64,000 nucleotides of DNA from Candidatus Bathyarchaeota archaeon (GCA_963775685.1 CAVZJV010000014.1:384001-448000), one strand, 5' to 3'. Positions 1 through 64,000 are shown, counted from the stretch's first letter. Notes: generated by a model from the letters alone, not told the origin. Program-made: numbers and translations.

Positions 1-260
1 GTTTTAAGCAAAAGAGCAGTGTGAAAACAATTTACCAAGAACACCAGTTATTTCTAAAGCCCTGGAGCGAAAGTCTATATCAGATTCCAAAGGAGAAACT
101 TACCCTGTGGCAGGGGGCACAAGACAAAACATGTCCAGTTGGCAATGCACAAAAAATCGTGCAAGTTATCAAAGGTGCGCGTCTGAAGATTTTTCCATAC
201 GAAGGACACTGTGTACTTTTCAACCAATTCCAAGAACTCAATATCGAACTTTCCATGTAA
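1..260 (+). CDS. alpha/beta hydrolase, C-terminal fragment (begins upstream of window)
   Basis: LWQGAQDKTCP...LKIFPYEGH resembles the acid/His segments of alpha/beta hydrolase C-termini; 5' truncated by the window edge. Confidence 0.65.
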   Translation, partial: FKQKSSVKTIYQEHQLFLKPWSESLYQIPKEKLTLWQGAQDKTCPVGNAQKIVQVIKGARLKIFPYEGHCVLFNQFQELNIELSM

Positions 261-470
261 CCAAAACTTCAACAAAGGTTAACTGCACCACATTTTAATC
301 CCGAACCCAGACATACTACTACCCCCACTATTTCAATCTACAAAAACTGAGTTCAACTTCTTCATTAAGCCGACTTGGAATAATCAAAATTAGCCGCTGT
401 CAAATATGATTGAATAGCGGCAATATTATTTCGCTTTTGCCACATTAATTAATAGAAGAAAAGGAATTCA

Positions 471-896
471 TTAAAACACGGCGTTAACCTTGACTTCAAT
501 TCCTTTCATAACGCTTTGAGTTACTGTACAATAGTTCTCAAATATACTCAAACACCTTGGAACCCGCAACTTGTCCTCTTCCTTAACTTCAAGGTGAATC
601 TGAACATCTAACCATGCAACTCTGAAATAACCTTCTTTGTTCCGTTCAACATTTGCCTTGACTACTGTGTCGAGCTTCTGGACTTTGACCTTAGCTTTGC
701 CAAGACAGTACAAAAGACTAGAACTAAGACAATGACCAACAGCAGCCGACAAAAGTCTCGTGGGATTTGGACCCAAACCCTCTCCAATAGGCTTCATTTC
801 ATCCACCACAAGATTTGTAACACCATCTTCGTCAAATTCCACTTTGAACTTAAACCCTTCAAGAAGCCCCAATTTTGTAAAAATAACCTCAGACAA
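471..896 (-). CDS. OsmC/Ohr family protein
   Basis: GPNPTRLLSAAVGHC and ENYCTVTQSV two-Cys OsmC motifs. Confidence 0.85.
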   Translation of the reverse strand: MSEVIFTKLGLLEGFKFKVEFDEDGVTNLVVDEMKPIGEGLGPNPTRLLSAAVGHCLSSSLLYCLGKAKVKVQKLDTVVKANVERNKEGYFRVAWLDVQIHLEVKEEDKLRVPRCLSIFENYCTVTQSVMKGIEVKVNAVF

Positions 897-1174
897 TATA
901 AATCGCCCTCAAACATTCCTTCTATATTTTAAATTTCTATTAGCTAGATCAACAATAATTTAGTTTTGTTGCTATAATTTACTTTTTTGTTTTCCCAAAC
1001 ATTCATTCGCGTATTTTGAGGCAGGTAGCTTACCGACCCCATCGTTTGGGTTTCATTAACGTTTTATCATATTTTAAAAAATTAATGGTCGTCACTTCAT
1101 TGGAAAACGCGTGATTAAGCAGTAGAACTCGCTCGCTTCCATGTTTGCTTAAAATTATCTGGAGTGAGTTTGAG

Positions 1175-1249
1175 TGGGCCGGACCGGATTCGGACCGGCG
1201 ACCTTCTGCACGTCAAGCAGATGTCCTAACCAGGCTAGACGACCGGCCC
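1175..1249 (-). tRNA. tRNA-Val(GAC)
   Basis: Cloverleaf GGGCCGG...TCTGC-TTGACGT-GCAGA...CCGGCCCA; T-loop reads TCCGAAT (atypical); no encoded CCA. Confidence 0.92.
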
Positions 1250-1450
1250 ACACTTTGCACATTTTTCTATGACGTTTTCATATATTGGTGCTTAGTCTGC
1301 TACTAGCATTGCAATACTTGATTTCCAGCTGGTATTAATCTGTTTCCTAACTCCTAAAAAATAAGATCGTGAGGTTAGCTGGTTTCTTGTTATGAGAGCA
1401 GTTTTAAGGTACTTCACGCATAATAATAAATTAAGACTTGGGTAAGGGTT

Positions 1451-2698
1451 ATGGCAACCGACGAAGTGCTTACACTACTAGTTGAATTCATAAACAAAAA
1501 CTCCAATGTGGTCGATGTTCAATGGGACCGCCGCATGAGCCCAAGGTTACTCTTTAACCCGTACTCCGAAAAATTTGAAGAACGAAAAATCGCCGCCCAC
1601 TACTTTCTGCTTGCTGCATCAATTCTTGACGACACCATAGTGGGATATCCGGAAAATGCGCGCATGCTTCTTGTCTACTTGCATGAAGCTTTTGGCAATG
1701 CATTCTTTGAAATTAAAAAGGCACATTTATTTGAAGAAGAAATCGAAAAAGCCAACTTCTACCACGATTTGGGCCCCAACAAGAAAGCAGCTTCAGAAAT
1801 TCTCGCTCAAATAAACCTCTTCGTTAAACTTAAGGCAGAGCGAAACCTTTTGCAGTACGCACAGAAATTCAGCAAACCCAAAGACTTCATAGACGACCTT
1901 GCCCAAAACATTCCGGCGTTGGCTGGTCCTCATAAAGATAAACTCTGGATTTACATGAGGTGGATGGTTCGCCCCCAACCTGATCTGCAAATATACGACC
2001 ACTTCTTGCCCGAAGACCTGTATGTGCCTCTCACAAAAGAAAACGCCAACGTTGCAGCGAGCCTTGGCGTTATAGAATCCGCTTCACCCTATATTTGGCG
2101 AGACGAAAAGACTGCAGCTGAAGCACGCCAAAAATTAACAAACTTCGCTAAACGTCTTTTTTCGCAGGATCCCGCTAAAGTTGATTACCCATTTTTCCTC
2201 CTAGGCAGATGGCTAAAACAAAAAACCCTCAACCGCTATACACTCAAAACAGCCCTTGACTTTTTGGAACGGATGCAGAAAATAACAGGGCAATCCCAGG
2301 CTTATTACCAGAAGATGAGCCGGTACAAGAGCGGATGGGAAAAAAAAACCGCACTGACTCTGCTTAGAATGCATATTCCATACGGCTATGAGACAATTAG
2401 TTTTCCCTTGCCAAACGAAGTCTATACCCCAGATTTCATTTTGGAGAAAACGGTTCATGGAAGAAAAATCATTCTTGAACCACATTTTGAAATGACCAAA
2501 AAACAAGCACGTAAATATGCACTTTTTAAAAGAACCTACGGACACAAATTCGTTCTGATTCTTCTCTTAAAAAACGATTTAATCTCTATGTATCATAAAC
2601 GCAAAATTTTAACTGACGACGTTTGTGACGATGTTTGGCCTATTGAATTTGTGCATCTGTTGGCTGAGAAAATTCGAAGAGGAACCTACGGCGAGTAG
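1451..2698 (+). CDS. DUF2400/TIGR02757-like (HhH-GPD-related) domain fused to a T7 endonuclease I-like PD-(D/E)xK nuclease domain
   Basis: LWIYMRWMVR..PDL..LYVPL..DPAKVDYPFFLLG (DUF2400-like); C-terminal YKSGWE..YGYE..YTPDFIL..IILE (endonuclease I-like). Confidence 0.7.
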   Translation: MATDEVLTLLVEFINKNSNVVDVQWDRRMSPRLLFNPYSEKFEERKIAAHYFLLAASILDDTIVGYPENARMLLVYLHEAFGNAFFEIKKAHLFEEEIEKANFYHDLGPNKKAASEILAQINLFVKLKAERNLLQYAQKFSKPKDFIDDLAQNIPALAGPHKDKLWIYMRWMVRPQPDLQIYDHFLPEDLYVPLTKENANVAASLGVIESASPYIWRDEKTAAEARQKLTNFAKRLFSQDPAKVDYPFFLLGRWLKQKTLNRYTLKTALDFLERMQKITGQSQAYYQKMSRYKSGWEKKTALTLLRMHIPYGYETISFPLPNEVYTPDFILEKTVHGRKIILEPHFEMTKKQARKYALFKRTYGHKFVLILLLKNDLISMYHKRKILTDDVCDDVWPIEFVHLLAEKIRRGTYGE

Positions 2699-2745
2699 GC
2701 AAGTAGTTAATTAAGCTGAAGAGATTTTTGTATTGTTGAATTTGG

Positions 2746-3111
2746 ATGGCGCAAGACAACTTTAAGCCCTTAGTGGTTTGGCTTATTCTCAACGGCAAAA
2801 CAGAGGAAGCCCTCGTACTTTTAGCTAAAACCTATCGAGTTAGTGTACCAGCACTAAAAGTTGGCTTACCCAAGAAACATAAAATTAAAGCGTACGGCTG
2901 CTACACCGCCAAAAACCAGACCATCTCCGTCCAAAACAGCGACATACTGATTAACCCCTTTGTGGTTATTCACGAATTTTACCACCATTTACGCAGTAAA
3001 GGGGTAGATAAGATACATCGCGGAACAGAAGGAAATGCAGACAAATTTGCGATAGATTTTCTGACGCATTATCAATTATCTGCCAGAAAAACTCAAAATT
3101 ACATCTCATAA
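2746..3111 (+). CDS. small HExxH zincin-like metallopeptidase
   Basis: VVIHEFYHH plus downstream E..ADKFA motif. Confidence 0.6.
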   Translation: MAQDNFKPLVVWLILNGKTEEALVLLAKTYRVSVPALKVGLPKKHKIKAYGCYTAKNQTISVQNSDILINPFVVIHEFYHHLRSKGVDKIHRGTEGNADKFAIDFLTHYQLSARKTQNYIS

Positions 3112-3524
3112 AAATCTTCATCTTCACATTTGGTGGCCTCAGTCACTTCTATTGGTACCTTCTCTCCCTCTGAATCATATGCAGCAATGCAGCGTCCTCC
3201 TTCAAATGGGTAACCAACAATCATAAGAATTCTCCCAAAAAAATAGTTCAAATCTGTATCGCTAGGTGAGATGTTTCCAGAAGGATGAGAATGCACCGTT
3301 CCAACCAGTGAATAATCTCCCGTAAACATGTAAGGGTTGAAGTGCGCAAAGCCTTCGCCGTGCACTGCAAACGGAGCTAATACCAAGTCAGTTACCTGGA
3401 TAATGCCTTTGCTCTTTTTGCCGCGCAGCATAAGAAAGCTTTCACGCGGGTAGAGTTCTTTGGCACCAGCGTAAATGGCATCTAAAATGTTGCTTGGGAT
3501 ATGCACAATTGTGTTTGTTGGCAT
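3099..3524 (-). CDS. JAMM/MPN+ (Mov34) metallo-isopeptidase
   Basis: YPRE...HSHPSGNISPSDTD JAMM motif. Confidence 0.9.
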   Translation of the reverse strand: MPTNTIVHIPSNILDAIYAGAKELYPRESFLMLRGKKSKGIIQVTDLVLAPFAVHGEGFAHFNPYMFTGDYSLVGTVHSHPSGNISPSDTDLNYFFGRILMIVGYPFEGGRCIAAYDSEGEKVPIEVTEATKCEDEDFYEM

Positions 3525-3633
3525 GCAAACAACGGTTATAATTGTTAGTTAAGAACTTTTGCCCAATGCCACCTCAATAAAGTATTCGGTAAACATTTAA
3601 GACACAATGAACTAGAACTGTTGACTTGGTAGT

Positions 3634-3718
3634 GCCGAGGTGGCAGAGTGGTTAACGCGCGGGCCTTGAGAGCCCGTGGAACATCCGTTCCGCATGGGTT
3701 CGAATCCCATCCTCGGCG
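3634..3718 (+). tRNA. tRNA-Ser(TGA)
   Basis: GCCGAGG acceptor stem, CGGGC-CTTGAGA-GCCCG anticodon arm, long variable arm, GGTTCGAATCC T-arm. Confidence 0.95.
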
Positions 3719-4031
3719 CCCTTTGTTTCTTTAACCTTTTGGATAAGATGGACATGTTCACTCTATTTCTGAGTATGATTCAAAATGTAAGAACATTAAA
3801 TAGAGAACACAAAAAATTTCAAAACTAACCTGGAAAAAACAATTAAAAATGAAATATAAACTAACAACAAAAATAAAAGACCCAGCACCTTTTGTCTTTT
3901 TAGCTTTTTGAACTCACAGCCTTACTGCCTAATGTATCCACCTGTGAGTTTCTTTTAATCCCTTCGGATTCGGATTATGAATTCATAATTTATTTATAAG
4001 AAAAACTCAAAAAGCCTACAGAAATTACAAG

Positions 4032-4223
4032 GTGAAATTATACTTGGCAAATGAAATCCAGCAGAAGAAAGCCTCTGAAAACGAAAAAACAATCGATATC
4101 CTTGAAAGAGAAAACAAAAAACTAAAAGCAATCAACATGGAACTAATAAAATCGCAGGTCAAAGTACTCGAAGACGCGATTGAAGGAGCTAAAGATATCG
4201 TCGCTAGTACGAAGAAACAATAA
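4032..4223 (+). CDS. small coiled-coil hypothetical protein upstream of chemoreceptor
   Basis: Heptad-rich 63-aa ORF ending 14 bp before the MCP start. Confidence 0.4.
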
Positions 4224-4237
4224 AAACCAACCGCCAA

Positions 4238-5541
4238 ATGGCCGAAATCTCAAGCAACGTCGAAAAATCCGCGGTAATAGTTTCAAAACTCGCAACAAAC
4301 ACAAGTCGCACAATAGACAAAGTAGTTACCACAGCCAAGAACGTTGGAAATGCCGCTGGAATAGTTATTGCGAACGCTGACAATGCAACAAAAGCAAGTA
4401 GCCGCGTTCTTGAAATGGGAAGACAAACGGCTAGTGTTATAAACCAGATGGCAATCGGTATGCAACAAGTCAGCAAAGCATCGCAGCAGGTATCTACAGG
4501 TGCCCAAAAACTAGCAGATCTCGCTCAGGGAGCAGCAAGAAATACAGAGTCATTAAAGAAAGTAATGGATGACGCAGGGGTAATTGCACGTGATGCTACA
4601 ACCGTGACCGATGAAGCTCTAAGAAAATCCCGGGACGCCAATGAGAAAAGCCAAAAAGGTCTCCAAGCAATTGAAGTGATTAAAAATGATATTACGCGGG
4701 TTTCTGATGCGGTTACTTCTATGGTTAGTTCTGTAGAGCAGGTTGGGCAGATGGCAAATTCGGTTTCGGATATTGCTAGTCAAACCAACATGTTGGCGTT
4801 GAACGCCGCCATCGAGGCTGCCCGAGCAGGGGAAGCTGGACGAGGATTCGCAGTTGTCGCCGACGCCGTTAAAGGCCTAGCAGGGCAATCAAAAACGGCT
4901 GCAGGCTCAGCCATCAACTTGGTAAAGAACATCAAAGATGCAGGCGTTCAAACAAGCAGCATTTCCAAGCAGTCACAATTAGGCGCCGAGCAAGGAGCCA
5001 ACATAGTTTTAGGAGCAATCAAAGAATCTGAGGGAATAGTGAAAATAATGGGTGACATGACTGTTAAAGTAAGCAATCTAACTAATGGCGTAGAACGCGG
5101 GCTTGAAGCTATCAGTTCAGTAGCAAAAACAATTGAGGAAGTCGCCAGCATAACAGAAGAAAGCTCATCAGCCTCTGAAGAAGCCTCCTCAGCCGTAGAA
5201 GAACAAACTGCATCGGCACAGCAGTGGCAGCAATTGCTAAAGATGTCTCTGAAACGGCCGAAAATCTTGAAAGTATGTCTAAAACCGTCATAACCAGTGC
5301 ACAAGAAATGGAGCAACTTCCAGTTATAGTTGGCAACGATGCGACAAGCGTTGAAAAATCAAACAAGATAATTGGGACGCAAATAGAGAAAGTTACCACA
5401 GCATCACAGGCGGTTCGTGAACAAGCTTTGTCAGCAGTGGGTGCAGCAGAAAAAACTAATATCAACCTGCAAAAACTCATTGATCACCACACCGGTCTTC
5501 TCAACGACATCAAATCAAAATATGACTTTGTGGGCGAGTAA
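4238..5541 (+). CDS. soluble methyl-accepting chemotaxis protein (frameshift near 5224)
   Basis: [30 protein letters not shown] signalling hairpin; no TM segment; ORFs 4238..5293 and 5224..5541 join by one indel. Confidence 0.88.
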
Positions 5542-5542
5542 C

Positions 5543-6065
5543 ATGCAAACTGTAATGCAAAATGGGGACATGCAAATTGTTAACTTCACCATAGGCGAAG
5601 TTAACTATGGAGTGCCCGTTGAACAGGTCCGTGAAGTTCGAGATATGCAAACGGTGACTCCAGTTCCCCGTTGAACAGGTCCGTGAAGTTCGAGATATGC
5701 AAACGGTGACTCCAGTTCCAGGTGCTTCAAGCTTTGTTGAAGGTGTCACAAACCTTAGAGGTCAAATAATCACTGTTATGGATCTTCGGAAACGTTTAGG
5801 TATGGCAGAAAAAGATGGTTTAGGCGAAAAGATCATCATCATAGATCTGGGCAAACATGCAATAGGAGTGGTTGTGGACGCAGTTACAGAAGTTTCCACG
5901 ATAAGAGGACCCTACATCGAGAGAAACTCGGAAGTCACAACCACCCTTGATGAATCCATAATAGGCGTCGGAAAACAAGGCAACAACCTTACCATCATTC
6001 TGGACATAGCAAAAACAATTGCTAAAACAAAAGACCAAAACAAATTAGTACAAACAGCTAAATAA
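5543..6065 (+). CDS. cheW: chemotaxis coupling protein CheW, interrupted by a 52-bp tandem duplication
   Basis: QIVNFTIGEVNYGVPVEQVREV..TPVPGASSFVEGVTNLRGQIITVMDL..GVVVDAVTEV. Confidence 0.88.
5615..5718 (+). repeat. exact 2 x 52-bp tandem duplication inside cheW
   Basis: CCCGTTGAACAGGTCCGTGAAGTTCGAGATATGCAAACGGTGACTCCAGTTC at 5615 and 5667. Confidence 0.95.
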
Positions 6066-6342
6066 GAAACCTTAAATTACCTTCACCAAAGCGAGGCCAA
6101 CCCAACTTTAGTTTTTTTTCTTTATCCTTTGAATCTTGAGTCTGCAGGATTTTCGAACAAACTCGTCGTTTAAAGGTTGAATTATGCACAATTGTGGTAA
6201 TTACTTCGCCATGTTTCGTTAGTTTGGAGAAAGTATTTTGTTTAAATTTATTCAATCGTACTTTTTGGTTCTCGGTTACGTACTTTTATAAGAAAGAGTG
6301 TTTTTAATCGCTCCTTGTTTTTAAACGATTTGTCCTAGGACT

Positions 6343-8452
6343 TTATTGTTTGTCAAGTAATTGAAGCATTTTTTGAAGATCGTTTGTAGGAGGCATGCAT
6401 GTTTGGTTGCGGCAAACATAAGCTGTGGCTTTTTCATCTATTTTTTCGTAAACGACTCCGGTGATAGGCGCCTGGGCTTTTTCGGGTGTCCATATTGTCA
6501 CCGTAAAGTTTGCCAAGTAATTTTTTCTTAAAGCTGCAAGCATTGCAATTGTGTCATTATCCGATGGGTTACCGACTAAAACAACATTAAATGTTGGTCC
6601 GAGTGCAAACTCTAAGCCCACAAGCAGGTATAAATGCCCAAGCGGTTGCCGTTTAACTTCTTCAGAGACCGTTTTTAGCAGTTTTGCAGCATAATTCTCA
6701 AAGGATAATTCTCCGCTTAAACGTGCCAAACGCAGCAAATTATGTAATGCTACAGAGTTTCCAGAAGGTACCGCTCCATCATAAGTCTGCTTTAGCCTCG
6801 GCACTGCTTCATCATTGCTATTTTCACTAAGGAAGAAGCCGCCATTTTTCTTATCCCAAAACTGCCCAATCATGGTTCGAGTTAAACTTACTGCAAATTG
6901 CAGGTATTTTTCGTTAAACCCTGCCTCGTAGAGCTCAATGAGTCCTAAAACAAAGTAGGCATAATCGTCTAAAAATCCTGAAATAGCCCTCTCACCTTTC
7001 GCATACCTATGATAAAGCAAGTTGTCATCAGTTTTCATTTCTTGGAGTATAAACTCTGCTGTTTTAATTGCTGCTTCAAGATACCTTTGTTTACCAAAAA
7101 CTTGGCTTGCACGAGCTAATGCAGCAATAGTTAGGCCGTTCCAATCAACAAGTACCTTATCATCTTTTGCAGGATGAACCCTTCGCTCTCGAACTTGAAA
7201 AAGAGCATTTCTGATTTTCCCAAGCCTCTCTATAAACTCATCAACCGTCAAGTTGGATTGGGATGCTAACTGTTCTATTGGCGCTGAGAAATGAAGTATG
7301 TTTTTTCCGTTTCTGCCCTTTGGCGGCTCAACGTAGTTGCCTTCAGGTTTAACTTCAAAGATTTTAATTGCCAAAGCTGCATCTTGCTGGGATAGGGCTT
7401 GGGTAATTTCCGCTTGTGTCCAAAGGTAAAACTTACCTTCTTCACCTTCACTATCTGCGTCTTCTGCCGAGTAAAAGCCGCCCTCTGAAGACAATAAATC
7501 TCTCAAAACATAGTCTAAAGTTTCTTTAGCAGTTAACATGAATTTTTCCTTGCCCGATGCTTAGGTAGGCTTCAACGTAGACTAAAGCTAACAGTGCTTG
7601 GTCGTAGAGCATTTTTTCAAAATGAGGAACCAGCCACTGCGCATCAGTTGAGTATCGGTGGAACCCAAAGCCTATTTGGTCAAAGATGCCGCCCAACCTC
7701 ATAGCACGCAGGGTTTTTTCCACCATAGTCCACGCCGTTTTTTCTTTTGTTCTATTGAAGTATCTTAGAAGGAAGACAAGGTTATGTGGAGAAGGGAACT
7801 TTGGGGCGTGTCCGAATCCACCGTTTTCTTGGTCAAAACGCAAGAACATTTGCTCATATCCGTCATCGAGTGTGCTTTTGTCAAGTTGATTTTCTATTTG
7901 TCCTTCTACTTCGGATGTTATCTGCTCCTTTATTTCTTTCCCAATTGATTCCATTTCTGCTCTTCTGGTTTTCCAAATTTCCCCTATCTGCGGCACAAGA
8001 TTTAGCATGCCAACAGTGCCATAACGATTATCTTTTGGGATGTAGCTGGCCACAAAAAAGGGGTTTTTGTCAGGAGACATTATTACGTTTAGGGGCCAAC
8101 CGCAGCTTCGCCCCATTGATTGACAAACAGCCATGTATGCGGCGTCAAGGTCAGGGCGCTCTTCGCGATCAACTTTAATGCAGATGAGAGCTTGATTCAT
8201 TAGCCCAGCTACTTGGTGATCTTCAAAAGATTCTTTTTCCATAACGTGACACCAATGACAAGTCGAGTAGCCTATGGAAACGAAAACAGGTTTATCTTCT
8301 GCTTTGGCCTTCTCAAAAGCCTCCGCGCCCCAAGGGTACCAGTCAACAGGGTTGTAGGCGTGTTGAAGTAAGTAGGGACTTTTTTCTTTAATTAGCCTGT
8401 TTGGTTTTCTTTCGTTTCCCGAATTGATATGCATAAATGAAAAGTCTCCCAT
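6343..8452 (-). CDS. thioredoxin-domain six-hairpin glycosidase-like protein (YyaL/SPATA20, DUF255); frameshift near 7540-7560
   Basis: [68 protein letters not shown]. Confidence 0.92.
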
Positions 8453-8503
8453 TCTACATTTGATGTTGTGGCTTATTTAGCTGTTAACTAAAAAGAAAGA
8501 AAT

Positions 8504-9133
8504 TTAGTAGTAGTATGTTGCGGTCACGTTCACAGTATTGGGATCAGCTTGGTTTGTGTTCCCAATATTGATTTGAAGTGCACCCGGCAGAACTGGAAAT
8601 ACGGCGCTTCCCACGGTACCTATTTCTTGGGAATAGTCAAAGTTGAATCCAGCGTAAGCATAGATTACCTCTGCGTAGGTTGTGTTCGCTGTGGCTGTTG
8701 CTTCAATAACAACATATCCGGCATAGTATATTTCATTGTTGAAAACTTGAGTGGTTGCATTGGCATCTTGGGTTACAGGTTGCTCGGAGATTAAGAGGCC
8801 TGATGAGGCCATATTTGCGATGTTGTAGTAGCTTTCTAATTGGTCATTTAAGGTTGCAATTTGATCGTTTAGTTCAGAAATTTGACTAACTGAAGCGTTA
8901 GAGTTTTGAGAAATCTGAGCTTGTAAACTTGCAATATTTGCTTGTAAAGCGCTGATGGTATTATCCTTTTGGATAATTTGCGCTTGTAAGTCCGATGACG
9001 GGTTCCCCCTCGATAAGTAAAGTGCAAGGACACTAACTAAGCCCGCACCAAGAACAATACATACAACTACAAGTGCGATAACTTTCATGCTCTTTTTCTT
9101 TTGACCTGGATTAAAGACACCCATAGGCTTCAT
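8504..9133 (-). CDS. membrane-anchored coiled-coil surface protein
   Basis: N-terminal TM helix, Q/N-rich coiled coil, beta-rich C-terminus. Confidence 0.6.
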   Translation of the reverse strand: MKPMGVFNPGQKKKSMKVIALVVVCIVLGAGLVSVLALYLSRGNPSSDLQAQIIQKDNTISALQANIASLQAQISQNSNASVSQISELNDQIATLNDQLESYYNIANMASSGLLISEQPVTQDANATTQVFNNEIYYAGYVVIEATATANTTYAEVIYAYAGFNFDYSQEIGTVGSAVFPVLPGALQINIGNTNQADPNTVNVTATYYY

Positions 9134-9233
9134 CTACTTTTCATACCTAACACCTTTAGGTATAAATAATTTTTTCCATATTGAACCCTAACTAATGTCA
9201 AAATAAAAAACCTGTAAAACTACAGGGAGAATT

Positions 9234-9680
9234 TTAGTATTTTAGGCTCAAGTACAGCAGCACCGACAATGCGGTGAACTCGAAAAGACCTGGCAGAAAA
9301 GCGAATGGCCCCAGACCGTACGCCCTAAAACTAAAGAGACCTACCACGAATGGATGTGATGCAATGTCTTTTAGTAGGAAGGCTAAGGCGAAAATTATCA
9401 AACCGATTGTAAAGGGTGAACGTGTTTTACTGAAGATGTTTATGTACGTTAAAAGTACAATTACGAGTAAAGCAATGTTTATGGTTGAAATGATTGTAAA
9501 GGCTAAATAGAAGTATTCGAAGTCGCCCGGGACAAAGCCGCCTGGAGGAGGCAAACGCCTTATCTCAAAAGGCGGCTGTTGCAAGATAATCGTTGCCCAA
9601 TAAGCCGTCAAAAGCGCTGCAGCTACAACTATTGCAAGAATTAACCCGATTCTTAGTCTGTTATTCATCTGTTTCTCCAA
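9234..9680 (-). CDS. integral membrane hypothetical protein (about 4 TM)
   Basis: Hydrophobic helices; directly downstream of the wHTH regulator. Confidence 0.7.
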   Translation of the reverse strand: MEKQMNNRLRIGLILAIVVAAALLTAYWATIILQQPPFEIRRLPPPGGFVPGDFEYFYLAFTIISTINIALLVIVLLTYINIFSKTRSPFTIGLIIFALAFLLKDIASHPFVVGLFSFRAYGLGPFAFLPGLFEFTALSVLLYLSLKY

Positions 9681-9698
9681 CTTGTTTTTCTCCTTTTT

Positions 9699-10002
9699 CT
9701 ACTTTTTCCCGATTTTGTTCACAATCTCCTCAAATAGGGAATAGTTGTCTTCCATTGTTTGAGATAGAAAGTATGTTGCGCCATACCTGTCTCCGACAGA
9801 TGTTATGATTTTGTTTTTCTCCAAAACTTCAAGGTGATGGCGCATCGTTTTATAATCCATCTTTAGAAAAGTGGCGAGCTGATTTGCGTTCTAGAGGAGT
9901 TTCATTTAGCGAAACAATTATTTTGGCACGGGTTGGTCCGCCTCTGGTGCCTGCGATTAGCCATCCTAACAGGTATTTTAGCGAACGAGCATTTGCAGCC
10001 AT
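9699..10002 (-). CDS. ArsR-like winged-helix transcription regulator (one extra base near 9893; absent from ORF track)
   Basis: Manual translation MAANARSLKYLLGWLIAGTRGGPTRAKII..NANQLATFLKMDYKTMRHHLEVLEKNKII..YGATYFLS; span 304 bp = 303+1. Confidence 0.85.
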
Positions 10003-10101
10003 TTTCCTAACCATTCCGTGCAAGATTCTTGGTCACTGTTAATCGGAGTTTAGTAATAAATGTGTGCTTCCCAAAGCTTAGGTCTAAGCGGTTTGGGCTA
10101 A

Positions 10102-10146
10102 AATTAGGAAACAATTTGGGTGTAATCCTGAAAAATCTCTTAATAA
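10102..10146 (+). promoter_or_regulatory. promoter block with ~11-bp tandem operator-like units plus BRE/TATA (copy 1)
   Basis: AATTAGGAAACAATTTGGGTGTAATCCTGAAAAATCTCTTAATAA; 34/45 identical to 10839..10883. Confidence 0.6.
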
Positions 10147-10166
10147 TCAAATGGGCACGAGGGTTT

Positions 10167-10748
10167 ATGGAACAGGAGGTGAAAAATCAGGATATGATCA
10201 TAAAAACAAAAGCTTCAGTTTTACTTTCAATCATGGTTGTCGGCGCAGTTGCTGGCGTAATAGTTTTTGCAATACAACCAACTGCTAACGCAAATGCAAT
10301 CAACTCCATAGCAGATGATGTAGAGACGACTCCTTCACTTTCAGCTATAAACGCAACCAATAATGGTCTAATCGGCTTTGGAGGATTTAGGGGACCCATT
10401 ATGATGGGAATGGATCATATATTTGGTGGCGGTCACAGAGCAATGCAACGGGGCTTTGGAGAATTCGGCGCGATTCAGGTAAGCAGTGATTTCACCGCAA
10501 ACGTTACAAACATCGCTCAAAGTGATAGTGATGTCCAAACCCTTCTAACTCAAGGCTACAACATAACCTTAATCCGCCCAGTGATCACCACAACAGTTGA
10601 CGGCAACGGTAACATAGTGACCAAAGCTTCAACTGCAGACATGACTTTGTTAGGTAACAACGGCAGCAGAGCATTTGTAGTCATTGACCTCACACAAGCA
10701 AAAGTTACGAAGATAATAACCATAGCAATGACAGAAATCAACAAGTAA
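10167..10748 (+). CDS. secreted/membrane-anchored hypothetical protein
   Basis: Signal/TM helix, Gly-rich low-complexity linker, globular C-terminus. Confidence 0.7.
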   Translation: MEQEVKNQDMIIKTKASVLLSIMVVGAVAGVIVFAIQPTANANAINSIADDVETTPSLSAINATNNGLIGFGGFRGPIMMGMDHIFGGGHRAMQRGFGEFGAIQVSSDFTANVTNIAQSDSDVQTLLTQGYNITLIRPVITTTVDGNGNIVTKASTADMTLLGNNGSRAFVVIDLTQAKVTKIITIAMTEINK

Positions 10749-10838
10749 TCAAAATTCAACCAACACTTTCTTTTTAATTTTTTTTTAAAAAAATACTGAT
10801 TCTAAAAGTACCTTCCAAATATCTAAGACGCGCTTGGC

Positions 10839-10883
10839 AATTAGGGAAAGATTTGGGTAAGATTTTGAAAAATTATTTAATAA
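10839..10883 (+). promoter_or_regulatory. promoter block (copy 2) upstream of the ABC operon
   Basis: AATTAGGGAAAGATTTGGGTAAGATTTTGAAAAATTATTTAATAA. Confidence 0.6.
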
Positions 10884-10905
10884 GACTTTAGAGTTTTGGA
10901 TTGCA

Positions 10906-11003
10906 AGGAGACCGAGAAGGGATTTGAAAATGAAACCAAAGGCCATAAGCCCAATAATTGCCCAATTATTGAAAACCCCCATCAGGTTCCTTCTCGGTCA
11001 CCT
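10906..11003 (+). ncRNA. candidate structured 5' leader RNA of the ABC operon
   Basis: AGGAGACCGAGAAGGGATTTGA can pair with TCAGGTTCCTTCTCGGTCACCT (G-U pairs); inner perfect hairpin CAATAATTG-CC-CAATTATTG. Confidence 0.45.
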
Positions 11004-11032
11004 GTTATTTTCAATATTTAAAGGTGTAATTT

Positions 11033-12484
11033 ATGGGAATAATTAATAGAGCTATACGGAACATCTCACGAAGAAAAATTCGAGCATTGTTAGTCATTAT
11101 TGCGTTAGGTTTCTCCATGGCAATCATGATATCCATTCCAGCAGGAGTAATAGCTAACCAGCAAACCGCCAATGATTTAGCGGCAAACCTAGGAAATACT
11201 ATAACTCAAACCGGACAATCGATCAACCAAACGTTAACGCAGATTGACTGTAGTTTAGCGCCGAGTTTTTCAGGCTTTGGATTCCGCGCACCCAGCTCAG
11301 GCAACTTTAATCCTAGTCAATTTAATCAGGGCGGCATTGGTAGCGGTAGAGGTTTTGATCCTAGCCAGTTTGGAGGTGGTGGTACCCCTGGGCAGTTTGG
11401 CGGCGGCGCATTTGGTGGCGGAGAAGCAAGTCCCATGAACGAGAGTCTCTACGTTGACATAAACAACTCCATTTCAGGTATTGCGGCAGTCGTGCCTATG
11501 CTGCAAGCTTCGGAGGGCCAGAACATTACGATGGAAATGTTTGACCGAACATTCACTCGATTATTGACAGATTATACAATTGATGGTATACCATTAACTT
11601 CAGATCTTATCACCACCTACCCAATATTAACAACAAACATAACTGCAGGACGAAACCTACAAGCAGGCGACAGCGGAGTGGTTCTGTTAAGCGAAAACAA
11701 CTCAGTATACTTCAACGCAGGCGTAGGCAACACGATTCAAATCCTTGGCCAAGACTTCACCGTAATAGGAATCCACGGCACTTCTTCAGCTTCCGACAGC
11801 CTTACTCTTTACATGAATCTATCTGACGCTCAATCATTAACCAACAACACTGGCTATATAACCAGCCTTCGAGTGTTTGCCCAAAGCAGCGACATCGTGA
11901 CGCAAGTAGCTAACTCCATAAGTACCCTGCACCCGGAACTCACAGTAACAACAGGTCAGGAACGTTTAACCCAGCTTGAAAACCTGCAGACAACATACAA
12001 TAGTGCACTAACGAATGCACAGAACTCCATAGGACAAACCCAAACAACTGCATTTGAAGAAATTATCGTTGTAGTAGCGGCAACAAGTCTCATAATTCTC
12101 TTCGTTATGCTCTACACCGTTAGGGAACGAACCAAAGAAATTGGCACACTAAAAGCGATAGGGTTCAGCAACGCAACCGTTATGGGACAATTCATCCTTG
12201 AAGGTATCCTTCTTAGCTTAATTGCAGGAATAGTCGGAGTAACAATCGGAACATTAGCTGCACCTACTCTTTCAGCTCTTCTGCTTCCCAGCTTAAACCT
12301 GTTTGGAACCCAAGGCACAAGCTTTGCAAGTAGCAGTACGCTTCCGACAGCTGCTGCATCAGTAAACTTGGAACTTGTTTTGATATCCTTTGGCGCAGCC
12401 CTGTTGCTTGGCACATTAGGGAGCATATACCCAGCATGGAGAGCCGCAAAAATTAGACCCGCAGAGGCGATGAAGTATGAGTAA
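11033..12484 (+). CDS. ABC transporter permease, MacB/FtsX family
   Basis: VRERTKEIGTLKAIG; GSIYPAWRAAKIRPAEAMKYE. Confidence 0.92.
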   Translation: MGIINRAIRNISRRKIRALLVIIALGFSMAIMISIPAGVIANQQTANDLAANLGNTITQTGQSINQTLTQIDCSLAPSFSGFGFRAPSSGNFNPSQFNQGGIGSGRGFDPSQFGGGGTPGQFGGGAFGGGEASPMNESLYVDINNSISGIAAVVPMLQASEGQNITMEMFDRTFTRLLTDYTIDGIPLTSDLITTYPILTTNITAGRNLQAGDSGVVLLSENNSVYFNAGVGNTIQILGQDFTVIGIHGTSSASDSLTLYMNLSDAQSLTNNTGYITSLRVFAQSSDIVTQVANSISTLHPELTVTTGQERLTQLENLQTTYNSALTNAQNSIGQTQTTAFEEIIVVVAATSLIILFVMLYTVRERTKEIGTLKAIGFSNATVMGQFILEGILLSLIAGIVGVTIGTLAAPTLSALLLPSLNLFGTQGTSFASSSTLPTAAASVNLELVLISFGAALLLGTLGSIYPAWRAAKIRPAEAMKYE

Positions 12485-13208
12485 ACCTATATTGCAAATA
12501 GAGAACCTGAACAAGACATTCATACTTGGAAAACGAGACATCAATGCCTTGTCCAATCTGAGTCTAACTGTTAACACTGGCGAATTCGTGGCAATTATGG
12601 GTCCGTCAGGTTCAGGCAAAACCACCCTGCTAAACGTCATTGGGTGCATTGACAAACCAACCAGCGGTCAAGTACTTCTAGATGGCATAGATGTTGGAAA
12701 AATGCCTGAAAACCAACTCTACAAGATACGCCGAGACAAGATGGGCTTTGTATTTCAAACCTTCAATCTGCTACCATACCTAAACGCACGAGAAAATGTA
12801 GAGCTCCCAATGGAAGGCAAGATCAAATCCAAGACCGAACGCAAAAAACGCGCAAGCGAACTTTTAGCAATGGTTGGGCTTTCAGGCAGAGAAAACCATC
12901 GTCCTCAACGCCTCAGTGCAGGGGAACAACAACGTGTCGCCATCGCACGTGCGTTAGCCAACAATCCAGCTTTCATTCTTGCAGATGAACCAACAGGAAA
13001 CCTGGACTGCCAAAATAAGCAAGAAATCATCAAGTTGCTTGCAAACCTCAACCTCACGAAAGGAACTACAATTATTATGGTCACGCATGACAGTCAAGCA
13101 GTAAACCATACTGAACGAATGCTACTGCTTAAGGATGGAAAAATAATCAAGGAGAAACAAGGGCTTCATTTGGCAAAAAAGAATAATGAAAGTCCCAATT
13201 GCAACTGA
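12477..13208 (+). CDS. ABC transporter ATP-binding protein (LolD/MacB-like)
   Basis: [32 protein letters not shown]. Confidence 0.95.
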   Translation: MSKPILQIENLNKTFILGKRDINALSNLSLTVNTGEFVAIMGPSGSGKTTLLNVIGCIDKPTSGQVLLDGIDVGKMPENQLYKIRRDKMGFVFQTFNLLPYLNARENVELPMEGKIKSKTERKKRASELLAMVGLSGRENHRPQRLSAGEQQRVAIARALANNPAFILADEPTGNLDCQNKQEIIKLLANLNLTKGTTIIMVTHDSQAVNHTERMLLLKDGKIIKEKQGLHLAKKNNESPNCN

Positions 13209-13267
13209 GAAGTATTTCTCAGCGTAAATGAACAACGGACAAATATACTTTAACTTGAGGATTTTTA

Positions 13268-14470
13268 ATGGAAACTTCATCTATTCCTTCCCTTCCACTT
13301 CCAACAAAAACAGGCGTTTTTCAGCAGTCATGGTTTTAGCTCTTCTGTTAGTTTGTTTAATCGCAGGCGGATTAATCGGATACGCAGTAACCTACTCGGA
13401 CTTCAACCAAAAACTCAACACCTTAGAAGGCCAAATAGGGCTTAATCAAGGAGCAGGCAACGGTTCTGGTCAGACATTCATACTTAACGATAATATCTCG
13501 CTATCAAACCTCTATCAACAAGTTAAGTCTTCAGTTGTGGTAATCCAAGACCTTGTGCCTGTGCAAACTTTCTTTTTAGGAAAGGCTTACAGTTTGCAAC
13601 AGGGCTCAGGTTTCATAACGCAACTAAACGGACAACTCGTCATCGTTACCAACGAACACGTTATAGCCAATGCAATCAACGAAACCGTAACCTTCGCAAA
13701 CGGAGATGCTTACCCTGCCAAAGTGATAGGTTCAGATCCGCAAGCTGACCTAGCCGTCCTCACGATTTCCTCCATGCCCATCGGACTAACACCGCTGACT
13801 TTTGCCCACTCCGACTCCCTGCAGGTCGGACAACCAGTTGTTGCAGTCGGTTCACCCTACGGGCTATCAGGAACCTTAACCACAGGCGTCATCAGCTCAT
13901 TGGAGAGAACCATAATTGAAGATTCAAGCACAAACCAAAACGGTCAAATCATCGCAGACATAATCCAAACCAGCACCGCCATCAACCCCGGCAACTCAGG
14001 CGGCCCCCTCATCACCTACAGCGGCGAAGTCATCGGCATAACCACCGCAGGCATCAGCAACTCCCAAGGCTTAGGCTTTGCCATTCCTTCTGACACTATT
14101 ATTCGGGAACTCAGTTCATTGGTTTCTTCAGGTTCTTACACCGACCATCCATCCATTAATGCTCAGGGCACAGACATGAACTATAAAATCGCCCAAGCCA
14201 TGGGCGCCCCCGTCACCTACGGCTGGATAGTCGAGAGCGTCTCCGCAAACAACGGGCTCAAAGGCGGCAGCACCCAACAGTCCATCTTAGGCTCAAACTT
14301 CCAACTCGGCGGCGACATCATAATAGCCATCAACAACCAAAGAATAACCAAACACCGACGACCTTCTATCCTACCTCGAACAACACACCTTGCCAGGCCA
14401 AACCATCAACTTCACGATAATCAGAAACAGACAGCAGCAAACCCTCTCAGTCACCATAGGAAAAGCATAG
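13268..14470 (+). CDS. HtrA/DegP-like trypsin protease with PDZ domain (indels near both ends)
   Basis: VTNEHV, DLAVL, TAINPGNSGGPL; PDZ continues as TDDLLSYLEQHTLPGQTINFTI in another frame after ~14350. Confidence 0.9.
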
Positions 14471-14714
14471 ACACCATCAGTCTTCTATCTGAGGCACTCA
14501 ACAGGGGAAGCGACAAAAATATTTTTAAAATAAACAATGCCAAAACAAATGCTAAAAGAAGTAATCAATCAATAAATTAAATTCTATAACCTGATTCCCA
14601 GAGCATTTAATTGCTGTAATCGCTGCTTCTATAAATTGATGGGTCTATTCTCGATAAAAAAAATAACAGGATAAGACACTATTTTTATAAGCTCAACGCT
14701 TGCAGTTAAATGTC

Positions 14715-15500
14715 ATGCAAGCTGAATTTGGAGTTATCGGTGGAACAGGACTTTATGACCCTAAGCTTCTCAAGAATGTTCAGGAAGTCTCGATGGATAC
14801 GCCTTACGGTAAACCCTCAGACGCTATCACCATTGGCGAGCTTAGCGGCAAATCTGTAGCGTTTCTGCCCAGACACGGAAAAAAACATACGATAAGACCG
14901 ACAGACATTAACGTTCGTGCCAACATCTTTGCCCTAAAAAAGTTAGGTGTAAAACGGATTTTAGCGCCATCAACGGTTGGTTCTTTACGAGAAGAGTATC
15001 ATCCGGGAGAAATCGCCTTCGTTGATCAATTCATAGATCGAACCACACGACGCGAACAATCATTCTACACTGAAGAAAGGGTATGTCACATATCTGTAGC
15101 TGAACCCATGTGCCCCGAAATCAGAAAAACTCTAATTGCCATCTCCAAAGGTATGGGCATAAGGATACATGAGACGGGAACCTACGTTTGCATTGAGGGT
15201 CCCCGTTTTTCAACTAAGGCTGAATCCAAAATGTACCGGCAATGGGGTGCAGATGTTGTTGGTATGACTTTGGTTCCTGAATGTGTACTTTCACGTGAAG
15301 CGGAAATCTGTTACGCAAACATTTCAACTGTTACTGACTATGACGTTTGGAAAGACCATGTTGTTAGTGTCGACGATATCTTGGCTACTATGAAGAGTAA
15401 TGTTGAGAACGTAAAACGTATAATTGCCGAAACCGTCGCCAAAACGTCAGCCGCATGTAGTTGCGGATGTGACCAAGCTTTGACAGGAGCATTCGTATAG
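14715..15500 (+). CDS. mtnP: S-methyl-5'-thioadenosine phosphorylase
   Basis: GVIGGTG, FLPRHG, CIEGPRFSTKAES, VGMTLVPE, VTDYDVW. Confidence 0.92.
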   Translation: MQAEFGVIGGTGLYDPKLLKNVQEVSMDTPYGKPSDAITIGELSGKSVAFLPRHGKKHTIRPTDINVRANIFALKKLGVKRILAPSTVGSLREEYHPGEIAFVDQFIDRTTRREQSFYTEERVCHISVAEPMCPEIRKTLIAISKGMGIRIHETGTYVCIEGPRFSTKAESKMYRQWGADVVGMTLVPECVLSREAEICYANISTVTDYDVWKDHVVSVDDILATMKSNVENVKRIIAETVAKTSAACSCGCDQALTGAFV

Positions 15501-15515
15501 AAGGAGGATAAACAA

Positions 15516-16058
15516 ACGAACAAAACCGACAAACAAATTGATTTAAAGTCAAAAGTCCGAAGAATTCCTGAGTTCAAAGGTGTGGTCTTTTGGGATATAA
15601 CCCCTCTTTTAAAAGACAAAACTTGTTTTCAAGAATGCATCAAACAGTTAGCGGACCATTATAGGGACAAACCCATAGATATTGTCGTCTCAAACGAGGC
15701 AAGAGGATTCATCATCGGTGCTCCTTTGGCGTACGAACTTGGGGTGGGCTTTGTTCCCATACGCAAAAAAGGGAAATTACCCTACAAATGCGTGGATTTA
15801 ACCTACAAGAAAGAATACGAATGCGACACCATTGAGATCCACCAGGACGCCATAGAAAAAGGCCAGAATGTTTTGCTCGTTGACGATTTGCTGGCAACCG
15901 GGGGAACAGTGAAAGCTAACATTGAATTGGTAGAGACTTTAGGCGGTAAAATTGTTGGCATAGGTTTCCTTATCGAGCTTGGCTATTTGGAAGGCCGGAA
16001 AGCCTTGGGAAAAAAACACGAAATCTTTTCGCTGATTCAGCTACCAACCACAAATTGA
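15516..16058 (+). CDS. apt: adenine phosphoribosyltransferase (probable start ACG at 15516)
   Basis: DLKSKVRRIPEFKGVVFWDITPLL, EARGF, RKKGKLP, VLLVDDLLATGGT. Confidence 0.92.
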   Translation, partial: TNKTDKQIDLKSKVRRIPEFKGVVFWDITPLLKDKTCFQECIKQLADHYRDKPIDIVVSNEARGFIIGAPLAYELGVGFVPIRKKGKLPYKCVDLTYKKEYECDTIEIHQDAIEKGQNVLLVDDLLATGGTVKANIELVETLGGKIVGIGFLIELGYLEGRKALGKKHEIFSLIQLPTTN

Positions 16059-16343
16059 TAAATAACCAGGCAGAAACTAAACCATTTATTTTGGCCTTGA
16101 TATTAGAAAGCATAAGTCAAGCACATTTCCTCTACTGCCTTTTTTGAGGAAGAAATTTTTTGTGAATAGACACATGTTTTTTTGCGCCTTTCTGCGGAAA
16201 AAATCAGGTTGCGCTAAGCCCCCGGTTCCTCCGGCCGACATCAGAAACACTTCAACCAATTTATTATGATTTGTTGTTGTATTATGACTGCAACTTAAAT
16301 TTAATAACTAATTCAGGAATATATTTAATTTGGAAATTTTGAG

Positions 16344-16655
16344 GTGGATTTTTTGGAGAATGTTTTTGTAGATATTGAAGCAAAAGTTAGCGACAAATAT
16401 TATGAAGCAAAAACTCCTAAGAAAACCCAAAGAAGCGCTTATGTCTTTATGACCACCGAATCTGCTGCAAACCAAATTGCGGTTGAAGAACTAAAGAAGA
16501 TTGCTGAGGTTAAAGAGGTATATCTTGCTCACGGCGCCTATGATCTTGTCGCGAAGGTTAGTGGCGAATCTTTTGATCATCTAAAGGAGATTGTTCATAA
16601 AAGAATAGGAAACCTTAGCAACATCAAATCGACTTTGACCTTAACTGTGATCTAA
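16344..16655 (+). CDS. Lrp/AsnC ligand-binding domain protein
   Basis: AYVFM..EVKEVYLAHGAYDLVAKV..I..TLTL. Confidence 0.85.
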   Translation: MDFLENVFVDIEAKVSDKYYEAKTPKKTQRSAYVFMTTESAANQIAVEELKKIAEVKEVYLAHGAYDLVAKVSGESFDHLKEIVHKRIGNLSNIKSTLTLTVI

Positions 16656-17044
16656 ACATTAGGCAGCATATTTCGCCAATATAGGTACTTTCGCATTTCT
16701 TCTAAGTATTCGGCAAACAACATTTCCTTACTTTTCGATTTATAGCAAAAGCCTTTTACTTTATTTTGCAGATTTTCTATAATTTTTAACTCAACAAGTT
16801 TAGCAGCGTCGCCGAAAATGGATTCAATAGCATTAGTGAAGCCTTCAATGTGGTAGGGGATTTGTTCTTTTTTGATCCCATCATTGGTTTCTATGTAGCT
16901 GTATGTGGCTCTCTTAACGTTCTCTCCGAATGAGGTGAAGATTTCGTCGATTGCTTCTGCGACTGTATTTTCAAAAGAGGTCGAGGGCTCTTTTTTGATT
17001 GATAAATCGATTGTTGCGGTTAGGGAGGTTAATTGTTGGGTCAT
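16652..17044 (-). CDS. hypothetical protein (DUF3227-like)
   Basis: EAIDEIF..GENVK..IP..IEGF..AIESIFGDAAKLVE resembles the archaeal DUF3227 pattern. Confidence 0.55.
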   Translation of the reverse strand: MTQQLTSLTATIDLSIKKEPSTSFENTVAEAIDEIFTSFGENVKRATYSYIETNDGIKKEQIPYHIEGFTNAIESIFGDAAKLVELKIIENLQNKVKGFCYKSKSKEMLFAEYLEEMRKYLYWRNMLPNV

Positions 17045-17499
17045 TTTATTTTTTCATCCTTGTTCGGCTTAGTTACCATTGTATCTTGATTGTTAATATA
17101 TCAGTTATTTTTATTTCGATATATTCCCAAAGTCGATATATACAAAAAAGAGTGATTAACAGAAAAAGAGAAAGAACCAAAAAACTATGAGTTTGCCTCA
17201 GAGCTCAACATTGTCTTCAGATCGATTTTGCAGCTTTCTATTCTATGGCTTTTTCCTAATGCTTTCATACTTGTGATTCCAAAACTCATCCGAAGGGACC
17301 GCAAAAAAGTTAACAAGGAAAAATTAAAGGCATTGAAGCCAAAACTTGCTATTGATGTGGTCCAGAAAATCGGGTGGCGCTTTTAATAAAAGTCCAAGCG
17401 AAGAGTCCGTTTTGCAGGTATATCAGAAACAACTTGACATTTCCTGAGCGTTAATTATGGAAGCAGAAGAAGTTTCAGTTATCCCATAAAAACACGAAG

Positions 17500-18057
17500 C
17501 TAATTAAAAACGTCGTTAGCTGCCTTAGCATAGACTTCAAAGTCTCTCTGAGAGAACAATACAAATGTGACCTTCTCTATTCTGTCTTCTTTCTCCAAAA
17601 ACGTCTTAACCGTAGCTAAAGCTATGTGGCTGGCTTCATCAATTGGGTATCTATACGCTCCGGTACTGATCGATGGAAACGCAATTGTTTTAAGTCCTTT
17701 AGAAACGGAAAGTTTCAATGTATTCCTATATGCTTGTTTTAGAAGTTCTGCCTCAACATGTAAGCCGCCAAGCCAAACAGGGCCAACCGTGTGAATAACA
17801 TGTTTAGCCTTCAAATTCCCGCCTGAGGTGATGACTGCTTTTCCAGTAGGCAATCCATCAGGCCACTCCGTTTCCCGTATACGTTTGCATTCTTCAAGAA
17901 TTTTAGGTCCTCCCTTCAGGTGTATCGCTCCGTCTACTCCTCCGCCTCCTAAAAGGGTCGAGTTAGCCGCATTCACAATGGCGTCAGCTTTAACGTCTGT
18001 AATGTCACCAACGATTAGCCGCAGAATAGCTTCTCCGACTTTAAATTCCATAAACAA
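17500..18057 (-). CDS. macrodomain O-acetyl-ADP-ribose deacetylase
   Basis: GDIT..DAIVNAANSTLLGGGGVDGAIH; AFPSISTGAY. Confidence 0.95.
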   Translation of the reverse strand: MFMEFKVGEAILRLIVGDITDVKADAIVNAANSTLLGGGGVDGAIHLKGGPKILEECKRIRETEWPDGLPTGKAVITSGGNLKAKHVIHTVGPVWLGGLHVEAELLKQAYRNTLKLSVSKGLKTIAFPSISTGAYRYPIDEASHIALATVKTFLEKEDRIEKVTFVLFSQRDFEVYAKAANDVFN

Positions 18058-18270
18058 ATGTTACCTTGTAAGCATATATAACTTTGACATACAAGTAACT
18101 AGAAACGATTCGCCCTTCCAACTTTATTTCACTTTTTCCTAACTACGTACTGACGCTGAAAATTCCGATTCAAAAAAAAACAATATCAATAAAACAAGTC
18201 ATGAGATTTCTGCAAAAAACTTATTTCTTTTTTCAGACAAATATTCCATTAAACCTTTTGTTAAAATGGA

Positions 18271-18909
18271 TTAAATTCCTGTCCAAAGGGTCCACAATGC
18301 TGAACTCATGAAGTATCCACCAAATCCGATGAACACCGTCACACAGAAAAATGTAATTACCATATTTACCCTCTCTGTCCAGAACTTCTGAGACTTAAAA
18401 ATCAATAAAGCCACCCCAGTGTACCATGAGAAATCTGTTAGCCAATGCACCCCTGCGAAAACAGAAAAACCCAGTAGCCCAAACAGTTTAGCATTCAAAA
18501 TGAGTGTAGTACCGATGGTCAGCCACCAAAGTATGAAACCGGCATTTGCAGCCGTTGTCCATGCACCTGCAAGCACAGAATCTCGTTTAAAACTCACAGA
18601 TGTAGCTTCTTGTTTGTGTCTGTTGTGAAAAGCTTGTAATCCCATTAGAATCATGAGCAAACCACCAATCAAACCGACTGCAATTTGCACAACACTTGGT
18701 ATGTCAAATTGACTAAGCAGAAAGAAAATCAGAAACATTAATGGAAACTCTACAATACCATGACCGACTGCGATCAGCGCACCCGCTGTCTTGCTTTTCG
18801 CAGATTTTTTCAGGGTAACAGCGAACAATGGTCCAGGCAACAGAACACCTGAAAGCGAAATTAGCAGAACTGAAGCTAAGAACAAGTAGAAACCTGTAAT
18901 GTACTCCAT
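18271..18909 (-). CDS. LysE family translocator
   Basis: SLSGVLLPGPL..GHGIVE..WW. Confidence 0.85.
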   Translation of the reverse strand: MEYITGFYLFLASVLLISLSGVLLPGPLFAVTLKKSAKSKTAGALIAVGHGIVEFPLMFLIFFLLSQFDIPSVVQIAVGLIGGLLMILMGLQAFHNRHKQEATSVSFKRDSVLAGAWTTAANAGFILWWLTIGTTLILNAKLFGLLGFSVFAGVHWLTDFSWYTGVALLIFKSQKFWTERVNMVITFFCVTVFIGFGGYFMSSALWTLWTGI

Positions 18910-18976
18910 GCTTCAGGTCTTCCTATACCTTTTTGAGTAAATTTTGCATGGTCGGCAATAAGCGTTTTTGGATCCT

Positions 18977-19001
18977 GTATACAAAAGCATCAACAAACAC
19001 A
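18977..19001 (+). repeat. dispersed repeat motif A, copy 1 (diverged)
   Basis: GTATACAAAAGCATCAACAAACACA. Confidence 0.75.
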
Positions 19002-19003
19002 TC

Positions 19004-19561
19004 TTATTCGCATTTTTTGCTCTTAAGAAGCCTATTTTGCATTTCAACGATACCAGCGCTATCTTTAGCGGTCACGTAATTGTCCAGCAACATGCCATTA
19101 AGCTCAAGGAAGGTGTGTCCCCAAGTAAAAATCGACAACAGCTGCGCTGCCTCCTCTTCAAAACCAGCAATATACAATGCGGCAGCGATCGCTTCAGCTG
19201 TAGTTAACTTGGTAAGCTTGCCAAAATTCACCGGGTTACCCGCAATCAGAATGGGCAAGCAACGGCTCGTACCTCTAACATGTACACCCATAACCTTTTG
19301 GGCGTGTTCCCAACTGCAATCCAAAGCAGCTAAACCAAAATGCTCAATCCGCTCCCTGTCTGCGGGGGAAAAAGCAATTTCACTAAAAGGGTTCAGCACT
19401 ATTGCCCGATTCGGTAAAAACCTTATCCGCGTGACTATCCTGGCAAATCCTCTACGTTTCAGCCTCAAGGCAGTGTTTTTTTTAGGGTCATCTTGGGCGG
19501 CATGGTAAATCGTAATCCTTACAGGCAAACTTGTTTTTACGGCTTCCTTATCAGTTTCCAC
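19004..19561 (-). CDS. tsr3: rRNA aminocarboxypropyltransferase Tsr3 (DUF367)
   Basis: QDDPKKNT, LDCSW, R.LP.LIAGNPVNFGKL..LTTAEA, FTWGHTFLELN. Confidence 0.92.
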   Translation of the reverse strand: METDKEAVKTSLPVRITIYHAAQDDPKKNTALRLKRRGFARIVTRIRFLPNRAIVLNPFSEIAFSPADRERIEHFGLAALDCSWEHAQKVMGVHVRGTSRCLPILIAGNPVNFGKLTKLTTAEAIAAALYIAGFEEEAAQLLSIFTWGHTFLELNGMLLDNYVTAKDSAGIVEMQNRLLKSKKCE

Positions 19562-21092
19562 TTGTTTTGCGCACCTTCAAATGGCTCATTGGGTCATCAA
19601 GAATCCTGGGAACCCACTCAATTATGTCCGTAGCAACCATGTGAAAACCAATCTCAGATGCAACAAAATCACCTGCAGCACCGTTAACAAACGCTCCAGC
19701 CACTGCAGCCTCAAACGCATTAACTTTCTGAGACATAAAGCCACCAACTATTCCACTGAGAACATCACCTGTTCCGCCAACGGTCATTCCTGGATTGCCC
19801 GTAAAATTCAGCTTCAAACGCTCAGCATCGCATATCACGTCAACTTTGCTCTTCACCAAAACAGTAGCATTTAGTCTTTTGGCAGTTTTCTGAATTGCAA
19901 CAATTCGTTCTTCTTGGTTTTCAGGCAACTCTTCACCCGTTAATATGGTGAATTCGCCCACATGAGGTGTTAAAACAAGCGGCACTTTTAGCTGGCGTTT
20001 GAATTTGGCGAACGCTTTCAGTCCGTCCGCATCCAAAAGCAACGCTATTTTAGCTTTTTCAATTTCTTCCACACATGATTTAACAAATTTTGCAGTTTCA
20101 GGGTTCACACCCAAGCCCGGACCTATAACAACTGCATCAACCATGCCCAAGTAAGGTCTGAGGGTAACCATGTTTTGGAGGTTAAGGTTGTCACCCTCGA
20201 GTTTTATCGTTATCAAGTCAGGAGACATAGACGAAATCGCATAAGCCGTCTTTGCTGGAGCGGCAAGATAAACGATGTCTACGCCCGTTCGCAAGGCAGC
20301 CAACGAAACCAAAGTGGGAGCACCAGAGTAAACTTCGCTGCCGCCGATAACGAGTAGTCTTCCGAATTCTCCCTTGTGGGCTGTTGGGCTGCGTGGTTTA
20401 GTGGCAAGTAACACATCGCCTGGACCTACAAACCGTTCAATCTCTGATGGCAAACCTATGTCGACAACAGCAAGTTCGCCTACGTATTTCTTTGCTTTAT
20501 CCAGACCAGACTTTGCCTTATGGAATGTTATTGTAAGGTCTGCTTTTACAGCTGTACCTAACACTTCTCCAATGTCTGATTCGATTCCTGTAGGTACGTC
20601 AACAGCTATTTTGAAGCCGCTTAAGGAGTTGATGTAATCAACTGTCTTGGATATTGGAGGTTTTAGCTTTCCTTTTGTCCCTGTTCCAAGAAGGGCGTCA
20701 ATAACTATGCCAGCGGTCACTTTAGGGATAAGTGAACTATCCGTTACTTCAAGCAATGTGACCTTACCCTCAAGTGACTCAAGAATACCCCAGTTTCTGA
20801 ATGCAGCCTCATGGTTGATGTTGCGACTCTTGCCAACCAAAATCACTGTAACATCAAACCCTTCAGCTAAAAGATGCCTGGCAGCAACAAAGCCGTCGCC
20901 ACCGTTGCCGCCTAAACCACAGAAAATCACGGCTTTCTTGTTCTTCTGGAAGCGTGTGATGATTTCTTGAGCCACGCTTCGGCCAGCGTTCTCCATAAGT
21001 TGAAGTAGGCTAATACCGAAGTATTGTGCGTTGACTTCTAAAGCACGCATTTCTCGGCTAGTGATGTTGAGAGTTTTGTTTTTTGGCTGCAT
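19551..21092 (-). CDS. nnr: bifunctional NAD(P)H-hydrate epimerase/dehydratase
   Basis: LMENAG, GGNGGDG, DALLGTG, AHKGEFG, LTPHVGEF, GGTGDVLSG. Confidence 0.95.
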   Translation of the reverse strand: MQPKNKTLNITSREMRALEVNAQYFGISLLQLMENAGRSVAQEIITRFQKNKKAVIFCGLGGNGGDGFVAARHLLAEGFDVTVILVGKSRNINHEAAFRNWGILESLEGKVTLLEVTDSSLIPKVTAGIVIDALLGTGTKGKLKPPISKTVDYINSLSGFKIAVDVPTGIESDIGEVLGTAVKADLTITFHKAKSGLDKAKKYVGELAVVDIGLPSEIERFVGPGDVLLATKPRSPTAHKGEFGRLLVIGGSEVYSGAPTLVSLAALRTGVDIVYLAAPAKTAYAISSMSPDLITIKLEGDNLNLQNMVTLRPYLGMVDAVVIGPGLGVNPETAKFVKSCVEEIEKAKIALLLDADGLKAFAKFKRQLKVPLVLTPHVGEFTILTGEELPENQEERIVAIQKTAKRLNATVLVKSKVDVICDAERLKLNFTGNPGMTVGGTGDVLSGIVGGFMSQKVNAFEAAVAGAFVNGAAGDFVASEIGFHMVATDIIEWVPRILDDPMSHLKVRKTSGN

Positions 21093-21147
21093 ATTAACGC
21101 CTAGTTACTATTGTAACATGGTTAAAAGATAAGTATATCCTTGAGCG

Positions 21148-21174
21148 GTATACGAAAGCATCCCCCAAACACAC
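21148..21174 (+). repeat. dispersed repeat motif A, copy 2
   Basis: GTATACGAAAGCATCCCCCAAACACAC (identical to 29722..29748). Confidence 0.9.
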
Positions 21175-21223
21175 AAAATCTGCCTCTGATCCATACCGCA
21201 ATATTCAGAAATTTAAAAAAATT

Positions 21224-21252
21224 CGAAGTTAAACGAACCTTATATATTCATG
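21224..21252 (+). repeat. motif B, copy 1 (BRE/TATA-like)
   Basis: CGAAGTTAAACGAACCTTATATATTCATG. Confidence 0.75.
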
Positions 21253-21578
21253 GCAGCCATCTGAACTAAGTGGAGGAGTATACATACTTATAACTCCTCA
21301 ATACAACGATCTGTGAAGAAAATGTGGGCTACCTTTTGCGGTAAATCTCAAAAATCCTAAAATAATGGCCAACAATGACTATTTTTTGTGGGCAGCAAGG
21401 TATAGAAGCTATGCAGAAGGCAGATTTAGTTCCAAAACTCGACCACAGCGATTGTTCTATTCTGTTTATCCAAAACTTTGTTCTACTTGCGGTGGTTTGT
21501 TGTGTCTCTTTGATCCAATAGTTTGGCTTACAAATCAGAGTCTGAACGGTTTTAGGTTAATTTCCTTTTTGGTTCAGG

Positions 21579-21626
21579 CGGAAAAAAATCGAATGGTCAT
21601 TTTTTACATTATAAAGTTAAAAAACC
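21579..21626 (+). repeat. motif C, copy 1
   Basis: CGGAAAAAAATCGAATGGTCATTTTTTACATTATAAAGTTAAAAAACC; 43/48 identical to the reverse complement of 29952..29999. Confidence 0.85.
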
Positions 21627-21814
21627 CTTTAATTATATGATAAAAATTAATGATATAATTAAAAATGTCCCTTGTCTGGCTTGATTAAAGGGTTATAGAC
21701 GACGAAGGACAACAGTGTCAATTGCCCCAAAAATTGCATACCCTTAGATTTTTTAAAAAAATTTTTAAATTGGATTTTAGAAAACGCTTACTTATTTTTT
21801 GATCAAGCGCTCTT

Positions 21815-22045
21815 TAAATTGTCATGTCGGGAGATAAATATTGTTGAGGTGACAAGCAATTCGGAAACACGCCTATGTTCTCCGAAACGAATTCTTCTAT
21901 ATTATCCAAATCCTCAGTTGTTAACCTCGAAATACATCGTACTCACCGAAAACAATGTTTGCTTTGGGATTTCCTTGAACTCAATGAGTTTTTGGGCAAC
22001 TTCTCTTTCAATTCCAGAACCAACTTTAAAAAGGACATATAGCAT
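21815..22045 (-). pseudogene. Lrp/AsnC ligand-binding domain remnant
   Basis: MLYVLFKVGSGIEREVAQKLIEFKEI / ANIVFGEYDV / RLTTEDLDNIEEFVSE / LLVTSTIFIS in shifting frames. Confidence 0.7.
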
Positions 22046-22113
22046 CGCAAAAAAGTTTATCCATATCTTCAATCTTATTCTAATTCAGGTTCAGTAACTT
22101 CTGAAAGGAATCT

Positions 22114-22863
22114 ATGATTTTTAAAATGGTGACTTGTTTGAGTAAAAACTTTGTTGTAGTAAACTCTGATGCACTTTTAATAACCGACATACAGAAAGAT
22201 TTTCTGCCGGGCGGCGCTTTACCTATTGAAAACGGCGACGAAATTATCCCGGTTCTCAATGATTACATACGGCGTTTTCAGAATGCTAAAGCACATATTC
22301 TAGCGTCCAGAGATTGGCACCCTTCTAACCATATCTCTTTTAGGGCTCAAGGCGGTCCATGGACACCTCATTGTGTTCAAGAAACATCGGGAGCAAAATT
22401 TAGTCCAGATCTAAAACTGCCAGACCACACAGTAGTTATCTCGAAAGCAACTAACCCCGAACATGAAGCGTATTCTGCTTTTGACGGAACAAGCCTTGCT
22501 CATGATTTGCGCGCTATGGGAGCTAAACGCCTTTTTGTTGGTGGATTAGCAACCGATTATTGTGTCGTAAATACTGTTGTTGATGCTCGCAAACTTGGTT
22601 TTGAGGCTGTGGTTCTTATGGATGGAACGTTGGGTATTAATGCTGAGCCAGGTGATGTGGACAGAGCTCTTGAAACCATGCTTCAAAATGGTTCACAACA
22701 GGCAACAGCAGACGATTTTCCTGATGCCGTCGATGAACTCCCCCTGGACGAAGCTCGTCCTGACGCCTTAGAAGAAAAACCCCTACAAAAAGCTGAGGTC
22801 AAGAAAAAAGCTCGAATGCGACCTAAAGGATCGGCTAAACGGATTCGAACTGAGCGAGGGTAA
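22114..22863 (+). CDS. pncA: nicotinamidase/pyrazinamidase (isochorismatase family) with charged C-terminal tail
   Basis: DIQKDFLPGGAL, SRDWHP..H.SF, W.PHCVQ, EAYSAF, GLATDYCV. Confidence 0.9.
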   Translation: MIFKMVTCLSKNFVVVNSDALLITDIQKDFLPGGALPIENGDEIIPVLNDYIRRFQNAKAHILASRDWHPSNHISFRAQGGPWTPHCVQETSGAKFSPDLKLPDHTVVISKATNPEHEAYSAFDGTSLAHDLRAMGAKRLFVGGLATDYCVVNTVVDARKLGFEAVVLMDGTLGINAEPGDVDRALETMLQNGSQQATADDFPDAVDELPLDEARPDALEEKPLQKAEVKKKARMRPKGSAKRIRTERG

Positions 22864-22869
22864 CTACTC

Positions 22870-22898
22870 CGAAAAGTGACGAACCTTATATAGTCATG
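22870..22898 (+). repeat. motif B, copy 2
   Basis: CGAAAAGTGACGAACCTTATATAGTCATG. Confidence 0.7.
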
Positions 22899-23221
22899 AA
22901 AATTTGTGCTTGAGAAAAAAGCCGAAAGCCCTTTGCAGAATTTACTTATACTTTTTTTCTCCTCTTGCTTAAAGCTGTGTGGCATGTCCAGTTTTTTTGT
23001 TAGTTAAGTCGTTAAAACTTGGCTCATTTCGCTGTCGCATAGTGCTAAACGCACGAGCAAGTTTTGAATAGTTTTCCGGGGTCTCTTTTTTTGCAACTAC
23101 TTAGTCAATTTGTTTTTTTTTGATTGCTTATTGAGCGTTTTTTCAGGTTAAGGATGGTATCTAATGCAGTCATCTTGGAATTGGCTCCTTTCTTTCCTCA
23201 ATTAATTTGTTGTGGTTTCTG

Positions 23222-23269
23222 CGAAAATTATTCGAATGGAAACTTTTTACAATAAATAGTAAAAATGCC
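23222..23269 (+). repeat. motif C, copy 2
   Basis: CGAAAATTATTCGAATGGAAACTTTTTACAATAAATAGTAAAAATGCC; 38/48 identical to copy 3, ungapped. Confidence 0.75.
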
Positions 23270-23412
23270 GCTTAAGATGTTGAAAGTTTATATATAAATA
23301 GTTAATTTTCAACGTTGACTACGTTATTTTTCCAATAAGAGAAGCGAACAACGGCAACTTCTTCAACGTGAAGTTGACTGAAAACGTTTATCAATGAATT
23401 TAACGAGTAACC

Positions 23413-23829
23413 TTACGTCTCGCCCAGAATCTGAATAATAATAGTTCTTTCTCTAGGATAAACATCAGTTTCAACAAAAAGCAGCGACTGCCACGTTCCC
23501 AAAACAACCCGTCCATTAATAATCGGCAGAGTCTTGTCCGGCGGGAGAAGCATGGAACGCAGATGCGAATGTGCATTAGAAGGGTGCTGGTATTTCCCGT
23601 TTTTTGGAGCCATCTTTTCAAGAAAAACTTTGATGTCGTTGAGTAAGGCATCATCATTTTCTGTTAAAATAATAATGCCTGTGGCATGGGGCGAGAAGAT
23701 GTGGACTATGCCGTTTTTGATTTCTGATAGGGAAACTTCTTCCGTGATCTTGTCGGTTAAGTCAATGAATTCTATTTCTCCTTGTGTAGTGAACCTGTAA
23801 GTTTTGTTTAAAACCTTAAAGTTTTGCAA
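23413..23829 (-). CDS. YjbQ/UPF0047 family protein
   Basis: HATGI..EN..L..D..YQH..NAHSHL..LGTWQ. Confidence 0.9.
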   Translation of the reverse strand: MQNFKVLNKTYRFTTQGEIEFIDLTDKITEEVSLSEIKNGIVHIFSPHATGIIILTENDDALLNDIKVFLEKMAPKNGKYQHPSNAHSHLRSMLLPPDKTLPIINGRVVLGTWQSLLFVETDVYPRERTIIIQILGET

Positions 23830-23893
23830 TTCCAGCTATCCTCATGTTTTATCTGTTTTTTTGGTTGAAAAAGGTTTCGAGTTTGCCTAAAAG

Positions 23894-23921
23894 CTGTGGT
23901 TTGGGGGATGCTTTTGTATAC
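23894..23921 (-). repeat. dispersed repeat motif A, copy 3
   Basis: Reverse complement GTATACAAAAGCATCCCCCAAACCACAG. Confidence 0.9.
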
Positions 23922-25769
23922 GAGCCACAGGTTTTCTTGGCACGATAAAGGCTTTTTAGTTGATCTCCTATTCACGATGTTGCTAAAATTATTTCACTGA
24001 TTCCTGTGAGGCTACTTCTGATTTAAGTTGAAACATCTAAAACACAAAAACAAACAGACCAAAAAGAATGATGCTTTAAGGTACAGAAAACCTCAAGTTT
24101 CCGCCATAATTACCATTGAACACTTTCCAACTTTAGAGACGATAGCAGCTAAAGTCTTAAACAGACGAGTGAAAGTCCAACCTCTCAGAAAAAACGCTAT
24201 TGTAGTAGTTGAAGCTCTACGTGGCTTATCGGGAAAGTGAGAAATTCTATCTTTTGTCACACCTTTTTAGAATATTTGGGGGTTTTTTGAACCTTTCGTT
24301 GTGTTGGTTGTCCGTCATGATGTCATTTTTAATGCAATATATTTGTCACAAATCACGCAGGAGGATGTTTTTTTAATCAACTAGACGTGACAAAATTGTT
24401 TGGTTTAGGATAAGGTTAGTTTATCAAAAGTAATATCAAAACTTGCCCAAAAGGAAATTTCATATCCTGCTAACGCCACCCTCTATTCTGGCTAACTTAT
24501 AACGTTTAAGCTCCCAAACGCTCAAATCAAACTTGAACTCTTGATGCATAGCATGACGGTTTCAAGAGACACTTGAACTATCTATAATCCTTCCCTAAGT
24601 TATAAGACGCAACACTCTTCGTTAAAGAAAGAAATAAAAATGTTTTCCAGACGAGAGAAGTTAAAAATTAAATGCCACATTTAGGCAACCATCCAGGCTA
24701 TCTTTTAGTTGTCTGGCCTCTAAATACACCACCAGCCAAAGAACAAAAATATGTAGGTTACAGTTGACAAGGGGCAGTGTGATTATGTCCCCCATCCTTC
24801 TGAGAAAACATTTTGTTTGCCTGCCTGCTGAGGTATTCTCTTTCGATGAGAGAGCGAGTTTTCTAAAGCAAACATTTCTTAGGGGAACAGCTGGTTTTGT
24901 TTAATTCAAAATCATATTTCAAAGCACAGGTTAAAAATTTTTGTATCTTCTTAAATTTGAAATAATTTCGAGATCCTAAAAACAACGACTATTCGTTGAC
25001 CTTTTTTTATCAAAATAGTATATTATTAAGCTTGTTTTAAATTTATTTAAGAGAGGCGCCTTTGTTTAGGTTCGAAAAGCGCTATATACAAAAACCAGCG
25101 ATTTTTTTCTATGGAAACCATAATCTAATCAGCCTATTTGAAGCTAAAATTCAAAAATAACCCCGATTACGCCTTAATCGCATTCACCTCAACAGGTTGG
25201 CATGGACATTACCGGAGCCTCATATAAGTACCTCTGAAAATCTCCATGCGAAGCAAACACCGGTTTTTTCGGCTATCCTTCGAGGGTAAACTCTGTTTTT
25301 TTGACAATTTAGCAAACTTTTACAATTTTAGCTCATATTTCTTTTTTCAGAAATATTTTGTCAGGTGTCGGTAATTTTTTGTCACTTTGTTTTTGTTTTG
25401 TGGTGTTAACTTTTAAGCTTCAGGTTCTTTGATTTGGATCCTTTTGTTTATGCCTTGTGCAGTTGGTGTTTGATTTTGTATGATCCATTTTGCAGTGGGA
25501 ACGCTAAAAGTTTCTATTTTGCAAACGGTGCTTCTTTTCAGCATGAGGTTTTGGGGTTGCAAGCCGATTTTTTGGTGTCTAAGGACCGCTTTTTTTCTGT
25601 CTCTTTTGAGTCAACACTGATATTTCAAGCGCTTATGGTAGTCTAAATAGCGGATATTTCAGTCATGTTAATGTTGAAAAAGGCGTAATCGGTGGCTTTG
25701 GTTGTATTGGTAATACTCATGATTCCTACATTTACCAGCATGCACCAGTCACACCAGCCTAAACTAGCT

Positions 25770-25796
25770 GTATACAAAAGCATCCCCAAACCACAG
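25770..25796 (+). repeat. dispersed repeat motif A, copy 4
   Basis: GTATACAAAAGCATCCCCAAACCACAG. Confidence 0.9.
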
Positions 25797-25865
25797 TTTT
25801 CGGGTTCTCCTAAAGAACAATTTTTATCCCAAGACACCGATAATAGGCATCTTAGAGAAGGGAAA

Positions 25866-26306
25866 TTGTTGACTACAGAGATTGACCGAATCAAACTTAG
25901 GCGATGGCGCAAAAGAGGGTTCTACAGTGAAACTGTCTTAGTCAAACTCCTGCAGAAAAAAGGCTACAACGCCGTACGTGTCCCCGTCAGCAATCCAAGC
26001 CTCAACCCCCTGCCAGACCTCATGGCTCGAAAAGGCAAACACGTCTACGCTTTTGAAGTAAAAAACGCCAGCTACTACGCCTACTTTCCCAAGCCCCAAA
26101 TCGACAAACTCTTCCAGTTCCTCGTCCAATTCATCCCCACAGGCAACGAAAACAAACACGCCATCGTAGCCGCACATCTGGGTAAACGGTGGCTGTTCAA
26201 GGAAATCAGCTGGAACGACTGGGAAAAAAATAAGCTCCCCGACAAAGTACGAATCCTAAAACGCGACCGAGGAAACTTTAACATCGACACCAGCTACCAA
26301 CAATAG
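25866..26306 (+). CDS. Hjc-like archaeal Holliday junction resolvase / PD-(D/E)xK nuclease
   Basis: RGFYSE..LVKLL..GY.AVRVP.S....LPDLMA..VYAFEVK; start uncertain (ORF track extends to 25692 through motif A). Confidence 0.75.
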   Translation: MLTTEIDRIKLRRWRKRGFYSETVLVKLLQKKGYNAVRVPVSNPSLNPLPDLMARKGKHVYAFEVKNASYYAYFPKPQIDKLFQFLVQFIPTGNENKHAIVAAHLGKRWLFKEISWNDWEKNKLPDKVRILKRDRGNFNIDTSYQQ

Positions 26307-26399
26307 CAGTAAACGAATGTACCTCAAGCTTATTATTACTTTGAAGCTGCTTCAAGCTAACCTAACATTGAGGTAAAGAGCAGGAAGGCTGAGCAAAAG

Positions 26400-27048
26400 C
26401 CATAGTTGTTTCAACACAAGGCATAACCAAAGCTTTCCAAGTCGGCGACAGAAAAATCACCGTCCTAAAAGACATAAACATACAGATTCACAGAGCCAAC
26501 TTTACCGTTATATGTGGGCCGTCAGGCTCAGGAAAAACCACTTTACTCAACATCATAGGTGGAATTGATCGACCTACAAAGGAAAAATCTTTGTTGCAGG
26601 GAAACCTTGACGGATAAAAATGAGAATTTTCTCTCTGATTTTCGCTGTAATCATGTTGGTTTTGTTTTTCAAGCGTACAATTTGGTTTCAACGCTAACGG
26701 TTGAGGAGAACGTTGCTTTTCCTATGGAGAGAACCCGAAAACCGCCTGCAGAAATTGCTAAAAGAGTCGCTGAGCTTCTAAAAACAATAGGGGTTAGAAC
26801 ATCGAGCACACCATTTCTCAGCGCAATTAAGCGGTGGCGAGCAACAACGGGTCGCTTTCGCTAGGGCTTTAGCTAACTACCCTGAGGTGATTTTGGCAGA
26901 TGAACCCACAGGTAATCTGGATCTGAAGAAGCTCTAAAAATTCTCCAGGTGTTCCAACTCTTGAAGACAAATGGAAAAACTGTCATTGTTTCTACTCAAG
27001 ACTTGCAGATCAGGGAGACTTAGCGGACCAAGTTTTATGCTTAGATGA
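26400..27048 (+). pseudogene. decayed ABC transporter ATP-binding gene
   Basis: [36 protein letters not shown] split over several frames with stops. Confidence 0.85.
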
Positions 27049-27068
27049 GGGTAAATTGGCGGATAATT

Positions 27069-28936
27069 ATGAGTAGCGAATTGTTTTCCAATTAACGATT
27101 TGATTAGGCGAAGGCTGCAAACAAGCTTAACAATCATCACTTTAACGTTAAGTATTGCTTCAACATTGTTTCTTTTGTTGTTTAGTACTCGTTTAGTGGT
27201 GGGTATTGCATCTGCATCGGGTACTCTAACATTGGGGTTAAATATGGTCTTTAGCCAATTTATCCTATTCATCGCGTCCTGATTTTTGTGATTGGCGCCG
27301 TATTGACAGCGTTTATTTTTTTTGATGTTCTCTCAGAGGACCCATGATTTTGGTCTAATAAAAGCGGCTGGATGCCCAAATAGCCTGTTGCAGGATACTT
27401 TATGACAGAACTCCTAACGGTAACTTTCGTCGGCTGCGTCTTAGGCATAATACTTGGTTTTTTTAATGGATTTTGCGGCAGCTCAGCTTATTTTTTCCGC
27501 CTATATTTTACCGAATTTCAGGTTTGCGCCCTTAGTTTTGTTGTCTTTATTATTCTTTCAATTTTTTTGGTTTGAGGCCTATCTTTAAAGCAGCTAATAT
27601 GTCAGCTATAGATGCGCTTTCACCAGTATATTATTACGGTTTAACATGCGAAAGTAAACATAAGCCGCTGTCAAGGAGAGCGATAACTTGGCGTATTGCT
27701 CTACGAAGCCTATACCGGCGTCAATCAGCAAGCCTGCGCAATGTTTTTTTGTTGCCAATGGTATTTATTTTATTGACAGTTTCGATTGCAGGTGGAACAA
27801 TCGCGAGCGACACCACAATTTCATCGATTGAAACCCCCCGTTGGTAAAGACACCATTGCAATTTCTCAAAGCACAATGATAAATGAATACAAAACACAGC
27901 TGTTGAAGTTCTCAAAAACCCAAGAATACCGTATTTAACTATTCAGACCCTCATTTGGCCTTTCCGCAAGCACTTATTCAACAACTTAAAAAGATAAATG
28001 CAGTTGAGACGGTTGATCCAAGGTTGGTTTTAGTGGAAGCTGTTCGGGAAATTCTAGGCTTCGAATTAGGGCAAGACAGTTCCCAGACGCAGTTTGTCGG
28101 TGGCCATCGCCAAGGTCAATCCCTTGTAGTAGGCATAAATCCGGCTGATTCTATTAGTTCCTGGTCGCTAAAAGGAAGATTTTTAAGCAATAGTTCCACC
28201 GCGGAAGCATTGTTGGAAATTCAATTGCTAACACAATGTACGCGAGAGACCCAAAAAATAAGGTCAGCTAGCTGAATCCCTTGTAGGAAGGCATTGGACT
28301 TGAAAATGTAACTTTCAAAATTGTTGGGGTATGTGTTGATCCTCTAAATAATGGTTATGTCGCCTAGTTCCCATCGAGAAAATGCAAAATGCAACGGGGT
28401 TACATGAAGATAATTTGTTGCTTGTTAAACTCAACGATTCCAGTACCCGCAATTCTGCTATTGACGCAATAAAAAGCGTAGTTCAAGCATCTGGTTGCGA
28501 TTTAGAAGTGTTCGATTTAAGCGCAGTAGTTGACCAGAATACAGTTTTTCTATCTTTGACGTGGCAAACTATTATGTTGCTGCCGATTTTTACTTTGGTA
28601 TTTGCTGCTATTTGTCTAGTGGGTTTTATGGTGTTATCGGTGGATGAAACAGCATCAAAAATTCGCCATATTACGTACTATAGGCGCTAAACCGGCCATA
28701 ATTATCAATATTTCAGCGATTCAAAGTGCAATTGTGTTTTTTCCAGTTTTGCATTGGGCATTTCGTTGGGTGTAATCACAACTTTGCTTATTTTGATGAC
28801 AGCCCCTCTAGTTAAGAGCTTCACTGTTGTGAAAATAGCTGTTTGGTTACTCGCCGCCTTGATTGGAATGTTCCTCTTTAGCCTTTACTTGACGTTTAGG
28901 CTTGCTAAACCTTCAATCCTTAAAATTATGACTTAA
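27069..28936 (+). pseudogene. decayed FtsX/MacB-like ABC permease
   Basis: Five or more fragments (27100, 27572, 27955, 28382, 28754) with permease-like TM segments and in-frame stops. Confidence 0.75.
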
Positions 28937-29627
28937 GGGTTTTGAATGTTTTGGAGAAAAACTTTAGCGTTTCTGTGTATGCTGGCAGTTGGCATATGAA
29001 GTCTTGGAGCTGGAGGACGGGTACTACGGGTACTTTTTGATAGAATTTGTAGTCGCTGGGAATTAGGGAGAGTACGGCTGGCATGAACTTTGCTTTTTCC
29101 CATTTGACACACTCAAGTTTTGTGTTGATGCTGGGTAACGAATCGGCCAACGCTCGGGCTCTTTGCGTTTGCAGGTCAACAATCTTTCTTAGAGCTGATG
29201 GTGAGATTGCCCTTTGCCAATGCTTGCAGTCGATGCAGATGACTATGGGTTTTTTGCAACCCACCACGTCGATTTCCCATCTTTTTGGCCCATTTTTGAA
29301 CCGAAAGTTTTTTTGTACTACGTAGCCGTTTTTTTTTAGTGCTATGGCTGCGATTTCTTCAAACTCTTGCCAGCAAAGCAAATCGCTGATGTGTTCGATG
29401 TCTGCACCTAAAGATGCTGCTTTGATGGCTAGTTTAAGTCTACTACTGCTATCTATTTCTACGGTGTAAGTTTTCAAATAAATGAGGTTTTCATTTTGCA
29501 GTTTTTCCAGCAACTTCCACGTAATAACTGAAGGTATCTTTGCGTCTCTATTGACACTTTCAATTAAAACAGGTTCCTCTTTTGTTAGTTTTAGAAGAGA
29601 AATTATGAGATTTCTTTCAACAATCAT
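28926..29627 (-). CDS. restriction endonuclease-like protein (Mrr/NERD-type) with N-terminal wHTH-like region
   Basis: WQEFEE..GY..EIDVVG..ICIDCKHW PD-(D/E)xK signature. Confidence 0.8.
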   Translation of the reverse strand: MIVERNLIISLLKLTKEEPVLIESVNRDAKIPSVITWKLLEKLQNENLIYLKTYTVEIDSSSRLKLAIKAASLGADIEHISDLLCWQEFEEIAAIALKKNGYVVQKNFRFKNGPKRWEIDVVGCKKPIVICIDCKHWQRAISPSALRKIVDLQTQRARALADSLPSINTKLECVKWEKAKFMPAVLSLIPSDYKFYQKVPVVPVLQLQDFICQLPAYTETLKFFSKTFKTLKS

Positions 29628-29721
29628 AGTTGACCCTCAGAGAAGTTGACATGTAACTAGCAAAAAACAGCCAAATTGAGCGTTTGTTTGAGCTTTCACC
29701 TAAACTGAATGCTGGAAAGCC

Positions 29722-29748
29722 GTATACGAAAGCATCCCCCAAACACAC
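29722..29748 (+). repeat. dispersed repeat motif A, copy 5
   Basis: GTATACGAAAGCATCCCCCAAACACAC. Confidence 0.9.
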
Positions 29749-29951
29749 TTCTTCCGAGCGCATCAGCTATCAAGACTTCTCCCAAATGGCCTTATCATTC
29801 GATTTTTCGTTATCTATGACTGCCCGATGAAATAACCTTTGTGTTAATTAGGAAACTAAAAAGTCATCATCTTCGCTAATCGCAGCCTCAAAAATCGGCT
29901 ATAATATGGTCATATAGACATGTTCCAGCTATTTTTTTAAAATGGACAAAT

Positions 29952-29999
29952 GGTTGTTTAACTATTTAATGTAAAAAATGACCATTCGATTATTTTTCG
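29952..29999 (-). repeat. motif C, copy 3
   Basis: Reverse complement CGAAAAATAATCGAATGGTCATTTTTTACATTAAATAGTTAAACAACC. Confidence 0.85.
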
Positions 30000-30343
30000 A
30001 ACAGGTAACTGTCTTTTTAGTTGAAAACAGAAGAAGCCTGACTAAAGAAAACGATAAAGGCTCAGGAAAACTAAGTTGAAAATGCAGATTTGAAAATACA
30101 ATCAACAGATTTCATCGTCATCAAAGACAAAATCTTGTAATTCAGAGATCTTTTTAGTACTACCGCTCGTTATTTTGTATTTTTTGTTTTTGCGAAGTGC
30201 CTAATAGGTCTTATAAGGGCTATTCTTGGTTAAATTATGTTTTCTTTACTTGCTGAACTGGGTGTGAAAGAAACGCTTTCTCAAAAATGATCATTCTTAT
30301 TGTTTGGTCAGGGTTGATTTTCGTTTGTCAGGATTAGACGTAG

Positions 30344-30373
30344 CATGAATATATAAGGTTCGGTTAAGTTTCG
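30344..30373 (-). repeat. motif B, copy 3
   Basis: Reverse complement CGAAACTTAACCGAACCTTATATATTCATG. Confidence 0.75.
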
Positions 30374-30413
30374 GTGGTTGATCCTGTTTTAAGAACTTTT
30401 TTGGTAGAAAAAA

Positions 30414-30440
30414 GTTTGTTTTGGCGATGCTTTCGTATAC
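30414..30440 (-). repeat. dispersed repeat motif A, copy 6
   Basis: Reverse complement GTATACGAAAGCATCGCCAAAACAAAC. Confidence 0.85.
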
Positions 30441-30509
30441 AAAAACGAATTTGTGGCAAAAAGACCATCTTTAAATATTAAAGGATGGTTAGCCAGAATA
30501 GGTATTCTA

Positions 30510-31529
30510 ATGTCCCAAATGAAAGCGATCCAAGTCAATGGACCCGGGCAAGACTTTGTGCTGGTTCAAAAGGAAATTCCTCAACCAAAAGAACACGAGG
30601 TTCTCCTTAAAGTTGAAGCCTGCGGAATCTGCCATGGTGACGCCATCGCCAAGTACGGAGGGTTCCCCGGTTTATCTTATCCGAGAACACCTGGCCATGA
30701 GGTTGTTGGAACAATAGCCAAATTAGGCTCGAAATCGCATCACTGGAATGTTGGGCAAAGAGTTGGGGTGGGTTGGCGTGGAGGTCACTGTCTTAAGTGT
30801 AAGGCCTGCCTTAAAGGCGACTATTGGGCGTGTGAAAGTCCCTTAGCAACAGGCATTTCAACCGACGGCGGATACGCCGAATACATGATTGCTCGTATGG
30901 ACGTGCTAACCGCTATCCCCGATGAGCTTACTTCCGTTGAAGCAGCGCCGCTTCTTTGTGCAGGTGCAACAACTTTAGGTGCAATTAAAAATAGTGCTGT
31001 AAAAGGCGGAGACTTGGTTGCAATTCAAGGATTAGGGGGGCTAGGGCACTTGGCACTGCAGTTCGCTGTAAAATTTGGTTTGAAGACCGCTGTTGTTTCC
31101 CGTGGCAAAGAAAAAGAGGCGCTCGCCCACAAGCTTGGAGCCAACTTTTACATATATGCTCAAACTTCTAACGTAAGCCAAGAACTAATAAAACTTGACG
31201 GTGCGAAAGCTATTTTCTGTACTGCACCCAACAGTAAAGCCATCGGAGAGCTAGTGGATGGGCTTGCCTGCAATGGGCAATTAATCATCGTTACCTTCGT
31301 TAATGAGCCAATGCAAATTTCTCCGTCTCAACTAATGCGGGCTGTACGATCTGTTAGCGGTTGGGTCGGAGGAAACACCGACGACGCACTAAGCTTTAGC
31401 GTTTTTGCACACGTTGTTCCAATGGTAGAAGTTTTCCCGCTTGAGCAAGCCGCTATCGCTTTTGACCGCATGATGACTGCCAAGGTTCATTTTAGGGCAG
31501 TTCTAAAAATGATGGATGAATTAAAATGA
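30510..31529 (+). CDS. zinc-dependent alcohol dehydrogenase
   Basis: ACGICHGD, PGHEVVG, CxxCxxC..C, GLGGLG. Confidence 0.93.
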   Translation: MSQMKAIQVNGPGQDFVLVQKEIPQPKEHEVLLKVEACGICHGDAIAKYGGFPGLSYPRTPGHEVVGTIAKLGSKSHHWNVGQRVGVGWRGGHCLKCKACLKGDYWACESPLATGISTDGGYAEYMIARMDVLTAIPDELTSVEAAPLLCAGATTLGAIKNSAVKGGDLVAIQGLGGLGHLALQFAVKFGLKTAVVSRGKEKEALAHKLGANFYIYAQTSNVSQELIKLDGAKAIFCTAPNSKAIGELVDGLACNGQLIIVTFVNEPMQISPSQLMRAVRSVSGWVGGNTDDALSFSVFAHVVPMVEVFPLEQAAIAFDRMMTAKVHFRAVLKMMDELK

Positions 31530-32239
31530 ACGAAGTTATTAGAATAATTCAAGAGAGACAATCAGCAAGGGTACCCTTTGATCCGAATCGAAAAGTATCT
31601 AAACAAAACCTTCAACAAATTTTGGAGGCAGCCCGATGGACACCTACAGCTCACAACATGCAAAACTTTGAGGTAGTGGTCGTTGATGACTTTGAGGTTT
31701 TAGGGATAATTGGATCTGTGAAATCCTGTATTTCAGAGGTCTTTCTTAGGGAAAATTATGAGCAGCTTTCATTCTCAAAGGAAGAGTTGATTAAAAAGAA
31801 AACAGGCATTTTAGGCTCCACGTTTCCTCAGGCGTGGGTGGATCCTTCTAAAATGGCGGAAGCCGCCCGTGATAGTATGCCTATGCCGATGACCCAGTCA
31901 ATTCGCGGAAGTCCTTGCCTATTGATTGTGGTTTACGACCCTCGGAAGAGGGCGCCTGCATCTGAAGGAGACGTTTTGGGATTCATAAGTATAGGCTGTG
32001 TCATGGAGAACATGTGGCTAATGGCTCAATCCTTAGGAATTAGCTTACAGATTCTGAGTTCTTTTGCCGCGCCACCAGTAGAGGAACAAGTAAAGAAGAT
32101 ATTGGGCATTCCTGAACCGTTAAAGATCGCATACACCTGCCGCTTAGGTTATCCAACAGGGGCGTCCAAGTATCTCAGGGTACGCAGGGAGATAGCAGAT
32201 TTTGCCCATTATAACAAGTTTGGAAACAAAGGCAAATAG
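31526..32239 (+). CDS. nitroreductase family protein
   Basis: RQSAR..ILEAARWTPTAHNMQ..ENMWLMA..LGYP. Confidence 0.9.
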   Translation: MNEVIRIIQERQSARVPFDPNRKVSKQNLQQILEAARWTPTAHNMQNFEVVVVDDFEVLGIIGSVKSCISEVFLRENYEQLSFSKEELIKKKTGILGSTFPQAWVDPSKMAEAARDSMPMPMTQSIRGSPCLLIVVYDPRKRAPASEGDVLGFISIGCVMENMWLMAQSLGISLQILSSFAAPPVEEQVKKILGIPEPLKIAYTCRLGYPTGASKYLRVRREIADFAHYNKFGNKGK

Positions 32240-32758
32240 AAAGAACGCCTATTGCTTCTTTCTCTCTGAAATATTTACCGTTTCTTTGGTTCCAACATTC
32301 AACTATTGTTTGATTACACATTCGCTTAATTTCGAGAAGCTAAATTTTTTTCTAAAAGTAAAAGAGCGATAACTAACACAATAAGGCATGAGTAATCAGA
32401 TTTTGAAAAATCCTTCAATTGCAGAACAAAACCACCTGCTCTTGCAAAAATGAACCAGCTTTTTTTGAGCTGGTTATGTTGTTTAGGCTTTGCAAAGTTT
32501 GTAGGTTGAGGCTAGAAAAGGTGCGGAAAGGAGAATATATTAAGTGCTCCCCTGGGCCGTTAAGATTTAGATGGGGTTTTTTAAATCTGAAGATTGCTTG
32601 GGGTTTTGCTCTCCACGAATATTTTTCCTTTGATTTTACATCATAAATCTGTAATGTTTTTTGAGGATTTTTCGGTGAACTGGTAAGGCAGGGCTGTCAG
32701 CGGCGATACAACTACCTTCTTTATTTGTGCTATAAGCAAAAGAGCAAAAAAGAAATGC

Positions 32759-32962
32759 TTATTCTTTTTCTTCTTCTTTGATTTCGCACTGCAGCTTCTT
32801 TATGATTTCATCTGCTCGCAAGGGCTCAATTTTTAGGGTGTAGAGTTGGCTGGGTGTGCGAAGCTTCAATTTTACGGTGTCTTTGAGACGTTTAACTTGA
32901 CATTGTTTTGCTTTGGCGCTCATGGCCACGAATTTATCAACATCAGTAATTTCAGATGGCAT
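32759..32962 (-). CDS. rpl38e: 50S ribosomal protein eL38 (L38e)
   Basis: MPSEITD..F..VKR..VKLKLRT..LYTL pattern of L38e. Confidence 0.8.
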   Translation of the reverse strand: MPSEITDVDKFVAMSAKAKQCQVKRLKDTVKLKLRTPSQLYTLKIEPLRADEIIKKLQCEIKEEEKE

Positions 32963-33151
32963 AGATTTATCCTCTTATGTTAGTTCGTTGAGATGGATGC
33001 AAAGCCACGTTTTTATCTGTTTTGGTGCAACATGTGATTCCCATGGAAAACTGTAGGTTATTGCAACTCTTATATTCAATCAGCATTCAATATAACATAT
33101 AATAAAAAGTTAGGCCAAAAAAATGCTTAATTTATTGGGGAAGCAAAGCGG

Positions 33152-34387
33152 ATGAAACAAGTACACATCCTCTCACTTGTTCTGATCGTAATTCTACTTT
33201 CTGCTTCCGCAGCATTGCTTGTTTCATACTCCCTGAACAGTAACACCGAAAAAAACCCCGTTTATGTTGGTGTCGCTTTCGGCGGCGACACCATAGCTCA
33301 AGCCAAACTTATCATCGATAGAACAAAAAGTTACACCAATCTCTTCATCTTAGACTCAGGCATAAACCCAATAAGCACGAACGAAACAGCAGCAAGAGAA
33401 ATCTGCGATTATGCCGTGAACGCTGGCTTAAACATCATAATAAACATGGGCTCTTGGACTCCAAACAACTGGCCTTGGCAAATTCAATTCTTAAACACAT
33501 CCCGAGCCATCTACGACGACAAGTTCCTTGGTGCCTACTACGATGATGAACCAGGAGGAATACCTCTTGATTGGAACTGGACAAAACAATTTGCTGAAAA
33601 CAGACTGGTCTTTGGCCCAAACGGAACAGCAAATCCGCTCAGCTTAAATCCGATCTATAATAAAATTCAACTTGCAAACAAAACAGGAACCCAACCGGAA
33701 GACTACACCGTAGAAGCACAATGGTTCAATCAGCTTCTGGAGCGAAACAGAGGACACACCGATCTCAAAAGATACAACATCACAAGCTTCACATCAGACT
33801 ATGCACTATACTGGTTTGACTACATTGGAGGATATGATACTCTTTTTGCTCAGTTAGGTTGGAACGATAGTGTTAATGAGCAAATTGCCCTTCTCCGTGG
33901 AGCAGCTACCATGCAAAACAAAGATTGGGGCGCAATTATCACTTGGAAATATAATGAGGCGCCTTACCTCGACAATGGCATAAACATCTACGACCAGATG
34001 GAAACAGCCTATAGTGCTGGGGCACAATACATCACAATCTTTGACTATCCCTACAACGCAACCGATAACCCATACGGCACCATGACTGATGAGCATTTCC
34101 AAGCGCTCCAAAAATTCTGGAACCAAATTGCAAAAAAGTCATCTCCCAACTTTGTCCACGCAGAAGCTGCTTTGGTTTTGCCCAAAGACTATGGCTGGGG
34201 TATGAGAAATCCAACTGATAAGATTTGGGGCTTTTGGGGTCCAGATGACAAATCACCCATAATTTGGAATGTCACCCAAACGCTTCTAAGCCAGTATGGC
34301 TCTCGCCTGGATATTATTTACGATGACCCTGCATTCCCAATAGAGGGTAACTATTCAAAAGTCTACTATTGGAACCAAACAATCTAG
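33152..34387 (+). CDS. secreted hypothetical protein, possibly glycoside-hydrolase-like TIM barrel
   Basis: Signal anchor; GAYYDDEPGG, TSDYALYWFDY, AYSAGA. Confidence 0.65.
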   Translation: MKQVHILSLVLIVILLSASAALLVSYSLNSNTEKNPVYVGVAFGGDTIAQAKLIIDRTKSYTNLFILDSGINPISTNETAAREICDYAVNAGLNIIINMGSWTPNNWPWQIQFLNTSRAIYDDKFLGAYYDDEPGGIPLDWNWTKQFAENRLVFGPNGTANPLSLNPIYNKIQLANKTGTQPEDYTVEAQWFNQLLERNRGHTDLKRYNITSFTSDYALYWFDYIGGYDTLFAQLGWNDSVNEQIALLRGAATMQNKDWGAIITWKYNEAPYLDNGINIYDQMETAYSAGAQYITIFDYPYNATDNPYGTMTDEHFQALQKFWNQIAKKSSPNFVHAEAALVLPKDYGWGMRNPTDKIWGFWGPDDKSPIIWNVTQTLLSQYGSRLDIIYDDPAFPIEGNYSKVYYWNQTI

Positions 34388-34437
34388 AATCAACGATAAA
34401 TCAAAGAAAGGGGGTCAGGTTAGAACTACTGTTTGCT

Positions 34438-34638
34438 CTATTCTTTTTTTGATCGAATGCCAAGCTTAAGGTTTACTTCGACAGTATATTCTTTTTCTGC
34501 TTTTCCAACCGCGAAGTTCCAATCTTTAACTTCAACTTCCATATCCTTAAATTGGCTAACGATTGCATCCTTGTACTCTTGAGCGGTTTGCCCAATTTTC
34601 TGTAACTTCTCGGTAATATTAACTGATGTTTCAGACAT
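34438..34638 (-). CDS. small hypothetical protein
   Basis: MSETSVNITEKL.. preceded by GGAGGTG RBS. Confidence 0.6.
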   Translation of the reverse strand: MSETSVNITEKLQKIGQTAQEYKDAIVSQFKDMEVEVKDWNFAVGKAEKEYTVEVNLKLGIRSKKE

Positions 34639-34804
34639 AAATTGCACCTCCCAAAGAAAGATTAACTCTGTTAAAAGCATCAAGGGTTTTCTGCTTTTAA
34701 AAATTTGTGACTGTACAGGCACAACAGCAAACCAAAGGATCGCTTAGTTGCTTTAAAAGCAGTCTAGATTTAAGGTTAAACGGTAAATAGGCAACAGATA
34801 AAGA

Positions 34805-34822
34805 GACTTTTTACACAGTCTG
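34805..34822 (-). mobile_element. isolated IS1182-like terminal repeat
   Basis: Reverse complement CAGACTGTGTAAAAAGTC, similar to ends at 50951, 52946 and 53295. Confidence 0.4.
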
Positions 34823-34854
34823 AAACAGGTTCAAGTCCATTTTAGAACCTTTGA

Positions 34855-35562
34855 TTAAACTTGATAGTATTGCCTCAATGGGTTTTGGGGGTCCGTCGCC
34901 AACTTTACAGATGACGGAACCACAACGCTGGGCCAATCTGCTTCGAGTTTGCGCTCAACGTCATCAACATTGATGCGGTGTATATGAAGAGCATACTTCA
35001 TCGCTTGGTCCTGCGGGTTCTCAAGCTCAAGCATTCGCTTAAGGCTTAAGTGCTCAAAGATTCTTCTAATCGGGCGCATTGAATTGCCATGGCACGAGAT
35101 AGCTATATTACCCGGCTTCAGCTTAAGCCACATTTCAAGCTGCACAACAAAGGGCAAAGTGCGGCTTTCAACCATTTTGAGGCTTTCACCGTCTGGAGGC
35201 GGAAAATCGTAACCTCGATGAACTTTGGCAAACCACTTAGGTTTTTCGGCTTCTATCTCAATCTTGCTTTTGCCCTGCAACGTGCCATAACAACGTTCTA
35301 TCAGGCGGTCGTCTATGAAAACGGGAACGTTAAGGTGGGGTTTAAGGACAATTTCAAGGGTTCTTTTGGCCCTTAAAAGATGCGATGTAAATGCATAATC
35401 AATTTTTTCTTGTTCTAGCTGTTGGGCAATCTCTTGTGCCTGTACAAGCCCTTTTGGAGTTAAGTCTGGGTCACGCCAGCCTGAGAATATTTGGTTGCTG
35501 TTGTCGGTGGTCTCAGCGTGTCTAAAGACGAACAGATTACAGATCATAATTAGTTTCACCAA
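34855..35562 (-). CDS. gpmA: 2,3-bisphosphoglycerate-dependent phosphoglycerate mutase (histidine phosphatase family)
   Basis: FRHAET..N..FSGW.D..LT, ERCYG.LQG, HGNSMR. Confidence 0.8.
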   Translation of the reverse strand: MVKLIMICNLFVFRHAETTDNSNQIFSGWRDPDLTPKGLVQAQEIAQQLEQEKIDYAFTSHLLRAKRTLEIVLKPHLNVPVFIDDRLIERCYGTLQGKSKIEIEAEKPKWFAKVHRGYDFPPPDGESLKMVESRTLPFVVQLEMWLKLKPGNIAISCHGNSMRPIRRIFEHLSLKRMLELENPQDQAMKYALHIHRINVDDVERKLEADWPSVVVPSSVKLATDPQNPLRQYYQV

Positions 35563-36950
35563 AATGTCGTCAGCGTTGAGGAGGATGCAAATTCTCTTAA
35601 CTCTTTTATTTTATGTATCTCTATTGAGTTGCTGGCGTGCTCCATAGCGGTTCTGATACCCTCGGTAAACAAGACAGTCTCTTCATCATCAACCAGATGC
35701 ATTTCATGAAGTCGGTTTGCAACTGCCAATAATCTGTCTTTTTCTTCACGGTAGTTTATCAGAACGGGGTACACACCGAATATGAGTTCTAGTTGTCTTT
35801 TGACCTTGATTTCAGGCGTAACGGCTATTATCGGCTGTGCAATTTTAAAGCGAGCTATCATTCTCGCAGTATATCCTGACCGCGTCAAAGGAATAACTTT
35901 GTGAACGGGCATGCTTTGGCTTATTCTCTGGATTGCCCTGCTAACCGTGTCCGATATGTTGACGAACGGGGTATCTTTAACGTTGCTCTTAACAGCTTTC
36001 TCTGTTTCATTCGCTATCCGGGCCATCATCTCAACGGCCTCCACAGGATACTGACCTACCGCTGTTTCACCCGAGAGCATAATGGCATCTGACCCATCAA
36101 GTATGGCGTTTGCAACATCACTTACTTCGGCTCTAGTGGGGTTAGGTTGATTAATCATCGATTCAAGCATCTCCGTTGCAGTAACAACAAGCTTACCTTT
36201 TTGATTACATAATTTGATGAGGGCTTTTTGAACCAGCGGTACCTTTTCAGGTTCAATTTCAACTGCCAAATCGCCTCTTGCTACCATTAATCCGCTGGCG
36301 GTATCTAAAATCTCTTCAACGTTTTGAACACCCTCAGAGTTCTCAATCTTGGCGATTATTCCGCCTTCAAAACCGTTGATCTGAGATAAATTTCTTACAT
36401 CTTGTGCGTTTCTTGTGAATGAAAGCGCGATGTATTCGATGTCGTATTTTTTCGCCAACCGTATAATTTCCAAGTCCTTCTCGAGGAAGGTTGGAACCGA
36501 AAGATGCTTGTTTGGAATGTTTACCCCTTTTCCATCTTCTATGATGCCGCTGTCCAGGGTTTGAAGGCGAAGTTTTCGATCTTTCTTTTCAACTACCCGC
36601 ATTCTAATTTTTCCATTGTCAACGTATACTTCGTCTTCAACACACATTTCGTCATAGAAATCATGATTGAAACTGACTTCTTCCCCGTCGAAGCCTATTT
36701 CCAAAATGTCGCCTTTACTAAAGACCTTTTGTTGAGATGCCCTGATTCTGATTTCTGGTCCCTTGACGTCAACAATTATGGGAATATCTGCAACTTCCCG
36801 AACGGTTTCTATAACGGATTGGTATTGAGCGAGATTTCCATAAGCGGTGTTTATCCTCACACCATTCATGCCTGCTTGGAACATCTTTTCAATTACTTTC
36901 TTTGAAAAGTTGGCGGGACCCAGAGTGCATATGATCTTTGTTTTCTTCAA
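35556..36950 (-). CDS. pyk: pyruvate kinase
   Basis: KTKIICTLGP, DVKGPEIR, IAKIE, MVARGDL, PTRAEVSDVANAILDGSDAIMLSGETA. Confidence 0.96.
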   Translation of the reverse strand: MKKTKIICTLGPANFSKKVIEKMFQAGMNGVRINTAYGNLAQYQSVIETVREVADIPIIVDVKGPEIRIRASQQKVFSKGDILEIGFDGEEVSFNHDFYDEMCVEDEVYVDNGKIRMRVVEKKDRKLRLQTLDSGIIEDGKGVNIPNKHLSVPTFLEKDLEIIRLAKKYDIEYIALSFTRNAQDVRNLSQINGFEGGIIAKIENSEGVQNVEEILDTASGLMVARGDLAVEIEPEKVPLVQKALIKLCNQKGKLVVTATEMLESMINQPNPTRAEVSDVANAILDGSDAIMLSGETAVGQYPVEAVEMMARIANETEKAVKSNVKDTPFVNISDTVSRAIQRISQSMPVHKVIPLTRSGYTARMIARFKIAQPIIAVTPEIKVKRQLELIFGVYPVLINYREEKDRLLAVANRLHEMHLVDDEETVLFTEGIRTAMEHASNSIEIHKIKELREFASSSTLTTFW

Positions 36951-37228
36951 AAATATCTTCTCGTTGCATATAGAATATGGCACATTCCAAGTTAAGGTTA
37001 ACGGCGAGTATTTGCGCTGCGCGCGGATTCGCACTTTAAGAAACAGTTTAGAGTAAACACTTCAAGATGCTTAAACGTGAAAGTATTGCCAAAATTCATA
37101 TCGCTTTGCTCATCGTGACCTTAATGACTCCTGCTTGTTTCACTTTGAAATGTAGCAGTGCCCTCACACTCACAACTTGTTATAAGTCTCTACACCTATC
37201 GTTCTATACTTCAGGGTGTGCCCACATT

Positions 37229-37589
37229 TTGTTCAAGACAGCCATAACCAAAAAGCAGCCCATAGAGAAACAAAAAAACCTAAACCTGCTCCACACAGTT
37301 CCATTTGAAAATGGCTTTCATTTTTTCACGGAACTCGGTAAAATTCACAGGAATTACGGCAACTAGCACTGTGGAGTTTGCCGAAAAACTCCAAACAGTA
37401 CCCATTCAATCCGTAACATTCCATTTTCAGCGTCAAGACTTTCAAAAATGGCTCAAAAACACAATTGGCGATGAAGAACTAGCTACAAGAATTAACCAAA
37501 TTAAGGCAGGGTTCCAAGATGAAAATTTGAGGAAAGCACTTTCTACAACAGTTCAAAATCGCATTGCCGAATTACAGCAACATCCCTAA
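37229..37589 (+). CDS. DUF5752 family protein (frameshift near 37340)
   Basis: VPFENGFHFFT..G + FTGITATS..EF..SVTFHF.R.DF.KW..IGDEELA. Confidence 0.7.
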
Positions 37590-37676
37590 ACATTCGTCAC
37601 GGAAGACAAAATAACAACATACCCTTTCCCATGAAAGTCAGATATAATATATTCAACATTAGGTAAGTGGAAAAAG

Positions 37677-38672
37677 ATGAAAATAGCATTTTATGAAGTA
37701 GAAGACTGGGAAGAAGAATACCTCAAAAAGAAGCTGAACGGTCACGTACTTAAGTTCTCAAATGAAAAACTAAGTTTGGAAAAAACCCCAGAAATAAAAG
37801 ATTTTGATGCCGTTTCAGTCTTCATCTACTCTAAAATAGATGAGCCAATCATTCGAGAAATTCCAAATTTGAAATTAATAACTACAAGATCCACCGGCTT
37901 TGACCATATCGATTTAGAAAAATGCAAGAAACAGGGAATTACAATCTGCAATGTTCCATCATACGGGGAGAACACTGTTGCCGAGCACACGTTTGCTTTG
38001 ATTTTGTCCTTGTCGAGAAACATGTGTAAGGCATGCATTAGACGTTTTGAACAGGATTTCTCAATAGAGGGATTAGAGGGGTTTGATTTGAAAGGAAAAA
38101 CTATAGGCGTCATTGGAACGGGTCAAATCGGTTTGCACGTCATAAGGATTGCAAAAGGCTTTGGCATGAACGTTTTAGCCTATGACGTTCGCCAAAACAA
38201 ACTCTTATCTGAGGTCTTAGGGTTTGAATATGTTACGCTTGAGGATCTTTTAGCTAGATCAGACGTAATTACTCTTCATGTACCCTACATGAAAGCCACA
38301 CATCATCTCATGAACAAAGATACATTCAAACTTGTTAAGAAAGGCGCCATTCTGATAAACACTGCAAGAGGCAGCATCGTGGACACTGAAGCATTAATCG
38401 AGGCTCTTGACAACAAAATACTGGCTGGTGCGGGTCTTGACGTTTTTGAAGGTGAAGAAGTTATAAAAGAGGAAAAACAGCTTTTATACGACCCTAAAAA
38501 CCTCGAAGTCTTGAACAGCCTAGTTAAGGATCATATTCTATTAAGCAAAGACAACGTCGTTTTTACTCCCCACATCGCTTTCTATAGCAAAGAAGCCTTA
38601 GAAAGAATACTTGAAACAACAGTGGAAAACATAGCTGCTTTCGTTTCGGGGAAACCGCAGAATGTTGTTTAA
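37677..38672 (+). CDS. D-2-hydroxyacid dehydrogenase (D-lactate dehydrogenase-like)
   Basis: RSTGFDHID, NVPSYGENTVAEH, GTGQIG, INTARG, TPHIAF. Confidence 0.9.
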   Translation: MKIAFYEVEDWEEEYLKKKLNGHVLKFSNEKLSLEKTPEIKDFDAVSVFIYSKIDEPIIREIPNLKLITTRSTGFDHIDLEKCKKQGITICNVPSYGENTVAEHTFALILSLSRNMCKACIRRFEQDFSIEGLEGFDLKGKTIGVIGTGQIGLHVIRIAKGFGMNVLAYDVRQNKLLSEVLGFEYVTLEDLLARSDVITLHVPYMKATHHLMNKDTFKLVKKGAILINTARGSIVDTEALIEALDNKILAGAGLDVFEGEEVIKEEKQLLYDPKNLEVLNSLVKDHILLSKDNVVFTPHIAFYSKEALERILETTVENIAAFVSGKPQNVV

Positions 38673-38760
38673 CCCAACGCGATATTGTAATTCGCAGAAT
38701 GCGGAGCAATTATTGGAATTTGTCGACTTGTGACATGACGAAATAAAAAATTATTGAATT

Positions 38761-40033
38761 ATGAGCGTGAATTGTTTGAGAATTGCGTTTTTTGTAATGA
38801 AATATCCACCTGCAATTGTTGGTGGATTGGGAACCTACGCTGAGTATATGACGAAGGAGTTTGTGGCTTTAGGATGGGATGTCTCTGTTTACACAGTTAA
38901 CCCTGGAAACCTAAAAATAAGAGAAATTTTGGGCGGTGTTGATATTCACAGGCCGCTCCTCGTTGAAGCTAGCAATGTATTTCCATTGTTTGTGGCAGAC
39001 GACCTTAAAAGATGGGGTACAAACATAAAATTCTTCACCGACATATTCGCTTACAATATGTTGGCAGCTGCACAAATGATAAACACCTCATAAAACAAGA
39101 GAACTACGACTACGCAGTTGTTTCCATTAACGACTGGTTGAGTAGCATAGCTGGAATAATCTGCAAGAATGAGTTGAAAATACCTGTAATATTTCATGTC
39201 CACTCAACCGAGTGGGGATGAAGCGGTGGAGAAGGCTCAGCTATAGTTAACCAGTTGGAGTCAGTGATGGCAGAAAAGGCCGATGGAATAATAACAGTAA
39301 GTCACGCAATGAAAGAAGATTTAGCTAAGCACGGTTGGCCAGAATCAAAAATACATGTGGTTTGGAACGGCGTTGATCCAGAAAAATATGCGCCTCAAAA
39401 AGGCAAGTCAGAGGATGTGCAGAAGCTCAGGCAAAAATACGGAATAGCCAAAGATGAAACCATGATAATTTTCCTATGCCGTTTGACGTGGGTGAAAGGT
39501 GTCAGGAATCTTGTTCAAGCGATGCCCATAGTCTTAGCTGAATATCCAAAAGCAAAGCTGGTTATACTTGGAAAGGGCGAAGAGCAGCGAGACATAACAG
39601 AACTTGCTGACCGACTTGGCATAAGCAAAAACTTAGTTTACTGCTTGGAGTTCGTGCCTGAAGACGAGCGGATTTTGCATTATGCAGCTTCTGACTTGTG
39701 CGTTTTCCTTTCTGTTTACGAGCCTTTTGATAGGTATAGTAAGCTTGGAAGCCATGTCTATGGGAAAACCCATAGTGGTCGGCGCCAAGGGTGTGGTTGG
39801 ATTCCGTGAGCAAGTCATGCCAGCCGGTCCAATGCAAAACGGCGTTCACGTAGATGGTGGGCAACCCAGTGGACATTGCGTGGGAAATCAATGAGGTACT
39901 TAAAGACCCGCAAAGAGCAAAAATTTGGGGCGAAAACGATCGCAAAAGAGTGATAGAGTATTTTACTTGGAGAAAAGCTGCCGAACAAACACTAGATATT
40001 TACAAATCACTTATTGAACTTAGCTCAAACTAA
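38761..40033 (+). pseudogene. GT4 glycosyltransferase pseudogene (paralogue of 53531..54781)
   Basis: YPPAIVGGLG, HSTEWG* in-frame stop, several frameshifts. Confidence 0.85.
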
Positions 40034-40074
40034 CCTTCTGGTATTTCGAGAAATCATTGCATCTCTAAAAATAT

Positions 40075-41343
<1,269 letters not shown>

Positions 41344-41858
41344 TGTCTCACCTTTGATGCGTAAGATTGATGTGGTTTTGTAACTTTTATCTTTTTGACA
41401 CTTCGCACACTTTGTCTTGTTTCAAGTAAATAGTTGACTGACTAGTAGCCTGGAGTCGGTCTTCTAACTCTTTTCTTATGTTAAGTATTCAATGTCAGGA
41501 ACATTGTTCGATTTTTGGTTAAAGGACCCATTTATTGTACAAATAAACGCAACATACGTCGATGAGGATAATGTTCCTGTAAGCTATTATTGTGATTTTA
41601 AGTCGTATGCTATGTTTTTAGCATATTTTGGGCGGGGTGATCTTTAGAGTCAATCTGCGTAATTGACACTTAAGGCGTTTAAGCCAATACACATATAAGT
41701 GTGTAAACACATAACATCTTATGTTGATAAGCCGATAACTGAATTTGGTGAATGAAAAATGATTACAAATATAGAATTAGTCGTTTGGCAACTCACCCAT
41801 TGGAAAGATGCTTGACACGTGAAATCGTGCACAAAACTCTAAAATGGATGATTTGAAT

Positions 41859-42004
41859 ATGGGCCGAATCAGCGTGGATTTACCTGATGAGTTGGAAAAA
41901 GCAGCTCAGATTGAAAACAATAGCAAAGATTTGGCGGGAAAAAAGGAGACCTATCGCGCGCTATCGAAGAAGCAGTAAAAACGTGGGTAGTCAAAAAAGA
42001 ATAA
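41859..42004 (+). pseudogene. ribbon-helix-helix DNA-binding protein (frameshifted)
   Basis: MGRISVDLPDELEK / QLRLKTI / RFGGKKGDLSRAIEEAVKTW across frames. Confidence 0.7.
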
Positions 42005-42238
42005 ACCATAGCTCCCCGTCAACTCCCAATGACTCTTTTTTGAATACCCTTTCAGGGGTTAGCATTAGGGAAAGCCAGCCAGTCCTTGACACTTGAAGGC
42101 TTAGATCGCATGAGGGTGCTAGTAGCTGTGGTCCCCTGTTTTGGAATGTGTGATGAAAAAGTTCTGATTTCTGCCTTGATAACTAAAGTTACATATTACG
42201 AACTCATGTCAAATAATTAGTTTGATGGGGGTGAAACG

Positions 42239-42397
42239 TTGGTTGATAGAAATAAAAATTTGGAGCTTGTCTTCGTCGACAAAGAGAACAAGTCTTACAC
42301 GTTAGCCGAAGTTGACAGTAGAGAGCTAGCGAAAGGTCTTGAAAAAATCTCCCAAGAAATTGCAAAAAGACTCCAGTTGCAGAAAGAACAACGATAA
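42239..42397 (+). CDS. 52-aa small protein upstream of Hsp20 (below ORF-track cutoff)
   Basis: GGGGGTG RBS then TTG; MVDRNKNLELVFVDKENKSYTLAEVDSRELAKGLEKISQEIAKRLQLQKEQR. Confidence 0.5.
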   Translation: MVDRNKNLELVFVDKENKSYTLAEVDSRELAKGLEKISQEIAKRLQLQKEQR

Positions 42398-42440
42398 CGC
42401 AGATTAGAATTCCAATAACAAGTTAATCGAGGTGAAAAAA

Positions 42441-43009
42441 ATGAGTAATGAAGAAAAAAAGACTCCGGTGAAAGCAATCGCAAAAGTTAACATTGCAGCA
42501 AAACCCGTAAAACATGTTCCAGCTATAAAAAAAATAGAGTAACACGTTCCACCAAACACGTTCCAGCAGTTCATGTTCTGACGACTTTTGACGATTTAAT
42601 GGATGATTTTCGCAGAAATTTCTTTGAAAGTGTAGCTTCTCCATATGAATGGGTAAGTTTTGAACCCATTGTTCCGGTTCGTGAGGCAACTGTTGATCTG
42701 GTTGATGAAGAAAACAGATTTGTAGTGCACGCTGAATTGCCCGGCGTAGCAAAAGACAAGATAGACGTAAGTCTTACCCAGCATGGCATCGAAATTTCAG
42801 CTGAGACAGACGTTGAAACAGAAGACAAAGAGAAGAACTTTGTTGTCAGAGAACGCGTTTACTCGCACGTTTACAAACAGCTGTCGTTCCCCGAAGAAGT
42901 AATCCCCGAGCAAGCTGAATCCACATTTAGGGACGGATTACTTGAAGTCAGTGTCCCAAAGAAGACGATTGCACCTGTACCTAAAAAGCACAAAGTCGCA
43001 GTGAAATAG
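42441..43009 (+). CDS. Hsp20/alpha-crystallin small heat shock protein (N-terminal frameshift in A8 run near 42530)
   Basis: VDLVDE..AELPGV.KD.IDV..ER..F..GLLEV.VPK; GAGGTG RBS before 42441. Confidence 0.9.
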
Positions 43010-43069
43010 TTGTTATAAAGCGGAGCCTTTTTATGCTCAATAACTATCTCCTGCACTATTTTTGGGAAA

Positions 43070-43591
43070 TCACACCTGACGTGCGTTAGAGAAACCAGTA
43101 GCCTCGTACTCACCACCATAGTTGATGTAGTGCTCTGCAAGTTGCTTATCTTTTGTCCTAGGATCCGAACCGTTGCACATTTGAACAAACGTATTCCGCA
43201 ACATCATAACTCCTTCACTTGATATCTTAAAGGGCAACTCATTCCGCTCATACGCAGCCAATATTGATGACACACCATCTATGTACATTCTATTTTCCAA
43301 AATGTTTTCGCGTTTTTTCCTATATGCTTTGAACGAACTTGAAACCGTACTGCTTGTGATTTGATCAATACAGTCATTGCACACATGTAGTCTGTCACCC
43401 TTTTCGTTTCTGATGACTGAAACATCAAAAATAGGATAATTACCGCAAACATCACATTTCATATGCTGCGCTGAAGCAAAATTATCTATTAAACAATATG
43501 TTTTCCCTTTATATAGAAAAGACCCCCCGATCTCGATGCATTTAGGGATAGTTCGGCTCAACGTCAGCAAAACACCATAAGTTTTTGTCAA
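43070..43591 (-). CDS. hypothetical zinc-finger protein
   Basis: CDVC...CNDC. Confidence 0.55.
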   Translation of the reverse strand: MTKTYGVLLTLSRTIPKCIEIGGSFLYKGKTYCLIDNFASAQHMKCDVCGNYPIFDVSVIRNEKGDRLHVCNDCIDQITSSTVSSSFKAYRKKRENILENRMYIDGVSSILAAYERNELPFKISSEGVMMLRNTFVQMCNGSDPRTKDKQLAEHYINYGGEYEATGFSNARQV

Positions 43592-43613
43592 TTTGCCTAT
43601 CAGTCACACCAGT

Positions 43614-44774
43614 TTACATCGACGGAAATCTTCGTCTAAAATAGCCCTTTAGAAATTCATGATCATTTGCTAATTCTGTGCTTTTTACAATTTGGCCCTC
43701 AAGTCTATCTAAAGCTACCTTGAACGTCTGTTCCACACCATACCCCTCGCCTGAACTGAAAAATCCGCCTTTCTTTGTTCTAAATTGCAGTCGGCAATGA
43801 ATTAACTGATCCCCCTTGAAGTTTGTGCCATGCGTCTTCATGTAGACAAATAGCGTGCCAGCGTCTAAGGTTCCTCCGTATCTGTGGGTAAAAGATTCGA
43901 AGTCGTCCATAACTGCGCCTCGTTGAATTTCATCAATCTCCACGTCTTTAACTGAAAATTGCACAGTAAGCCTTTCCAATGGTTTTTCCAGTTGAGCTAA
44001 AGGTTCAAGAAAGTCTCGTTTAGTTATGATTCCGACAGGTCTTCCTTTGCTGACGATCACCAAAGAGGAAATGTTGAATTTGTGCATTTGCTCTTCAGCA
44101 TCTCGCAATTTGGATTCAGGAAAAACAGTGATTACAGGCTTAACCATTATGCCCTTCGCATGAATACTTAGAACAGGAACTTTCTCACCTACTCTTTCAC
44201 CTAACCTTTGCACATGTCTGGGCTGAAAGATATTCTCAATAATATCGGAAATGCTCACCATTCCTACGAGTTTTCCATCCTTGACTATGGGAACGTGAGA
44301 GATTCCTTCATTTCTTATAAGACTTAGAACTGCCCCTAGCGATTGGTTTTCTTCTACAGTGAACGGCTTCTTGGTCATTATTTCTTCGACATTAGTGTTA
44401 CCCCATTGGTCCATTACAGCACCATGGATAACATCCTCGTCTGTTACAAAACCTAAGAGCTTGTCTTCACTGTAAACGGGAAGTTGCCTGGTTTCACTCT
44501 CGATCATTAACTTAGCGACTTTACTGAGAGAATCCTTCAGGGTAACGGCAGGCGCTGACCGCGTCAAAGTTTTGACTTTGGTCCCAGACGCATCAAAACT
44601 AGACCGTTTTATCGATTTTCGTGAAATAACCCCTTTGTAACTGCCTTCACTATCGAAAACCGCTAAAACAGGCGACATCCCTTCTTTGAAAAGTGATAGA
44701 GATGAAGAAAGTGCGTCATTTTCCTGTACTTCTAAGAACCCCTTTGAAAAAACATCTTCAACGAGTTTAACCAT
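43614..44774 (-). CDS. 4xCBS protein with C-terminal HPF/RaiA-like domain (Hib-type archaeal ribosome hibernation factor)
   Basis: Four CBS repeats, then TVQFS..GTLFVYMK..IHCRLQFRT..FFSSGEGYG..ALDRLEGQI (S30AE/HPF-like beta-alpha-beta-beta-beta-alpha pattern). Confidence 0.75.
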   Translation of the reverse strand: MVKLVEDVFSKGFLEVQENDALSSSLSLFKEGMSPVLAVFDSEGSYKGVISRKSIKRSSFDASGTKVKTLTRSAPAVTLKDSLSKVAKLMIESETRQLPVYSEDKLLGFVTDEDVIHGAVMDQWGNTNVEEIMTKKPFTVEENQSLGAVLSLIRNEGISHVPIVKDGKLVGMVSISDIIENIFQPRHVQRLGERVGEKVPVLSIHAKGIMVKPVITVFPESKLRDAEEQMHKFNISSLVIVSKGRPVGIITKRDFLEPLAQLEKPLERLTVQFSVKDVEIDEIQRGAVMDDFESFTHRYGGTLDAGTLFVYMKTHGTNFKGDQLIHCRLQFRTKKGGFFSSGEGYGVEQTFKVALDRLEGQIVKSTELANDHEFLKGYFRRRFPSM

Positions 44775-45162
44775 AAAAAACACTTCAGTACTGTTATGTA
44801 TCCTCCCCGAATAATTTAAGCCTTAATAGACTCAGCGCCCTTGCCATAATCGATGTTCTCGTTTTTTAATCAAGTTCACTTCAATTATGTCCTCAGGGCA
44901 AACCTCTACGCCTCTATGATTTGGCTTACTAAAATAGTCGAAGCAAATGGACTGGGTTCATCGGTTATGCTATGCACTTATCCCCGCTGTCCTTGTTCCC
45001 TTTACTGAGGATCCATATACGTCGAACTATTCTGTCAGCTAAGCCAAAGAGAAATAGTAAACAAAATAGTCAACTTTCACGCCGGTTCAAAAATGAGAGT
45101 TATCAATTTTGAGGAAACTAATTATGGGTGGAAGCATTTCTAATTGTAACGAAGAGTTTTTT

Positions 45163-46935
45163 ATGTCTGTTAAAGATCCTGTGTGCGGAATGCCTTTAGA
45201 TGCAACGCTGACCCAGTTTACTGCGAATTTCTTGTCTAAGCAATATTATTTTGACAGCGAGTACTGCATGAATGGTTTTATTGAAGGCGCCAAAATTGCT
45301 TATTTCTCGATGGAAATCGCTATGGATACGGATATTCCTACCTATAGTGGGGGGCTGGGTGTTCTAGCGGGAGACGCGATTAGGTCAAGTTCTGACTTGA
45401 GACTGCCCTTGGTTGCAGTAACCTTAGTGAGCAGGAAAGGCTATCTTAAACAAAAAATAACGCTTGACGGAAGACAATTAGAGTATCCTGAAGAGTGGAA
45501 TCCCTCCAAGTTCATGAAACTGTTGCCAGAAACTGCATCCGTTAAAATTGCTGGACGAGATGTCAAAATCGGCGTGTGGGCCTATGAACAAGAAAGTCTA
45601 ACAGGCGGAACCATCCCAGTGCTGTTTCTCACGACAGATGTTGAAGGGAACACTCAAGAAGACAGAGAAATTACCGATTTTCTTTATGGAGGCGACGAAA
45701 AATACAGGTTAAAACAAGAAATAGTCTTGGGAATCGGTGGAGAACGCATCCTCGAGGCCTTGAAAATCAACGTCAAAAAGTACCATATGAACGAGGGTCA
45801 TTCTAGTCTTCTTACTCTTGAACTGTTAAAGAACAATAATTTGAACATTGACAAAGTAAAAAATTTGTGTGTTTTTACTACGCATACCCCGGTGGCAGCG
45901 GCATTTGATAAGTTCTCATATGACCTCCTCTCGGAAGTACTGGAAACTGAGGTACCGCTAGAAATCCTAAAGAAATATGGTGGACAAGACAAGCTGAATA
46001 TGACCCTTTTAGCTTTAAACCTGAGCAAGTACACAAACGGCGTTACAGAAGCGCATATGGAATACTCAAGGAAGCTTTTTCCTGGATATCACATACAAGA
46101 AATAATCAACGGCGTCCATTCTTACACTTGGACATGCATTCAATTTCGCGAGTTATTCGACAAATATATCCGGGGATGGGCAAATGAACCCGAACTTTTG
46201 GTAAGAATTGATCCCGTTCCTGAAGAGGAGGTGTGGGAAGCCCATTTGAAAGCTAAACAAGATTTACTCCGCTTGGTTCACACCAATACGGGGATTCAGA
46301 TGGATCCAAACGTTTTAACGATAGGTTTTGCCAGAAGAGCCACAGAGTATAAGCGAGCAAAGATGATTTTTTCAGATTTGGAAAAGCTTAAAGAAATCAA
46401 CAGTCAAGGCAAGATTCAATTGATTTTCGCTGGAAAGGCACATCCAAGGGATGAGCTGGGGAAAAGTCTTATCAGAGAAATTTATGAATATATAGAACGG
46501 TTAAAAGGCGTAATGGAAATAGTCTATCTTGAAAATTACAATATGGCGATTGCTGGGAAACTGACTTCTGGAGTTGACGTTTGGCTGAATACGCCCATGC
46601 CGCCAATGGAGGCGTCTGGGACCAGCGGGATGAAAGCTGCGCATAATGGTGTTATCAACTTTAGCGTTTTAGATGGGTGGTGGATAGAGGGATGTGTGGA
46701 AGGTCTCACAGGTTGGGCTATAGGTCCATCGGCCAATCAATGGCTTAATGAACAAGAGACAAGGAAAAGAGAAATTGCTGATCTATACAACAAGCTGGAA
46801 TACGTTATTATTCCAAAATTTTATCGTGAACGCGATAGCTGGATAGACATGATGAAAAACTCTATTGGTAAAGTAGCATATTATTTCAACACTCATCGAA
46901 TGATGCGAAGATACGCCACAGACGCCTATCTATAG
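45163..46935 (+). CDS. glgP: alpha-glucan phosphorylase with N-terminal YHS domain
   Basis: KDPVCGM..YYFDSEYC; AYFSMEI..YSGGLGVLAGD; HMNEGH; GFARR..YKR; EASGTSGMKAA.NG. Confidence 0.92.
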   Translation: MSVKDPVCGMPLDATLTQFTANFLSKQYYFDSEYCMNGFIEGAKIAYFSMEIAMDTDIPTYSGGLGVLAGDAIRSSSDLRLPLVAVTLVSRKGYLKQKITLDGRQLEYPEEWNPSKFMKLLPETASVKIAGRDVKIGVWAYEQESLTGGTIPVLFLTTDVEGNTQEDREITDFLYGGDEKYRLKQEIVLGIGGERILEALKINVKKYHMNEGHSSLLTLELLKNNNLNIDKVKNLCVFTTHTPVAAAFDKFSYDLLSEVLETEVPLEILKKYGGQDKLNMTLLALNLSKYTNGVTEAHMEYSRKLFPGYHIQEIINGVHSYTWTCIQFRELFDKYIRGWANEPELLVRIDPVPEEEVWEAHLKAKQDLLRLVHTNTGIQMDPNVLTIGFARRATEYKRAKMIFSDLEKLKEINSQGKIQLIFAGKAHPRDELGKSLIREIYEYIERLKGVMEIVYLENYNMAIAGKLTSGVDVWLNTPMPPMEASGTSGMKAAHNGVINFSVLDGWWIEGCVEGLTGWAIGPSANQWLNEQETRKREIADLYNKLEYVIIPKFYRERDSWIDMMKNSIGKVAYYFNTHRMMRRYATDAYL

Positions 46936-46966
46936 GTTAAAAATTTGGACCAAATAAAAACGGTGT

Positions 46967-48300
46967 GTGACAGAAAACGGGTATTTTTAGAGCTTACGAC
47001 ATAAGAGGAATTTACGGTAAAGACTTGACAGAAGAGATTATGACCAAAATAGGTGAAGCCGCCGGAACTCTATGCCCGGGTACCTTCACGATTGGACGAG
47101 ACTTCCGAGAGCATGGCACCGAACTTGAGATTGCGTTCGTTTCAGGACTGAAAAAAACGGGGTCAAACGCTAATCTGGTTGGAACCTGTCCTGCGAGTCT
47201 TTGCGTCTTTGCCAACTGGAAAATGAAAAACGATGCAACCGCCTACATAACCGCGTCCCATCTGCCAGCAGAGTGGAACGGCGTCAAATTCTTCCACCAA
47301 GACGGAGTCGGCTTCTTCGAAGAACGAAAACAAAAAACTGGGCGAGATCATCATCTCAGAAAAGTTCAAAACAGGCAGAGGAACAGCAAAGAAGCTTGAA
47401 GGAATGGACACAGAATACGCTAATTTCGTGGCCGAAAAAATAAAACCAGAGAAAATAAGTCTTGTCGCTGACTTCGGAAACGGGGCCGCATGTCTATTGG
47501 TACCGAAAATACTCAAGAAAATCGGTGTCAAAGCCACTTTCCTGTTTGATTGGCCCGACCCAACGTTTTCAAACAGAGACCCTGAACCGAAACCAGAAAC
47601 CTTGACTGCTCTGTGCAAGAAGGTTGTATCGGAGAAGGCAGATCTCGGAATAGCGTTTGACGGCGATGGCGACAGAGCAATTTTCGTTGATGACAAAGGC
47701 AAAGTCATAATGACCGAGCAAAGCGCAATCCTCTTCATCAGGGACATAATGAAAACTCACAAGGGTCCTGTCGTCGCCAACATAGAATGTTCAGACATCA
47801 TCGAGGATGAGGTTAAGAAATACGGGGAAAAAGTGTTTCGTGTACCAGTTGGACATACGTTTTTAGTGCAGGAGACCAAGAAGCACAAAGCTGTTTTCGG
47901 GGTTGAAAAATCGGGTCACATTTGCGTTCCAAAGTTCTTCTGGTTTGACGACGCAATAATAAACAGTATGTACATGGCGGAAATCGTCTCAAAAATGGGG
48001 CAGAAACTCTCAGAAGCCGTTAAACAGTTGCCGGGGAGGCTCTTCGAAAGAATCGAAATAAAGTGCTCAGACGAAACGAAGTTTCAAGTTATCAACAAAA
48101 TAAAAGAAAAAGCTATGGCAGCATATCAAAACATAAACACGATTGATGGCGTTAAAATTGTTTTTCCAGATTCGTGGGCTCTGATCAGAGCATCAAACAC
48201 ATCACCGATAATGCGCTTATCGATAGAGGCAAGAGACCAAAAAAGACTTGACGAACTCAAAAAGGAAATGATAAAACTGATAGAGAGTGTCAATTTATGA
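46967..48300 (+). CDS. phosphoglucomutase/phosphomannomutase (frameshifted)
   Basis: IFRAYDIRG, ITASHLP, FDGDGDR, EKSGH, LIRASNT. Confidence 0.88.
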
Positions 48301-50744
48301 GTGAAGGTCTCTTAACCACGGAAGAGGCAAAGAAAGCCAATATTGATGAACTATTAAGCAAACTTTCGGCAGGCAAAGGAGGTCTTTCTTCCTCAGAAGC
48401 AGAAAAACGACTTCAGCAATACGGTCCTAATGAGATTCAGGAAAAAAAAGTTAACCCGCTACTAAAGTTTCTTCACTATTTTTGGGGTCCAATTCCATGG
48501 ATGATTGAAGCAGCAGTAGTAATGTCTGCAGTTATCCAACGGTGGCCTGATTTTGCAATAATCTTGACGCTACTAATGGTAAACGCCATAGTAGGGTCGT
48601 GGCAGGAACGTAAAGCGGGTAATGCTATAGAACTACTAAAGAAGAGATTAGCCTTAAAAGCGCGTGTCCTGCGCGATGGGAAATGGCAGGGAACGCCCGC
48701 TGAAAAACTGGTGCCAGGCGACATTGTTCGACTTCGTTTAGGAGAAATCATTCCTGCCGATGTAAAACTAATCGACGGAGATTACCTCTTAACCGACGAG
48801 TCCGCATTAACGGGAGAATCGCTGCCTGTTGAGAAACATCTCTCAGACATCGGATATGCAAGCTCGATTGTCAAACAAGGTGAAATGAACGCGCTTGTAG
48901 TAAACACCGCAGCCAAGACTTTTTTTGGCAAAACCGCTAAACTCGTAGAGCAAGCCCAAACTCCGAGCCACTTTCAAAAAGCCATCGGCAAAATAGGCGA
49001 TTACCTGATTTTCTTAGCGATAGGACTCGTAATAGTGATCGTTTTAGTTTCGATTTTTAGAGGTCAAAACATTTTAGACATCATTCAATTTGCATTGATC
49101 TTAACTGTTGCAGGGATACCTGCAGCACTTCCCGCGGTTCTCTCAGTTACAATGGCCATAGGAGCCATAGCCCTCGCCAGAAAGGAAGCGATCGTTAGCA
49201 AATTGGTTGCGATTGAGGAAATGGCAAGCATGGACGTGCTATGCTCAGACAAAACGGGCACTATCACTAAAAATGCGCTCACTATGGGCGGAACTAAACC
49301 TTACGATAAATTCTCAGAAAATGACGTACTGTTATTCAGTGCTCTTGCGTCAAGAGAAGAAGATAAAGACCCTATCGACGAAGCAATCTTAACTAAAACT
49401 AAGAGTACACCTGCCATCTCGGATAGAATAGGGCATATCAAAGTGACCAGTTTTAAGCCATTCGATCCCGTCATTAAAAGAGCTGAGGCGACAGTACAAG
49501 GTGAAGATGGAAATCAGTTTAAGGTGACTAAAGGAGCACCTCAGGTAATTCTGGCTTTGGTCGAAGACAAGAAAAAGGTCAATAGCAAATTAACAGAAGA
49601 TGTTAATGAGTTTGCCAAGAAAGGGTATCGTGCGCTGGGTGTTGCTCGAACTGACGAGGAAAACAAGTGGCAGTTTGCAGGTTTAATTGCTTTATTCGAT
49701 CCGCCAAGGGAAGATTCAGCCCAAACGATTAAGACGGCTCAATCGATGGGTGTCAGCGTGAAGATGGTTACGGGGGACCACATTGCTATTGCCAAAGAGA
49801 TTTCGAGTCAGGTCAACCTTGGAAATGATATTGTGTTGCCCGCTGCTTTTTTGGATAAGTCTGACGGTGAGGCTCAGCGCGTGGTTGAAGAGGCTGAAGG
49901 CTTTGCAGAGGTCTTCCCTGAGCATAAGTACCGTATTGTTGAGCTTCTCCAAGAAGAAGACCATGTTGTAGGGATGACTGGAGATGGGGTTAATGATGCG
50001 CCGGCTTTGAAGAAGGCTAATGCGGGTATTGCGGTTGAGGGCGCCACTGACGCAGCAAAATCAGCAGCGGATATAGTTTTGACTAAGCCTGGTCTTTCTG
50101 TTATAATCGACGCGATTAAGGAGAGTCGTAAGATTTTCCAGCGCATGACTAATTACTGCACCTACCGCATCGCTGAAACGATAAGGATTCTGCTTTTTAT
50201 GACTACATCAATCGTCATTTTCCAGTTTTACCCTGTTACTGCTCTGATGCTTGTTTTGTTAGCTCTTTTAAATGACCTGCCGATCATGACTATAGCTTAT
50301 GACAAAGTGAAGTATTCGGATAAACCTGAGAAATGGGATATGCGTTCTTTGTTGGGAATAGCGACGTTTCTTGGAATAATAGGGGTCTTCTCAACTTTTG
50401 GGATTCTCTATCTTGGACTAGTTGTGTTGAAGCTAAACCCACTTGTTTTGCAATCTTTCATATATCTCAAACTTTCAGTTGCAGGGCACTTGACTGTGTT
50501 TGTCGCGAGAACTAAGGGTCACTTTTGGTCAGTGAAACCGGCAAAGCCGCTTCTGTTTGCAGTCATTGCTACTCAACTTGTCGCTACAATAATTACTGTA
50601 TACGGTATTTTGCTTCCTGCAATGGGTTGGGGGTTAGCCGCCCTGGTGTGGGGTTATGCGTTGGTCCTCTTTGTCATAACAGACTTTGCCAAGGTACGCT
50701 TGTATAAGCTACTTGACCATACTGGAATTAAATTTCATGAATAG
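48297..50744 (+). CDS. plasma-membrane proton-efflux P-type ATPase (P3A)
   Basis: FWGPIPWMIE, ALTGES, CSDKTGT, KGAPQ, TGDGVNDAP, ALLND.PI. Confidence 0.93.
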   Translation: MSEGLLTTEEAKKANIDELLSKLSAGKGGLSSSEAEKRLQQYGPNEIQEKKVNPLLKFLHYFWGPIPWMIEAAVVMSAVIQRWPDFAIILTLLMVNAIVGSWQERKAGNAIELLKKRLALKARVLRDGKWQGTPAEKLVPGDIVRLRLGEIIPADVKLIDGDYLLTDESALTGESLPVEKHLSDIGYASSIVKQGEMNALVVNTAAKTFFGKTAKLVEQAQTPSHFQKAIGKIGDYLIFLAIGLVIVIVLVSIFRGQNILDIIQFALILTVAGIPAALPAVLSVTMAIGAIALARKEAIVSKLVAIEEMASMDVLCSDKTGTITKNALTMGGTKPYDKFSENDVLLFSALASREEDKDPIDEAILTKTKSTPAISDRIGHIKVTSFKPFDPVIKRAEATVQGEDGNQFKVTKGAPQVILALVEDKKKVNSKLTEDVNEFAKKGYRALGVARTDEENKWQFAGLIALFDPPREDSAQTIKTAQSMGVSVKMVTGDHIAIAKEISSQVNLGNDIVLPAAFLDKSDGEAQRVVEEAEGFAEVFPEHKYRIVELLQEEDHVVGMTGDGVNDAPALKKANAGIAVEGATDAAKSAADIVLTKPGLSVIIDAIKESRKIFQRMTNYCTYRIAETIRILLFMTTSIVIFQFYPVTALMLVLLALLNDLPIMTIAYDKVKYSDKPEKWDMRSLLGIATFLGIIGVFSTFGILYLGLVVLKLNPLVLQSFIYLKLSVAGHLTVFVARTKGHFWSVKPAKPLLFAVIATQLVATIITVYGILLPAMGWGLAALVWGYALVLFVITDFAKVRLYKLLDHTGIKFHE

Positions 50745-50843
50745 ACCCGAGAGCGAAGGAATATTCAGAAAAACAGGACGTAACAAGAAACCCTTTATCC
50801 ATTTAGCCCCAAGATATGTGCAAGTCCATTTACATTATTATTT

Positions 50844-50913
50844 CTAATTCTCAATCAATAGAAAATCTATCAACAAGAAATAACATCGCCGATATTTGAA
50901 CCCGAATTATGGT
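50844..50913 (+). repeat. 70-bp diverged direct repeat, copy 1
   Basis: 56/70 identical to 52845..52914. Confidence 0.8.
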
Positions 50914-50950
50914 AATGCTGTGGTGCGGTCGCAGAGTTGTATACCCATTT

Positions 50951-50967
50951 CAGAGTGTGTGAAAAAC
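50951..50967 (+). mobile_element. IS1182-like terminal repeat
   Basis: CAGAGTGTGTGAAAAAC; inverted match to 53280..53295. Confidence 0.5.
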
Positions 50968-51126
50968 CATTGATCGCACAATTTTAGGGATTGAATTCCT
51001 CGTTGATGTTTTCGTCTTCATGAGCTCAGCGCTTGTATCTATTTTAAGATTGTGACTGTGTTACTGCAACAACGTGCGTTTAATAGTCTCTGTAATTACC
51101 CCTTACTTGTTTGGAGTTGCTGATTT

Positions 51127-51453
51127 TTGGGCGCTATAGATCAAGTTATTAATTTCATTACCTCTGGAAGCATCGGCGGAATTCCACCGTTAGTTTTGAT
51201 GATTATTCCATTTGTCATCGGACTAATCATCGGCTACCTTGTCCACAAAATGCTAAAGATCGCGATTATAGCTACCATTATACTGGTCGTAGTTGCTTAC
51301 TTTGGGTTTTTCGGTTTAAGCCTTGGCGCCTTGAAAGGCATTGCAGACACATATGGTCCTATTGCAATTCAATATGGAGTACTTCTCATGGGTATGCTAC
51401 CGCTTGGTTTAGGACTAATCGTAGGTTTTGTCATAGGTTTCGTATTATCGTAA
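51127..51453 (+). CDS. small membrane protein, FUN14-like
   Basis: FVIGLIIGY..K.LK..I + C-terminal G-rich helix. Confidence 0.55.
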   Translation: MGAIDQVINFITSGSIGGIPPLVLMIIPFVIGLIIGYLVHKMLKIAIIATIILVVVAYFGFFGLSLGALKGIADTYGPIAIQYGVLLMGMLPLGLGLIVGFVIGFVLS

Positions 51454-51747
51454 CCAACCAATCCCTCTTTATGAGAAAGCTGCTGAAAATCGGCGTATAG
51501 GCGGTTTGAGGTTATTTCATGCGTGTTATTACCTGCGGAACCTAACAAAAAACAACCGACTCCCAAGATATTAAGTGTGTAAAACCTGTTGAGTAAGCAA
51601 CTGAGGCGAAAATTCAAACTCTAGTGGAAAAAAATATCTATATCTTAAGTAACAAAAGAGCATCAAGTTTAAAGAAAGCGCAAGAGTTACGTCACTAAAA
51701 AACTACAAATGTATTGTCGATTTTAAAACTTTATCGGGTCATTAAAG

Positions 51748-52773
51748 ATGAAACAAGTTCCCCAAAATGTGTTTGAAAAAAAATCGCCACATCTCTCGGA
51801 TAACTTTCGCATGGGGTTTAGAATTTATAGCGGGTTGATCTCAAACCTGCTGGGTGCAAAGGTTCCTTTTTTCTGCGGACATAAATTGACTTACAACTGT
51901 AACCTCCGCTGCAAGATGTGTCCTTTTTGGAGAAGACCCAGCCCAGATCCAAGTCTTGCGCAGGAGAAAGCAGTATTAAGAGAAATTTATTATTCAGGTG
52001 CTGTTGGGGTTGCTTTTGAGGGCGGGGAACCGTTGCTTAGGCATGATTTGGTGGATATTCTTGCTTTTTCCCGATCTCTGCCTTTGCATACAAGCCTAAT
52101 TACCAATGGTACTCTGCTTGAATCCAGAATAGACGAAATAGCTCCCTACATCAATGGTGTTGTTTATGTTTCGCTAGATGGTTTGGAAAAGACTCATGAT
52201 GAAATTCGAGGAATAGATGGCAGTTTTAGGAAATCCGTTCGGGGAATAAATGCAGCCAAAGAAAAAGTTTCTTTAACCATCAACACGACGATTATGGCTG
52301 AGAACATTGATGAAATCGAAAGCATGATCATATTAGCCAAAGACTGGGGTATCAAAATATCGGTTGCAGTAACTCATGAATACTGCAACTCAAGTGCTTC
52401 TTTACCAGACATTAATAAAATACCGAAAATTGCCCGAAAGCTCATGCAAATGAAGCGAGAAGGCTACCCCATCGTCAACTCTATGGGTTACTTTAAAGTG
52501 ATGGCGAAAGAGAAAAAATGGCAATGCAAACCCTGGACTATGATAAACATCGACCCACACGGAAAAGTAGTTTTGCCTTGCTACGTCCACAACGACTATG
52601 TCAGTAGTGTTTCCATTTTTGAGGGAGGATTAAAAGGGGCTATATCTAATTTTGACTGGAAAAAAACAAAAAACTGTCAAAGGTGCAGTCTCCATTGTTA
52701 TGTGGAGCCTTCTTTGGTGCTTTCAAGAGACATCAGCACGTTCATGCATTGGGCATTTCGAGTTAGCATCTAA
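51748..52773 (+). CDS. radical SAM protein with C-terminal Cys cluster (PTO1314-like)
   Basis: CNLRCKMC, GGEPLL, ITNG, SLDG, C..PC..CQRC..HCYVEPS. Confidence 0.85.
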   Translation: MKQVPQNVFEKKSPHLSDNFRMGFRIYSGLISNLLGAKVPFFCGHKLTYNCNLRCKMCPFWRRPSPDPSLAQEKAVLREIYYSGAVGVAFEGGEPLLRHDLVDILAFSRSLPLHTSLITNGTLLESRIDEIAPYINGVVYVSLDGLEKTHDEIRGIDGSFRKSVRGINAAKEKVSLTINTTIMAENIDEIESMIILAKDWGIKISVAVTHEYCNSSASLPDINKIPKIARKLMQMKREGYPIVNSMGYFKVMAKEKKWQCKPWTMINIDPHGKVVLPCYVHNDYVSSVSIFEGGLKGAISNFDWKKTKNCQRCSLHCYVEPSLVLSRDISTFMHWAFRVSI

Positions 52774-52844
52774 TTTTCTCCAGATCACTTCAAGACTTGA
52801 AGTCTCTCCCGAACTTAAACGGGAGTCAAATTATAATATTACTC

Positions 52845-52914
52845 CTAATTTTCAATCAATAGGCAATTTTTCAGCAAGAAATGGTATCGTTGAGATTTTA
52901 ACCCAAATTATGGT
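52845..52914 (+). repeat. 70-bp diverged direct repeat, copy 2
   Basis: See 50844..50913. Confidence 0.8.
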
Positions 52915-52945
52915 GTGTTTAAGGCATATGGAACAATCCTATAAC

Positions 52946-53295
52946 CAGACCCTGTAAAAAACTCGGAATTAGAAACGAACTTTACTTGAATTCAACTCTC
53001 GCCTTAGCTCTTTATTGCTGTCTGTCTTGGCTTTTCTTATGACTTCACGATAGCTTTTAGCGTTCCAACTCCAAGAATATCGATGGCTCGTCTCATGTAG
53101 GCAAGCATCGTAAATCCGACTTCGCCTTTGACCTTCTTAAGTCCCTTCAAGAGCAGATAACCATAATTAAAAACTCTCTTCAAGGTTCTGTTGCGGGTTC
53201 AAAAATGTTTTCTTAGGCATGTATAGCTGATATTTAACCAATTATACTATAAAACTATCATTTCCTCAAAAACCTGATAGTTCTCACACACTCTG
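52946..53295 (-). mobile_element. internally deleted IS1182-family element with transposase C-terminal remnant
   Basis: Ends CAGACCCTGTAAAAAACTC and (rc) CAGAGTGTGTGAGAAC; 53037..53186(-) translates TLKRVFNYGYLLLKGLKKVKGEVGFTMLAY/MRRAIDILG. Confidence 0.7.
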
Positions 53296-53530
53296 ATATT
53301 GGTATGAGTCTCTAATCTATAGTAGTCTGACAAAGCGCCGATGGGGATCATAGCCTCAATTTACCATAAAAAAATCATTCTGAGAATTAGTCGCACCGTA
53401 TTCAGACCCAAAATTTGGGTTTTGTCTCTCATGACGAAAATTTTGAAAACCAAAATATTCTCCAGAAACAACAGTTTATCTTCAGGGAAAAAGAAATAAA
53501 AGAACATTGGAGAGCTCTCTTTGAGTTTCT

Positions 53531-54781
53531 TCATAGAAGTGATTCGTAGATTTTTAGTGTCTCATCTGCTACCTTGCGCCATGTGAAGTATTCTATTACT
53601 CTTTTGCGTCCGTTTTCACCCCAATTTCTGGCTTTTTCGGGGTTTCGTAGAGTCTCTTTTATTCCCCATGCTATGTCGAGGGGGTCTTCGCCGTTTATGT
53701 GCACGCCGTTCTGATCGGGGCCGGAGCTTAATACTTGTTCTCTAAAACCTACTACACCTCGTGCGCCCACGACGACTGGTTTTTCCATTGCCATAGCCTC
53801 TAAGCTAACAATTCCAAAGGGTTCGTAAACTGATGGGAATACGCATATGTCGGAAGCGGCGTAATGGAGGATTCTCTCGGGTTCAGAAACAAAATCAAAG
53901 CGGCATGCAACGTTATTTTGAATGTTTAACCTGTACGCTGCTTCAGTTATTATTTGTTCGTCTCCTTTGCCTAGAATTACGAGTTTGGTGTTAGGATATT
54001 CCTTCAAGACAGATGGCATTGCTAAAACAAGGTTTCTAGCGCCTTTTACCCAAGATAATCTTCCCACGAATAGAAGCATGTTCCAATCTTTTGGAACACC
54101 GTACTTTTCGCGAATTGCTGCTATATCCTCGGGTTTGCATTTTGTCATGTCGTAACGGTCAGGGTCCACTCCGTTCCAAACTACGCTTACTTTTGATGAC
54201 GGCCAACCATGCTTAACTAGGTCTTGTTGCATGGCGTAGCTGACTGTGATTATCCTATCTGAGTTGTGAGCCATGGCATCTTCAAAATGCGAAACTACCT
54301 CTGATCCCTGGCCTTCACTTCTTCCCCATTCGGTACTGTGTGTATGGAAGACCACTGGGATTTTTGTTTCATTCTTTATCACCAGACCAGAAATACTACT
54401 TAGCCAATCGTGCACGCACACAACGTCAAAATGATACTTCTCCTTTTTGATCAAACCGTTGATGAAATTAGTTGCGCTGAGAATATTGTACATGAAAATG
54501 TCATTGAAGAATTTTATGTTAGTTCCCCATTTTTTTAAATCGTCAACCACGAAAAATGGAAAAACGTTGCTCGCATCGGCAATTAAGGGTCGATTAACTT
54601 CAACGCCTCTTAGAATTTCTGTGGTTTTCAAAGTTCCCCCAAAATTTAACGTGAAGACCGAAACGTCATTTCCCATTTCAACATATTCCTGCGTTACATT
54701 TTCAGCATACGTCCCTAAACCACCAACAATCGCTGGAGGATATTCATAAACAAAAAAGCCAATTCTCAAAATGTTCACCAA
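53531..54781 (-). CDS. GT4 glycosyltransferase (candidate glycogen/alpha-glucan synthase)
   Basis: EYPPAIVGGLG, HDW, HSTEWGR, FVGRL..KG, PSVYEPFGIVSLEAMA. Confidence 0.9.
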   Translation of the reverse strand: MVNILRIGFFVYEYPPAIVGGLGTYAENVTQEYVEMGNDVSVFTLNFGGTLKTTEILRGVEVNRPLIADASNVFPFFVVDDLKKWGTNIKFFNDIFMYNILSATNFINGLIKKEKYHFDVVCVHDWLSSISGLVIKNETKIPVVFHTHSTEWGRSEGQGSEVVSHFEDAMAHNSDRIITVSYAMQQDLVKHGWPSSKVSVVWNGVDPDRYDMTKCKPEDIAAIREKYGVPKDWNMLLFVGRLSWVKGARNLVLAMPSVLKEYPNTKLVILGKGDEQIITEAAYRLNIQNNVACRFDFVSEPERILHYAASDICVFPSVYEPFGIVSLEAMAMEKPVVVGARGVVGFREQVLSSGPDQNGVHINGEDPLDIAWGIKETLRNPEKARNWGENGRKRVIEYFTWRKVADETLKIYESLL

Positions 54782-54842
54782 ATTAGAGTTCTAAATTATT
54801 TTCGAATTGTATTTTATATGGTCAACTAATACTTAAGTTAAC

Positions 54843-55025
54843 CAAAAACATGAGTTGCCCAAGTTTCATGTACAACCTTTCTTAAAATATTTAAAAATAG
54901 GTACAAAAACATGAGTTGCCCAAGTTTCATGTACAACCTTTCTTAAAATATTTAAAAATAGGTACAAAAACATGAGTTGCCCAAGTTTCATGTACAACCT
55001 TTCTTAAAATATTTAAAAATAGGTA
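54843..55025 (+). repeat. exact 3 x 61-bp tandem repeat
   Basis: CAAAAACATGAGTTGCCCAAGTTTCATGTACAACCTTTCTTAAAATATTTAAAAATAGGTA at 54843, 54904, 54965. Confidence 0.95.
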
Positions 55026-55059
55026 ACTGCCTTCCTTCTCTGTTTTTGGAATATTATAG

Positions 55060-57090
55060 TTATTGGGATTCTGCTGTCGGGCAGAGGACAAAAGCGGAGC
55101 GAGCTGGCAGATAGAGGCTGATCATATTTTGATTTGTTCCTTCATTGTTGTTTATAATAGTGAAGTGTGCCTGCAACGGGTCCAGCCGGCCGTGTCCCCC
55201 GTACTTTGGAGCATCACAGTCTAGTATCATCCGGTATTTTCCAGGGGGAGCTTCAAAGCGATAATCAGTAAAGGATTGATGGGGATTAAAATTGAAGACA
55301 AAAATCATGTCAGCCCTCTTGAATGCTAATACTTTCTTTGTGGAATCTTCATGCAATAGTTGCGGGATTGATGTTTCAAATAGTTGTTGTGTCTTGGCCA
55401 GTCTGATCATGTCGCGGTCGAATCTGGATAGTAAATGATATTTCAGGCGGGTATCGTCCGCGAGATGCCATTGTCTAATAGCATGCTTGAAGGACCAGTT
55501 GTTTCCTTCGCGAGGAAAATCTATCCAATCTGGATGCCCGAATTCATTGCCCATAAAGTTTAGGTAACCTTTGCTGGCGGTGCTTAGGGTTATCAGGCGG
55601 ATCATCTTGTGCAATGCTATTCCTCGAGCGACCTTTGCATTGTCATCATCTATATCCATGTGGTGGTACATGTCTTCGCCGATTAGTCGGAAAATAAGTG
55701 TTTGGTCTCCTACCAAAGCTTGGTCGTGAGATTCGGCGTAACTAATCGTATTCTCACCTTTCCTGTAGTTGTTAAGTTCAAACCAAAGCTGACTGATAGG
55801 CCAGTCTTCATCTTTGTAATCCTTTATCAGACGAATCCAGTAGTCAGGCACTCCCATTGCAAAGCGATAGTCAAAACCGAACCCTCCCTCTGATTGTGAA
55901 ACGGCTAATCCGGGCATGCCGCTGACATCTTCGGCTATAGTGATGGCATCGGGCCGAATATCATGAATCACTCGATTGGTCAGAGCCAAATAAGAAAGAG
56001 CATCTTCATCCACGCTGCCATCAAAATAATCGTAATATGAGGTGAATTCTCTCTTAAGACCGTGTCCCAGGTAAAGCATGCTTGTAACACCGTCGAATCG
56101 AAAACCGTCAAAGTGGAATTCGTCTAACCAGTATCGGCAATTGGAAAGTAGAAAATGCAGAACCTGAGGTTTGCCGTAATCAAAGACACGTGAATCCCAT
56201 GCCTTGTGGATTCCTCGCAGGCCTTCATGAAAATACTGAAATAAAGTCCCATCGAAGCGACTTAATCCCTCCACCTCGTTGGACACGGAGTGAGAGTGGA
56301 TTAGATCCATGAGAACGGTTAGCCCTTGAGCATGGGCTGTGTCGATCAAAAGTTTCAAATCTTCGGGAGTTCCGTATCGTGATGAAGAGGCAAAAAAGTT
56401 TGATACTTGATATCCAAATGATCCATAGTACGGATGCTCTTGAATCGCCATTAACTGTAACGTGTTGTAACCGGCATCGGCGATTCGCGGAAGTATCCTG
56501 AGCGTAAATTCGAAGAATGACCCGATTTTTTCTTCGTCTTGGGCCATACCGACATGGGCTTCATAGATTAATGGAGCTTCTTTAGGTCGTTTGAAATTGG
56601 TTTTCCAACGATAAGATTCGGTTGGCAACCAAACCTGGGCGTTGAATATCTGAGTTTTTGGATCTTGAACCACCCGTCGTGTGTAAGCCGGAATGCGATC
56701 GCCTTCGCCCCCTTCCCAATAATTACGCAGTCGATACAGGTCGCCATGCTTCAGTTTGTTGGCGGATAGGTGAATTTCCCAGATACCATAGTCGTTGATC
56801 TTTTCCAACTCAAATTCTCTGCTTACTTGCCATTTACTCATTTCTCCTATGAGGTAGATTCTAGTTGCGTTTGGAGCCCATTCACGAAATACCCATTCTC
56901 CTCGTTGGAAATGCAGACCGAAGTATTCATGGCCAGACGCAAACTCAGCCAGACTTTTTTTACCCTGTGTAAGATTATGCTCTGTTTCTTCGATATGCTC
57001 CAATCGGTGTCGAATCTGATCAGAAAACGGTGTAAGGTACGAATCGGTTCTCAGCAGGCGGATTAATCGGTTTTCAAGACAGCTCATCAA
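55060..57090 (-). CDS. glgB: 1,4-alpha-glucan branching enzyme, GH13 (GH13_8-like)
   Basis: FREWAPNA, IYEAHVGM, QLMAIQEHPYYGSFGYQV, DGFRFDGVTSM, AEDVSG, YAESHDQALVGD, YLNFMGNEFGHP. Confidence 0.92.
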   Translation of the reverse strand: MMSCLENRLIRLLRTDSYLTPFSDQIRHRLEHIEETEHNLTQGKKSLAEFASGHEYFGLHFQRGEWVFREWAPNATRIYLIGEMSKWQVSREFELEKINDYGIWEIHLSANKLKHGDLYRLRNYWEGGEGDRIPAYTRRVVQDPKTQIFNAQVWLPTESYRWKTNFKRPKEAPLIYEAHVGMAQDEEKIGSFFEFTLRILPRIADAGYNTLQLMAIQEHPYYGSFGYQVSNFFASSSRYGTPEDLKLLIDTAHAQGLTVLMDLIHSHSVSNEVEGLSRFDGTLFQYFHEGLRGIHKAWDSRVFDYGKPQVLHFLLSNCRYWLDEFHFDGFRFDGVTSMLYLGHGLKREFTSYYDYFDGSVDEDALSYLALTNRVIHDIRPDAITIAEDVSGMPGLAVSQSEGGFGFDYRFAMGVPDYWIRLIKDYKDEDWPISQLWFELNNYRKGENTISYAESHDQALVGDQTLIFRLIGEDMYHHMDIDDDNAKVARGIALHKMIRLITLSTASKGYLNFMGNEFGHPDWIDFPREGNNWSFKHAIRQWHLADDTRLKYHLLSRFDRDMIRLAKTQQLFETSIPQLLHEDSTKKVLAFKRADMIFVFNFNPHQSFTDYRFEAPPGKYRMILDCDAPKYGGHGRLDPLQAHFTIINNNEGTNQNMISLYLPARSAFVLCPTAESQ

Positions 57091-57641
57091 AATACCTTAT
57101 TTCTGCTTTAACTTATAACTGATCTAATTCTTTAAATCGTTCGGAATCTATTAAACCTCGTTTACTAAATTTGGTTCCGTCTATCTTAATTGTTTTGGAA
57201 CAATTTTCTCCTTGAATTCGAACCTGAGCATTCAGGACCTCTACTGGGCTCAGTCCCCAACAGGTATGGCTCTTATTAACTAAAGCTATTTGATAAAAAC
57301 AAATATAGCAATTTAGTCAATTAGTCACAATTATTAAATGTGTAATGGGAGTTTTTCTCGAATTTACAGCAAAATAACTAGGAAAATGGGCTTTACCGGA
57401 CTTAACCCCAAACCAGACTTGCAAAAACTCAAATTAGGTTTTGAAAATTGCGACTTATATGTTAAAATCTATCTTAAAACTCTATTATATCACATTAAAA
57501 AGCAAATTTAGAATAAATCATTCGAAAATGATTTTACCAAAGTCATTTTGGCACAAGAATAAGTGGCTTGAGCTTATCCCAACCGAAAGAAAAAAAGAAT
57601 TTAACTCATTGTTTTCCGTTAGTCGTCGAAAAGATGGGGGT

Positions 57642-58067
57642 TTACCCGAAGTTTATGTTTTTTTTGGGCCCCATCATGTTAGCTCTGCTCCAATGGTGAG
57701 CCTGGCATTCTGCTACCTTCATGATGAGAAAACCGGGGCTTTCAGCAGTTATTCCCATTTGTTTGAGGAAGGGCCGCGCTTCTATCACTTTGCGCTTCAT
57801 TTCCATATCTTGCACAAACTCCACCTTGCCCGTAACCCGCACCATGTCTCCGATTTTGCTTTTGGGGTCGAGGAAGCAGACTTCCACTTTAGGGTTGATT
57901 TTAAGCTGCTTGTAGACATCTTTGCTGGCGTCGATGCTGTAGTAGAGGCCTGTTTTGTCGGCGGAGAAAAGCTGCAACGCACGCACTTTCGGCTGGTCGC
58001 CGTCTAAGGTGGAAAAGAAGCTGATTGGGTTGTCGGTTACAAATTTAAGAATTTCGTTCAATTCCAT
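57642..58067 (-). CDS. pyridoxamine 5'-phosphate oxidase family protein
   Basis: STLDGDQPKVR..K.VYKQL..NPKVEVCF..VRVTG. Confidence 0.85.
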   Translation of the reverse strand: MELNEILKFVTDNPISFFSTLDGDQPKVRALQLFSADKTGLYYSIDASKDVYKQLKINPKVEVCFLDPKSKIGDMVRVTGKVEFVQDMEMKRKVIEARPFLKQMGITAESPGFLIMKVAECQAHHWSRANMMGPKKNINFG

Positions 58068-58269
58068 AATAGTCGCCAATGCAGTAGTAGTAACGGTGAT
58101 TATAGGCTTTTCCTCAGCAGACGAGATTACAGTCTGGCAGTTTAGGAAACGCTGCCGAACTTCACTCCGGTGCGGTTGGGTAGAATTTGAAATAAACTGA
58201 ATGGGTTTTAGGGTTATTCCAGAAGTTTGAATAGTTCCTATTGAATAAACGGCTTTAGGGATATTTACC

Positions 58270-58600
58270 ATGAAGGTTAAGTATATCAATTCTGATGAGC
58301 TCCATAAACATAGAGGATTCACCCAAGTCATAAGCGTCAGCTGACCGCACAAAACAATCTACGTTGGCAGGCACGACCCCGTAAGCGAGACGGCGAAACC
58401 GTTGGAAAGAGCAACTTAAAACAGCAAACCAGCAGGTTTAACGAACATAAAAAAAAAGCCCTTTAAGATGCTGGCGCAAAGCTTGAAAACGTGGTTAAAT
58501 GGAACGTTTACATTATTAAAGGACAGAATCTGCGGGAACGCTTTTCTGCTTTTGCTGAGAAATGGGGATTATGCCTATTCTTCAGAAGCGATATGTAGAA
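58270..58600 (+). pseudogene. RidA/YjgF family remnant
   Basis: MKVKYIN..HRGFTQVI..*PHKTIYVG..AGAKLENVVKWNVYI with stops and frameshifts. Confidence 0.65.
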
Positions 58601-58617
58601 TTACGCCGTCGATGCGT

Positions 58618-58805
58618 TCATTTTTTTTCTGGCAAGATTGGGGCACCCGGTAGGTGAACTGCTTTTTACTGATTTCTGCACTGCAGGATCCAGCGTGGGC
58701 TCTGCAATAATCTTCGCAATCCTCCGCTATGTTTTTTTCTGAGTATCCAAAACCGCAAATATCACATAGAAAAACCGTTTTGTTTCTGATCTTTTTTGTA
58801 ACCAA
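58618..58805 (-). CDS. small Cys-rich zinc-binding protein (3' frameshift)
   Basis: FLCDICGFGY..AEDCEDYC..SCS.EI. Confidence 0.6.
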
Positions 58806-58972
58806 CAGAAACGCTTCCGGAAGAATTACTAATTTTCTGGCATTTAAGAACAAATTCAACAAGTTAGCTGAAAAATTCGATCTAACTATTTAGAAGAGCA
58901 GGAGGTAAGTCTTGAACATTCTAATAAAGTATTACATCATACTCTTTTTTGCCACTATATCAAAGAGAAGAG

Positions 58973-59046
58973 TGGGCCGTACCGGATTTGAACCGGTGAT
59001 CTTCGCCGCGTGAGGGCGACGTCCTAGCCAGCTAGACTAACGGCCC
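58973..59046 (-). tRNA. tRNA-Val(CAC)
   Basis: GGGCCGT...TCGCC-CTCACGC-GGCGA...GGTTCAAATCC..ACGGCCCA. Confidence 0.95.
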
Positions 59047-59321
59047 GCTGTTTCGGATTGTGAATACATAGGTTTCTTTCATAAAACCTTTACCTATCAA
59101 ATGCACATCAACAAGTCAAGGTAACCTCAAAATGAATGAAACCAGCCGCTATGAAGAACACAAACACGACGGTTTTCTAATTTTCGCCTGTTTCTTAGGC
59201 AGCGCACTAGCCGGCTACATATTAATGAACCACTATGCTTTGTTTGGAATCTAAGCAAAAAAAACATCAGAAACCTTTAAAATACCTATCTTCACTTTTG
59301 ATTTGATATCCCAGGTTATTT

Positions 59322-59398
59322 GCCGAGGTAGCTCAGCCTGGGAGAGCGCTCGGCTGAAGACCGAGTCGTCGCAGGTTCAAACCCTGCCCTCGGCACCA
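59322..59398 (+). tRNA. tRNA-Phe(GAA)
   Basis: GCCGAGG...CTCGG-CTGAAGA-CCGAG...GGTTCAAACCC..CCTCGGCACCA (CCA encoded). Confidence 0.96.
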
Positions 59399-59619
59399 CT
59401 AACTAACACGGAATTAAGCTCATTTTGAGCAAGTTTTAGTCAAATGGGTTGCGTAAATGTTGCTTTTTCTTTGCTTCTTTTCTAATGCATTAGACAAAGA
59501 TATTGCAGATTAGATTTGACCCATTACAGGTATAAAACGCAAGACAAGCAAATAAAAAATCGTTAAAGCGAAAGCTAAAAAAATGTTTTTAGACATAAAA
59601 CCTTGAAGGCTGTAACTAT

Positions 59620-60213
59620 ATGAGAAAAATAATCGTTTTATCAATGATTACATTAGATGGAGTAATGCAAGCACCCGGTGGACCTGAAGAAGATACATCG
59701 GGCGATTTCAAATATGGCGGTTGGGTTGCACCTTATTTTGACGAGGTTTATGGTAAGGTCATGGAAAAACAGATGAAACCTGCAGACCTTCTTTTGGGCA
59801 GAAAAACATTTGAGATTTTTGCCAACTACTGGCCAAAGCATGAAAATGTATGGCCAGGTATCAATGATGTCACAAAATATGTCATGTCCAAAACCATGGA
59901 AAAGTCAGATTGGAAAAACTCAGTTTTCCTCAAAAGCTTGGCAGATATCGAAAAGCTCAAAAATTCAGAAGGTTCCGACATTCAAGTTCACGGCAGTGGT
60001 AAGCTCATTCAGCTATTACTGGGGAATGATTTAGTGGACGAGCTCTGGCTTAAAATTTACCCATTGACTCTTGGTCAAGGAAAAAAATTGTTTGACAATG
60101 GCACGATTCCGGCAGCATTTACATTAATAGAGAGTTCTGTTACACCAAGTGGAGTGATTATCGCCAATTACAAACGAGATGGAAAAGTCAAGACAGGTAC
60201 TCTTGGAGCTTAA
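59620..60213 (+). CDS. dihydrofolate reductase/RibD C-terminal family protein
   Basis: TLDGVMQAPGG, LLLGRKTFE, GSG.L, LVDEL..P..LG.GK. Confidence 0.9.
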   Translation: MRKIIVLSMITLDGVMQAPGGPEEDTSGDFKYGGWVAPYFDEVYGKVMEKQMKPADLLLGRKTFEIFANYWPKHENVWPGINDVTKYVMSKTMEKSDWKNSVFLKSLADIEKLKNSEGSDIQVHGSGKLIQLLLGNDLVDELWLKIYPLTLGQGKKLFDNGTIPAAFTLIESSVTPSGVIIANYKRDGKVKTGTLGA

Positions 60214-60373
60214 GACGGCTAACCTGTTAATAATTCCCTGGATAAGCGGAATCTTACAAGATGCGTTAGTCCATAATTATTGGTATCATTGATAGCAGAT
60301 GTTTGCAATGTCATTGACCTAACCAATCGATTATTCAGTGAACAAAGAAATAGCTTTTTGAACTATTGCTTAT

Positions 60374-61267
60374 CTAAACGATGGCTTTTTTTCCTCCTCG
60401 AGTAGTGAGCCTCCAAACAAAAAATGCTTCAACACATAAAACCATGCTTGCAACAAGGACAAAAACCGGATTTAATGGAAAAACATACCCCGAGATCCCG
60501 TTAACTGAAAGAGCAGCAGAAAAAATTAATAAGAAACCACCCACTGCAAGTAAAGTATAATAGACCTTTCTTTTTTTGTTCTTCTTAAACCAGCCTCCAA
60601 TAAAAAACAGCACAATAGCGGATAAAAAGCTAAGAGGAGGAATAATTTGCGTTGAAAATAAGAGGTTTTTTCCAGCCATAGCAAAAGTGGGGTTTATCAA
60701 AGCATAAAGAGCAAACAGCGAAAAAGATGCCAATGCAAGCCACCTGTCCAGCAGTTGCCCGTTCGCTGCAGGCCCATAGGTCCTACGCCAAGGAACAGCA
60801 CGCGTTTCCTTCAAATCAGGGTCAGAAAGCTTTGTAGCCTCAGCAGAATCTTCATTGATAAAACAAACCCTATCAGAAGGTTGCAGATCCATTAATTCCA
60901 ATTTGCATCCACCATCCTTCGACCTTGCCGACAACGAAAAACGTCCTCGCTTCACCAATCTAGAAAAAGGAAAAAGCCATTCAACACCCCTGTCTTTTTC
61001 AGTTGTGAAAGAATCTAGGAAACTGTGCAAGAACGCTCCTAATGCGAGCCAAATATTCACAAAGAACAGGCCAGATAAAAAAAGGAGATTATGGAATAGG
61101 GCACGATGAAATTGTTCTTTTCGAAAAGTTTGTCGGCTAACAAATATATATTCACGGTCGAGGTCAGGAATAAAGCTGCCGATTCCAGCCAAAAGGGCAA
61201 AGTAAGGGTTACCAGTAAAGATAGCTGTAACTACTCCAGCAAGAAAGATGTGACTCGCAAGATTCAA
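60374..61267 (-). CDS. membrane metal-dependent hydrolase (YdjM-like)
   Basis: SH..PDLD..HRALFH..H..LD..T..G. Confidence 0.75.
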   Translation of the reverse strand: MNLASHIFLAGVVTAIFTGNPYFALLAGIGSFIPDLDREYIFVSRQTFRKEQFHRALFHNLLFLSGLFFVNIWLALGAFLHSFLDSFTTEKDRGVEWLFPFSRLVKRGRFSLSARSKDGGCKLELMDLQPSDRVCFINEDSAEATKLSDPDLKETRAVPWRRTYGPAANGQLLDRWLALASFSLFALYALINPTFAMAGKNLLFSTQIIPPLSFLSAIVLFFIGGWFKKNKKRKVYYTLLAVGGFLLIFSAALSVNGISGYVFPLNPVFVLVASMVLCVEAFFVWRLTTRGGKKAIV

Positions 61268-61355
61268 AAAACAGACCGGTTAAAAAGTAATAACTGCTAA
61301 AATAAAAAGGTTAACAAACTTTCAAATGGAATTATGCGATGCTCTTCTTAAGAGC

Positions 61356-61847
61356 TTATCTTCTGGTTGAATTTGGGTCTTTCAAAAAATTTTGGAGAAA
61401 TTCTTGAATGTTTTCATGTAACTTGAGAATAGGTTTTTGCATTTCTCCTTTGGTTTTAAGGTTTGGTTGGAAAAATCCATGTTCTGTCAAGTAAAACATC
61501 ACACTTGAGAAATTTTCAGCCAGCGCACAATTAACCCTCTTTTTGCCCATTTCTAAATATGCATAATATCTATGGTGACCATCCAAAACTGCGTAAACAT
61601 CGAATCTTGGATGTTTAATCACGATTAAAGGCGCAATTTTTTCGCCCTTCTTGATTTTCTGTTTGTAGAACTCAATGGCTTCTGAAGAAACTTTTGTGTC
61701 GGCAATAATTTTGTCTATAGACAACCGTATCAAGTATTTTTCAGGATTAGAAAATACGTCTACATTAAATTCCCGTTCGTTTCGCATAATCAAACGCCTA
61801 ACTTTCAAAATTGATGGATCCAAAATGTCTCTAATTTGACTTAACAA
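61356..61847 (-). CDS. stand-alone ParB/Srx N-terminal domain protein
   Basis: PLIV..YAVLDGHHRYYAY. Confidence 0.8.
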   Translation of the reverse strand: MLSQIRDILDPSILKVRRLIMRNEREFNVDVFSNPEKYLIRLSIDKIIADTKVSSEAIEFYKQKIKKGEKIAPLIVIKHPRFDVYAVLDGHHRYYAYLEMGKKRVNCALAENFSSVMFYLTEHGFFQPNLKTKGEMQKPILKLHENIQEFLQNFLKDPNSTRR

Positions 61848-61925
61848 TAAATAACAACACCTTCCGGGAGGATAGAAAAGGAAAAGGAGATTATTGTCGC
61901 TATGCCATCGATTCTATTGAAACTG

Positions 61926-62153
61926 TTATTGATTGTGGACATTTATTGTTCCTTTGGGTTTTGACGATTGGTAAGAATACCATCCATATGCTAACATGAA
62001 AAGTGCTGCAATTATAATAATTATCCCTATTGGAATATCGTAGCTTGTCGGAATGAACATAATTAGGCCTGAAATCACTCCAACCCCGACAAATGATACC
62101 ACAACAGCTAATATACCGAGCAATATGCCACCAATGAAACTGCCAAAGCCCAT
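61926..62153 (-). CDS. small 2-TM membrane protein
   Basis: Two hydrophobic helices. Confidence 0.6.
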   Translation of the reverse strand: MGFGSFIGGILLGILAVVVSFVGVGVISGLIMFIPTSYDIPIGIIIIIAALFMLAYGWYSYQSSKPKGTINVHNQ

Positions 62154-62253
62154 ATTTTTCCACTTTAAGTCTAAATTCCAGTTTTAATTGTTTAACAAAA
62201 CACTAACAAAAAATAGTCTAAATAAAAAAAGAAATTATTGATGCGAACACTTT

Positions 62254-62565
62254 CTAAGCTTTCTTAGATAGCGCAACTATCAGTCCCAATATTCCGCCGA
62301 GAAGCACTAATAATCCGCCCAATCCACCGCCGATAAGTCCAACAATAATCAAAACAATAGCCCAAACAAGAGTCCCTGCGCTTCTAGCACCAACGATCGC
62401 AATCACTCCCATAATTAAGGTCATGATTCCACCATAAGCAAAGCCCCAGTGAAGATAATAAGCTCCAAAAGACCCAAAAAAACCTAATAATCCAAAAAGA
62501 ACCATCAGAATACCGCCTATAAGAGCTAAATAGTAAGCTACCGTTGAAACAGAAGTTCCAGACAT
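62254..62565 (-). CDS. Gly-rich membrane protein
   Basis: GGAGGTG RBS; 3-4 hydrophobic helices. Confidence 0.7.
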   Translation of the reverse strand: MSGTSVSTVAYYLALIGGILMVLFGLLGFFGSFGAYYLHWGFAYGGIMTLIMGVIAIVGARSAGTLVWAIVLIIVGLIGGGLGGLLVLLGGILGLIVALSKKA

Positions 62566-62598
62566 TATTAATTCACCTCCGCATGAAAACGCATTTTT

Positions 62599-63003
62599 TC
62601 ACCAAAAGCCGCCTTTTGAGATGACTGAAGCTGTGGCATCCAATAACCCGACACCTATTGTTCCGAAAGTAAAATTGTAGTTTCCGCTTGGAAGCGAAAT
62701 CCAGCCGCTGATGTAGCTTTGTTGCTCGCCTTGCACCGCTGCATGTTCCCAAATGATTTGGTCACCGTTTAAGATTTGAGCCCGCCACAGAGCAGCGCCG
62801 GTCTGTACGGTTACTTGAATCTGAGCCTTGTCGTCTAAGAATGGTTGATCAAATGCTATTGTCTTCTTGTCGGCACCAACTGTAAAGGAGACTTGCGTAT
62901 TCGCAGTTGATCTGGGATAGGTTACTCCGGTATATATGGCGAAGGCTGCAACCACTATTATTACAATTGCGATTATAGCTATTATTGCTCTTGATTTTCC
63001 CAC
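62599..63003 (-). CDS. membrane-anchored hypothetical protein
   Basis: N-terminal TM then beta-rich domain. Confidence 0.65.
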   Translation of the reverse strand: MGKSRAIIAIIAIVIIVVAAFAIYTGVTYPRSTANTQVSFTVGADKKTIAFDQPFLDDKAQIQVTVQTGAALWRAQILNGDQIIWEHAAVQGEQQSYISGWISLPSGNYNFTFGTIGVGLLDATASVISKGGFW

Positions 63004-63343
63004 TTACAAAGTCTCCATCCTATGTTTTCATCGACAAGCGCTTCTCGTTACATTGACAATAAATTAGCCCTCATATAACGGATTGTTACTGTCGCACACC
63101 AATCACATACCCTAATGAATTCAAAGTCCTTCCTCTTTTCTGGTGATTTAAATGCCTGTTCCTAAACCTAAATCGAATGAGTCTGAAAGAGACTATATTT
63201 CTAGGTGCGAAAAGTTCATGCACGAGGAAAACAGCGGCAAACCTGAGGGCGAAAAACGTTCGAATGAACAAATTTCAGCAATTTGTTATTCGACTTGGCG
63301 CAAAGATACTTAGATGCAAATCACTGTGTGGGAACATATTTGT

Positions 63344-63852
63344 ATGATCAATAAAACTAAAATGATTTTTGAACCTGGAAAGCAGGAAATTCTTATCGTC
63401 AGAGAACTTGAGGCTCCCCGAGAACTTGTTTTCGAGACATTTACCGATCCAAAGCTTTATTCGCAATGGCTAGGTCCCAGACGATTTACAACGATTTTTG
63501 AAAAGCTCGAACCAAGAAATGGTGGAAGTTACCGATTTATCAATGAAGATGAAAAAGGCAACAAATTCGCTTTTCATGGTGTATATCATGAAGTGCTTGA
63601 GCCTGAACGAATTATCGGTACATTTGAATTTGAGGGTTTACCAGAAAAAGGACATGTGAGCTTAGAGATAACAAAGTTTGAGGAGCTTCCCGGTGGAAGA
63701 ACTAAGTTGACTACTCAGGATGTTTTCATGTCGGTTAACGATCGGGATGGAATGGTGCAAAGTGGCAAAGTGGCATAGAGGAGGGCGTAAATGATTCTTA
63801 TGATAGACTTGAAGAACTCTTGGCAGAGCTGAAGCAAAAACCGTTGGAGTAG
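63344..63852 (+). CDS. SRPBCC/AHSA1-like protein (8-bp duplication CAAAGTGG near 63760 shifts the C-terminus)
   Basis: [30 protein letters not shown] + [11 protein letters not shown]. Confidence 0.85.
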
Positions 63853-64000
63853 AACAATTAAGCAACGCAATAAAAAATTGAATGTGATTTTATTAATCGC
63901 AAAAATTGCAAAAAGATTGTGATTAAGGTAGCTTAAATATTGGCGCTTGCTAGAGTATTTGTAGATTTTGCGTTGGTTTTTGAGTTAACAGTTCCAAATG

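Follow-up and report, generated by a model that had tools for sequence, protein, structure and literature searches.

Two short motifs, B and C, are paired into a non-coding cassette that is real and conserved in soil Bathyarchaeia, and the DNA between them is free of coding or structural constraint. These B–C modules look like short non-coding transcription or insulator cassettes, for which we infer promoter activity, termination and regulator binding. We consider it quite possible, though somewhat short of probable, that the promoter gives rise to short transcripts of unconstrained sequence, which run into a zone of bidirectional termination.

Bathyarchaeia are abundant archaea that have almost entirely escaped cultivation, and to our knowledge no promoters, terminators or regulators have been mapped in them. 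The modules studied here lie in the genome of a Bathy-6 Bathyarchaeia archaeon (3,059,888 bases), in an 11.5-kb island within the window, i.e., the whole stretch of 64,000 nt that was analysed. The island is unusually gene-poor, ~4.5 kb of it being non-coding, and its strongly conserved cis-elements comprise a consensus promoter and a composite A/T-tract box, an operator-like box of 27 nt, and two single-copy elements of larger size. These could serve as a starting point for the first experiments on transcription control in Bathyarchaeia.

Results

Three B–C modules and their conservation

The three modules, listed with one neighbouring gene, are composed as follows.

B1, 21224..21252, plus strand: TTCGAA-N6-CGAA dyad followed by CC-TTATATAT (BRE/TATA-like) and TCATG
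Unit 1 interior, 21253..21578, plus strand: unconstrained spacer with an inverted-repeat-flanked TACTTATA at ~21280-21310
C1, 21579..21626, plus strand: CGAA-N7-TCGAATGG, N4, T6, ACA, TAAAnAGTTAAAA; local GC minimum of 0.29
B2, 22870..22898, plus strand: 7 nt past the stop codon of the isochorismatase-family (pncA-like) gene, without box A
Unit 2 interior, 22899..23221, plus strand: many T7 runs
C2, 23222..23269, plus strand: between unit 2 and the convergent UPF0047 gene
UPF0047 gene, 23413-23829, minus strand: convergent with unit 2
C3, 29952..29999, minus strand: exact core at 29989
Unit 3 interior, 30000..30343, minus strand: between C3 and B3
B3, 30344..30373, minus strand: core match at 30344-30362

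The 19-nt B core CGAACCTTATATAKTCATG was found at 21234-21252 (+), 22880-22898 (+) and 30344-30362 (−), and no further matches appeared in the window when up to 3 mismatches were allowed (0 expected, 100 shuffles). Taken with the upstream CGAA, these core matches bear out the B positions 21224, 22870 and 30373 given in the earlier note. The whole genome bears 3 B matches, all in the island. The C core TCGAATGG-N4-TTTTTACA is present with 0 mismatches at 21589 (+), 23232 (+) and 29989 (−), as against 0.12 expected, and of the 7 genome-wide matches at ≤2 mismatches only the three island copies are both exact and paired with B. Exact copies of the two motifs are thus confined to the island and always paired, rather than scattered apart over the genome. 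The B-to-C distances of 355, 352 and 374 proved correct, and the identities of the C copies to copy 3 (43/48 and 38/48) held in a hand recount from the alignment.

The comparison set comprised 68 related loci, which yielded 153 B→C units. The module is a conserved entity, and the relatives keep the order and orientation seen in this genome. The consensus of 150 B copies is ttttCGAAnnnnanCGAACCTTAtATAatCATg, and a strict B stands 100-700 nt upstream of 99 of the 113 strict C copies (68 loci). The closest relative shows 77-83% DNA identity in most flanking genes compared and keeps B (82-96% identical) and C (83-93% identical), while its interiors gave no blastn match. Unit 2 is the unit also present in other genera, where B or B+C matches lie beside UPF0047 in 9 of 13 loci (B+C in 4 of the 9, B alone in 5). 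Unit 1 occurs in some species but not in others, as does an extra unit upstream of UPF0047, and in two relatives unit 3 has been copied upstream of UPF0047. The units may be dispensable. A search for sequencing runs containing positions 20500-24000 of the window gave only three soil DNA runs with small shares, and no RNA run.

Motif B resembles promoters of stable RNA genes

The CGAA-CC-TTATATAT part of B resembles the upstream regions of tRNA-Phe, tRNA-Ser, tRNA-Val and SRP RNA in the same genome; the regions compared read GAAACCTTTAAAATA for tRNA-Phe, GGAAAGTTTTAAAG for SRP RNA and GTAAACATTTAAG for tRNA-Ser. This likeness to tRNA and SRP RNA promoters supports the earlier description of B as BRE/TATA-like and makes B a candidate promoter.

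Box A at gene starts and upstream of B

Box A, GTATACRAAAGCATC(CCCCAAAC), contains a dyad (GTATAC) and a C-run. It has 6 copies in the window, whereas 0.09 were expected from shuffles, the matches being positioned at 18977+, 21148+, 23907−, 25770+, 29722+ and 30426−.

Copy 1, 18977..19003, plus strand: between Tsr3 and a LysE-type translocator gene
Copy 2, 21148..21174, plus strand: 56 nt upstream of the nnr start (opposite orientation) and 76 nt upstream of B1
Copy 3, 23895..23921, minus strand: 92 nt upstream of the UPF0047 start
Copy 4, 25770..25796, plus strand: 99 nt upstream of the start of the Hjc-like gene (25869)
Copy 5, 29722..29748, plus strand: 95 nt upstream of the Mrr/NERD-like gene (opposite orientation)
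Copy 6, 30414..30440, minus strand: 67 nt upstream of B3 and upstream of the divergent Zn-ADH gene

The offsets of 76 and 67 to B were given correctly in the earlier note, but the box is not confined to the two copies linked to B. Copies 5 and 6 form an inverted pair that brackets unit 3. The A–B spacing is tight, box A standing 68-116 nt upstream in 90 of the 153 units. The neighbours of the B–C blocks are nnr, the pncA-like isochorismatase-family gene, UPF0047, the Mrr-like gene and the Zn-ADH gene. Outside the island, box A as the mark of a stable regulon was rejected, a copy upstream of nth being found in only 2 of 25 orthologous loci.

Interiors drift freely and carry early T-runs

In the interiors of 33 units we found no recurrent ORF of at least 30 aa, the two longest interior ORFs (91 aa and 100 aa) returned 0 Pfam families, and two small ORFs in the stretch after C1 were likewise without a Pfam match. 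The interiors are non-coding, as had been noted. It could be argued that they are decayed protein genes with a duplicated promoter, and the same island of this genome does hold a decayed ABC-ATPase/FtsX-permease pair. Nevertheless, the ORF and Pfam results, together with the non-coding state of the units in all relatives examined, other genera included, speak against such remnants and leave this origin very improbable. A tblastn search of the 2-kb non-coding stretch gave no LonB remnant.

Nor did the interiors show excess folding (mean z −0.22, single-sequence folds of 33 units). Rfam gave nothing relevant in the island at the gathering cut-off, nor at E≤5 over 18500-30800, and in the loci of three relatives at E≤0.1 it gave tRNAs only; RNase P and SRP RNA of this genome map outside the island. 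Runs of T5+ begin at a median of 70 nt past the expected start (153 units), so that the stretch from B to C is probably not one transcript. The mean z, the blank Rfam searches and the early T5+ runs do not support a discrete structured ncRNA of ~300 nt.

The distribution of the runs is uneven. The first T5+ run on the sense strand lies at 0.33 of the interior, as compared to 0.66 in shuffles; 245 of 278 A5+ runs fall in the first half of the interior, and 279 of 438 T5+ runs in the second. In unit 1, the inverted repeat described earlier was recovered (GGAGGAGT..TACTTATA..ACTCCTC), but copy 2 has only TACTTATA and CTCCTC and lacks the left arm.

The B–C spacing is conserved inside this genome but not across the relatives, where it ranges from 101 to 440 nt with a median of 354 and a bimodal distribution (153 units, 68 loci), so the payload is not of fixed length. 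Between species the interiors could not be aligned, and only 7 of 33 units share any similarity in them. Since even coding DNA is only ~77–83% identical, this divergence can be ascribed to ordinary neutral drift and saturation, and a swapped variable payload was rejected as an explanation on the same ground.

The polymorphism of the units between species and the one clear duplication (a copy of unit 3 upstream of UPF0047 in two relatives) might recall a mobile element or cassette array, with B and C as its ends and the interior as swapped cargo. However, B and C do not form an inverted-repeat pair, no target duplication was seen, no copies were found outside the island in 3.06 Mb, and the island is without a recombinase gene. 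Against the rest of the genome the interiors gave chance 15-17-mers only, and the unit-1 interior, the sole one compared with phages, gave no similarity to them; neutral saturation explains the divergence of the interiors in any case. We hold this origin to be highly improbable, and the mobile-element skeleton suggested in the earlier note, having neither terminal inverted repeats, nor copies beyond the island, nor genome or phage similarity, found no support. A MITE- or IS-type element was rejected likewise: B and C are not complementary, terminal inverted repeats are missing, and the copies are island-only.

Motif C and the single-copy elements P and E

C is made up of a CGAA…TCGAA dyad and a T6 run with A-tracts on both flanks, and owing to this arrangement it offers oligo-T on both strands. 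On the transcribed strand the run is T6 in C1 and C3 and T5 in C2, the bottom strand also has T5-T6 runs, and GC falls to 0.29 at all three copies. With at least 5 T at the 3′ end of the unit, C has the sequence of a putative oligo-T terminator.

The T6 run of C and the promoter-like B bracket the unit, which could also suit functional sRNA genes: B would drive an sRNA with a variable body, whose function would reside in its conserved 3′ end (GCGAAAAAUAAUCGAAUGGUCA-U6 and a short UUCGA/UCGAA hairpin), e.g., as a protein-binding or seed module. The sequence just 5′ of the T6 run is indeed conserved, and the dyad of C allows a small hairpin ahead of the U-run in copies 2 and 3 (z −3.06 and −1.30), whereas copy 1 forms none (z +1.12). 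On the other hand, the stem is invariant and hence shows no covariation, the many T5+ runs upstream of C (the first at a median of 70 nt) should let few transcripts reach it, conservation extends past the T6 run, which is superfluous for a 3′ end, and complementarity to other loci amounts to chance 15-17-mers only. We therefore regard sRNA genes as a rather doubtful alternative.

Two further conserved elements lie in the island.

Element E, 24971..25326, minus strand: single-copy, family-wide, non-coding
Element P, 25558..25797, minus strand: single-copy, family-wide, non-coding

E carries a CGAA dyad, which is followed by GCATGGAGATTTTC..GG-TACTTATATGA-GG..TCCATGC, a palindrome around a TATA-like box. 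In the relatives, P is flanked by two A boxes in inverted orientation and sits immediately 5′ of the Hjc-like gene, from which it diverges. RNAalifold gave no consensus structure for either element (−2.0 kcal/mol for E, 78 sequences; −0.26 kcal/mol for P, 74 sequences). An nhmmer search with the E profile recovered only E itself, and by that search the units are not homologous to it.

The C core, written in full as TCGAATGG-N4-TTTTTACA-nTAAAnAG, resembles the E core TCGCATGG-AGAT-TTTCGACAG-TTTTTATATGA around the TATA-like box. C is followed by further conserved blocks, including a second TATA-like box (TAAATAGTTAAA-like) and a third CGAA dyad, and its conservation far exceeds the needs of a T-run terminator. 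These three features suggest that C may be something other than a simple terminator and could act as a promoter or a protein-binding site in its own right.

This brings in a reading with two independent promoters, where B and C would each stand behind the same CGAA-dyad operator with a spacer between them, C being of the E type and pointing onward or, as the reverse complement, back into the unit. The shared TCG(A/C)ATGG-N4-TTTT..ACA followed by a TATA-like box in C and in the E core is consistent with it, as are the second box and third dyad after C and the antisense strand, which is freer of T5+ runs (the first at 0.71 of the interior vs. 0.33 in sense). However, the C dyad is not adjacent to a TATA-like box as it is in B, the downstream genes own closer promoter-like boxes (e.g., AAAGTTTATCC upstream of the pncA-like gene in 4 relatives), and C of unit 2 faces the 3′ end of a convergent gene. 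Weighing these points, we find two promoters decidedly unlikely.

Position of the island in the chromosome

The cdc6 genes of this genome lie at 1,877 kb (cdc6-1) and 1,156 kb. In 5 closed genomes the distance between the island and cdc6-1 is 0.48-0.52 of the genome, and in one genome of another genus it is ~0.49. The cumulative gene-orientation curve peaks at 435.7 kb, close to the island (403-414 kb), and bottoms at 1,808 kb, near cdc6-1. In 6 of 7 near-closed genomes the island is separated from cdc6-1 by about half the genome, and this, together with the converging gene orientation, suggests that it lies in the replication terminus zone. A replication origin made of box A, P and E was rejected: a canonical origin lies elsewhere, with two ORB-like TCCAGTAGAA sites upstream of cdc6-1, and gene orientation converges near the island.

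The island might then be architectural DNA of the terminus zone, its A/T-tract interiors, its boxes (A, the CGAA dyads, P and E) and its inward-pointing units forming a nucleoprotein array that could serve as a chromosome-domain boundary, an SMC roadblock or a polar barrier for fork convergence, transcription being incidental or auxiliary. Besides the position and the origin elsewhere, the ~4.5 kb of non-coding DNA, the unstructured, single-copy and family-wide P and E, and the 144 of 153 units pointing toward P/E fit such an array, although unit orientation follows synteny and is thus not independent evidence. The A-tract-rich dif region of Thermococcus kodakarensis, which according to PMC11840125 directs an SMC/TrmBL2 boundary, is a precedent.

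There are, however, points against it. The positional evidence amounts to few events, as most closed genomes are close kin, and only 102 kb separate the island from cdc6-1 in a single-contig genome that is 75% complete. The GC skew is weak, as the AT, keto and purine skews are weak and irregular too, and the local orientation switch is broad (~400-510 kb). No dif-like repeat was seen: a scan for 11-(5-8)-11 repeats over 18800-30600 gave only the A/T-tract pseudo-palindromes of C (three copies) and coding matches, P and E hold no conserved repeat of this form, and the Thermococcus-type pattern ATATAA-N6-TTATAT is absent from the island. A Xer/dif site was rejected on these blank searches. The genome has 19 tyrosine-recombinase matches, so that none stands out as XerA. 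No TrmB regulator domain rose above the cut-off, the best PF11495 scores for a TrmBL2-type protein being 20.4 and 19.9 bits (cut-off 22.2). All in all, we consider an architectural array unlikely.

In a broader form, all 11.5 kb of the island may serve to organise the terminus of the Bathy-6 chromosome as a sequence-encoded boundary or polar barrier where forks meet, a reading to which we give little credence. Its parts may be the A boxes, the inward-pointing B–C cassettes, whose interiors pass from A-tracts to T-tracts, and P and E beside the Hjc-like nuclease and FtsEX-like ABC operon, and the barrier would be built from protein-bound boxes and head-on transcription units. We know of no Ter/Tus-like or MatP-like system described in archaea; a true terminus reading would indicate that replication termination in this domain has an organisation encoded in sequence.

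Discussion

Under the transcription-cassette reading that we prefer, B would be a strong archaeal BRE/TATA promoter with the TTCGAA-N6-CGAA dyad just upstream, and box A, which for two of the three copies stands at a fixed ~70-100 nt from B, has the look of a binding site for a putative regulator. Transcripts from B would enter 100-440 nt of freely drifting DNA with oligo-A in its first half and oligo-T throughout, densest in the second half. Archaeal RNA polymerase terminates at oligo-T tracts of ~5 or more, and this composition would halt polymerase arriving from either side; C would close the cassette with its dyad, its T6 run and the A-tracts on both sides. The B–C block may also insulate the neighbouring genes against read-through or convergent transcription. 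If transcription itself, or insulation, is what matters, the cassettes would exemplify, in archaea, a function that places no constraint on the RNA sequence.

Several known systems can be set beside the island. As in archaeal BRE/TATA promoters, a purine-rich CGAA in B immediately precedes an 8-bp TATA-like box, and as in archaeal oligo-T termination, C and the interiors bear T5+ runs. Unlike a plain archaeal promoter and terminator, the cassettes have extra conserved boxes at both ends (the TTCGAA/CGAA dyads, TCATG and the fixed-offset box A), and the “gene” between B and C is without constrained sequence. In this they recall yeast SRG1-SER3 and the bacterial bidirectional terminators, where a conserved promoter is combined with an RNA of irrelevant sequence and it is the act or place of transcription that matters; the Bathyarchaeia cassettes would be a candidate for such non-coding transcription. 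We know of no archaeal precedent for non-coding transcription used as interference or insulation.

Archaeal ORB origins share with the island repeated inverted boxes of 20-30 nt, long intergenic DNA and family-wide conservation, but here genes converge on the island, the A boxes lie at gene starts over 11.5 kb, and the ORB-like sites are about half a genome away.

A further architectural parallel comes from T. kodakarensis, where, according to PMC11840125, an SMC/TrmBL2 boundary is directed by 1.9 kb of A-tract-rich intergenic DNA surrounding dif. Like the island in its putative terminus zone, boundary 1 of that species is large A-tract-rich non-coding DNA between convergent genes in the terminus region, and its sequence, not dif, directs the function (same paper). 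The Bathyarchaeia island belongs to another phylum and has neither a dif-like repeat nor an above-cut-off TrmBL2. Its A5+/T5+ runs are enriched, its GC falls to 0.265-0.295, and its putative terminus position holds with one exception; it differs from the boundary described there in having discrete conserved boxes and promoter-like elements.

Conserved Non-Coding Cassettes in a Gene-Poor Island

The modules formed by the promoter-like box B and the A/T-tract box C, which together with the interior between them make up a unit, are real, lineage-specific, conserved non-coding cassettes. Both boxes are present three times in the window (units 1, 2 and 3): the 19-nt core of B gave no extra match at ≤3 mismatches, with none expected from 100 shuffles, and the core of C is exact in all three copies vs. 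0.12 expected. The B-to-C distances (355, 352 and 374 nt), the distances of 76 and 67 nt from the 27-nt operator-like box A to B, and the C identities (43/48 and 38/48), all taken from the earlier note, were correct. That note regarded independent genome-wide occurrence of B and C as speaking against a module; in the 3,059,888 bases of the 14 contigs searched (the window is C14:384001–448000), B was confined to the window, and the exact, B-paired copies of C were the same three. The copies of box A noticed at that time also stood, but their frequency had been underestimated: six lie in the island vs. 0.09 expected.

The island, an approximately 11.5-kb gene-poor stretch, contains about 4.5 kb of non-coding DNA with units 1–3, the A boxes and two larger single-copy elements, P and E.

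Features of the island and its flanks (window coordinates, strand, description; protein genes assigned with Pfam)
17500–18057, -, Macro-domain protein
18271–18909, -, LysE-type translocator
19004–19561, -, Tsr3
19551–21092, -, NAD(P)HX epimerase/dehydratase (nnr)
22114–22863, +, isochorismatase family, pncA-like
23413–23829, -, UPF0047
24971–25326, -, E, single-copy non-coding element of ~350 nt
25558–25797, -, P, single-copy conserved element of ~240–300 nt
25869–26306, +, Hjc-like nuclease
28926–29627, -, Mrr/NERD-like protein
30453–31529, +, Zn-ADH
31526–32239, +, nitroreductase

Relatives retrieved with the Hjc-like protein go by the names Candidatus Bathyarchaeota/Bathyarchaeia MAGs or Candidatus Bathycorpusculum, which places the organism among the Bathy-6-type Bathyarchaeia. 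At 26400–28920, the paired genes of an ABC ATPase and an FtsX permease contain several frameshifts and stops in the source genome, through real decay or a local assembly error; most relatives examined have them intact. Genes of NAD/ADP-ribose housekeeping surround the cassettes at 17500–22863 (Macro domain, NAD(P)HX repair, nicotinamidase-like isochorismatase). Between the first C and the pncA-like gene (21788–22039), some 250 nt are 70–74% conserved in three of five relatives compared, the other two giving short matches only; the small ORFs there (52 aa, -; 55 aa, +) matched no Pfam family, and the stretch could represent a small gene or another control region.

Conservation of the Units in Relatives

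A 601-nt query spanning unit 1 from A to C matched 16 of the 18 other genomes of the genus and none of 12 genomes from 11 other families of the order. The matches were limited to the A/B end and the C end, and the order A-B-...-C was kept in 13 syntenic loci of the genus. Altogether, 153 B-to-C units were found in the window and 67 loci fetched around the Hjc-like gene; with stricter patterns, B lay 100–700 nt upstream of C in 99 of 113 C copies. The fixed B-C spacing proposed earlier did not survive this sample, where the units span 101–440 nt (median 354) with a bimodal distribution. Where box A lies within 200 nt (90 units), the A-B distance is 68–116 nt.

Box A reaches further: at ≤1 mismatch it was found in 108 of 121 sampled genomes of the family and 61 of 70 genera, the backwards-read motif giving 0–2 matches per genome as a control. 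In other genera, the cluster is arranged as UPF0047-GNAT <- A, P, A -> E -> LonB -> Hjc-like -> ABC -> FtsX <- Mrr-like, complete in 5 of 13 loci. Six more hold the same genes and elements, rearranged or without a GNAT match, some with one A box outside the 2-mismatch pattern; one locus (L115) had no FtsX match, and another (L117) no E, GNAT or UPF0047 match. Since UPF0047 is adjoined by a short B-C unit or a B match in 9 of these 13 loci (B and C in four, a B match alone in five), unit 2 is taken as the ancestral copy. Unit 1 varies in its presence among species, as does an additional unit upstream of UPF0047 that is clearly duplicated from unit 3. A mobile skeleton, with which this patchy presence and duplication would agree, is very improbable.

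The Interiors Behave as Spacers

The interiors carry no detectable information. An all-against-all blastn of 33 interiors linked just seven, all close kin or paralogues; comparison with the rest of the source genome returned chance words only, and the unit-1 interior found no match among phage records. Decayed genes can hardly be credited: the interiors hold no recurrent ORF of at least 30 aa, by position or frame, and the two longest local ORFs belong to no Pfam family. Nor was a structured form of the ~300-nt ncRNA suggested earlier borne out, single-sequence folding giving a mean z of -0.22 and an Rfam search no match for the interiors.

Compared with the closest relative (locus L038), the flanking coding DNA is itself 77–83% identical, except for the Hjc-like gene (93%), so that neutral sites are saturated; fast evolution of the interiors was rejected on this ground. 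At this distance, neither the interiors nor the 1-kb stretch 23931–24950 found a match in L038, while B (82–96%), C (83–93%), the A-to-B stretch (~82%), E (74–82%) and P (69–78%) were retained. The "variable payload" of the earlier note is therefore a spacer. Its composition is homopolymer-rich and polarized: the B-proximal half holds 245 of 278 A5+ runs, the C-proximal half 279 of 438 T5+ runs, and the first sense T5+ run occurs at 0.33 of the interior vs. 0.66 in shuffles, a median of 70 nt past the expected start.

Elements P and E and Box A as a Candidate Operator

E follows P, which in relatives is enclosed by an inverted pair of A boxes 235–287 bp apart and lies directly upstream of the Hjc-like gene. 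GGTGA/TCACC repeats and GTAATAC are abundant in P, which was found at ≥60 bits in 80 of 93 sources; E was matched in 88 of 93, family-wide. RNAalifold gave no consensus RNA structure in E (-2.0 kcal/mol) or P (-0.26 kcal/mol), and the conservation of both lies in the DNA itself or in an unstructured RNA. In E, a TATA-like box is framed by a 15-20-15 palindrome (GCATGGAGATTTTCG ... CGATATTCTCCATGC), an arrangement suggestive of a promoter under operator control. LonB is encoded after E in other genera; close orthologues and remnants of LonB and GNAT are missing from the source genome (the sole match to LonB, at C14:2.207 Mb, is a paralogue of 25% identity, and GNAT gave none), and E is kept regardless.

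As a side observation, unit 1 contains at 21280–21310 a TACTTATA box between GGAGGAGT and ACTCCTC, an arrangement that resembles the E palindrome (GGAGA...TCTCC around TACTTATATGA) and was not seen in the examined 5′ ends of relatives' units.

Box A in forward orientation has its first base 89–103 nt before the starts of the UPF0047, Hjc-like, nth, gdh and MazG-like genes, and in reverse orientation lies 56–95 nt before the start codons of the nnr, ADH, Mrr-like and LysE genes. Such placement reads like that of an upstream operator of divergent promoter pairs. Beyond the island, the source genome has three further good copies:

Box A copies outside the island (position, description)
G000:C14:1678662, upstream of nth
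G000:C14:1831207, upstream of gdh
G000:C14:1865805, upstream of a MazG-like gene

A peroxiredoxin-like gene follows nth; these four names were given by eye from translations, not by family search. The nth copy was found in 2 of 25 orthologous loci and is degenerate in a same-genus relative; sites outside the island turn over and are unstable.

Position Opposite the Likely Origin

C14 has Orc1/Cdc6 genes at 1,877 kb (cdc6-1) and 1,156 kb. Just upstream of cdc6-1 are two ORB-like sites of canonical type (TCCAGTAGAA, with GGGG after one of them; G000:C14:1875570 and 1876013, or 2–14 and 445–457 of locus L022), accompanied by an AT-rich palindrome; this region is likely oriC, and with ORB-like sites at cdc6-1, there is no need to invoke box A as an origin box. 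In six of seven near-closed genomes (G003, G014, G149–G151, G038), roughly half a chromosome separates the island from cdc6-1: the fraction is 0.509, 0.516, 0.477, 0.505 and 0.500 in five closed genomes and ~0.49 in a two-contig genome of another genus. The exception is G043 (single contig, 0.9 Mb, 75% complete), with the island 102 kb from cdc6-1. In the source genome, cumulative gene orientation traces a simple triangle with its minimum at 1,808 kb, near cdc6-1, and its maximum at 435.7 kb, 22 kb from the island (403–414 kb); genes thus converge on the island zone, the pattern that a terminus should show. Locally, the turn is spread broadly over ~400–510 kb, and nucleotide skews are weak.

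The units might accordingly serve as architectural DNA of the terminus zone. A published precedent comes from Thermococcus, where terminus DNA rich in A-tracts serves as a chromosome boundary (PMC11840125), and archaeal dif sites are reported near the terminus with conserved flanks (PMC2958812). Here, a search of P and E for a conserved dif-like 11-(5–8)-11 repeat found none, the island lacks the Thermococcus-type dif pattern, and no TrmBL2-type domain scored above the cut-off. Of the 153 units, 144 point toward P/E, which is not independent evidence because orientation follows synteny. We consider an architectural role quite unlikely.

B and C as a Putative Promoter and Terminator

The reading we prefer, tentatively, is that B would act as a regulated consensus promoter firing short, sequence-unconstrained transcripts into a bidirectional termination zone with C at its far end, the block thereby insulating the adjoining genes. 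The C consensus, CGAAAantnnTCGAAtGgtnAtTTTTTACAnTAAAnAGTTAAAaaa, has the same dyad as B and then a T6 run with A-tracts on both sides, so that oligo-T is present on both strands; GC falls to a minimum of 0.29 at each C vs. 0.42 in the genome, and the second C lies between unit 2 and the convergent UPF0047 gene. Archaeal RNA polymerase is terminated by oligo-T tracts. Polymerase from either side should therefore stop inside the block, and a B-driven transcript should be mostly short.

A small UUCGA/UCGAA hairpin 5′ of the U-run in C folds better than shuffles in copies 2 and 3, not in copy 1, and never varies, which leaves no covariation. An sRNA with a functional 3′ end would fit such a hairpin; we regard it as rather unlikely. 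The C core also resembles the E core, where TCGCATGG-AGAT-TTTCGACAG is followed by the TATA-like TTTTTATATGA, and conservation continues downstream of C in a second TAAAnAGTTAAA-like box, in CCATG and in a third ACGA-N4-CGAAG dyad. C may therefore act as a promoter or a protein platform, in addition to its proposed part in termination or in place of it. Two independent promoters, to which this likeness points, are distinctly unlikely.

The B consensus is ttttCGAAnnnnanCGAACCTTAtATAatCATg, with a purine-rich CGAA immediately 5′ of a TATA-like octamer and a second (T)TCGAA one helical turn upstream, and it bears a close likeness to the boxes upstream of the tRNA-Phe, tRNA-Ser, tRNA-Val and SRP RNA genes of the same genome.
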